Part shown: piece after piece, positions 1-32,000 of the stretch
Position numbering within the stretch: position 1 is the first letter of the stretch
Layout: every line of letters starts with the position of its first letter
Source of the DNA: Chloroflexota bacterium
GTDB taxonomy: Bacteria > Chloroflexota > UBA6077 > JAJPHF01
Assembly (NCBI GenBank): GCA_019686175.1
Contig: JADGHJ010000003.1
Location: forward strand, 1-32,000
Direction of reading: 5' to 3'
DNA length: 32,000 nt
Position numbers and translations under genes: made by a program
The notes under the pieces: generated by a model
What the model was told of the DNA's origin: nothing
What the model saw: the letters and a program-made list of their open reading frames with translations, nothing else
Database searches by the model: none

Positions 1-238
1 CGAGCGCCGCCGCCACGGCCCCGCCCACCCCGGCCACGAAATAGCCCACGGGCAGCACGAACAGCCCCGCTGGACCCGGCGAGAGGCGGCCGATGGCGAG
101 CGCCATGGCGAAGTCGTCGTCGGTGAGCAACCCGCGCTGGCGGCCTAGCTCGTCTTGCAGCAGCGGCAGCGGAGCCGTGCCGCCGAACGACAGCAAGGTG
201 ACCTTGAGGCAGATCAGGAACAGCGTCCAGAAGTCCAC
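1..238 (-). CDS. Chromate transporter family protein, short-chain half (partial, C-terminus runs off the window)
   Basis: Not in the ORF track because it runs off the edge. The minus-strand frame starts at GTG 238..236, 3 nt after the upstream chrA-like stop. It reads VDFWTLFLICLKVTLLSFGGTAPLPLLQDELGRQRGLLTDDDFAMALAIGRLSPGPAGLFVLPVGYFVAG, which is the CHR-family LSFGG / PGP pattern. Confidence 0.7.
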   Translation of the reverse strand, partial: MDFWTLFLICLKVTLLSFGGTAPLPLLQDELGRQRGLLTDDDFAMALAIGRLSPGPAGLFVLPVGYFVAGVGGAVAAAL

Positions 239-241
239 GCC

Positions 242-904
242 TCACTCCGCGTCCGGCCGGCGCTCGGGCCAGTGCTCGACGGGCACGACGCCCGGGGCCA
301 GCACCCGGTACAGTAGCACGCCCGCCGCCCCCGAGCCGAGCACCACCAGCGCGGAGGAGAGCCCGACGAGCGCCAGCAGGACGAAGGCGCCGAGCGCCAG
401 TGCCAGGCAGATCCCGCGGGCCACTCCACGCTCGGCCTCCACCTCCGCCCGCATCAGTTGACAGCCGATGGCGATGGTCATGCCAGCGGTGGCAGGCAGC
501 AGGCCGTCGATTGCCGCGCTGCCGAGCGGGTTGGCGCGCACGCTCAGGAAGCCGATCGTGAGCGCGACGGTGAGCGCGCTGGCCGGCACCAGCAACCCGA
601 GCAGAGCGACCAGCGCGCCCGGCACCCGACGGAGCAGATAGCCCACCACGACGGCCTGGGCCAGCAGGTGCACCCCCGGGTAGGATCGGCTCAGGGCCAG
701 CGAGAAGGCGAACTGCTGCGCGGTGAGCCAGTGGCGGCGACGCACCAACTCCTGCTCCATCAACAGTAGGGTCGTGGCGCCCGCGCCGAACGACAGCAGA
801 CCGATCTTGCCGAAGACCGCTCCCAACACGGTGAGGCGGGGGGCTATGCCTGGGGCAGCGTGCGCCTCCGCCACTTCGGCCGGGCTAGTAGGTGTCGAGC
901 GCAT
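242..904 (-). CDS. Chromate transporter family protein, short-chain half
   Basis: 220 aa and hydrophobic. Contains FGKIGLLSFGAGATTLLLMEQELVRRRHWLTAQQFAFSLALSRSYPGV, typical of CHR/ChrA. The ATG at 904 overlaps the guaB stop by 20 nt. Confidence 0.8.
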   Translation of the reverse strand: MRSTPTSPAEVAEAHAAPGIAPRLTVLGAVFGKIGLLSFGAGATTLLLMEQELVRRRHWLTAQQFAFSLALSRSYPGVHLLAQAVVVGYLLRRVPGALVALLGLLVPASALTVALTIGFLSVRANPLGSAAIDGLLPATAGMTIAIGCQLMRAEVEAERGVARGICLALALGAFVLLALVGLSSALVVLGSGAAGVLLYRVLAPGVVPVEHWPERRPDAE

Positions 905-2315
905 GCGGTCTGCTTTCGCGCTGCCCGGCTGGGGTGATCTGCACGAACTCCGCGCTCTCGACCAGCTCGGTTAGATTGTGGGCGCCAAGATAGCTCATAC
1001 ACGAGCGCAGCCCGCCGACCAGCTCGAACAGCACGTCGCTCACCTGGCCGCGGTAGGGCACGATCGTCTCCACGCCCTCGGGCACGCGGGCATCGAAGCT
1101 CGCCTCGTCGATGCCCAGCCCCAGCCGCCGGTAGCGGTCGATCGTCGCGCCCTCGGAGGCCATACCGCGATACACCTTGTACCGCTGGCCGTCGCGCAGG
1201 ACCGTCTCGCCGGGGCTCTCGTCGGTGCCGGCGAGCAGGCTCCCTACCATCACCGCCGCAGCGCCGGCCGCGAGCGCCTTGGCCATGTCGCCCGGGGTGC
1301 GGATCCCGCCATCCGCGATGATCGGCACGCGATACGGGCGCGCCGCGCGGACGCAGTTGAGGACCGCGGTCAACTGGGGCACGCCCACCCCTGTCACGAT
1401 GCGCGTGGTGCAGGCGGCGCCGGGGCCCACGCCGACCTTCACCGCGTCGGCGCCGGCCTCGATCAGGTCCACCGTGCCCTGCGCGGTGGCCACATTACCC
1501 GCCACCAGGTCTACGTCGGGGAACCGGCGCTTGATCTCCCGCACGGCGCGCAGCGCCTGCTCGCTGTGGCCGTGGGCGATGTCCACCACGAGCACATCCA
1601 CCCCGGCCGCTACTAGTGCCTCCGCGCGCTCCAGGTAATCACCCACCACTCCGACGGCCGCGCCCACGCGCAGGCGCCCCGCACCATCGCGCGTGGCGCG
1701 CGGGTGCTGGTACACGCGCACCAGGTCGCGCGCCGTGATCAGCCCGCGGAGCCGGCCTTGCTCGTCGACCAACGGCAGCTTCTCGATGCGGTGCTCGTGC
1801 AGCAGGCGCTTGGCTTGCTCGTAGCTCGTCCCGACCGGGGCGGTAATCAGCTGGTCGCCGCGCGTCATGACCTCACGCACCGGCTTGTCGGGTGCGTCCT
1901 CGAACAGCAGGTCGCGCAAGGTGAGAATGCCCACCAGCCGGTGGTCGGGCTCCACCACCAGCACGCTCGTGGCACCAGAGCGGGCCATCAGCGCCCAGGC
2001 GTCACGCAGCGGCCGGTGGGGGCCGAGTGTTTGGACGTCCTGCATGAGATCGTGCTGGGGGCACTTCACGCGGCCGATCTCAGCCACTTGCTGCGGGATC
2101 GACATGAACCGATGGATGACCCCGAGGCCGCCCTCGAGCGCCATCGCCTCGGCCATCCGCCACTCGGTCACGGTGTCCATATTGGCGCTCAGGATCGGGA
2201 TGGCCAGCGCCAGTCGCGGAGTCAAGCGGGTGGAGGTGTCCACATCGCGGCGCGACGCGATGTCGGAGCGTCGGGGCACGAGCAGCACGTCGTCATACGT
2301 GAGGGCAAGCTGCAT
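885..2315 (-). CDS. guaB: Inosine-5'-monophosphate dehydrogenase
   Basis: N-terminus [11 protein letters not shown], tandem CBS region, catalytic loop [11 protein letters not shown], and C-terminal YRGMASEGA. Start trimmed to ATG 2315 ([10 protein letters not shown]). The GTG at 2357 lies at or near the predicted transcription start. Confidence 0.95.
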
Positions 2316-2365
2316 CCTGGCCTCGCCGCCGGCGTGGAGTGGGTTGCAGGCACACACCAGCCGGG

Positions 2366-2371
2366 ATTATA
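2366..2371 (-). promoter_or_regulatory. Candidate -10 hexamer (TATAAT on the minus strand) for guaB
   Basis: A perfect TATAAT is conspicuous in GC-rich DNA and lies about 50 nt upstream of the guaB ATG. Confidence 0.45.
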
Positions 2372-2375
2372 GCAG

Positions 2376-2405
2376 CCGCGGGGTGCTCCCTCGGGCACCC
2401 CGCGG
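2376..2405 (-). terminator. GC-rich hairpin after the SH3-protein gene (terminator-like, no U-tract)
   Basis: Perfect 11-bp stem CCGCGGGGTGC / GCACCCCGCGG with an 8-nt loop, 23 nt downstream of the stop at 2428. Confidence 0.4.
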
Positions 2406-2427
2406 CCGAGCCACCCGTGGCGGACAT

Positions 2428-2946
2428 CTAGCTTGTGGACTCGGCGGCGGGCTGCACGGCCTCGCCGGGCACCCAACCCGCTTGCTCGCCCGCGCGCACC
2501 GCTAGCCAACCGTCCCGCTCCTCGCCCAGCATCTCGACCGCCGTCCCCGTCGCCAAGTAGGCGAGGGGAGCCGCATCGACCGCGGGCGCCACGCGCAGCT
2601 CGACGTCGGCCTCCAGGACCCGCCGGACCGGTGATGTCACGGGGCTACCAGCGGCAGGCACGCTCGGCGCCTCACCAGGAAGACCCCCGTCCGGCGTGGG
2701 AAGCAACTCGACCACCACCGGGTCGAGCGGCACGCGGCGGAGAGGAGTCGCCTCGCTCACCAGGCGAGGCTCGGGCGCCGGCGGGGCGTCCGCGTTGCTG
2801 GGCCGTGCCACGCCCGCCAGCGTGACGACGCCGCCGGTCACCGCGAGCGCGCCGGCCAGTACCAAGCCGCGCCAGCCGGGCTCGCGCAGGCGTGGGGGGG
2901 CTGGCACACGAAACGTTCGGGCACAGAAGCTGATCGACGACTGCAT
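2428..2946 (-). CDS. Membrane-anchored SH3 domain-containing protein (function unknown)
   Basis: One N-terminal TM segment (WRGLVLAGALAVTGGVVTLAG), a Pro/Ala linker, and a C-terminal bacterial SH3-like segment (APLAYLATGTAVEMLGEERDGWLAVRAGEQAGWVPGEAV). Start set to ATG 2946, with GGAGGTG 4 nt upstream. Confidence 0.6.
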   Translation of the reverse strand: MQSSISFCARTFRVPAPPRLREPGWRGLVLAGALAVTGGVVTLAGVARPSNADAPPAPEPRLVSEATPLRRVPLDPVVVELLPTPDGGLPGEAPSVPAAGSPVTSPVRRVLEADVELRVAPAVDAAPLAYLATGTAVEMLGEERDGWLAVRAGEQAGWVPGEAVQPAAESTS

Positions 2947-2964
2947 TCGCACCTCCGTGCCCCC

Positions 2965-2970
2965 AGTATA
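2965..2970 (-). promoter_or_regulatory. Candidate -10 (TATACT on the minus strand) for the SH3-protein gene
   Basis: An AT-rich hexamer about 20 nt upstream of ATG 2946. The upstream region contains an unusual AT-rich tract (TTTATTTATTCAA on the minus strand, 3073-3085). Confidence 0.35.
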
Positions 2971-3162
2971 GAAACGCCTCCGGCGCCGCAAAGCCGCCTG
3001 GCACTCGCAAAGCGATCACAGCCGCGAGCGGCACGCCGGGGGCGCGGGCGTAACGTTTTGCGCGCCCGCCCGTTGAATAAATAAAGGGAGAGGACGACGC
3101 GCGGGCCGCTCGCTGGAGCCAGGCCGCGGTGGGCAGCGAGCGCGGGGTAAGGCAACGGGACG

Positions 3163-3588
3163 ATGCGACGGCGCAGGCTCGCCTGGGCATGCAGTTGGCT
3201 GTTGGGGAGCACCCTGCTGGCGCTGCTGGGAGTGGCCCATCCCAGCCACGCTCAACCCGTCACGGTGATCGCCGAGCAGTGGCTGCAGGGGTACAACAGC
3301 AACGGCTTCTTGAGCGCCTCGCTGGACCCCGCGCGGCGCTATGGTCTGCAGGTGCTCCCGATCGGCGAGAGCGCCTCCTTCCGCGGCACCTACTCGCAGA
3401 ACTGGTTCCTCCGCGATGGCAGTCGCCGCGCGGGCAGTAGCGACGGGACGCTGCACGGCCGGGCACCGTGGGAGCAAGAGCTGCCGCTGCCCGCTCCCGG
3501 GCTCGCCCAGTGGACCTTCGCCGCCGGGTTCTGGAACGAGGGCAACGGGACCCTGTTAGTCCGCCTGATCGACCTCGGCCCACGCTGA
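3163..3588 (+). CDS. Secreted hypothetical protein
   Basis: 141 aa with a signal-peptide-like N-terminus (MRRRRLAWACSWLLGSTLLALLGVAHPSHA/QP). Third codon positions are GC-rich, consistent with real coding. No family recognised. Confidence 0.55.
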   Translation: MRRRRLAWACSWLLGSTLLALLGVAHPSHAQPVTVIAEQWLQGYNSNGFLSASLDPARRYGLQVLPIGESASFRGTYSQNWFLRDGSRRAGSSDGTLHGRAPWEQELPLPAPGLAQWTFAAGFWNEGNGTLLVRLIDLGPR

Positions 3589-3661
3589 TCGCCAGCGCCC
3601 CCTCGCGGCGAGCGTGTTACAGTTCCCTTACAAGGCCGGACAGGCCGACGGCCAGGGGAGA

Positions 3662-3841
3662 ATGGACATGACTTGCCAGGGCTGCGGCAGCCCCATGCAC
3701 CCCCAACCATCGACCGAGATCGCCACCGACGAGGGCGTCAGCAAGTGGAAGTGCCCGCGCTGCGGGAGCTGGTGCTTCGCCGAAGATGACGAGGTGATCA
3801 TGGGCGCCTGGCTGCTCGAGGGGACGGAGTGGCCGCGCTAA
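3662..3841 (+). CDS. Small zinc-ribbon protein (CxxC...CxxC)
   Basis: MDMTCQGCGSPMHP...KWKCPRCGSWCF has two CxxC pairs. GGGGAG lies upstream of ATG 3662, and third codon positions are GC-rich. Confidence 0.5.
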   Translation: MDMTCQGCGSPMHPQPSTEIATDEGVSKWKCPRCGSWCFAEDDEVIMGAWLLEGTEWPR

Positions 3842-3844
3842 CGC

Positions 3845-3860
3845 GCCGCCGGCCGGCGGC
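3845..3860 (+). terminator. Perfect 16-bp GC palindrome immediately after the zinc-ribbon gene
   Basis: GCCGCCGGCCGGCGGC starts 4 nt after the TAA stop. There is no U-tract, so function as a terminator is uncertain. Confidence 0.3.
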
Positions 3861-3881
3861 ACCACTCCGTCCGGCGTGTGC

Positions 3882-3887
3882 TATGAT
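3882..3887 (+). promoter_or_regulatory. Candidate -10 (TATGAT, in context TGCTATGAT) for rpoD
   Basis: An extended -10-like TGnTATGAT lies about 150 nt upstream of the rpoD ATG. Confidence 0.45.
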
Positions 3888-4035
3888 GTGATAAGAACGC
3901 AATACCAGCGAAGCTGCGCCGTGGTTCCGGTGCCGCGCGAGCTGATGCCTCGCGGCGCCTGCCACGCGCGGTTTTCTCTGCGCTGGTTGGCGGCCCCAAT
4001 CAGCTCGGAAGCCAGCCCGGGTGGAAGGATCGACT

Positions 4036-5289
4036 ATGGCTGACTCCCTGGCGCACCACGAGTCGGCCCAGGAGCTGGAAGACTTGGTACAGCTCGCGCG
4101 GGAGCAGGGCGAACTCACCTGGAAGCAGATCGCGCAGTTCGCCGCGAGTGCCAACCTCGAGATGGACCAAGCCCGCAAGCTGCTGGCAGACCGTGGCGTG
4201 AAGATGCCGGAAGACGAGCTGGACGACGCGGACGACGCGGAAGAATTGGACGACGAGGGCCCGGAGCCGGCCCCTCTCCATTGGGATTTCGACGACGATT
4301 TGCGCGAGCCGGCCGTGCTGGCCGACGAGGCGCTCGTCGACCCGGAGCACGTGCGCGATAGTGCCGAGGTCGACTACGTTCCCTCGGAAGCGCCCGCCGC
4401 CATCTACCTGCGCGACATCAGCCGCGTGCGCCTGCTTACGGCCGAAGAGGAAGTCTCGCTCGCCAAAGATATCGAGCAGGGCAACCTGGCTGGCGAGCGC
4501 ATGAAGCAGCTCGGCGAGGGCTGCGAAGAAGAGCGCGAGCGGCTACACGCGCTGTACCGCAAGGGGCAGGAGTCGCGCCGCCGCCTCACCGAAGCCAACC
4601 TGCGCCTAGTGGTCTCGGTCGCTCGCAAGTACATGGGGCGCGGGCTCCCCTTGCTCGACCTCATCCAAGAGGGCAACATCGGCTTACAGCGCGCGGTCGA
4701 GAAGTACGACTACCGCAAGGGCTACCGCTTCAGCACCTACGCCTACTGGTGGATTCGTCAAGCAGTCACGCGCGCCATTGCCGACCAAGCGCGCACGATC
4801 CGGGTGCCGGTGCACATGATCGAACTGATCGGCGATGTGTACCGGGTGAGCCGCGACCTGCAGCAGGAGTTGGGCCGGGAGCCCGAGGCCGAGGAGATCG
4901 CCCAGGAAATGGGCACCTCGGCCGACAAAGTGCGGCAGATCATCCGGGCGGCACGCCAGCCCATCTCGTTAGAGACGCCCGTGGGCGAGGAGGAGGAGAG
5001 CACACTGGCCGACTTCATCGCCGACCGGGCGGCGCGCGCGCCGGCAGAGGCGGCGGCTCAGGAGCTGCTCAAGGAGCACGTCGAGGACGCCCTCCAGCAA
5101 CTGAGCGAGCGCGAGCGGGCGGTGCTGAAGATGCGCTTTGGGCTGATCGACGGCCGCGACCGCACGCTCGGCGAGATCGGTGAGGAGCTGGGCGTGTCGC
5201 GGGAACGTGTGCGGCAGATCGAGGCCGAGGCGCTGGCCAAGCTGCGCCAGCCGAAGCTGCGCCAGAAGCTGCGCGAGTACCTGGAGTAG
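4036..5289 (+). CDS. rpoD: RNA polymerase primary sigma factor (sigma-70 family)
   Basis: Acidic region 1.1, then region 2 ([41 protein letters not shown]), region 3, and region 4 ([24 protein letters not shown]). ATG 4036 follows GGAAGGA. Confidence 0.95.
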
Positions 5290-5320
5290 GCCGCGGTCGC
5301 GATGGGCCGGGCGGGCCCAG

Positions 5321-5326
5321 TATAAT
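5321..5326 (+). promoter_or_regulatory. Candidate -10 (TATAAT) for the rpsP operon
   Basis: A perfect TATAAT about 90 nt upstream of the rpsP ATG, 32 nt after the rpoD stop. Confidence 0.45.
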
Positions 5327-5415
5327 TCCCCGCAGTTCACAGAGCATGTGCGTGTCGTGAGGGGCCGTGGCCTGCCGGCCGCGGCCCTTGGCCGGCCCCA
5401 AGGAGAGAGAGCAGG

Positions 5416-5745
5416 ATGCTGCGAATTCGTCTGCGCCGGACGGGCGCGAAGAAGAAGCCAAGCTACCGCGTGGTCGTGGCCGACGCGCGCGCGCCCCGCG
5501 ACGGCCGTTTCCTGGACATCCTCGGCTACTACAACCCGCTGACCGATCCCTCCACTGTAGTGGTCGACCGCGAGAAGGCGACCCAGTGGTTGGCCCGCGG
5601 CGCCCAGCCGACCGAGCGGGTCACCCGCCTGTTCGTGCGCGAGGGGATCCTACCCGAGACCGCGCTGCCGCCGCGGGTGCGCGAGGCGATCGCTGCGGCC
5701 CGCGCCGGGCGCCCGGCGGGAGCGGCGGAGGCCAGCGAGAGCTGA
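5416..5745 (+). CDS. rpsP: 30S ribosomal protein S16
   Basis: MLRIRLRRTGAKKKPSYRVVVADARAPRDGRFLDILGYYNPL is canonical S16. AAGGAGAGAG SD lies upstream. Confidence 0.95.
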   Translation: MLRIRLRRTGAKKKPSYRVVVADARAPRDGRFLDILGYYNPLTDPSTVVVDREKATQWLARGAQPTERVTRLFVREGILPETALPPRVREAIAAARAGRPAGAAEASES

Positions 5746-5839
5746 GCGCCCGGGGCACGCACGCCGGCGGTCGCGCGCTACAATCTCCTTAGCGCACCGG
5801 CACCGCGAGCCGGGTGACCGTTGGGGGGAGTGACGACGC

Positions 5840-6067
5840 GTGAAGGAGCTAGTCGAGTACGTAGCACGGGGCGTGGTCGAGCATCCCGAGCGGGTGACCG
5901 TGACCGAGATCCCGCACCGCCCGGGCTTGATCTACGAGATCGAGGTCGCGCCAGAGGACACGGGCAAGATCATCGGGCGCCAAGGCCGGATGATCAACGC
6001 CCTGCGGATGCTGGTCAAGGCCGCCGCCACCCGCCAGGGGGTGCGGGTCAACGTGGAGGTCGTCTGA
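5840..6067 (+). CDS. KH domain RNA-binding protein (YlqC/UPF0109 family)
   Basis: 75 aa with the GKIIGRQGRMINALRMLV KH motif. It sits in the conserved position between rpsP and rimM. GTG start. Confidence 0.85.
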   Translation: MKELVEYVARGVVEHPERVTVTEIPHRPGLIYEIEVAPEDTGKIIGRQGRMINALRMLVKAAATRQGVRVNVEVV

Positions 6068-6132
6068 ACGACGCCGAGCCCCCGCGCCACCCGGAGGCAG
6101 TCCGTCCCGCGTCCAGCCGACTCGAGGATTTC

Positions 6133-6618
6133 ATGGTGATCGCCCGCGTGCTCGGTCCGCACGGGGTGCGCGGCGAATTGAAGTGCGCGGTGATCACCGA
6201 CATGCCCCAGCGCTTTGCCACCACACGCACGGTCTACCTCGGGCCTGCGCACCAGCCATTCCGCGTCCAGCGCGCCCGCGTGCAGGGCCACCGGGTCTTG
6301 CTCCAGCTAGAAGGCATCACCACGCGCGACCAGGCCGAGCGCTGGCGCAACGCGCTGGTCGAAGTACCACGTGCCGAGCGTGCGGCACTGCCCAAGGACA
6401 CATACTACTGGCAGGACGTGATCGGCCTGAGTGTCGTGACCGAGGAGGGCGAGCGGCTGGGCGCCGTTCGCGAGATCCTCCGCACGGGCGCCAACGACGT
6501 GTACGTCGTCGGTACCGACACGGGCGAGCTGCTCCTGCCAGCCATCAAGGATGTCATCCGGCGCATCGACCTGGAGCGCGGCGAGATGGTCGTGCACCTC
6601 CTGGAAGGGATGCGGTAG
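6133..6618 (+). CDS. rimM: 16S rRNA processing protein RimM
   Basis: MVIARVLGPHGVRGELKCAVITDMPQRF... followed by a PRC-barrel C-terminus. The ORF-track entry 5821..6618 has a spurious Arg/Gly-rich N-terminal extension overlapping the KH gene. Confidence 0.9.
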   Translation: MVIARVLGPHGVRGELKCAVITDMPQRFATTRTVYLGPAHQPFRVQRARVQGHRVLLQLEGITTRDQAERWRNALVEVPRAERAALPKDTYYWQDVIGLSVVTEEGERLGAVREILRTGANDVYVVGTDTGELLLPAIKDVIRRIDLERGEMVVHLLEGMR

Positions 6619-6623
6619 CGGCA

Positions 6624-7436
6624 ATGCGGCGCGTGCGCCTGTACCAAACCGATGCCATCGTGCTCCGTCGCCACAACCTCGGTGAGGCCGACCGCATCCT
6701 CACACTGTATACCCCTGGGCACGGCAAGCTGCGGGCGATCGCCAAGGGTGTGCGGCGCCCCAACAGCCGGCTCGCGGGCCATGTCGAGCTGTTCAGCCTA
6801 ACCCATTTCCAGCTCGCGGTCGGTCGCGAGCTGGACGTGGTGACCCAGGCCGAGACCCGCGAGCCGTTCCGCCAGGTGCGCGCCGAGCTGGAGCGCACCT
6901 CCGAGGCGTACTACGCCCTTGATCTGGTGGACCGGCTGACCCCGGAGCGGCTGGAGAACCGGGGCGTGTACGAGCTACTGTGCGCGCTGCTGCGCGGGCT
7001 CGACGCGCCGCGCGCGCCCCAACTCGCCCGGAGCTGGTTCGCGGTCCATGTACTGGGCGCTCTCGGCTACCGGCCGCAGCTCACACAGTGCGTGGCCTGC
7101 CAGGCGCCGATCGAACCCGGCGCGAACTATTTCTCGCACCTGTCCGGCGGGGTGCTCTGCCCGCGCTGCGGGCCCACCGAGCCGTCCGCCCGTCCCATCC
7201 CGGTCGATGTGCTCAAGGTGCTGCGCTACCTGCAGCGCACGACCGATCTGGGGCACGTGCGCCTGGTGGTCGCCCCGGCGCTGCAAGGCGCGGTCGAGGC
7301 GGTGTTGCGCGCGTACATCGAACTGCTGGTCGAGCGCCAGCTACCGACCGAGGCCTTCCTCGACCGCCTGCGCCGCGATGCGCGCCTCCAGCCGGCGGCG
7401 CCCGCAGACCCGGTACTCGCTGGAGGCGCCCGATGA
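6624..7436 (+). CDS. recO: DNA repair protein RecO
   Basis: MRRVRLYQTDAIVLRRHNLGEADRILTLYTPGHGKLRAIAKGVRRPNSRLAGHVELFS, plus the Zn finger CVACQ...CPRC. Trimmed from ORF 6183..7436. Confidence 0.9.
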   Translation: MRRVRLYQTDAIVLRRHNLGEADRILTLYTPGHGKLRAIAKGVRRPNSRLAGHVELFSLTHFQLAVGRELDVVTQAETREPFRQVRAELERTSEAYYALDLVDRLTPERLENRGVYELLCALLRGLDAPRAPQLARSWFAVHVLGALGYRPQLTQCVACQAPIEPGANYFSHLSGGVLCPRCGPTEPSARPIPVDVLKVLRYLQRTTDLGHVRLVVAPALQGAVEAVLRAYIELLVERQLPTEAFLDRLRRDARLQPAAPADPVLAGGAR

Positions 7437-9103
7437 GCCAGCCGGCCGAGCGCCGTGCCCTCTACCTCCGCTGGCGCCCTGGGCGCTTCGCGGAGGTGCT
7501 GGGGCAGGAGCACGTCACCCGCACGCTGCGCAACGCCGTGGCCACGGACCAGGTCGCACACGCCTACCTGCTGTGCGGGCCGCGCGGCACCGGAAAGACG
7601 AGCATCGCCCGCATCCTGTTCAAGGCGCTGAACTGCGCGCAGCCGCTGGACGGCGACGCCTGCGGCGCGTGTGCGGCCTGCGAAGACGTGGCCGCTGGAC
7701 GCGCGATCGACCTGGTGGAGATCGACGCCGCCTCCAACCGCGGCATCGACCACATCCGGGACCTGCGCGAGCGGGTGTGGATCGCGCCCTCCACGGCCCG
7801 CCGCAAGATGTACATCCTCGACGAGGCACACCAGCTCTCGGCCCCTGCCTGGGACGCGTTCCTGAAGACGCTGGAGGAGCCGCCACCGCACGTGGTGTTC
7901 GTGCTGGCCACCACGGAGGTGCACAAGGTGCCCGCGACGATCCTGTCGCGCTGCCAGCGCTTCGACCTGGGACGCATCGCGTTGGCCGACCTGGTGCGAC
8001 ACCTCGAGACGGTGCTAGCCGCGGAGGGCGTGGCCGCCGAGCCCGGTGTCCTGGCGCGGGTGGCGCGCCTCGCCCATGGCGGCGTGCGCGACGCGCTCTC
8101 GACGCTGGACCAGTTGATCGCCTTCGGCGGCAGCCGCCTCACTTTGGCTGCGGCGCGCACGGTGCTGGGGCTCACGCCCGAGGACGCCCTGCGGGAGGCG
8201 ACCGACGCGCTACAGCGGCAGGACGCGCGGGCGGCACTGGACCTGGTCGGTGCCTTGGTGCGCGATGGCGCAGACCTCCGACAGTTCCTTGACGATCTCG
8301 TCGCGCATCTGCGCGCGCTGCTGCTAGCCCGGCTGGGCGCCAGCGACGTCCTGGCCTTCGACTACAGCACCGAAGAGCAGGCAGTACTCCAGCAGCAGGC
8401 GGCAAGCTGGGAGCCCGCGCGCCTCGTGGCGCTCATCCGGCGCCTGAGCGCCGTGGACCCCAAGGGCCGCGACGCCGGCCAGCTCCAAGTGCACCTGGAG
8501 CTGGCACTGCTCGATGCGGCGCTGGGGCCAGGGGCCGCACCGGGCTTACCGCCAGTGGCAGCGGCCGCGCCCGAGCCCGTGCCGGTGATCGCCGCGGCCG
8601 CTGGGGAAACGCCCAGCGAGGCGTTAGTGCCGATGATGGGAGCCGGCAACGGCGCGGCCGCGCCAGCACCGGTCACGCCCCAGTCGCCCGAAGCGACGCA
8701 CGCGTCGTCCAGTGCTCCAACCGAGGCGAGCAGCGTGGCGCTGGCGATCTTGCGGCACCGGTGGACGGAGATCAAGGAGGTCGTGGCGCTCCAGTTTCCC
8801 ATGGCGGGGATCTCGCTCGAAGCGGCGACCGTCGAGCGGCTGGACGGCGACGAGGTCGTGCTGGCGTTCACCAGTGAGTTCCACCAGCATACAGTAGAAT
8901 CTGATCAAGCATGCCGCGCGGCTATCGAGCAGATGCTGTCCGAGCAACTGGGCCAGCGCCTCCGCGTGCGCTGTGAGCAAGCGCCCGCCCAACAGGCGCG
9001 GTTCGAAGGCGAGGACTGGTTCACTAGCCAGGCCATCCGGCTGTTCCGGGCGCGCGGTGTGGAGCGCGTGGAGCGCGCGCCGGTTGAACGAGAGGAGCGC
9101 TAG
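7433..9103 (+). CDS. dnaX: DNA polymerase III subunit gamma/tau
   Basis: Walker A GPRGTGKTS, Zn module CGACAACEDV, DEAHQLS, and SRCQRF. The ATG overlaps the recO stop (ATGA) and GGAGG lies upstream. Trimmed from ORF 6980..9103. Confidence 0.92.
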   Translation: MSQPAERRALYLRWRPGRFAEVLGQEHVTRTLRNAVATDQVAHAYLLCGPRGTGKTSIARILFKALNCAQPLDGDACGACAACEDVAAGRAIDLVEIDAASNRGIDHIRDLRERVWIAPSTARRKMYILDEAHQLSAPAWDAFLKTLEEPPPHVVFVLATTEVHKVPATILSRCQRFDLGRIALADLVRHLETVLAAEGVAAEPGVLARVARLAHGGVRDALSTLDQLIAFGGSRLTLAAARTVLGLTPEDALREATDALQRQDARAALDLVGALVRDGADLRQFLDDLVAHLRALLLARLGASDVLAFDYSTEEQAVLQQQAASWEPARLVALIRRLSAVDPKGRDAGQLQVHLELALLDAALGPGAAPGLPPVAAAAPEPVPVIAAAAGETPSEALVPMMGAGNGAAAPAPVTPQSPEATHASSSAPTEASSVALAILRHRWTEIKEVVALQFPMAGISLEAATVERLDGDEVVLAFTSEFHQHTVESDQACRAAIEQMLSEQLGQRLRVRCEQAPAQQARFEGEDWFTSQAIRLFRARGVERVERAPVEREER

Positions 9104-9105
9104 CG

Positions 9106-9414
9106 ATGCAGGGCGGCCAGCAGGCCAAGATGCTGCGCGAGATGCAGAACCGCCTGATGAAGATCCAGCAGGAGCTGGGCGAGGCGACCGTCGAAGCAAC
9201 CGCTGGTGGCGGCGCCGTGCGTGTGGTAATGACCGGCCAGCAGCGGTGTACGGCCGTGGAGATCGCCCCGGAGGCGGTGGACCCCGAGGATGTGGAACTG
9301 CTGCAAGAGATGCTGGTCGCGGCATTCAACGAGGCGCTGACCAAGTCACAGGAGCTGGCGGCACAGCGGCTCGGCGCGCTCACGGGCGGGATGAAGATCC
9401 CGGGGCTGTTCTAG
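9106..9414 (+). CDS. Nucleoid-associated protein YbaB/EbfC
   Basis: 102 aa, reading MLREMQNRLMKIQQELGEATVEATAGGGAVRVVMTGQQRCTAVEIAPEAVDPEDVELLQEMLVAAFNEAL. It sits in the conserved dnaX-ybaB-recR position. Confidence 0.9.
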   Translation: MQGGQQAKMLREMQNRLMKIQQELGEATVEATAGGGAVRVVMTGQQRCTAVEIAPEAVDPEDVELLQEMLVAAFNEALTKSQELAAQRLGALTGGMKIPGLF

Positions 9415-9441
9415 GAACTGGCCAGAGGCGATGGGACGGCG

Positions 9442-10044
9442 ATGCACGTGACGGTGGAGCCGGTGGCCCGGCTCATTGAGGAGTTCGCGAAGCTACCCGG
9501 GATCGGGCCGAAGACGGCACAGCGGCTCACCTTCTATTTGCTGCGCATGCCGCCCGAGACGGCGCGCGCACTGGGCGAGGCGATCCTGGCGATGCGCGAG
9601 GCGGTGACGTTCTGCGCCGAGTGCTGGAACATCACCGACACGAGCCCGTGCGCGATCTGCCGCGGGGAGAACCGTGACCGTAGCGTGATCTGCGTGGTGG
9701 AGGAGCCGCTGGATATCCTGGCGCTGGAGCGCACGCGGGGCTATAAAGGCCTCTACCACGTGCTGCACGGGGCGATCCGGCCGCTCGACGACATCATGCC
9801 CGAGGACCTGAAGATCGCGGAGTTGATCCGGCGCATCGAGCGGGGCGGCGTGCGGGAAGTGATCCTGGCGACGAACCCGAACGTGGAGGGCGACGCGACC
9901 GCGGCCTACCTGCGCAAGCTGCTGGGGCCGCTGGGTGTGCGCGTGACGCGCATCGCGCGGGGGCTGCCAGTGGGGGGCGACCTGGAGTACGCCGACGAGG
10001 TGACTCTGGCGCAGGCCCTGGAGGGGCGGCGCGCGATGGAGTAG
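9442..10044 (+). CDS. recR: Recombination protein RecR
   Basis: [12 protein letters not shown] helix-hairpin-helix, C4 zinc finger [16 protein letters not shown], and a Toprim domain ([15 protein letters not shown]). Confidence 0.95.
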
Positions 10045-10056
10045 GCTCGATGGCCG

Positions 10057-10086
10057 TTGCCGCCCCGCGGCAGCAGGGCGTATAAT
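10057..10086 (+). promoter_or_regulatory. Candidate sigma-70 promoter for rpsA (TTGCCG-18 nt-TATAAT)
   Basis: -35-like TTGCCG at 10057-10062 and a perfect TATAAT at 10081-10086, about 36 nt upstream of the rpsA ATG. Confidence 0.55.
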
Positions 10087-10121
10087 CTCCACACTATTGG
10101 CTCCTGTATGGGGGGCACTGA

Positions 10122-11477
10122 ATGATCGACGGTCAGTTCGACGATGAGACGCGCGACCCCACGCAGGAGGCCGAGCAGGGCTTGGAGAGCTGGCTGGACA
10201 GCCACGCCACCAGCTATGCCAACCTGCGCCGCGGTGACGTCGTCGACGGCGTCGTGGTCCATGTCGATCGCGACGAGGTGCTGGTCGACATCGGCGCCAA
10301 GTCCGAGGCGATCGTGCCGGCCCGCGAGGTGGGCGCACCAGGCGACGACCCCACGCGCCTGCTGAAAGTGGGCGACCAGGTGGTCGCGTATGTCCTCCAG
10401 CCCGAGGATCCCGAGGGCCACGTCATCCTCTCGCTCACGAAGGCGCAGGCCGAGCGCGGCTGGCGGGTGCTCCAGAAGATCTTCGAGGACGGCGAGACGA
10501 TCGAGGCCGAGGTGATCGATCACAACAAGGGCGGCCTGATCGTCAACGTCCATGGCGTCCGTGGCTTCGTGCCTCTGTCGCAGATCGTGGACCTCAAGCG
10601 CACCGGCGCGCCGGACGAGTCGATCGAGAGCCGGCTGGCGGGCATGCACGGCCGCCGGCTGCTGCTCAAGGTGATCGAGATGAACCGCCGGCGCAACCGG
10701 CTGATCCTGTCCGAGCGGGCCGCGGTGCAAGAGCGCCGGCAGCGCGAGAAAGACCGCCTGCTGGTCGAGTTGCAAGAAGGCGACATCCGGACGGGGCGAG
10801 TGACCAGCCTGTGCGACTTCGGCGCCTTCGTGGACCTTGGCGGGGCCGACGGCCTCATCCATCTGAGCGAGCTGAGCTGGGGGCAGGTGACGCACCCCAG
10901 CCAAGTGTTGAAGGTGGGCGACGAGGTCGAGGTCTACGTCGTGGGCGTCGACCGCGAGAAGAAGAAGATTGCCCTGAGCCTGAAGCGGCTGCAAGCCGAG
11001 CCGTGGACGCGCGTGGCGGAGCGGTACCACATCGGCCAGGTGGTCAAGGGGCGGATCACCAAGCTGGCGCCGTTCGGCGCGTTCGCGGAGATCGACGAGG
11101 GCGTCGAGGGGCTCATCCACATCTCGGAGCTATCCGACGAGCGGATCACACATCCGCGCAGCGTGATCAAAGAGGGCGATGAAGTCCTGCTGCGCATCAT
11201 CCGGATCGATGCGCAGCGACACCGGCTGGGGCTGAGCCTGCGCCAGGCCCAGGAGGAGGGGCAGGAGAGCTTCCCAGCGGTGTACAGCACGCAGGGGCCG
11301 TCGGGCACCACGCTCGGCGACGTCGCCGGGCTGCGGTCCTTGCCCGAAACGAGCGAGACGACGGAGGCGGGGGCGATGGAAGGTGCGGAGCGGCCGCCAA
11401 TGGCCGGCGCGGGCGCGCCCGCGCCGGCGGAAGACGCGGGGCCCAATCCCTCCCACCGCGCCTCAGTGCAGGCCTAA
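10122..11477 (+). CDS. rpsA: 30S ribosomal protein S1 (four S1 domains, low-complexity C-terminal tail)
   Basis: Repeated S1 motifs (GDVVDGVVVHVDRDEVLVDIG; IEAEVIDHNKGGLIVNVHGVRGFVP; RTGRVTSLCDFGAFVDLGGADGLIHLSE; VKGRITKLAPFGAFAEIDEGVEGLIHISE). Confidence 0.9.
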   Translation: MIDGQFDDETRDPTQEAEQGLESWLDSHATSYANLRRGDVVDGVVVHVDRDEVLVDIGAKSEAIVPAREVGAPGDDPTRLLKVGDQVVAYVLQPEDPEGHVILSLTKAQAERGWRVLQKIFEDGETIEAEVIDHNKGGLIVNVHGVRGFVPLSQIVDLKRTGAPDESIESRLAGMHGRRLLLKVIEMNRRRNRLILSERAAVQERRQREKDRLLVELQEGDIRTGRVTSLCDFGAFVDLGGADGLIHLSELSWGQVTHPSQVLKVGDEVEVYVVGVDREKKKIALSLKRLQAEPWTRVAERYHIGQVVKGRITKLAPFGAFAEIDEGVEGLIHISELSDERITHPRSVIKEGDEVLLRIIRIDAQRHRLGLSLRQAQEEGQESFPAVYSTQGPSGTTLGDVAGLRSLPETSETTEAGAMEGAERPPMAGAGAPAPAEDAGPNPSHRASVQA

Positions 11478-11528
11478 GCGGCCTGCTGTTCGCCCCCTTA
11501 GCCGTCGTGCGGAAAACCGCCGGCGGCT

Positions 11529-11547
11529 CGGTATAATGTGCATACCG
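11529..11547 (+). promoter_or_regulatory. Candidate clpC promoter -10 (TATAAT 11532-11537) embedded in a 6+6 bp inverted repeat
   Basis: CGGTAT-aatgtgc-ATACCG overlaps a perfect TATAAT about 40 nt upstream of the clpC ATG. Confidence 0.45.
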
Positions 11548-11576
11548 GTTCGTGAGCCGAAACTGCGGAGAGTCCC

Positions 11577-14048
<2,472 letters not shown>

Positions 14049-14073
14049 CCGACGCAGGACTGCACCTGTGTGC

Positions 14074-14109
14074 GAGGGGCTCCGGATGCGCCGGAGCCCC
14101 TCGTTTCTC
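14074..14109 (+). terminator. Rho-independent terminator after clpC
   Basis: Perfect 12-bp stem GAGGGGCTCCGG / CCGGAGCCCCTC with loop ATGCG, followed by GTTTCTC. It lies 26 nt after the clpC stop. Confidence 0.8.
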
Positions 14110-14171
14110 ATCGCTCCGCCCGCCCGCCGCTTCCCGCGGCGCGGTCGCGGTGACTAGAACGGACGACGACC

Positions 14172-15581
14172 GTGCCCACCAAGTCCCGCATCGTCTACAT
14201 CTGCCAGCAGTGCGGCGCGCGGGCGCCCAAGTGGCAGGGCCGCTGCCCCGACTGCGGCGAGTGGAACACCTACGTCGAGACGCAAGAGTCGCCCGCCGCT
14301 CGGCGCCTCGGTCCCGTGCTGGACGGAGTCGAGCCGCGCCGGGTCCGTGAGATACCCGTCAGCGACCTGCGGCGCCTCGCCGTGCCGCTGCCCGAGGTGA
14401 GCCGCGTGCTGGGCGGCGGCATCGTGCCCGGCTCGTTGGTGCTGGTCGGCGGCGATCCAGGAGTCGGCAAGAGCACGCTGCTCATGCAGCTGTCGGAGGC
14501 GCTCGCGGCCAGCGGCCAGCGGGTCCTGTACGTCTCGGGCGAGGAGTCGCTCGGCCAGATCGGCCTGCGAGCGCGGCGCCTGGGCCATCAGGCCGAGCAG
14601 CTCTACTACCTGTGCGAGACGGACCTGGCACGCATCGCCGACGCGGCTACGCGCCTGGAAGCGGCTCTGTTGGTCGTGGACTCCATCCAGAGCGTGTACG
14701 ACCCCGAACTGCCGTCGGCGCCGGGCAGTGTCGGCCAGCTCCGCGAGTGCACGCTCAAGCTGATGCGGCTGGCCAAGACGACGGGCATCGCCGTCCTCCT
14801 CATCGGCCATGTGACCAAGGAAGGCGTCATCGCCGGCCCGAAGGTGCTGGAGCATATGGTCGACTGCGTGCTGTACCTCGAGGGGGAGCGCCTCCAGGCC
14901 TACCGGCTCCTGCGCGGGGTGAAGAACCGCTTCGGCTCGACCCACGAGGTGGGCGTGTTCGAGATGCGCGGCGAGGGGCTCGTCGAGATCAGCAACCCCT
15001 CGCAAGCGTTCCTGGCCGAGCGCGTGGAGGGCGCGAGCGGCTCGGCGGTGGCGGTTACGCTGGAGGGCACGCGACCGATGCTGCTGGAGGTGCAGGCGCT
15101 GGTCTCACGCAGTGCGCTGGCCGTGCCCCGCCGCACCAGCAACGGCATCGACGCCAACCGCCTGCTGCTGGTGGCCGCGGTGCTGGCCAAGCGGCTCAAT
15201 GTGGCCCTGTACGATCAGGACATCTACCTCAACGTCGTCGGCGGCCTGCGCGTCGAGGAGCCGGCGGCCGATTTGGCCACCGCGCTCGCCATCCTGTCCA
15301 GCTACCAGGACGTGCCGCTGGACCCGCAGCTGGTAGCAATCGGCGAGGTGGGCCTGTCTGGGGAGATTCGGGGCGTGGCCCAGCTCGAGCGGCGGCTGCG
15401 CGAGGCGGCACAGCTCGGCTTCACGCGGGCCCTCGTGCCGCGCACGGCCGGCAGCGCCCCGCCGCACGATTTGGGGATCGAGGTGCTCACCGCGCGCACG
15501 CTGCAGGAGGCCGCGCTGGTGCTGGGCGCGCGGCCAGATTCCAGCGCCCGACGGCGGGCGGCGCACGCCGCGGAGACGTGA
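14172..15581 (+). CDS. radA: DNA repair protein RadA/Sms
   Basis: N-terminal Zn finger CQQCGARAPKWQGRCPDCGEWN, Walker A GDPGVGKST, KNRFG motif, and a Lon-like C-terminal domain. GTG start. Confidence 0.95.
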   Translation: MPTKSRIVYICQQCGARAPKWQGRCPDCGEWNTYVETQESPAARRLGPVLDGVEPRRVREIPVSDLRRLAVPLPEVSRVLGGGIVPGSLVLVGGDPGVGKSTLLMQLSEALAASGQRVLYVSGEESLGQIGLRARRLGHQAEQLYYLCETDLARIADAATRLEAALLVVDSIQSVYDPELPSAPGSVGQLRECTLKLMRLAKTTGIAVLLIGHVTKEGVIAGPKVLEHMVDCVLYLEGERLQAYRLLRGVKNRFGSTHEVGVFEMRGEGLVEISNPSQAFLAERVEGASGSAVAVTLEGTRPMLLEVQALVSRSALAVPRRTSNGIDANRLLLVAAVLAKRLNVALYDQDIYLNVVGGLRVEEPAADLATALAILSSYQDVPLDPQLVAIGEVGLSGEIRGVAQLERRLREAAQLGFTRALVPRTAGSAPPHDLGIEVLTARTLQEAALVLGARPDSSARRRAAHAAET

Positions 15582-15592
15582 GCCGGGGCGGG

Positions 15593-16714
15593 CTAGCGAT
15601 AGGGTCCCAGTTGCTGGGTCGCCCAATCGGCGAAGCTCATATCCACCACCTGGCGGTAATCGACCGCCTGCTGCTGCTTGCCCACGCGGAGGTAATACTC
15701 CTGGTCCATCTCCAGCGATTCGAGGTTCACGCGGCCATCGGGCGCGATGCCGGGCATCGCCATGATGTCGTACACCGCGGGGTCCTTGACCGGCGTGTTG
15801 CGGACTAGGATGTCGACCACTTCGCGGCGTTTCGCCGGGTCGTTCTTGGCGAAGGCGTCGTTGTAGTCGCGCGCGGCTTTCAGGTAGGCGAGCATGAAGC
15901 GGCGCCCGACCTCCGGGCGTTGCTCCGCGAACTCGCGGCCGTAGAACACCACCGCGATCTGCTGGTTGGGATAGAACTCGTCCACACGGCGGAACAGATG
16001 CGCGATGCCCTGCTCGACCGAGAAGGCCACGAACGGCTCGATGGGGAACGCGAGGTCCACGCTCCCGTTGGCCAAGGCGCCCGGCTGGTCGCCGAACGGC
16101 AGCGGCACCAGCTCGATGTCGGCAATGGTCATCCCGGCCTCCCGCAGCAAGCGGTCCATGGCCGACTCCAACGTGTTGCCGGCGATGCTGTTGATGCCCA
16201 GGCGCTTGCCGCGCATGTCGGCCACCGTGCGGAGCGCCCCACTGTCCCACAGTTCCTTGCGGATCAGGACGCCCGCGTAGCCGAAGCCGGGCGGCGCACT
16301 CCCCTTGTCGGCGACGATCTTGAGTGGGATGCCACGTGCAATGGCGTTGCCCAGCCCGGCGGAGGGGGCGCCGCCGCCGACGTCGAGCTGGTTGTTCCCC
16401 AGCGGCGCCACGATCTCGGTGGCCGAGGCGAACGGCGTGACCTCGACGCTCAGCCCTTGCTCGCGGAAATAGCCCTTCTCGTCGGCGATGAAGAAGGCGG
16501 CATCAGAGGCACCGACCGTACTGCCCAGGCGGACCGTCTCCGGCGCGGGCGCCGCCGCGGTCGCGCTCGTGACCACACGCGTCTGAGCCGCCTGCGTGGG
16601 CGCGGCTGGAGTCTCGGCACGGGTGGGCGCGGCGGGTGGCTGCCCGGCCCGGCAGGCCGTCGTCCAGATAGTCACCACGACACCAAGGGTAGCTACCCAT
16701 CGTGGGCCGACCAT
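15593..16714 (-). CDS. ABC transporter substrate-binding protein, NMT1/SsuA/TauA-like (orphan)
   Basis: Signal or lipoprotein-like N-terminus (MVGPRWVATLGVVVTIWTTAC). The body resembles the nitrate/sulfonate/bicarbonate SBP family. Start set to ATG 16714, with GAGGAGG 6 nt upstream. No permease or ATPase gene is adjacent. Confidence 0.8.
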   Translation of the reverse strand: MVGPRWVATLGVVVTIWTTACRAGQPPAAPTRAETPAAPTQAAQTRVVTSATAAAPAPETVRLGSTVGASDAAFFIADEKGYFREQGLSVEVTPFASATEIVAPLGNNQLDVGGGAPSAGLGNAIARGIPLKIVADKGSAPPGFGYAGVLIRKELWDSGALRTVADMRGKRLGINSIAGNTLESAMDRLLREAGMTIADIELVPLPFGDQPGALANGSVDLAFPIEPFVAFSVEQGIAHLFRRVDEFYPNQQIAVVFYGREFAEQRPEVGRRFMLAYLKAARDYNDAFAKNDPAKRREVVDILVRNTPVKDPAVYDIMAMPGIAPDGRVNLESLEMDQEYYLRVGKQQQAVDYRQVVDMSFADWATQQLGPYR

Positions 16715-16886
16715 TGCAGTCCTCCTCGACACGACCGCGGGCCGCTGGTGATGGCTGGACTCTACTGAGGTATCCGTCCGGCGTCAACGCTTCTGGCCGC
16801 GGCGATTGCTCGGCTGGGGTGGCGGTGCTAGCATGTCGGCGAGCAGAGCGTAACGGTCTCCCAATGGGCGGCGCGAGGCAAGAGCC

Positions 16887-17969
16887 GTGAGCGTGGAACT
16901 CGTCCTTCGCTTCATCGGCGGCATCCTCGCGGGCGCCACCGCCTCCCAGATGGCGGCCGGCCTGGTAGAGCCGACAGAGCCGCCACTGCGTGCCGCGCTC
17001 CTGCTGTTCGGCGTGGCCGCGGCCTGCTTCGCCGTGGGCTTCGCCCTCACGCCGTACGTCACGACGGTTCCATTCTTCTGGTTCCGCGAGCGCATCCTAC
17101 AGGCCAGCGGGAGCGACTATCTAGTGGGCGGGCTCGGCCTCATCATCGGGCTGGTGTGCGGCGTGCTGCTCCAGCCACCGCTGTCGCTGCTGCCGGGCGG
17201 GCTCGGCACCTGGCTGCCGATCACGGCCTCGCTGGCGCTCGCCTACCTGGGTATGACCACCATGATCCACCACAAGCGCGCGGTGCTCGCTCTGTTCGGG
17301 GCCGCCCGCGACCGCGCCCAGGCCCAGCTCGGGCCGGCCAGCGAGCGCGTGCTGGTGGATACCAGCGCCATCATCGACGGACGCATCGCCGAAGTTGCGC
17401 AGACCGGCTTCCTGTTCTGCACACTCGTGGTGCCGCGCTGCGTGCTGGCCGAGCTACAGCAGGTGGCGGACTCCACCGACCCGGGCAAGCGGGCCCGGGG
17501 ACGCCGGGGGCTCGACGTGCTCGAGCAGCTACAGAAGCAGTCCCTGGCGCCGGTCGAGATCCTCGATAGCGACCTCGACGGAGCGCCGGACGTCGATGCC
17601 AAGCTGGTGCGCCTGGCGCGCGAGCACGAGTGGGCGCTGCTCACCAACGACTACAACTTGAACCGCGTGGCCGGCCTGCAGGGGATCCGTGTACTGAATA
17701 TCAACGAGCTAGCCAACGCGCTCAAGCCGCTCTGCGTGCCGGGCGACGTCATCCAGGTGCGGCTGGTCCACGAGGGGCGGGATGCTGGCCAGGGCGTTGG
17801 CTACCTAGTCGACGGCACGATGGTGGTAGTGGAGAACGGCAGCCGCCAGGTCGGGGAGGAAGTGCCGGTGGTAGTCACCCGCGCGATCCAGACCGCGGCG
17901 GGCCGCATCATCTTCGGCCGGCTGCGCGAGCGCCCGGCGGCGGTCGGCCGGCCGCTCGCCGAGGAATAG
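16887..17969 (+). CDS. PIN/TRAM domain-containing membrane protein (YacL-like)
   Basis: About 4 N-terminal TM helices, a PIN domain (VLVDTSAIIDGRI...LLTNDYNLNRVA), and a TRAM-like C-terminus (GDVIQVRLVHEGRDAGQGVGYLVDGTMVVVENG). It sits in the conserved position between radA and ispD. Confidence 0.85.
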   Translation: MSVELVLRFIGGILAGATASQMAAGLVEPTEPPLRAALLLFGVAAACFAVGFALTPYVTTVPFFWFRERILQASGSDYLVGGLGLIIGLVCGVLLQPPLSLLPGGLGTWLPITASLALAYLGMTTMIHHKRAVLALFGAARDRAQAQLGPASERVLVDTSAIIDGRIAEVAQTGFLFCTLVVPRCVLAELQQVADSTDPGKRARGRRGLDVLEQLQKQSLAPVEILDSDLDGAPDVDAKLVRLAREHEWALLTNDYNLNRVAGLQGIRVLNINELANALKPLCVPGDVIQVRLVHEGRDAGQGVGYLVDGTMVVVENGSRQVGEEVPVVVTRAIQTAAGRIIFGRLRERPAAVGRPLAEE

Positions 17970-17976
17970 CCGCGCG

Positions 17977-18711
17977 ATGGCGCTCTCCCCCGCGCCACAG
18001 AGCGCTGCATTGCCCCCACCGATGTTCACCACCTGGGCCCGCGTGGGGCTCATCATCGTGGCGGCGGGGCGGGGCGAGCGCCTGGGCCAGGACAAGGCCT
18101 GGCTACCCTTGGGCGACCGCCCGGTCGTCGCCCACAGCCTGGCGGCGCTAGCCGTGGCGCCGGTCGAGCGTGCCGTGCTGGTGGTAGCGGCGGGCCGACT
18201 GGACGTGGGCCGCGCTCTGGCCGCCCGGGCGGCGGTGCCCACCGTGGCCGTGGTGGGCGGGGCGCGGCGCCAGGACTCGGTGCGTCACGGCCTGGCCGCG
18301 CTCGGCCCGTGCGAGTGGGTCGTGGTCCACGACGCCGCGCGGCCGTTTGCCGATCACGCGCTGCTAGTACGGGCGCTAGAGGCCGCTCGGGCCACCGGCG
18401 CCGCGGTAACCGCCGTGCCGGTCAAGGACACGATCAAGCGCGTGCGCGGCGGCCGGGTGGTAGAGACGCTGCCACGCGCCGAGCTGTGGGCCGTGCAGAC
18501 GCCGCAGGTGTTCCGCGGTGAGCTGCTGGCGCGCGCACACCGCGAGGTTGCCGTCGAGGCGACCGACGACGCCGCCCTCGTGGAGCAGCTAGGTGTACCC
18601 GTCGCGGTCGCCGAAGGCGCCTATGCTAACATCAAGTTGACTACGCCTGACGATCTCGTGCTGGCCAGGCTACTGTGGCAACAGCGCGCGGGAGCCGTTG
18701 AGGGTGGCTGA
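17977..18711 (+). CDS. ispD: 2-C-methyl-D-erythritol 4-phosphate cytidylyltransferase
   Basis: IIVAAGRGERLG, VHDAARPF, KDTIK and WAVQTPQVF motifs. Confidence 0.9.
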   Translation: MALSPAPQSAALPPPMFTTWARVGLIIVAAGRGERLGQDKAWLPLGDRPVVAHSLAALAVAPVERAVLVVAAGRLDVGRALAARAAVPTVAVVGGARRQDSVRHGLAALGPCEWVVVHDAARPFADHALLVRALEAARATGAAVTAVPVKDTIKRVRGGRVVETLPRAELWAVQTPQVFRGELLARAHREVAVEATDDAALVEQLGVPVAVAEGAYANIKLTTPDDLVLARLLWQQRAGAVEGG

Positions 18712-19186
18712 GCTGCGAACGGGGATCGGCTACGACCTCCACCCGTACGCGGCCGAACGCGTGCTGGTGCTCGGCGGGGTGACCGTCGCCTACCCGCGCG
18801 GCCTGGCGGGGCACTCCGACGGCGACGCGCTGAGCCACGCCGTGGCCGACGCGCTGCTCGGCGCGGCCGGCCTGGGGGACCTCGGTGAGTGGTTCCCCCC
18901 GGGCGATGCGCGCTACCGCGACGCGCACAGCCTCACGCTCCTCAGTGAGGTCGTGCGGGCGCTGCGCGAGCGGGGCTGGCGGGTGGTGAACTGCGATACG
19001 GTCGTGGTGGCGCAGGTGCCGCGCCTGGCGCCGTATCGCGCCGAGATGCGGGCCAACCTGGCGCGAGCGTTGGGCGTGGACGAGGAGCGCGTGAATGTCA
19101 AGGCCACGGCGCCGGAGCGCCTGGGCGCGCTGGGGCGCGCGGAGGGCGTTGCGGCGCTGGCCACGGTGCTGATCGAGCGGGAGTAG
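18698..19186 (+). CDS. ispF: 2-C-methyl-D-erythritol 2,4-cyclodiphosphate synthase
   Basis: [28 protein letters not shown] and [16 protein letters not shown] motifs. The start is uncertain (TTG 18698 or GTG 18704) and overlaps ispD. Confidence 0.92.
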
Positions 19187-19188
19187 CG

Positions 19189-19893
19189 GTGGCGACCCCC
19201 TTCTGGAGTGCCCTACGCAGGGACCTGCGGGCCGTGTTCGAGCGCGACCCGGCGGCGCGCAACCTGGCCGAAGTCGTGCTAGCGTACCCCGGTTTCCATG
19301 CCATCGTCCTGCACCGCATCGCGCACGCGCTGCACCACCTGGGCGTGCCAGTGTTGCCGCGCTGGCTGTCGCACCTCAACCGCTTCCTGACCGGGATCGA
19401 GATCCACCCCGCGGCGGAGATCGGGCCGGGGTTCTTCATCGACCACGGGATGGGGGTGGTAATCGGCGAGACGACGCAGATCGGCGAGAACGTCACCCTC
19501 TACCAGGGCGTCACCCTGGGCGGCACCGGCAAGGAGGTGGGCAAGCGGCACCCCACGCTCGGCAACAACGTGGTGGTGAGCGTCGGGGCCAAGGTCCTGG
19601 GAGCGATCGAGATCGGCGACCATGTGAAGATCGGCGCCGGCTCGGTCGTGCTGCAGTCGGTGCCGCCGCACTCGACCGTGGTGGGCGTCCCAGGGCGTGT
19701 CGTCGCTACCCACGACCCCGTTACCCACGAGCGGCGGCGCGTGGAGGTGCTGCCCGACCCCGAGGCCGAGATGCTCCAGTACCTCCAGCAGAAAGTCATC
19801 GAGCTGGAAGCGCGCCTCGCCTGGCTGGAGCGGGCCACGGCCGAGACGGAGTCCGCCCCGGCTGACCAGACTACGGCGCGGGAGCGCGTTTGA
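19189..19893 (+). CDS. cysE: Serine O-acetyltransferase
   Basis: [27 protein letters not shown], then hexapeptide repeats ([44 protein letters not shown]). GTG start. Confidence 0.92.
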
Positions 19894-21278
19894 TGCTACG
19901 CTTGTCCAACACGCTCACAGGGCGCAAGGAGCCGTTCGTGCCGCTGGGCGACGAGGTCAAGTACTACGTCTGCGGCATGACGCCCAAGTTCCACCCCCAT
20001 GTGGGCCACGCGCGGCTGTTCGTGGCCGCGGACATCGTGCGCCGCTACTTGGAGTATCGTGGGTACCGCGTGCGCCACGTGCAGAACTTCACCGACATCG
20101 ACGACAAGATCATTGAGCGGGCCCGCCTGGAAGGCCGCAGCCCCGAGGAGGTCGCCCGCGCCTACACCGAGTCGTACTTCGCGGTGATGGACGCGCTGAA
20201 CGTCCAGCGCGCGCACGTCTATCCCACGGTGACGAGCACGATGCCCGCGATCATCGCCTTCGTGCAGGGCCTGATCGAGCGCGGCTACGCCTACGTGAGC
20301 GATGGCGACGTGTGGTTCAGCGTGGCGCGCTTCCCGGGCTACGGTCAGCTCTCGCACCGGGCCGAGGCACTGGAAGAGGGACTGGTGGGCGCGCGCAAGG
20401 AACTGGAGCCTGGCAAGCGCGACCCACGCGACTTCGCGCTCTGGAAGCGGGCGAAGGCCGGCGAGCCGGCGTGGGACAGTCCCTGGGGACCGGGCCGCCC
20501 CGGCTGGCACATCGAGTGCTCGACCATGGTGCGCGAGACGCTGGGCGACACGATCGACCTCCACGGCGGCGGCTGGGACCTGGTGTTTCCACACCACGAG
20601 AACGAGCGCGCCCAGAGCGAGGCGTTGCTCGGCGTGCCGTTCGTCCGCTACTGGGTCCACGTCGGCCTAGTGCTCACCGACGGCGAGAAGATGGCCCACT
20701 CGCTGGGCAACTTCCGCACCGTGCAGGACATTCTCGCGCACCACGACCCGATGGCCCTGCGGCTGTACCTGCTCCAGACACACTACCGCGTGCCGCTCAC
20801 CTTCAACGAGGAAGCGCTAGCCAGCGCCGGCCGCGGCCTGCGGCGGCTGCGCCAGGCCCTGTCGCCCCTGCCCGGCGAGCCCGCGCCGCCCGCGGAGCCG
20901 CCGGGCTTCGTGCGCGAGGCGCGCCAGCGCTTCGAGCAGGCGATGGACGACGACTTGAATACGGCCGGCGCGCTGGCCGTGCTGTTCGACTTGGCCAGCG
21001 CCATCAACGCGCGGCGCGCGCCGGCCCCCGCCGAGGCAGCGGCCGGACAAAGCGAGCTGCGCGATCTCGCCGGCGTGCTGGGGCTCGACCTGACGCGGGG
21101 CCCCGCCGAGCGGGACGCCCACGCCGCCGAGCCGTTCATCGAGCTGCTCCTCGCCGTGCGGCAAGAGCTGCGCAGCGCCAAGCAGTGGGCCCTGGCCGAC
21201 CGCATCCGCGAGGGACTGCGCGAGCTGGGCGTGATCGTCGAGGACAGCCCGCAGGGCTCCACCTACCGCTTCGAGTAG
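19893..21278 (+). CDS. cysS: Cysteine--tRNA ligase
   Basis: HVGHAR (HIGH-type) motif, KMAHSLGN (KMSKS-type) motif, and WHIECS zinc site. ATG 19893 overlaps the cysE TGA (TGATG). The track start TTG 19890 is one codon earlier. Confidence 0.95.
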   Translation: MLRLSNTLTGRKEPFVPLGDEVKYYVCGMTPKFHPHVGHARLFVAADIVRRYLEYRGYRVRHVQNFTDIDDKIIERARLEGRSPEEVARAYTESYFAVMDALNVQRAHVYPTVTSTMPAIIAFVQGLIERGYAYVSDGDVWFSVARFPGYGQLSHRAEALEEGLVGARKELEPGKRDPRDFALWKRAKAGEPAWDSPWGPGRPGWHIECSTMVRETLGDTIDLHGGGWDLVFPHHENERAQSEALLGVPFVRYWVHVGLVLTDGEKMAHSLGNFRTVQDILAHHDPMALRLYLLQTHYRVPLTFNEEALASAGRGLRRLRQALSPLPGEPAPPAEPPGFVREARQRFEQAMDDDLNTAGALAVLFDLASAINARRAPAPAEAAAGQSELRDLAGVLGLDLTRGPAERDAHAAEPFIELLLAVRQELRSAKQWALADRIREGLRELGVIVEDSPQGSTYRFE

Positions 21279-21281
21279 CGC

Positions 21282-22040
21282 GTGAGCGAGACCGTCGTCG
21301 GCAAGCAGCCGGTGCGGGAGCTGCTGCGCGCCGGCCGGCGCGTGCGCCGCATCCTTGTGGCCAGCGGCGCGCGCGAGAGTCCGAACCTGCGCGAGATCAC
21401 GGAGCTGGCCGCCCGCCGGCGCGTGCCCGTGCAGTACGTCGAGCGGGCGCTGCTCGACCGCCTCGCCGACCACCACCAGGGCATCGCCGCCGAGACCGAC
21501 CCGTACCCCTACGCGGAGTTCGGGACACTGCTCGCCGCCGCCCCCGCCGCCGGCCCACCGCCCCTGTACCTGGCGCTGGACCTCGTGCAGGACCCGCAGA
21601 ACTTCGGCACCCTGCTGCGCACGGCCGCGGCGGTGGGGGTCAGCGGCGTGCTGCTGCCCGAGCACCGCGCGGTTGGCGTGACCCCGGCCGTGCGGCGCGC
21701 GTCCGCTGGGGCCGTGGAGCACCTCCGCATCGCCCGCGTGACCAACCTGGCGCGCGCACTGGGCCAGCTCAAGGAGGCCGGCGTCTGGGTCGTTGGGCTG
21801 GAAGCCGAGGCGCCGCAGGCGTACGATGCGCTCGACCCCAGCGGGCCACTGGCGATCGTGGTGGGCAGCGAGGAGCAGGGGCTCCGGCGGCTGGTGCGCG
21901 AGGCGTGCGACTTCCTGGTGGCGCTGCCGATGGAGCCGGTGATCGATTCGCTGAACGCCGCGGTCGCCGGCTCGATCGTGCTGTACAGCTACTACCGCCA
22001 GCGCCAGCGCGCGGCCGGAGCGGAGAGCGCGACCCGATGA
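21282..22040 (+). CDS. rlmB: SpoU/TrmH-family 23S rRNA 2'-O-methyltransferase (RlmB-like)
   Basis: N-terminal substrate-binding domain, then SpoU motifs (LDLVQDPQNFGTLLRTA; IVVGSEEQGLRRLV; PMEPVIDSLNAAVAGSIVLY). It sits in the conserved position after cysS. Confidence 0.85.
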   Translation: MSETVVGKQPVRELLRAGRRVRRILVASGARESPNLREITELAARRRVPVQYVERALLDRLADHHQGIAAETDPYPYAEFGTLLAAAPAAGPPPLYLALDLVQDPQNFGTLLRTAAAVGVSGVLLPEHRAVGVTPAVRRASAGAVEHLRIARVTNLARALGQLKEAGVWVVGLEAEAPQAYDALDPSGPLAIVVGSEEQGLRRLVREACDFLVALPMEPVIDSLNAAVAGSIVLYSYYRQRQRAAGAESATR

Positions 22041-22061
22041 GCAGAGCGGCCCCTCCCCGCC

Positions 22062-24398
22062 TCACTCGAACAGCGAGGGCTGGTGGGCGGCCGGGGCGGC
22101 ACGCGCCTCCTCCTGCGGGTCGGCGAACAGGGTCTTGAGCTGCTCGGGGCCCAGCGCGGCGGCCAACCGCTGCGCGTAGGTCGTGCGCAGCTTCTTCACG
22201 TACGCTTCGGGATCGTAATCGTTGGCGAACAGCTCGGCCGGCTTCTTCTTGCCGCCCACCGCCTGGTAGTAGCGCACCCGCTCGCCCGGCTTCCAGGTGG
22301 TACGTCCTGCCGCCAGCAGCACCTCATACGCCTCCTCGCGCCGCTTGGCCGCCTGATATTGCGCCGGGGTCTTGGTGAGCGGCATGCTCACGCACAGGTC
22401 GTCGACCGGCACCTCGCGGCGGCGCAGGCGGTCGACCAGGCCCAGATAGAGCCGGCGCAGGCCGTCGAGGTCGTCCGCCAGAATGCACTCGATCGCCTGC
22501 TGCAGGAACCGCTCGCCGTACGGCTCGTTGCGGCTGGAGCGGAAGGACGCGCCGACGGTGCGCAGGCGGCCGTCGTAGCCACGCAGCACATAGTTCTTCG
22601 CCGCATGGCTGTACATCCGCTCCCAGCGCCCGTCGTACTCCACCTGGATCCCCGCCGGCAGTTCGGCCGCCACCTCCGCCACAAGCTGCCGCTCCTGCTC
22701 CTCCGTCCAGTCCGCGGGCACGCTGAACAGCACACCATCGGTGTCGGCCTCGATGAGCGTCACCCCGCGCCGCTCCAGCGCCTCGAGCATCTGCTTCAGG
22801 ATCTCGCGGCCGCGGCGCGTGACCTCGGCCGCGGCCTCGAGGTCGCCGAACAGCGCAAAGCTGGTGCCCATCGCGCCGTAGAAGGAGTTGATGAGCACCT
22901 TCATAGCGGCCTGCACCGCCTCGTGGTGGGCGCGCGTGGCGGTGGCCGCCGCTCCGGCCGTGGCGAGCCGGCGCGCCTCCGCCTTGTGGTGCAGCCGGAG
23001 CCGGGTCAACTCGCGCAGCAGCTCGAGGAACACCCCCAGCCGGTCGCTGCGCGGCTGGATGCGGTAGGTGAGCATGATACTCGGGTACAGCGACGCGACG
23101 TCGGCCTTGACGATGTGGCGCAGGACGCCCGTGCGGAACAGCTCGGTGTGCGCGCCCTCATAGGTACCGCCGACGCCCGGCGCGCGCGGCAGAGAGTGGC
23201 CCGCGGTCACGTAGGCGCGCACCAAGAGGGGCTCGATCAGCCCCTGGCCGGTGCCGGCCGTGGCCACGCGCTCGAACGGCCGCGGCACCATCGCCGCCAG
23301 CGCGAACGACGGAGCGAGCAGGAGCTGCGAGAGGCGGTCCACCTCGCGCACGTCGTCGAGCGCGTAGCGGCGCACTCGCGCTGGGTCGCGCTGGTACTCG
23401 GGCCAGATCGCGGCGCCGTCGAGGTACTCGCGCGTCTCCCCTGCGAAGCCGAAATGCCGCGCTGCCTCCTTCAGGCCATGGCTACGGAGGTCGCGCACGA
23501 TCGCCCCGTAGCGGCGCACGGCGTGCAGCGTGTCCACCAGCTCGCGGCCGGCCAGGCACCAGCGCGTGAAGCGTTCGCTCTTCTCCCCGACCTTGAGCGT
23601 GTCCTCATAGCGGGTGAACTCGCTGCCGTCGCGCCCCAGCGGCAGCGGTACCCCGAGCCGTCGGGCCCGCTCGACCAAGAACGGCACGTCGAAGTCGAAC
23701 AGGTTGTGGTTCTCGATGACGTCCGGGTCGTGTTCGCGGACCAACTCCACGAAGCGGTGGAGCAGCGCCGGCTCGTCGCCGAGGTCGGCGATGTCGAGCA
23801 CTTGCTCCCAGCCGTCGCTGCTGCGAACCGCGATCATGAAGATCTGGTCGCGGTAGCGGTTGAGGCCGGTGGTCTCGAGGTCGAATTGCAGGCGGCGCAG
23901 ATGGTGGTAGCCGAGCCCCTTGTAGTAGGTGCGCCCGGTGCCGATCAGGTACTGCTCGACGGCCGAGCGCGCGTACACCACGTCGCGCAGGTCGTAGAGG
24001 CTCCGGGCCTGCTGCCCTGTGCGCGCGTTGTGGGCCTCGACCACCGCCTGCTCGACGGCGGCCAGGCCGTAGCCGAGCACAAGGTAGCGGTAGTGTAGGT
24101 CGCCAGCGAGGGCGACGAGGCCCACCTCGCCGGGACCGAGCGCGCGGGCGGCGTCGAGGTCGCCGGGCGGCAGCGGCACGCAGGGGTGCGCGCCCAGCAG
24201 CGTGGCGTCCGCGAGCAGGAACCAGTTGGGGAAGCGGTCCTCCTCGCAGACCACGCCGCCGTCCACGCGCCGCCAGACTTGTACACGGCCGTCGCGGCCC
24301 GCCGCGACCGAGACAATCCCCGGGGTCGGGTCGCGCCCGTACAGGAGCGCGTGGGCAGCCTGCTCGATGGCCGAGGCGAGGTCGGGAGATGCGTGCAT
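22062..24398 (-). CDS. polB: Family B DNA polymerase (bacterial Pol II-like) with intact 3'-5' exonuclease motifs
   Basis: Exo I FDLETTG, Exo II NHNLFDFDVPFL, and Exo III YALDDV. Pol motif A DVASLYPS, motif B KVLINSFYG, and motif C EADTDGV. The C-terminus ...HQPSLFE resembles a beta-clamp-binding motif. Start is ATG 24398; the track's GTG 24443 lies upstream of a TATACT -10. Confidence 0.9.
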   Translation of the reverse strand: MHASPDLASAIEQAAHALLYGRDPTPGIVSVAAGRDGRVQVWRRVDGGVVCEEDRFPNWFLLADATLLGAHPCVPLPPGDLDAARALGPGEVGLVALAGDLHYRYLVLGYGLAAVEQAVVEAHNARTGQQARSLYDLRDVVYARSAVEQYLIGTGRTYYKGLGYHHLRRLQFDLETTGLNRYRDQIFMIAVRSSDGWEQVLDIADLGDEPALLHRFVELVREHDPDVIENHNLFDFDVPFLVERARRLGVPLPLGRDGSEFTRYEDTLKVGEKSERFTRWCLAGRELVDTLHAVRRYGAIVRDLRSHGLKEAARHFGFAGETREYLDGAAIWPEYQRDPARVRRYALDDVREVDRLSQLLLAPSFALAAMVPRPFERVATAGTGQGLIEPLLVRAYVTAGHSLPRAPGVGGTYEGAHTELFRTGVLRHIVKADVASLYPSIMLTYRIQPRSDRLGVFLELLRELTRLRLHHKAEARRLATAGAAATATRAHHEAVQAAMKVLINSFYGAMGTSFALFGDLEAAAEVTRRGREILKQMLEALERRGVTLIEADTDGVLFSVPADWTEEQERQLVAEVAAELPAGIQVEYDGRWERMYSHAAKNYVLRGYDGRLRTVGASFRSSRNEPYGERFLQQAIECILADDLDGLRRLYLGLVDRLRRREVPVDDLCVSMPLTKTPAQYQAAKRREEAYEVLLAAGRTTWKPGERVRYYQAVGGKKKPAELFANDYDPEAYVKKLRTTYAQRLAAALGPEQLKTLFADPQEEARAAPAAHQPSLFE

Positions 24399-24431
24399 GC
24401 GCTGGTGCTCCGGCGCCGTGGTGGCGACCAG

Positions 24432-24437
24432 AGTATA
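24432..24437 (-). promoter_or_regulatory. Candidate -10 (TATACT on the minus strand) for polB
   Basis: An AT-rich hexamer between the ADH stop (24472) and polB ATG 24398. The -35 is weak. Confidence 0.35.
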
Positions 24438-24471
24438 GCGCACGCGAGCGCGCCCCTCGCTCGTTGAGCGC

Positions 24472-25566
24472 TCAGAGCCGCAGGACAGGTTTGATCGTAC
24501 GGCCCTGCTCGGAGTCCGCGGCGGCGGCGTTGATCTCGGCGAACGGGTAGGGGCGGATCAGGCGATCGAACGGGAAGCGGCCTTCCAGGTACAGCTCGAT
24601 CAGCCGCGGGATGAAGATGTCGGGGATGCTCTCCCCCTCGACGAGGCCGCGCACCGTGCGCCCCAGCAGCAGGTTGGTCATGTCGAGGCTCGCCTCGACA
24701 CCCACGGGAGCGGCACCGACCAGCCCGCATACACCTGTGGGGACCAAGCAATCGACTGCCTGGCGCAGCACCTGCGGGATGCCGGCCATCTCCAGCGAGT
24801 AGAGCGCGCCGCCGTCGGTGAGGCGCCGGATCTCGGCCACGGGGTCCACCTCGTTGGGGTTGATCGTGTGCGTGGCGCCCAGTTCGCGGGCCAGCGCCAG
24901 GCGCTCGGGCTTGGGGTCCACGGCGATGATCGGCGTGCAGCCGACCGCCCGTGCGGCCAGCACGGCGCTGAGCCCCACCGCGCCCGCCCCGAAGATGGCG
25001 ATGCTGCTGCCCGCCTCGGGCCGCAACCCGTTCATCACCGAGCCGGCGCCGGTCTGCACGCCGCAGCCCAGCGGCCCCAATAGCTCCAGTGGTACGTCGG
25101 AGCGCACCCGCACCACGTTGCGCTCGGACGCCAGCGCGTGGGTGGCGAACGACGACTGCCCGAAGAACGCTCCGTGGACGCCCGCCCCGTTCTGGCGCAT
25201 GGTCAGCGAGCCATCGGCCCGCTTGCCACCGAAGTTGAGGTCGAACAGCCGGTAGCAGTACATCGGGTGGCCGCGCAGGCAGTTGAAGCACGTGCCACAG
25301 GAGAGATAGGTGAGCACCACCGGATCGCCCGGCCGCACCTTGGTGACCGCTGTCCCCACCTGCTCGACGATGCCGGCTCCCTCGTGACCGCAGACTAGCG
25401 GGAACGGCACCGGATAGAGCTGGTCGCGCGCCACGAGGTCGGTGTGACACATGCCCGCGGCCACGATGCGCACGAGGATCTCGTGCTCGCGCGGCGCGTC
25501 GAGCTCGACCTCCTCGATGCGGAACGGCTGCCCCTTCGCCCGCACCACGGCTGCCGTGATCTTCAT
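24472..25566 (-). CDS. Zinc-dependent alcohol dehydrogenase (MDR family, aryl/benzyl-alcohol dehydrogenase-like)
   Basis: Catalytic Zn motif [12 protein letters not shown], structural Zn [15 protein letters not shown], and Rossmann [10 protein letters not shown]. Start set to ATG 25566 (MKITAAVV), with GGTGAGGAG directly upstream. Confidence 0.9.
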
Positions 25567-25674
25567 CTCCTCACCCCCAGCAATGGTGGCGGCTGCCTCC
25601 GCCAGCAATAGCCCCCGCCGTTTCGTGGAAAGGAGGACGCACTACCGTCTTCCGGCTGCCCCTGCGTGTCCGTC

Positions 25675-25680
25675 ATCATA
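25675..25680 (-). promoter_or_regulatory. Candidate -10 (TATGAT on the minus strand) for the ADH gene
   Basis: GCGCTATGAT lies about 110 nt upstream of ATG 25566, implying a long structured leader. Confidence 0.35.
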
Positions 25681-25743
25681 GCGCAGGGCTGGGGGAAGTG
25701 GGGCCGAGCCCGTCGCATCGCTGAGCGGCCAGCGCGCGCCGCG

Positions 25744-26451
25744 TCAGGCCGGTGGGCTGCTCGCCCGGTACGCTGGGTAGTCGCGCTCCGTGATCGTGCC
25801 CGGCTCCAGCGGCGTGCCCAGTAGCTCCAGCGCGTCGCGCAACACCGCACGCTGCACGTCGTCCTGGAACGGGCGGCCCAGCACGTGGCCGATGGCGAAG
25901 CCGGCCGGGTAGAGCGCGCGCGGTGGGCCGGCTTGCGCCGAGGCCTCCGGGCTCACCGTGATCAACACCGTCGGGAGGCCTCGCATCTCGATCTCGCGTT
26001 GGATCGCAACGACCGTGCGATGGCAGATGTGCGGTCAGCCCGCGGTGAGCACCACTGCGTCCGCCTTCGAGCGTTCCAACCGGTCGGCGATGGCCGGGGC
26101 CGTCTCCTCGTACACCTCACGCAGGCGCGGGGACGTACCCATGTAGCCGACATGATAGTTGCTCACCGCCGCGATAACGCCTGCGTCCGCGAGCTCGCGC
26201 AGGCGCGCCAAAGGAAACACGCAATTGATGTCGCGGTCGGCGTCGGTATGGTCGTAGTGGGGATGGGTAATCATGAGGTCGGCCAGCGGGGTATCGCCAG
26301 GAATGACGCGAAACTCCTTCTCGCCCTCCGGCCGGAACGGCGGCTGATCCCGCAGGTGGACCCCTGCTGTGGTGACAAGGGCCACGGTGGTCTCACTCAG
26401 CGGCCGGCGGTTTGGCGTGTAGGGAATGCAGCGACGGGAGATCTGCGGCAT
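25744..26451 (-). CDS. Short glycine/sarcosine/betaine/D-proline reductase component-B (GrdB/PrdB) family protein, predicted selenoprotein (in-frame TGA at 26037..26035)
   Basis: Track ORFs 26035..26451 and 25744..25986 are in the same frame, with no other stop between them. Joined, they read ...RSKADAVVLTAG-U-PHICHRTVVAIQREIEMRGLPTVLITV... (235 aa). GGAGAGGA SD precedes ATG 26451. A hairpin lies downstream of the TGA. Confidence 0.8.
26003..26021 (-). promoter_or_regulatory. Candidate bacterial SECIS hairpin for the GrdB-family gene
   Basis: On the mRNA: UGA, 13 nt, then AUCGCA-CGGUCGU-UGCGAU (perfect 6-bp stem, 7-nt loop containing GGUC). Confidence 0.5.
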
Positions 26452-26495
26452 CGCGAGTCCTCTCCGAAGCGCTATGGTGTGAGCGTGCGCGCGAT

Positions 26496-26526
26496 GGGCG
26501 GGGGTAGCCTCAGAGCACCCCCGCCC
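26496..26526 (-). other. Intercistronic GC hairpin between the two selenoprotein genes
   Basis: Perfect 9-bp stem GGGCGGGGG / CCCCCGCCC with a 13-nt loop, starting 5 nt after the peroxiredoxin TAG. No U-tract follows. Confidence 0.4.
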
Positions 26527-26531
26527 GTTCT

Positions 26532-27038
26532 CTAATCGAGTTTGCGGAGCACGTCGAACACAAGCTCGGGATCGGGCTGCTCGGTGATCTCGTGCACGTC
26601 GATGTAAGCGATCTTGCCCTGCCGGTCGATCACGAACATCGCCCGCTCAGCGATGCCCTTGTCCTCGATCAAGACCCCGTAACGGCGAGCCACCTCGCCA
26701 TGGGGCCAGAAGTCACACAGCAGGGGATAGGTGATGCCACCGAGGGAATCGGCCCACGCTTTGTTGCTGAAGGTGCTGTCGACGCTGATGCCCACGACCT
26801 GGGCATTCATGCCCTCGAAGCGCGCCTTGAGCGCCTCGTATTCGGGCATCTGCACGCTTCAGACAGGCGTCCAGGCTACGGGGTAGAACGCGAGCACCAC
26901 GTGCTTCTGGCCACGCAGCGCGCTGAGCCGGAACGTGTCGCCGAGATGGGTCGGCAGCTCGAAGTCCGGCGCCTCGTCCCCGACCTGGAGAGTAGGCGTC
27001 CGGTTGGCCTTCGAGTGCGTGCCCTTCTGGACCGCCAT
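26532..27038 (-). CDS. Peroxiredoxin (AhpC/TSA-Bcp-like), predicted selenoprotein with Sec at the peroxidatic position (in-frame TGA at 26861..26859)
   Basis: Manual translation from ATG 27038 (GGAGGAG 10 nt upstream) gives [88 protein letters not shown]...FVIDRQGKI... (168 aa). The track shows only the 107 aa after the TGA. Confidence 0.85.
26816..26838 (-). promoter_or_regulatory. Candidate bacterial SECIS hairpin for the peroxiredoxin gene
   Basis: On the mRNA: UGA, 20 nt, then CGAGGCGC-UCAAGGC-GCGCUUCG (8-bp stem including one G-U pair, 7-nt loop with GG). Confidence 0.5.
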
Positions 27039-27118
27039 CGTTCAGCTTCTCCTCCGATCAAAACTCGGGCTCGCTGATGCCCCGCAGGTACGGGAGCACC
27101 GTGCACCCACCCCACTGT

Positions 27119-27148
27119 ATCATATCGGACTCAATCTAAGATTGAGTC
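27119..27148 (-). promoter_or_regulatory. Candidate peroxiredoxin promoter: -10 TATGAT (27124..27119) abutted by a perfect 9-3-9 palindrome (27128..27148)
   Basis: GACTCAATC-TAA-GATTGAGTC lies in an AT-rich island, 3 nt upstream of a TATGAT hexamer and about 90 nt upstream of ATG 27038. Confidence 0.45.
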
Positions 27149-27185
27149 TTGCCTTATCAGCGGTATCAGCCGCTCCCGTCACGTG

Positions 27186-28100
27186 TCAGTGCAGGACGAG
27201 CAGCCACACGCCGCCCACGGTGATCGCCGCGCCCAGCGCGAGGCGCCACCCAACCGGCTCCCTCAGCAGTAACGCGGCGAGCGGCACCCCGAATAGTGGT
27301 GCCGCGCTGCTGAGAGCAGACGCCCGCGCCGCCCCGGCATGGGCCACGCTCACCAGGAACAGCGAGAGCGACACCGCTGTGCCCACCCCCAGCCACAGCA
27401 CCCCGACCGCGAACGGCCGGCTGTCGCGCGCCACCCGCCGTACGGCCGGCATGTGGCGCGCCGCGTAGAGCTGGAGCACCACCGCCGCGCCGAGCATGCG
27501 CACGGTGGTAGCGATCCACAGATCGACGCCCTCCAGGGCCGGCCGCAGCAGGGTGGTGCCGATCGCCCAGCACAGACCAGCAGCGAGGGCCAGGGCGGCG
27601 CCCCAGCGGAGCTCCCGGCCCGTCAGCATCAGGCGCTTCCCGCTCACCGCGGCGGTGCTGGTGGGCACACGCACCTGTGCAGTCGCTACTAGCGACACGC
27701 CGAGCACGACCAGGACAATGCCGGCCAGCGCGCCCCAGGAGAGCTGCTCGCCCAGCAACGTAATGGCCAGCATGGTCGTGAACAGCGGATAGCTCATCGA
27801 GATCGGCTGCGCGCGGGCCACCCCTACCAGGCGGAGCGCGTGGAAGTACAGGCTGTCCCCCAGCCCGACTCCCACCACCACCGAGGCGAGCAGCAGGAGG
27901 GTGCCCCGCACCGGCAGGTCGTCGAGCGCGTCCACACGGCCCAGCGCTAGCAGGGCCGCGAACAGCAGCAGGGTCGCGATCGCGCAGCGCAGCGCGTTGA
28001 GCACCACGACATCTGCGCGCGGCGCCAGCCAGCGCAGCAGCGTGCTGTTGCAGGCCCACACCAGCGCACTCGCCAGTCCCGCGAGCTCACCGACCGGCAA
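27186..28100 (-). CDS. EamA/DMT family transporter
   Basis: 304 aa with about 10 TM segments and two EamA-like halves (GDSLYFHALRLVGVARAQPISMSYPLFT...; ...FLVSVAHAGAARASALSSAAPLFG). The start is a TTG and is uncertain. Confidence 0.8.
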   Translation of the reverse strand: MPVGELAGLASALVWACNSTLLRWLAPRADVVVLNALRCAIATLLLFAALLALGRVDALDDLPVRGTLLLLASVVVGVGLGDSLYFHALRLVGVARAQPISMSYPLFTTMLAITLLGEQLSWGALAGIVLVVLGVSLVATAQVRVPTSTAAVSGKRLMLTGRELRWGAALALAAGLCWAIGTTLLRPALEGVDLWIATTVRMLGAAVVLQLYAARHMPAVRRVARDSRPFAVGVLWLGVGTAVSLSLFLVSVAHAGAARASALSSAAPLFGVPLAALLLREPVGWRLALGAAITVGGVWLLVLH

Positions 28101-28227
28101 GGCGGCCCTCCCGCTCCCGGGGACCCGGTGGCCGTGGCGACCGAGGACCGTGATAGGCTAAGCTAGCCGCCGAGGGCCGCGCACGACGCGGCCGCCACTG
28201 GGTCCCCCACTCGGCCAGGGTCGCGTC

Positions 28228-29256
28228 ATGCCAGAGCATCCGGTCGCTCCTCCTGTCGTGCGTTTCGACCGCGAGGTCGTGTTGTTGCTGCGACCTGTAG
28301 CCCTGGTGGTTGCGGTAGTCGTCCTGGGCGTCGCCGGCTACATGGTTCTCGAGCGCTGGTCGCTCCTCGACGCCCTGTATATGGTAATCACCACACTGAC
28401 GACCGTGGGCTACGGCGAGATCCGGCCGCTGACGCCGTGGGGGCGTGCTTTTACCATGGTGATCATCGTGCTCGGGGTGGGCACCATGCTGTACACCCTG
28501 ACTACGCTCGTCCAGTACGCCGTGGAGGGCGGGCTCGAGCGGCGACTCGTGCGGGGGCGCATGCAGCAACAGATCGACCGACTCACGGAGCATGTCATTC
28601 TCTGCGGCTACGGCCGGGTCGGGCGGCAGGTGGCGCAGGAATTCCAGCGCGAGCGCGTGCCGTTCGTCGTGGTCGACAGCGATGAAGCTTCCATCGCCCG
28701 AGCCCAGGCCGACGGGTGCTTGGTCGTCCATGGCAACGCCGTCGAGGATGACGTGCTGCTCGCCGCGGGCATCCGGCGCGCACGCATCCTGGTAACGGCC
28801 GTCGATAGCGATGTGGATAACGTCTACGTGACGCTGTCGGCGCGCGGTCTGAACTCGCGCTTGTTCATCGTGGCGCGTGCTAGCCGCGAAGAGGCGGAGG
28901 CGAAGCTCCAGCGCGCGGGAGCCGACCGCGTGATCTCCCCATATCAGATCGGCGGGCGCCGCATGGCCCTGCTGGCCTTGCGACCGCTAGCGGTCGAGTT
29001 CGTGGACACGATCCTCCCCGGCCCGACCGAAGACATGTTGCTGGAGGAGTTCGAGGTGCGCCAGGGCTCCTCCCTGGCTGGGCAGCCGCTGGGCACGGTC
29101 CGCAACGGTACGGCAAGCGGCGCCATCATTCTGGCCGTCCGGCGCGGCTCGCAACTGATCCGCAACCCGTCGGCCGATCTCGTGCTGCAGGCGGGCGACG
29201 AGCTGGTGGCCATGGGCAGCAAGCAGGCCCTGCAAGCGCTGGAACGCGGCCTGTGA
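28228..29256 (+). CDS. Two-TM potassium channel with a cytoplasmic RCK (TrkA-N/TrkA-C) domain (MthK-like)
   Basis: Selectivity filter TTVGYGE, Rossmann-type RCK motif ILCGYGRVGRQVA, and a C-terminal TrkA-C segment (LEEFEVRQGSSLAGQPLGTV...ILAVRRGSQLIRNPSADLVLQAGDELVAMG). Confidence 0.9.
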   Translation: MPEHPVAPPVVRFDREVVLLLRPVALVVAVVVLGVAGYMVLERWSLLDALYMVITTLTTVGYGEIRPLTPWGRAFTMVIIVLGVGTMLYTLTTLVQYAVEGGLERRLVRGRMQQQIDRLTEHVILCGYGRVGRQVAQEFQRERVPFVVVDSDEASIARAQADGCLVVHGNAVEDDVLLAAGIRRARILVTAVDSDVDNVYVTLSARGLNSRLFIVARASREEAEAKLQRAGADRVISPYQIGGRRMALLALRPLAVEFVDTILPGPTEDMLLEEFEVRQGSSLAGQPLGTVRNGTASGAIILAVRRGSQLIRNPSADLVLQAGDELVAMGSKQALQALERGL

Positions 29257-29276
29257 ACGCGCGCTACCAGAAGCCG

Positions 29277-29792
29277 CTAGCGGCCTGGGGGCGGACAGGT
29301 GCCCCAGAGTCCGCGTCGCGCCTCGCGCGCCTCGCGCTCCAGCCGGCGCAGCTCCTCCGCATAGCGGACGTCGGGCGGGAAGGTGACCGCGCGGGCGTAG
29401 CCCTCGCGCACCAGCTCGGCGTTGACCATTGTCCCGTTCACGTACACGTACCGCAGTAGCCGTCCGTACGGGTCGGTCTCCGATACGTCTTTCTCCAACC
29501 ACACGCGCTGGCCATCCACGAGTTGGGCGTTGCGCGCGGCGGCCTCCCGACCGAAGCACTGCACCTCGCGCCGAGGGTCCACGCTCTCCGGGGCGTTGAC
29601 GCCGATGTAGCGGACGCGCTGCTGGCGCCCACCAATCGCCACGATGATCGTGTCGCCGTCGACCACGCGCACCACTCGGGCCTCGACCGCGCCGGCAGGC
29701 GGGGCCGCGGTCTCTGCGGCCGTGGGGAGCCGGCAGCCCAGCAGGAGCGTGGCCAGCACCGCCGCGAGCGCCAGTCGCCAGCGTCGTCCCAT
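29277..29792 (-). CDS. Thermonuclease (staphylococcal nuclease-like) lipoprotein
   Basis: Lipobox LLLGC after a basic N-terminus. SNase motifs VVDGDTIIV...RVRYIGVNAPE, GREAAARN and DPYGRLLRYVYV. The start lies 3 nt after the upstream gene's stop. Confidence 0.85.
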   Translation of the reverse strand: MGRRWRLALAAVLATLLLGCRLPTAAETAAPPAGAVEARVVRVVDGDTIIVAIGGRQQRVRYIGVNAPESVDPRREVQCFGREAAARNAQLVDGQRVWLEKDVSETDPYGRLLRYVYVNGTMVNAELVREGYARAVTFPPDVRYAEELRRLEREAREARRGLWGTCPPPGR

Positions 29793-29795
29793 GCG

Positions 29796-30314
29796 CTACA
29801 CAGTCGCCTCGGTGCGGAAGGTCCGGTCCCCGCGCTGGACGACCAAGGTGACTCGGTGGCCTGACTCGAGTGTGTTGAGCGCGGCCTCGAGGTCGGCAGC
29901 CGAGCGGATGGGCCGGATGTTGAACTCGGTGATGATGTCGCCAGCTTGCAAACCCATGCGTTCGCCGACGCTGCCCGGACGCACGCGGCCCACGTAGGCA
30001 CCGAACACGGGCACCTGGCCCTGCCGCATGGCGATCTTGCTCGCGTCCGCCACGCTCAGGCCGAGCGAGGGACGCTGCGCCCGAATCGCCGCCACCAGTC
30101 GCTCCAGCCCCGCGCGGTCGAAGCCGATCACCACCTGACCGTTGTAGGTAATGACGGGCACGGCTCGCTGACCCGTGCGGGCCACGACCTCCGCGGCCGC
30201 CGCGGGATCGGCCGCCACATCGCGCTCCTGGAACTGGACGCCTCGCTCGGCGAGGTACGCCTTCGCCAGCTGACAGTAGGGGCAGGTAGGCGTCGTGTAG
30301 ATGGTGACCTGCAT
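29796..30314 (-). CDS. Glutaredoxin (NrdH/Grx-like, CPYC)-PDZ domain fusion protein
   Basis: N-terminus MQVTIYTTPTCPYCQLAKAYLAERGVQFQERDV...VPVITYNGQVVIGF (Grx fold). C-terminus GAYVGRVRPGSVGERMGLQAGDIITEFN...VTLVVQRGDR (PDZ). No signal peptide is evident. Confidence 0.8.
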   Translation of the reverse strand: MQVTIYTTPTCPYCQLAKAYLAERGVQFQERDVAADPAAAAEVVARTGQRAVPVITYNGQVVIGFDRAGLERLVAAIRAQRPSLGLSVADASKIAMRQGQVPVFGAYVGRVRPGSVGERMGLQAGDIITEFNIRPIRSAADLEAALNTLESGHRVTLVVQRGDRTFRTEATV

Positions 30315-30413
30315 CGGTTCCCCCCGGGGAGAGGCTCCATCGAGATGGTACGCGACGCGAGCGGCAGCCTACCATGGCCAACCAGCGCTGATGCGCCCGC
30401 TTCCCAGCGGTCT

Positions 30414-30419
30414 TATACT
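30414..30419 (+). promoter_or_regulatory. Candidate -10 (TATACT) for the S41 peptidase gene
   Basis: An AT-rich hexamer about 90 nt upstream of ATG 30510, in the divergent intergenic region. Confidence 0.4.
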
Positions 30420-30509
30420 AGAGACCGATCGGCGCGGGGGCGCCGGCACGGGGCCCACCGCGATGGGGAGCCGCAGGGCACCCGGCGACTGCTTCGCGGA
30501 GACGATCCT

Positions 30510-31922
30510 ATGCCGAGCGATCTACGTGTCACGCGCCGCCGCCTCCTTGTGGTCATGCTCGCGCTGGCCCTGGCCGCCGTGGGCGTGGTGTGCCCGGGAA
30601 GCGCGCCGGCGCCCGCGCTGGCGGCCCAGCAACTCGGTGCCCAGGGCGCACCGGCTGAGGAGAGCCCAGAGGTCCAAATTCTCCGCCAGGCGTACGAACT
30701 CCTGCTGGAACGCTACGCGATGCCGCTGGACCCGGCCGCGCTGGTCGCGGGCGCCGAGAAAGGGATGACGCAGGCCCTGCACGAGGCTGGGGTCGAGCGG
30801 GTGCCGCGGGGGCTGACGGCGCCTGGTGGCGACGCGTTGCAGCAATGGCGGGTGCTGAGCCAGCGCTATCAGTCGTTGGCGGCGCGCTATGCCGATGTCC
30901 TGCCCGCGCGCGAGCTCGCCTACGCAGCGATCCAAGGCTTGGCCGACAGCGCCGACGACAGCCATACAAATTTCCTCACACCGGAGCAGTACCAGGAGCA
31001 CCTCCGCTGGTCGCGCGGCGATGTCAGCTACGCGGGGATCGGCGCGCGGATGCGCGGGCCCCTGCCGACGGTCGTCGAAGTGTACCCCGATACGCCCGCC
31101 GAGCAGGCCGGCTTGCGCCCGGGCGACGCCATCGTGGCCGTCGACGGGCGCCCCACGACCGATACGCGGATCGAGGAGATGGTCACGTGGGTCCGCGGCG
31201 AGGAGGGCACGCCCGTGCGGCTCACAGTCCAACGCGCGATCACGGGCCAGGAGGAAGAGCTGACGCTCGTGCGCGCGCGCGTGCACGTGCCGTTCGTGGA
31301 GTCGCGCCGGATCGACGACCTCGGCTACGTGCAGTTGCGCGGCTTCCCCGAGCCATCGGTGGTCGAGGGGGTCGAGGCGGCGATCGAGCGCCTCCAGCGC
31401 GAGGGCATCCGCGGCCTGATCCTCGACTTGCGCGGCAACTCGGGCGGGCGAATCGACGTGGGCACGCGGCTGCTCAGCCGCTTCGTGCCCGACGGGCCGA
31501 TCTACCAGGCGGTCGATCGCCGCGGGCGAGTAGAGATCGCTAGCGTGCGCGACGCGCGGCCCATCCTCACCGTGCCTTTGGTGGTCCTCATCGACGAGGG
31601 AACCGCATCGATGGGCGAGCTGTTCGCGGCGGCGGTGCAGGAGCACGGTGTCGGTCGCCTGATCGGCGTGACCACGGCTGGCAGCGTGGCCGCCAGCGTG
31701 GTGGTGGCGCTCGGCGACGGCTCCGCTCTCCAATTGAGCATCGAGCAAGTGTACTCGGGCGGGGGCGCCCTGCTCGACAAGGTCGGCGTCACGCCGGACG
31801 AGGTGGTCGAGCTGGACCTCATCGCGCTGCGGCTCGGGCACGACGCGCAGCTCAGCCGCGCCATCGACTACCTCCACGAGCGGGTCGCCAGCCGTGAGGC
31901 CATGCCCGCGGGCGCCCGCTGA
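30510..31922 (+). CDS. S41 family (C-terminal processing, Ctp-like) peptidase with a PDZ domain
   Basis: Signal/TM N-terminus (RRRLLVVMLALALAAVGVV), a PDZ domain (VVEVYPDTPAEQAGLRPGDAIVAVDG), LILDLRGNSGG, and IDEGTASMGE (nucleophile Ser motif). Trimmed from ORF 29946..31922. Confidence 0.9.
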   Translation: MPSDLRVTRRRLLVVMLALALAAVGVVCPGSAPAPALAAQQLGAQGAPAEESPEVQILRQAYELLLERYAMPLDPAALVAGAEKGMTQALHEAGVERVPRGLTAPGGDALQQWRVLSQRYQSLAARYADVLPARELAYAAIQGLADSADDSHTNFLTPEQYQEHLRWSRGDVSYAGIGARMRGPLPTVVEVYPDTPAEQAGLRPGDAIVAVDGRPTTDTRIEEMVTWVRGEEGTPVRLTVQRAITGQEEELTLVRARVHVPFVESRRIDDLGYVQLRGFPEPSVVEGVEAAIERLQREGIRGLILDLRGNSGGRIDVGTRLLSRFVPDGPIYQAVDRRGRVEIASVRDARPILTVPLVVLIDEGTASMGELFAAAVQEHGVGRLIGVTTAGSVAASVVVALGDGSALQLSIEQVYSGGGALLDKVGVTPDEVVELDLIALRLGHDAQLSRAIDYLHERVASREAMPAGAR

Positions 31923-31963
31923 GCCGGGTTCCTATGTGCGCCCGCTGCTGGGGAGGAACCGCT

Positions 31964-32000
31964 ATGGACGCCGCTGAAGTGTGTCGCCTCGCCGAAGAGG
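31964..32000 (+). CDS. Start of an unidentified CDS (partial, 12 codons in the window)
   Basis: ATG 31964 is preceded by GGGAGGAA at 31951-31958. Too short to identify. Confidence 0.3.
   Translation, partial: MDAAEVCRLAEE

Follow-up and report, generated by a model that had tools for sequence, protein, structure and literature searches.

A PrdB-like gene with an in-frame UGA, predicted to encode a selenoprotein and paired with an AhpE-type peroxiredoxin gene in a Chloroflexota bacterium

The stretch of DNA analysed here (32 kb; "the window") carries two adjacent minus-strand genes, each interrupted by one in-frame TGA: a PrdB-like gene of the GRDB family and, directly upstream of it, a gene for an AhpE-type 1-Cys peroxiredoxin. 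The best joint explanation of the observations, to which we assign a probability of about 0.6, is that the PrdB-like gene encodes a selenocysteine (Sec)-decoded selenoprotein which resolves or recycles the adjacent peroxiredoxin and which is not a subunit of D-proline or glycine reductase. Public annotation splits both genes, into fragments of 138 and 74 aa and of 59 and 105 aa, respectively. Their recognition would restore two selenoproteins and reveal Sec decoding in this Chloroflexi lineage. Literature searches yielded no published description of a pairing between peroxiredoxin and PrdB-like genes.

Interrupted reading frame and family affiliation

The features of the PrdB-like gene are:
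26458..26465, minus strand: Shine-Dalgarno-like sequence GGAGAGGA, 6 nt upstream of the ATG, as read from the sequence
25744..26451, minus strand: PrdB-like (GRDB-family) predicted selenoprotein gene of 235 codons, one of them for Sec, stop TGA at 25746..25744
26035..26037, minus strand: UGA, predicted Sec codon of residue 139 in the motif TAG-U-PHI-C-HR; a Cys column in homologues, with TGA/TGY interchange
26023..26025, minus strand: codon of the invariant partner, putatively resolving, Cys143; UxxxC in the window, UxxC in relatives lacking one codon

Positions 26451..25744 of the minus strand form a single frame of 235 codons whose sole interruption is the TGA at 26037..26035. The ATG (26451..26449) is followed by 138 sense codons, the internal TGA, 96 in-frame sense codons and the terminal TGA (25746..25744). 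The first-pass annotation had placed two open reading frames in this one frame, separated by the TGA and 16 stop-free codons, with correct coordinates, and translation reproduces the joined product of 235 aa that it proposed, with the junction AVVLTAG-U-PHICHRTVVAIQREIEMRGLPTVLITVSPE. A six-frame scan of the 32 kb found only two TGA-interrupted pairs of open reading frames with coding-like GC3 on both sides, namely the PrdB-like gene and the neighbouring peroxiredoxin gene. Both TGAs are kept in all four independent assemblies of the organism (from ENA, Logan and NCBI GCA_037024555.1), which lie 1-6 SNPs apart across the two genes; the internal TGA of the PrdB-like gene is not a sequencing error. 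Since TGA also terminates at least nine well-supported genes of the window, among them those for ClpC-like, RadA-like, SpoU, PolB-like, ADH, EamA and TrkA proteins, a genome-wide reassignment of this codon is excluded.

The joined product has 923 homologues, of which the 120 listed share 54-74% identity with it along the full length. The column of the UGA is occupied by Cys in 29/29 and 46/46 full-length homologues in two alignments. At the nucleotide level, 80 related loci from Chloroflexota and Acidobacteriota, one per species, were compared with the window as the 81st; the codon in question is TGA in 61 and TGC or TGT in 19 of the 80. In homologues this column therefore holds Cys or TGA and the proteins do not end there, and the 96 codons that follow are strongly conserved, with about twenty invariant residues beyond position 139, including P140, C143, H144, R145, R152, E153, E155, G158 and T161. 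Two of the conditions that the first-pass annotation named as refuting its reading thus do not hold. Gene callers in four assemblies nonetheless give a product of 138 aa, named "hypothetical protein" by NCBI, and a fragment of 74 aa, as expected for a pseudogene or for a genuine 138-residue protein ending at the TGA. Such a reading is already contradicted by a conserved downstream frame with identities of 55-74%, the recurrence of TGA in this column in 61 species and a coding-type GC3 (0.90) that persists past the TGA, and we give it almost no credence.

The protein affiliates with the GRDB family (Pfam PF07355; 37.3 bits against a gathering threshold of 22), residues 9-137 aligning with profile positions 214-346 of 347. 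The PrdB model TIGR04483 is the best-scoring NCBIfam model (E 2.5e-54), aligned over profile positions 20-226 of 238, with 184.3 bits falling under its equivalog cutoff of 300. The GrdB-type models TIGR01917 and TIGR01918 stay below cutoff as well (46.4 bits against 602 and 54.1 against 65.45, respectively), and their C-terminal half alone is aligned (profile positions about 220-430 of models of 431-435 aa). These matches bear out the affiliation with the GrdB/PrdB family made from the sequence at first pass. The accompanying description of the protein as much shorter than GrdB holds in so far as it corresponds to the C-terminal half of GrdB; it is PrdB-sized, however, and not an odd short form.

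A Cys a few residues after the Sec, also anticipated in the first-pass annotation, was found as Cys143, which is invariant in the aligned homologues. Of the 62 Sec forms, 47 have 12 nt from the Sec codon to this Cys codon and 15 have 9 nt, corresponding to the motif U-P-H-I-C (UxxxC) of the window and to U-P-L-C (UxxC) in the 15 others. Further conserved positions are H63, H65-Y-D-H68, D72, D74 and N76, and the N-terminal Cys8 is almost invariant. In the AlphaFold model of the homologue P0009, a Cys form 62% identical to the product of the window (pLDDT 92), the redox motif is flanked by strand 131-135 on one side and the N-terminal end of helix 141-155 on the other. From sequence conservation and the model we infer that a helix may open with a selenol/thiol redox pair of the U-x3-C type, made up of Sec139 and Cys143. 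The fold is not a thioredoxin fold. Sequence and profile searches retrieved no solved relative, and a Foldseek comparison of the P0009 model with the PDB gave no match over TM 0.43, so that the fold offers no mechanistic lead.

Hairpin downstream of the UGA

Two features were delimited 3' of the UGA:
26003..26021, minus strand: core hairpin of the predicted SECIS element, AUCGC-AC-GGUC-GU-(U bulge)-GCGAU, 7 bp, at a distance of 13 nt from the UGA
26011..26014, minus strand: apical tetraloop GGUC, presumed contact of SelB; GGTC kept by 59/62 Sec and 8/19 Cys forms

The hairpin first drawn as AUCGCA-CGGUCGU-UGCGAU is present at 26021..26003, 13 nt past the UGA. The element and its GGUC loop are real, and the drawing is better replaced by one of 7 bp with a one-base bulge on the 3' side and a tetraloop; the sixth pair of the earlier drawing, A-U(26008), is formed in just 18/62 relatives. 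The comparison of 62 Sec forms with 19 Cys forms argues for selection on the RNA. Across the Sec forms 97.7% of the cells of the 7-bp stem are paired, and 52/62 Sec forms keep an intact stem together with GGUC, against 1/19 Cys forms (Fisher 5e-10). Synonymous codons are frozen in the Sec forms (Thr ACG 60/61, Val GTC 59/62, Ala GCG 56/57) and vary at the same sites in the Cys forms (ACG 8/13, GCG 6/14), the freezing of ACG, GTC and GCG being confined to Sec forms. By these measures the hairpin qualifies as an element probably selected at the RNA level as a SECIS. With Sec and Cys forms side by side, the family provides a clean natural experiment for SECIS prediction, in which the GGUC hairpin and the frozen synonymous codons are largely missing from the Cys forms.

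Pair 27-43 covaries among the 62 Sec forms (CG 45, UA 16, broken 1), a synonymous change of His CAU/CAC being matched to Ile/Val; this is the single covarying pair, and its counts are not phylogenetically independent because they are largely a split between the two phyla. The hairpin is of low thermodynamic stability (-5 to -8 kcal/mol, z about -1.5). Rfam returned nothing relevant, neither for the whole window at gathering thresholds nor around the UGA (25900..26100, E <= 10), where the first-pass annotation had suggested a covariance search. The minimum-energy hairpin of RNAfold (loop AUCCAA, -21.8 kcal/mol) was considered as the selected element and rejected, as it showed no covariation beyond shuffles and 55-77% of the relatives disrupt its pairs at synonymous sites. 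The consensus of RNAalifold favours a pairing of UGACC, that is, the Sec codon plus CC, with the loop GGUCG, both strands being invariant.

This complementarity between the loop and the region of the UGA codon could modulate termination, as would be expected if the UGA were read through without Sec, for instance by a near-cognate Cys or Trp tRNA, and if the hairpin stimulated read-through instead of binding SelB. The Sec machinery is likewise not found in the 32-kb window: selA, selB, selC and selD are absent from it, no sel gene is among those called on the ~4 kb past its end (locus L081), and neither the window nor 60 related loci yielded a tRNA-Sec with ARAGORN. Nevertheless, the interchange of Sec and Cys in a redox-active Cys column, the GGUC/GU loop and the peroxidatic UGA of the neighbouring gene make up the standard signature of bacterial selenoproteins, and passages of two selenoproteome surveys list the same family as selenoproteins (PMC1088965, PMC2398784). 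Read-through without Sec is accordingly rated as very improbable, and decoding of the internal UGA as selenocysteine as well supported by the comparative data.

Peroxiredoxin gene and conserved two-gene unit

Upstream of the PrdB-like gene the following features were recognised:
26496..26526, minus strand: GC-rich intergenic hairpin without a U tract, between the two genes (-27.7 kcal/mol, z -3.4)
26532..27038, minus strand: gene of an AhpE-type 1-Cys peroxiredoxin, itself a putative selenoprotein, directly upstream of the PrdB-like gene
26859..26861, minus strand: UGA within the peroxiredoxin frame, aligned with the peroxidatic Cys; TGA/TGY in orthologues
26790..26804, minus strand: Sec-form-specific hairpin GCCCA-GGUCG-UGGGC of the peroxiredoxin gene, 54 nt after its UGA

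The upstream product matches Pfam AhpC-TSA (E 1.6e-39), and its top PDB matches are to AhpE (Rv2238c) of M. tuberculosis (E 2e-28); it reaches no NCBIfam equivalog cutoff. It retains the full AhpE-like peroxidase signature, with the UGA at the position of the peroxidatic residue. In the 67 scored orthologues, the window included, the peroxidatic codon is TGA in 51 and TGC or TGT in 16, and this column is the one conserved Cys/Sec column; there is no conserved resolving Cys. Judged from its sequence, the partner fits an AhpE-type 1-Cys peroxiredoxin with an AhpC/TSA fold and a lone conserved peroxidatic Cys/Sec. The closing pair of its hairpin covaries in the 51 Sec forms (AU 28, GC 22, GU 1) and is an A.C mismatch in 16/16 Cys forms. 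The local fold amounts to -11 kcal/mol (z -3.4).

A homologue of this peroxiredoxin lies beside the PrdB-like gene in 73/80 loci, mostly on the same strand and immediately upstream, and all four Sec/Cys combinations of the pair stay adjacent (44, 10, 7 and 6 loci), Dictyobacter being among the carriers of natural Cys/Cys pairs. Three loci with full flanks (L008, L016 and L069) are without a nearby peroxiredoxin. No other neighbour family that could represent a third gene of the module is common to more than 19 of the 81 loci. Conservation thus shows the PrdB-like gene as the second member of a two-gene unit led by the peroxiredoxin, and the first-pass description of it as a stand-alone gene has to be given up. 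Such a near-universal pairing, across two phyla and in every combination of Sec and Cys, points to a concrete and testable function.

The first-pass annotation was right in reporting no Grd or Prd partner genes. A PrdA/GrdE-type gene occurs neither in the window nor among the shared neighbours of the 80 loci; grdA, grdC and grdD are absent from the window, and two annotated contexts show no Gly_reductase-type Pfam domain up to 8 kb away. These neighbourhoods bear on the improbable case of a true PrdB subunit of D-proline reductase whose PrdA and accessory genes are located elsewhere in the genome. In neither the window nor the 80 loci, which span two phyla, is prdA found; the conserved neighbour is a peroxiredoxin instead, and the score of 184 bits lies under the equivalog cutoff of 300. 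The carriers, moreover, are soil Chloroflexota and Acidobacteriota, which are not known as Stickland fermenters. On the other side, PrdB is the best NCBIfam match and is covered over its full length, JGI and one NCBI record label homologues "D-proline reductase (dithiol) PrdB", and the pertinent passages of selenoproteome surveys have classed such sequences as "proline reductase" for two decades (PMC1088965, PMC2398784).

Those surveys are the marine studies of Zhang, Fomenko & Gladyshev (2005) and Zhang & Gladyshev (2008). According to their passages on the family, selenoproteins of the PrdB type were already known from non-clostridial sources in 2005 (PMC1088965), and the "proline reductase PrdB" of ocean metagenomes comprises abundant non-clostridial selenoproteins with PF07355, the motif UxxC and known Cys homologues (PMC1088965, PMC2398784). 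The counts of peroxiredoxin and PrdB given there are near equal, 43 versus 42 and 253 versus 235 (PMC1088965, PMC2398784). A pairing of the two is mentioned neither in the PrdB and proline-reductase passages of PMC1088965 nor in the operon, adjacency and neighbour passages of PMC2398784.

Proposed function and comparison with known systems

Two adjacent Sec genes, one of them for a peroxiredoxin, suggest a joint action against peroxides, and a peroxiredoxin that is AhpE-like and of the 1-Cys type depends on another molecule for the resolving thiol or selenol (PMC8945050). We infer that the PrdB-like protein is a selenol/thiol oxidoreductase working with the peroxiredoxin and probably recycling it. 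In the proposed cycle, the peroxiredoxin would reduce a hydroperoxide and be left as a selenenic or sulfenic acid; as it lacks a resolving Cys of its own, the Sec of the PrdB-like protein would attack the oxidised peroxiredoxin, Cys143 would resolve the mixed Se-Se or Se-S bond, and a general thiol system would re-reduce the PrdB-like protein. This putative reductant role is based on three things: the genes are adjacent, the PrdB-like protein carries a redox motif, and the peroxiredoxin is of the 1-Cys type.

Adjacency is silent on the direction of electron flow, and the two proteins may be linked by another chemistry, in which the PrdB-like protein is a substrate-specific Sec reductase (acting on C-N, C-S or similar bonds) and the peroxiredoxin its electron donor or acceptor or a protector from peroxide. 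Here the peroxiredoxin, with its thioredoxin fold, would be analogous to selenoprotein A. The characterised GRDB members catalyse a reductive C-N cleavage (PMC13188914), and the His/Asp-rich motifs and the near-invariant Cys8 would not be needed by a plain dithiol relay. However, neither a pyruvoyl proprotein (PrdA/GrdE) nor GrdA, C or D is encoded at any locus, and the peroxiredoxin combines the complete peroxidase signature with Sec at the peroxidatic position. We regard a substrate reductase as unlikely, albeit the most serious competitor of the recycling role.

Extended beyond the window, the recycling role would make the PrdA-less PrdB-like proteins of soil, and perhaps marine, bacteria dedicated resolving or reducing partners of AhpE-type 1-Cys peroxiredoxins, a generalisation that we put forward tentatively and at somewhat less than even odds. 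If true, the pair would constitute a two-gene, often two-selenoprotein, hydroperoxide reductase, and an abundant orphan family of selenoproteins would gain a function. The pairing bears on the question of what reduces AhpE-type peroxiredoxins, for which the PrdB-like proteins would be candidates outside mycothiol producers.

Among known systems, the SECIS of E. coli fdhF is a short hairpin that follows its UGA closely and has one bulged base and GGUC at its apex. The hairpin of the window shares all these traits and differs in its bulge, which lies on the 3' side two pairs below the loop, in its spacing of 13 nt (10 nt in the UxxC relatives) and in matching no Rfam or covariance model.

PrdB of the clostridial D-proline reductase is of the same length class (about 240 aa), has a bacterial SECIS just 3' of its UGA as well, and carries Sec at the same motif position followed by Cys, the family motif being given as UxxC in the relevant passages of the literature (PMC1088965, PMC13188914). 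In contrast, the protein of the window has UxxxC, a peroxiredoxin as conserved partner and hosts among Chloroflexota and Acidobacteriota, and prdA, prdC, prdD, prdE and prdF are absent from the vicinity of the gene in 80 loci. GrdB, GrdF and GrdH, which serve glycine, sarcosine and betaine reductase as selenoprotein B, share the GRDB domain and a homologous Sec followed by Cys (PMC13188914), whereas the protein of the window scores 46-54 bits with their models, below the cutoffs, and grdA, grdC, grdD and grdE are missing from the window.

AhpE enzymes are devoid of a Cys for resolution, and what reduces them in bacteria that do not make mycothiol is not settled (PMC8945050). Similar to AhpC-AhpF, AhpC-AhpD and AhpE-mycoredoxin/mycothiol, the unit described here pairs a peroxiredoxin gene with a gene for a protein bearing a vicinal redox motif. 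The PrdB-like partner, in contrast, shows no sequence relationship to AhpF, AhpD, glutaredoxin and mycoredoxin, and has no close solved structure and a putative function, and both partners of the pair are often predicted selenoproteins.

A very probable selenocysteine at the UGA of the PrdB-like gene

The first-pass annotation had joined two open reading frames into one UGA-interrupted gene, and the translation bears this out:
Minus strand, from 26451: PrdB-like frame, 138 sense codons beginning with the ATG, up to TGA 26037..26035
Minus strand, continuing to 25744: second part of the same frame, 96 more codons, ending at TGA 25746..25744
Minus strand, 6 nt before the ATG: Shine-Dalgarno-like GGAGAGGA, read from the sequence

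A six-frame scan of the 32 kb window yielded only two frames that are interrupted by TGA and have coding-type GC3 before and after it, namely the PrdB-like gene and its upstream neighbour. At least nine further genes of the window, all well supported, end in TGA, so the genome as a whole has not reassigned this codon. Four independent assemblies of the organism differ from the window by 1-6 SNPs over both genes and keep both TGAs, which excludes a sequencing or assembly error. The interrupted frame is a single gene, of whose product the public databases carry a 138-residue N-terminal fragment.

At 37.3 bits vs a threshold of 22, the joined product matches Pfam GRDB, in line with the family originally assigned. 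Its best NCBIfam match is PrdB (TIGR04483, E 2.5e-54, profile positions 20-226 of 238), at 184 bits vs an equivalog cutoff of 300. It aligns only to the C-terminal halves of the GrdB-type models, far under their cutoffs; the protein is therefore PrdB-sized and not an abnormally shortened GrdB. Searching 5.8 billion proteins gave 923 homologues; among the 120 matches listed, identities ranged between 54 and 74% and nearly all had about 240 residues. No related solved structure was found by sequence or profile search. A Cys homologue with 62% identity was modelled confidently by AlphaFold (pLDDT 92), and Foldseek found no close fold for the model in the PDB. In the model the C/U-x3-C motif is flanked by a strand and by the N-terminus of a long helix, where redox-active pairs usually sit.

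Two alignments, of 29 and 46 full-length members, both have an invariant Cys in the UGA column, and the frame beyond it is conserved, with P140, C143, H144, R145 and about 20 more downstream positions invariant. Scanning a single genome for each species gave 80 loci, which belong to Chloroflexota (Ktedonobacterales, Chloroflexia) and Acidobacteriota (Blastocatellia, Pyrinomonadaceae). At the redox column Sec and Cys replace one another, with TGA in 61 loci and TGC or TGT in 19. In comparative analysis, repeated Sec/Cys exchange at an invariant redox Cys, within a frame conserved before and after it, is the standard mark of a selenoprotein. Neither sel genes nor a tRNA-Sec were found in the window or 4 kb beyond. 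We place the probability that the UGA is decoded as Sec at about 0.95; the core interpretation of the first-pass annotation was right.

The redox motif itself carries a one-codon indel among the 80 loci (L001-L080). U/C-P-L-C is the form in most Chloroflexota relatives (all but loci L001 and L069) and in L008, a locus labelled Proteobacteria; the window shares U/C-P-x-(I/V/L)-C with Acidobacteriota.

The GGUC hairpin

A hairpin had been drawn downstream of the UGA:
Minus strand, 26021..26003: AUCGCA-CGGUCGU-UGCGAU, 13 nt past the UGA

In an alignment of 62 Sec forms, window included, five of its six pairs are conserved. The sixth pair occurs in only 18/62, and the element is better drawn as a GGUC tetraloop on a stem of seven pairs that is bulged once on its 3' side (97.7% of cells paired). 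The bulge is the sole position found with all four bases. Pair 27-43 covaries (C-G 45, U-A 16, broken 1), tying the choice between synonymous His codons to an Ile/Val exchange. Synonymous sites within the hairpin are frozen in Sec forms (Thr ACG 60/61, Val GTC 59/62, Ala GCG 56/57), and the flanking codons vary freely; the same hairpin codons in Cys forms are ACG in 8/13 and GCG in 6/14. Stem and GGUC are both intact in 52/62 Sec forms vs 1/19 Cys forms (Fisher 5e-10, phylogeny not corrected for). The RNA hairpin is conserved and specific to Sec forms, and probably represents the SECIS core.

Its stability is modest (-5 to -8 kcal/mol), and Rfam gave no match for it. The RNAfold minimum-energy structure, a longer hairpin with another apical loop, was rejected: it does not covary, and in most relatives its pairs at synonymous positions are disrupted. 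The UGA-to-stem spacing is 10 or 13 nt, shifted by the motif indel (UxxC / UxxxC). The invariant loop GGUCG (26010..26014, minus) is complementary to UGACC (26033..26037, minus), which consists of the Sec codon and the CC that opens the invariant Pro codon. This pairing is the one favoured by RNAalifold, and together with the hairpin it could make a pseudoknot; as neither strand varies, covariation is uninformative. Locus L063 has TGC yet an intact GGUC hairpin and may be a recent Sec-to-Cys switch. Among the Sec forms, L001 (top-scoring of the 80 loci) has an AGUU loop and L017 a divergent sequence; some Sec forms therefore use a variant element.

Conserved pairing with a 1-Cys peroxiredoxin

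The upstream neighbour is the second selenoprotein gene:
Minus strand, 27038..26532: AhpC/TSA peroxiredoxin gene, 168 residues, directly upstream of the PrdB-like gene
Minus strand, 26861..26859: its TGA, exactly at the peroxidatic Cys

Public annotation breaks it into fragments of 59 and 105 aa. Its nearest solved relatives are M. tuberculosis AhpE, and across 67 orthologues the peroxidatic position is the only conserved Cys/Sec column; the peroxiredoxin is therefore a 1-Cys enzyme of the AhpE type. That codon is TGA in 51/67 scored genes, window included. The sole Sec-form-specific conserved hairpin of this gene, GCCCA-GGUCG-UGGGC (26790..26804, minus), lies 54 nt past its UGA, much farther than is usual for a bacterial SECIS. 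In Sec forms its closing pair covaries (AU 28, GC 22, GU 1) and is always A.C in Cys forms.

The PrdB-like gene had been regarded as stand-alone, which the loci contradict: a peroxiredoxin homologue adjoins it in 73/80, mostly directly upstream on the same strand, and in four of the other seven the contig ends too near the gene. Any other neighbour family recurs in at most 19/81 loci (the window and the 80 fetched). Together the peroxiredoxin and PrdB-like genes make up a conserved module. All four Sec/Cys combinations remain adjacent (44, 10, 7 and 6), favouring a functional link, which we consider probable, over mere co-location of selenoprotein genes. In two Pfam-annotated contexts, one from a cultured Dictyobacter genome and the other from an acidobacterial contig of 1.7 Mb, the peroxiredoxin is nearby and no PrdA/GrdE-type gene occurs.

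In locus L085 (Dictyobacter sp., GCA_036245075.1, a cultured Ktedonobacteria isolate; 8001..11030), the two genes are in their Cys form and have a response-regulator/histidine-kinase gene between them; the peroxiredoxin lies on the opposite strand. This Cys/Cys pair is a possible Sec-free experimental system. In the window, the 80-nt gap between the two genes holds a strong GC-rich hairpin (26496..26526, minus; -27.7 kcal/mol, z -3.4, without a U tract) with a possible intercistronic role in processing, stability or attenuation. The PrdB-like gene is followed by a Zn-dependent alcohol dehydrogenase gene and, downstream of that amid housekeeping genes, a family-B DNA polymerase-like gene (22062..24443, minus; 793 aa, DNA_pol_B and exonuclease/RNase_H_2 domains). 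A glutaredoxin-PDZ fusion with a CPYC motif (29796..30314, minus) adjoins a staphylococcal-nuclease homologue and is divergent from an S41 peptidase with a PDZ domain.

Proposed function and known systems

In the mechanism we propose, SelB would bind the GGUC hairpin and insert Sec139, which would form a selenol/thiol redox pair with Cys143. The PrdB-like protein would then resolve the oxidised peroxiredoxin and be re-reduced by a general thiol system. The resolving step is suggested because the peroxiredoxin has no resolving Cys and AhpE reductants beyond mycothiol-producing bacteria are unknown (PMC8945050). We hold this reductant role tentatively, at somewhat less than even odds. Its main rival keeps the link and reverses or changes the chemistry: the PrdB-like protein would be a Sec-dependent reductase for a specific substrate, with the peroxiredoxin serving or protecting it, a reading for which the family's conserved His/Asp-rich motifs and N-terminal Cys8 leave room.

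PrdB-type selenoproteins outside clostridia are well documented in two surveys (PMC1088965, PMC2398784). "Proline reductase PrdB" is the third most abundant selenoprotein family of the Sargasso Sea (42 genes vs 43 Prx), and with 235 selenoproteins and 110 Cys homologues (vs 253 Prx) it ranks among the top families of the GOS data. The PrdB-like gene differs from PrdB proper in both score, below the cutoff, and the lack of a PrdA partner in the regions analysed, and is a new, mis-annotated addition to these known selenoproteins. A literature search gave no published description of the peroxiredoxin/PrdB-like pairing, and selenoprotein operons as reviewed in 2026 include grdA-grdB, prdB-prdC, frhA-frhD-hdrA, Prx/SelW and Prx-like/AhpD-like without it (PMC13188914). 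As a selenoprotein discovery the gene is ordinary; its interest lies in the two-selenoprotein module with an AhpE-type peroxiredoxin, which suggests a testable function for an abundant orphan family.

Follow-up and report, generated by a model that had tools for sequence, protein, structure and literature searches.

A probable selenocysteine-containing peroxiredoxin of the AhpE type and its PrdB-like neighbour in a Chloroflexota bacterium

The experimentally established precedent for a selenocysteine (Sec) containing peroxiredoxin (Prx) is PrxU of Eubacterium (Peptoclostridium) acidaminophilum, in which UGA occupies the position of the peroxidatic Cys. A larger group is formed by the Prx proteins with a TxxU motif, a family long known from the selenoproteome surveys of Kryukov, Zhang and Gladyshev and entered as Peroxiredoxin, PF00578 (PMC13188914). 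They combine an AhpC/TSA domain with the motif PxxxTxxU and carry Sec at the peroxidatic site, and homologues with Cys at that site are widespread. In the Sargasso Sea 43 such genes were found and in the GOS data 253, close to the 42 and 235 selenoproteins assigned to 'PrdB' in the same marine metagenomes (PMC1088965, PMC2398784). In 78 sequenced organisms 91 TxxU proteins are known (PMC5029168). The original prediction described Sec-peroxiredoxins as rare and mainly clostridial. That does not agree with these surveys, in which the TxxU proteins are among the most abundant selenoprotein families of metagenomes (PMC1088965, PMC2398784, PMC5029168).

The gene described here lies in a stretch of 32,000 nucleotides from a Chloroflexota bacterium, which is called the window in the following. 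Its main features are:

26532..27038, minus strand: Prx gene of 168 codons including one UGA (predicted Sec60), AhpE-like 1-Sec type
26859..26861, minus strand: in-frame UGA at the peroxidatic position P53-x3-T57-x2-U60, probably read as selenocysteine
27049..27055, minus strand: Shine-Dalgarno-like GGAGGAG, 10 nt 5' of the ATG 27038..27036

The list of open reading frames contains, as already described, nothing but a headless fragment of this gene (26532..26855, minus strand, 107 aa, GTG start). Translation confirmed that the minus-strand frame remains open across one TGA up to the ATG at 27038. This TGA (26861..26859) is the single internal stop in the translation of 27038..26532, and the terminal stop is the TAG at 26534..26532. 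The predicted GGAGGAG is also found ahead of the start codon. The N-terminus MAVxKGT... is kept in the relatives P0001, L002 and L013.

When Cys is put at the TGA, the product matches the Pfam AhpC-TSA profile (PF00578) with an E-value of 1.6e-39. Residues 19-146 cover the whole profile (1-124 of 124), and the score of 135.1 bits compares with a gathering score of 26. This check of the read-through product, which had been suggested together with the prediction, thus resulted in a match over the full profile, with the TGA aligned to the peroxidatic Cys. The top seven PDB matches are all mycobacterial AhpE proteins. The best solved relative over residues 15-165 is AhpE from Mycobacterium tuberculosis (MtAhpE, Rv2238c; PDB 1XXU, 1XVW, 4X0X; E-value 2e-28), to which U60 aligns with Cys45, T57 with Thr42 and R132 with Arg116. 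The UGA therefore takes the place of the peroxidatic Cys in PxxxTxxC, as claimed, and the active site reads P53-VAW-T57-PV-U60 plus the catalytic Arg R132. Two conserved residues had been named beforehand. The Thr of TPV is indeed T57, but the Arg of FVIDRQG is not the catalytic one. This role belongs to R132 in 'IAERAMF', and the 23 relatives compared all have Arg there. Both proteins also share the DFWPHG motif and have no conserved resolving Cys. The only other Cys of the window Prx, C107, is replaced by Ser or Ala in orthologues. Due to its nearest characterised Prx and the missing resolving Cys, the window Prx is on sequence grounds assigned to the AhpE-type (1-Cys) subfamily. In contrast to MtAhpE it has a UGA codon, probably for Sec, in place of Cys45 and an extra N-terminal extension of 17 residues, originates from a different phylum and is accompanied by a candidate partner that resembles PrdB.

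The assignment to the PrxU type made in the original prediction could not be maintained, as the score against NF040737 is 77.5 bits with a cut-off of 270. PrxU is a longer protein of the Prx1/AhpC type (profile of 233 positions) and not an orthologue. The cut-off of the Prx-SUH thiol peroxidase model (NF045827) is likewise not reached (51.4 bits versus 298). From the TxxU family in general the clade of the window differs by being AhpE-like, by its pairing with a PrdB-like gene and by its occurrence in metagenome-assembled genomes (MAGs) of Chloroflexota and Acidobacteriota and mostly soil metagenomes.

At 88 related loci, which come from Chloroflexota, Acidobacteriota and metagenomes mostly of soil origin, the peroxidatic codon is TGA, while TGC or TGT occurs in four. 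Twelve genome loci were fetched and the codon was read in eleven of them. Eight have TGA (MAGs of Chloroflexota and Acidobacteriota plus one unclassified uncultured bacterium), L001 and L006 have TGC, and L009 has TGT. Among the best 80 metagenome relatives TGA is present in 79. The UGA hence matches a redox Cys in homologues and is a conserved codon of the orthologues, and these comparative data strongly support its interpretation as a putative selenocysteine codon at the peroxidatic position.

Downstream of the UGA the following RNA elements were identified:

26809..26849, minus strand: SECIS-like stem-loop, 41 nt, -20.4 kcal/mol
26849..26844 with 26814..26809, minus strand: lower helix AUGCCC/GGGCAU
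26838..26831 with 26823..26816, minus strand: upper helix, 8 bp
26830..26824, minus strand: apical loop UCAAGGC, beginning 28 nt past the UGA

The 8-bp stem proposed at 26838..26816, 20 nt past the UGA and with GG in its loop, is present as described and constitutes the upper part of the larger element 26849..26809. The latter has a folding z-score of -3.3 against dinucleotide shuffles, with one of 200 shuffles equally good. Four rules were published for bacterial SECIS elements (bSECIS): an apical loop of 3-9 nt on an upper stem of 4-16 bp (i), a G in either of the first two loop positions (ii), a distance of 16-37 nt between UGA and loop (iii), and an MFE of at most -7.5 kcal/mol (iv); some genuine elements depart from this model (PMC13188914). 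With a loop of 7 nt that begins 28 nt past the UGA, an 8-bp stem and -20.4 kcal/mol, the stem-loop of the window agrees with rules i, iii and iv. In the loop UCAAGGC G is found only at positions 5-6, which violates rule ii, and no stem-loop obeying all four rules follows the Prx UGA of the window. The proposed compatibility with a SECIS consequently holds for spacing, loop and stem size and energy, but not for the loop G.

A first SECIS scan, in which the -7.5 kcal/mol had to come from the contiguous upper stem alone, was too strict (6% in real sequences and in controls) and was substituted by a single-stem-loop dynamic programme. The best single stem-loop after the UGA of the window has -24.5 kcal/mol in this programme. 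A stem-loop obeying all four rules was found in 86% of the orthologues, versus 66% of permuted controls and 50% at other positions. In 80 orthologues the 48 nt at +12..+59 have a mean MFE of -17.6 kcal/mol versus -12.2 kcal/mol for synonymous permutations, with a mean z of -2.2 and z below -1 in 86% of the genes; none of the remaining gene segments reaches a z of -1. Such a structure excess over synonymous recoding is what a recoding signal predicts. Relatives of the Cys form have -16.5, -12.5, -7.3 and -4.2 kcal/mol at the matching site, compared to a mean of -18.3 for the Sec form.

The upper helix is paired in 71% of the cells in an alignment of 68 orthologues. For two candidate architectures with fixed columns 57% and 64% of the cells are paired and covariation is 0.089 and 0.153, values only modestly above slid and shuffled controls, which gives these architectures weak support. 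RNAalifold revealed no consensus structure in the gap-free codon alignment of the 68 orthologues, because the helices lie in differing registers between clades. Rfam searches at gathering and permissive thresholds gave nothing relevant near the Prx gene. The MFE fold of the 66-76 nt stretch after the UGA, in which the UGA itself is paired, is not common to the relatives and was dropped.

The surroundings of the Prx gene contain these further features:

25744..26451, minus strand: PrdB-like gene, 235 codons, with an in-frame UGA (26037..26035) in G-U-P-H-I-C-H-R; candidate redox partner of the Prx
26003..26021, minus strand: SECIS hairpin of the PrdB-like gene, canonical bacterial, stem AUCGCA/UGCGAU, loop CGGUCGU, beginning 19 nt past the UGA
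26496..26526, minus strand: G+C-rich hairpin between Prx stop and PrdB-like start, -27.7 kcal/mol, z -4.5, 0 of 200 shuffles equal
29796..30314, minus strand: glutaredoxin-PDZ fusion gene (Pfam Glutaredoxin and PDZ), about 2.8 kb upstream of the Prx gene; context only

The protein encoded next to the Prx matches TIGR04483 with an E-value of 2.5e-54 (profile positions 20-226 of 238) and also gives a Pfam GRDB match. Its 184.3 bits stay below the cut-off of 300 for PrdB equivalogs. It shares with the PrdB/GrdB family (TIGR04483, TIGR01918, PF07355) a Sec or Cys position followed by a Cys one helical turn on. Unlike PrdB it adjoins a peroxiredoxin, and aerobic lineages from soil, for instance Ktedonobacteria, are among the organisms concerned. 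The annotated genes of the window include no PrdA-like gene, and none was found at the related loci that were inspected. The GGU of the hairpin loop is kept in all 18 distinct Sec-form sequences of the PrdB-like gene, the one of the window included, and in none of the 14 Cys forms, which have GAU or other triplets. One stem pair is U-A in the clade of the window and C-G in other clades. The G+C-rich hairpin between the two genes is followed by no U-run and does not match the terminator pattern; it may be a partial terminator or an RNA-stability element.

A PrdB-like gene directly follows the Prx gene in 40-41 loci, with TGA in 17 and Cys in 14 of them. Directly 3' of Prx there is either a PrdB-like gene (40 loci) or a glutaredoxin (Grx) gene (14 loci), never both. 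Conversely, an AhpE-like Prx is adjacent or nearby in five of seven independently sampled PrdB-like contexts. Fusions of Prx and Grx also occur among the homologues, e.g. P0009 and P0014. The reductant that recycles AhpE is mycoredoxin-1, a glutaredoxin-like protein, and this fits the Grx neighbours and fusions in the Prx family of the window.

Chloroflexota are among the bacteria for which Sec decoding has been documented (PMC13326102). Neither selA, selB, selD nor a gene for tRNA-Sec was detected in the window, over about 9 kb of the contig beyond it or around 56 related loci, where tRNA-Sec was sought with ARAGORN in the window and at these loci. This result and the loop of the window, which departs from the G rule, would be in accordance with a read-through that does not involve Sec. 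Trp or Cys might be inserted by near-cognate decoding, or a suppressor specific to the lineage might act, which would yield a low-level product or a Cys enzyme. We consider this improbable, although it is the best of the alternatives. UGA is the normal stop of 12 of the 26 genes in the window, and an internal TGA occurs only in the Prx gene and its neighbour. The interchange of Sec and Cys at the redox sites of two adjacent genes is a classical selenoprotein signature, and the GGU loop of the neighbouring hairpin, typical of SelB-binding elements, is lost in the Cys forms. This second UGA gene with its canonical SECIS is also an indirect sign of Sec machinery in the genome.

Slightly less probable still is that the UGA is a true stop. 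The gene would then encode a 59-aa peptide and/or a C-terminal protein starting at GTG 26855 or ATG 26849, possibly as a split enzyme whose parts re-associate. Of 81 distinct orthologue sequences, 55 have a start-type codon four codons past the UGA, namely the Met of 'VQM'. Against this stands that neither piece would contain the catalytic residue. In 18 of the 81 orthologues the Met is replaced by Ile, and an in-frame start-type codon comes no earlier than codon 11 or is missing altogether from the 30 codons checked. The Cys relatives are single polypeptides with the Cys precisely at the site of the UGA, and the excess of RNA structure after it fits a recoding signal.

For a pseudogene, i.e. 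the remnants of an ordinary Cys-peroxiredoxin after a nonsense mutation, one could refer to the pieces of 59 and 105 aa into which public gene calls divide the Prx and to the relative L090, which has an extra in-frame TAG nine codons past the UGA. We regard this explanation as very improbable. A TGA at the identical codon in 88 loci across phyla speaks against it, as does the purifying selection seen in both halves despite a dS of up to 1.7. In aligned orthologues dN/dS ranges from 0.09 to 0.51 on the 5' side of the UGA and from 0.10 to 0.33 on its 3' side, at a dS of 0.4-1.7. The argument of the original prediction that a pseudogene would not keep the frame is thus borne out, as frame, start codon, Shine-Dalgarno sequence and N-terminus are all conserved. 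The N-terminal 59 codons in particular, for which a check had been proposed, are conserved, in frame and under purifying selection in the orthologues. A sequencing or assembly error from TGC or TGT to TGA, for which one base change suffices and nothing specific speaks, can practically be dismissed, as four independent assemblies carry the identical allele, the same 59-aa and 105-aa halves are found on contigs of ENA, Logan, NCBI and JGI datasets, and dozens of diverged orthologues have the TGA as well.

We thus favour the interpretation, with a probability of about 0.88, that 27038..26532 (minus strand) is the gene of one AhpE-like peroxiredoxin of 168 residues, into which selenocysteine is inserted at UGA 26861..26859 as the peroxidatic residue. 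Following the established bacterial mechanism, translation would begin at ATG 27038, the stem-loop 26849..26809 would recruit SelB with Sec-tRNA(Sec) at the UGA, and the chain would then run on to the TAG at 26532. By analogy to other Prx proteins T57 and R132 are predicted to activate the selenolate of U60, which would attack the peroxide and become a selenenic acid. Because no resolving Cys is conserved within the Prx, an outside reductant would be needed for recycling. The gene order suggests the product of the next gene, the PrdB-like U/CxxxC protein, as the likeliest candidate, with glutaredoxin in its place in other lineages. The further proposal that the AhpE-like Sec-Prx and the PrdB-like protein are a dedicated two-selenoprotein couple for peroxide reduction, with the PrdB-like protein as resolving partner and reductant, is a tentative one, and we put its chances somewhat below even. 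Our literature search found no paper which ties an AhpE-like Prx to a PrdB-like protein.

Sec-peroxiredoxins as such are already known; the fresher point may be the conserved pair with a second UGA gene, whose product is a candidate redox partner. Since the public calls fragment the Prx, its catalytic residue is missing from the protein databases. Headless fragments or unnamed entries also make up 23 of the 120 best-matching protein clusters, and Sec forms appear among the homologues as pieces of 104-105 aa. The curated selenoprotein models PrxU and Prx-SUH also miss the Prx clade of the window. With this clade Sec-peroxiredoxins would extend to high-GC MAGs of Chloroflexota and Acidobacteriota and mostly soil metagenomes, in which the Sec form appears to be the rule. 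The pairing with PrdB-like genes bears on the recycling of AhpE-type 1-Cys and 1-Sec peroxiredoxins outside the actinobacteria, and on the role of orphan 'PrdB' selenoproteins in aerobes. If the proposed couple exists, the PrdB-like protein would do the job which glutaredoxin or mycoredoxin has in other lineages, and the 'PrdB' selenoproteins which are abundant in aerobic bacteria of soil and sea would not be proline reductases.

In agreement with the original prediction, the only peroxiredoxin (Prx) piece in the ORF list is a 107-aa stretch on the minus strand (26532..26855), and minus-strand translation of 27038..26532 gives a frame of 168 codons interrupted once, with a GGAGGAG SD at 27055..27049, 10 nt 5' of the ATG at 27038. 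The gene and the elements next to it are as follows.

27038..26532, minus strand: Prx gene, 168 codons, single internal TGA at 26861..26859 (codon 60), terminal TAG at 26534..26532
26849..26809, minus strand: SECIS-like element of the Prx gene, 41 nt, upper helix of 8 bp, lower helix AUGCCC/GGGCAU
26496..26526, minus strand: G+C-rich hairpin in the 80-nt gap from the Prx stop to the PrdB-like start
26451..25744, minus strand: PrdB-like gene, one frame of 235 codons, in-frame TGA at 26037..26035
26021..26003, minus strand: SECIS hairpin of the PrdB-like gene, 19 nt after its UGA, stem AUCGCA/UGCGAU, loop CGGUCGU

When the stop is replaced by Cys, the translated protein aligns to Pfam AhpC-TSA along the entire profile (E 1.6e-39), and its best solved relatives are structures of AhpE from M. 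tuberculosis (E 2e-28). The UGA aligns to AhpE Cys45, the peroxidatic position it had been predicted to occupy, and T57, the conserved Thr, aligns to AhpE Thr42. The catalytic Arg had been misplaced in FVIDRQG; the counterpart of AhpE Arg116 is R132 in IAERAMF, which is invariant across 23 relatives. Since C107, the sole other Cys, is replaced by Ser or Ala in relatives, the Prx is a predicted 1-Cys-type, here 1-Sec, enzyme. Its assignment is AhpE-like: it is not of the proposed PrxU type (77.5 bits against a cut-off of 270) and not a Prx-SUH (51 against 298 bits).

An in-frame TGA could also stem from a pseudogene, a sequencing error or a split gene. A protein search with the Prx gave many 'headless' clusters of 104-105 aa, whose first residue is the Met four codons past the UGA, as well as full-length Cys forms such as P0001 (TPVC, 85% identical). 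We retrieved the DNA of 12 genome loci and of the 80 best metagenome relatives to read the peroxidatic codon. It is TGA in eight of the 11 genome loci for which it was read (from MAGs of Chloroflexota and Acidobacteriota and, in one case, an unclassified uncultured bacterium) and in 79 of the 80 metagenome relatives, the latter being a figure for the window's clade, which dominated the seed alignment, and not for peroxiredoxins at large; TGC or TGT is found in the loci L001, L006, L009 and L030. Compared with eight relatives, the window's gene has a dN/dS of 0.09-0.51 over the 59 codons that precede the UGA and of 0.10-0.33 over those that follow (dS 0.4-1.7), which indicates that the upstream part is translated in frame in all compared lineages. 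In 18 of 81 distinct orthologue sequences the first start-type codon past the UGA comes at codon 11 or later, or none occurs in the 30 codons checked, thus separate C-terminal initiation is no conserved option. Because of the TGA at the same codon, dN/dS below 1 on both sides and, for a split gene, the missing start codons, all three explanations are very unlikely.

One Sec form, L090, carries an extra in-frame TAG nine codons past the UGA (around 1626..1660, PV*SAQIPSY*EQK), explained either by a true pseudogene or by an error in the read. Of the 88 Sec forms, 73 have Trp as the residue before the Thr in PxxxTxxU, four before the UGA (W56 in the window). The Cys forms vary: Phe or Tyr stands there in three of their four loci and in the proteins P0001, P0002 and P0004, Trp in other Cys-form proteins, e.g. 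P0009 and P0028. In this small Cys sample the split may reflect lineage rather than function.

The window has a G+C content of 70%, contains housekeeping genes (IMPDH, a sigma-70 factor, DnaX-YbaB-RecR, S1, ClpC, RadA, IspD/F and CysS) and belongs to a Chloroflexota MAG by exact-sequence match (RecR MBX5489594.1, locus tags IRZ14_). Contigs from four independent datasets carry the identical Prx allele, and gene calling there splits it into pieces of 59 and 105 aa. A reassigned genetic code is excluded because UGA is an ordinary stop here, terminating 12 of the 26 window genes and standing inside only two, the Prx and the neighbouring PrdB-like gene. A family-B DNA polymerase (793 aa, RNase H-like exonuclease domain; 22062..24443, minus strand) lies amid the housekeeping genes, and related contigs conserve it in that position. 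A glutaredoxin-PDZ fusion of 172 aa (29796..30314, minus strand), with an S41 peptidase and a staphylococcal-nuclease homologue beside it, is located about 2.8 kb away from the Prx.

The predicted 8-bp stem (26838..26816, loop UCAAGGC) exists and forms the upper helix of the 41-nt element, which has a folding energy of -20.4 kcal/mol and a z of -3.3 relative to dinucleotide shuffles. Rules for bacterial SECIS elements comprise a loop of 3-9 nt, an upper stem of 4-16 bp, a G in the first two loop positions, a spacing of 16-37 nt and an MFE <= -7.5, and a subset of real elements violates this model (PMC13188914). As a bacterial SECIS the stem conforms in loop (7 nt), stem (8 bp), spacing (28 nt) and energy, but not in the loop G, as GG stands at positions 5-6. 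Across the family, 48-nt segments along the gene were compared in 80 distinct orthologues with within-gene synonymous-codon permutations. The segment +12..+59 after the UGA has a mean MFE of -17.6 versus -12.2 kcal/mol when permuted (mean z -2.2; z < -1 in 86% of genes), and no structure excess is seen in any other segment (|mean z| <= 1.0). Rule-compliant single stem-loops occur in 86% of orthologues, versus 66% of permuted controls and 50% of other gene positions. RNAalifold found no consensus on the fixed-column alignment because helix registers differ between clades. Pair counts on fixed columns lend modest backing to the window's architecture, with 64% of cells paired (71% in the upper helix) versus 32-54% when it is slid, and a covariation score of 0.153 versus 0.129 +/- 0.008 in shuffles. 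Four Cys-form relatives are less stably folded at the same place, with -16.5, -12.5, -7.3 and -4.2, versus a Sec-form mean of -18.3 kcal/mol. The 85%-identical orthologue L001 (3001..3501, Chloroflexota MAG SMAG_U9860), which has TGC, retains the 8-bp upper helix without the lower one, and a PrdB-like gene is absent within 3 kb of it. The helix may be left over from an earlier SECIS, and the locus may have undergone a Sec-to-Cys conversion.

The TGA of the PrdB-like gene stands in the context '...VVLTAG-U-PHICHRTVVAIQREIE...' (motif G-U-PHIC-HR). In the source contig's gene table a 138-aa ORF downstream of the Prx is labelled GRDB, and the NCBI label for the first 138 aa is 'hypothetical protein IRZ14_00525'. 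The read-through product matches nearly the whole profile of D-proline reductase PrdB (TIGR04483, E 2.5e-54) at 184 bits, under the equivalog cut-off of 300, and no PrdA lies nearby. The homologues that follow a Sec-Prx have TGA as the redox codon in 17 loci and a Cys codon in 14. The hairpin after this UGA, thermodynamically unexceptional in the window on its own, reads as a textbook bacterial SECIS, because its loop GGU is kept in 18/18 distinct Sec-form sequences (the window's included) and in 0/14 Cys forms, and a stem pair that is U-A in the window's clade is C-G elsewhere. The gene is a candidate second selenoprotein. In the AF2 model predicted for a Cys homologue (pLDDT 92.9), the Sec-equivalent Cys sits at a helix N-cap after a strand and a second Cys follows one turn on, as is typical of redox-active pairs; no solved structural relative was found. 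The intergenic hairpin (GGGCGGGGGUG...CUACCCCCGCCC) is very stable (-27.7 kcal/mol, z -4.5) and no U-run follows it.

The search for selA, selB, selD and tRNA-Sec came back empty for the window, for about 9 kb of additional sequence on its contig and for the flanks of related loci. Chloroflexota are documented to include Sec-decoding members (PMC13326102), and the second UGA gene inside the window lends indirect support to Sec decoding in this genome.

The conserved TGA and the structure excess at +12..+59 bear out the selenocysteine interpretation, and we put the probability that the Prx is a Sec-containing peroxiredoxin at roughly 0.88. As an enzyme type it is already known, and the window's Prx adds a member. 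TxxU Sec-peroxiredoxins form a well-recognised selenoprotein family of bacteria (PMC13188914); they abound in metagenomes and occur in 78 sequenced organisms (PMC5029168), and the view of them as rare and mostly clostridial has been superseded. For L106 (2425..2889, GCA_036399835.1, Pyrinomonadaceae) the NCBI gene table has a product of 154 residues that runs across the internal TGA. Unlike the Prx of the window's species, this one is apparently annotated as read through, and some pipelines therefore seem to recognise relatives of the Prx as selenoproteins.

Of the 77 loci with sufficient flank, 41 have a PrdB-like homologue behind the Sec-Prx in the same orientation. The immediate downstream neighbour of the Sec-Prx in L002-L092 is a PrdB-like gene in 40 cases, a glutaredoxin (Grx) in 14, neither within the flank in 22, and never both; P0009 and P0014 are Prx-Grx fusion proteins of the Prx family. 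Conversely, for seven PrdB-like proteins picked solely for long contigs, an AhpE-like Prx adjoins the gene in four (L098, L099, L103 and L106) and lies 1.8 kb away in L097, thus adjacent or nearby in five of seven, and is absent within 3 kb in L104 and L105. In M. tuberculosis the reductant of AhpE is mycoredoxin-1, a glutaredoxin-like protein. Gene order, taken together with the fusions, the modelled redox-pair geometry and the AhpE/mycoredoxin-1 case, suggests that the PrdB-like protein would take the place of Grx as reductant of the oxidised Prx. None of the papers searched links PrdB-like proteins to peroxiredoxins. Prx and 'PrdB' selenoproteins number 43 versus 42 in the Sargasso Sea and 253 versus 235 in GOS (PMC1088965, PMC2398784), near-equal counts which would fit a pair but may be coincidence. 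The conserved pairing with a PrdB-like candidate selenoprotein is the aspect of this find most worth attention.
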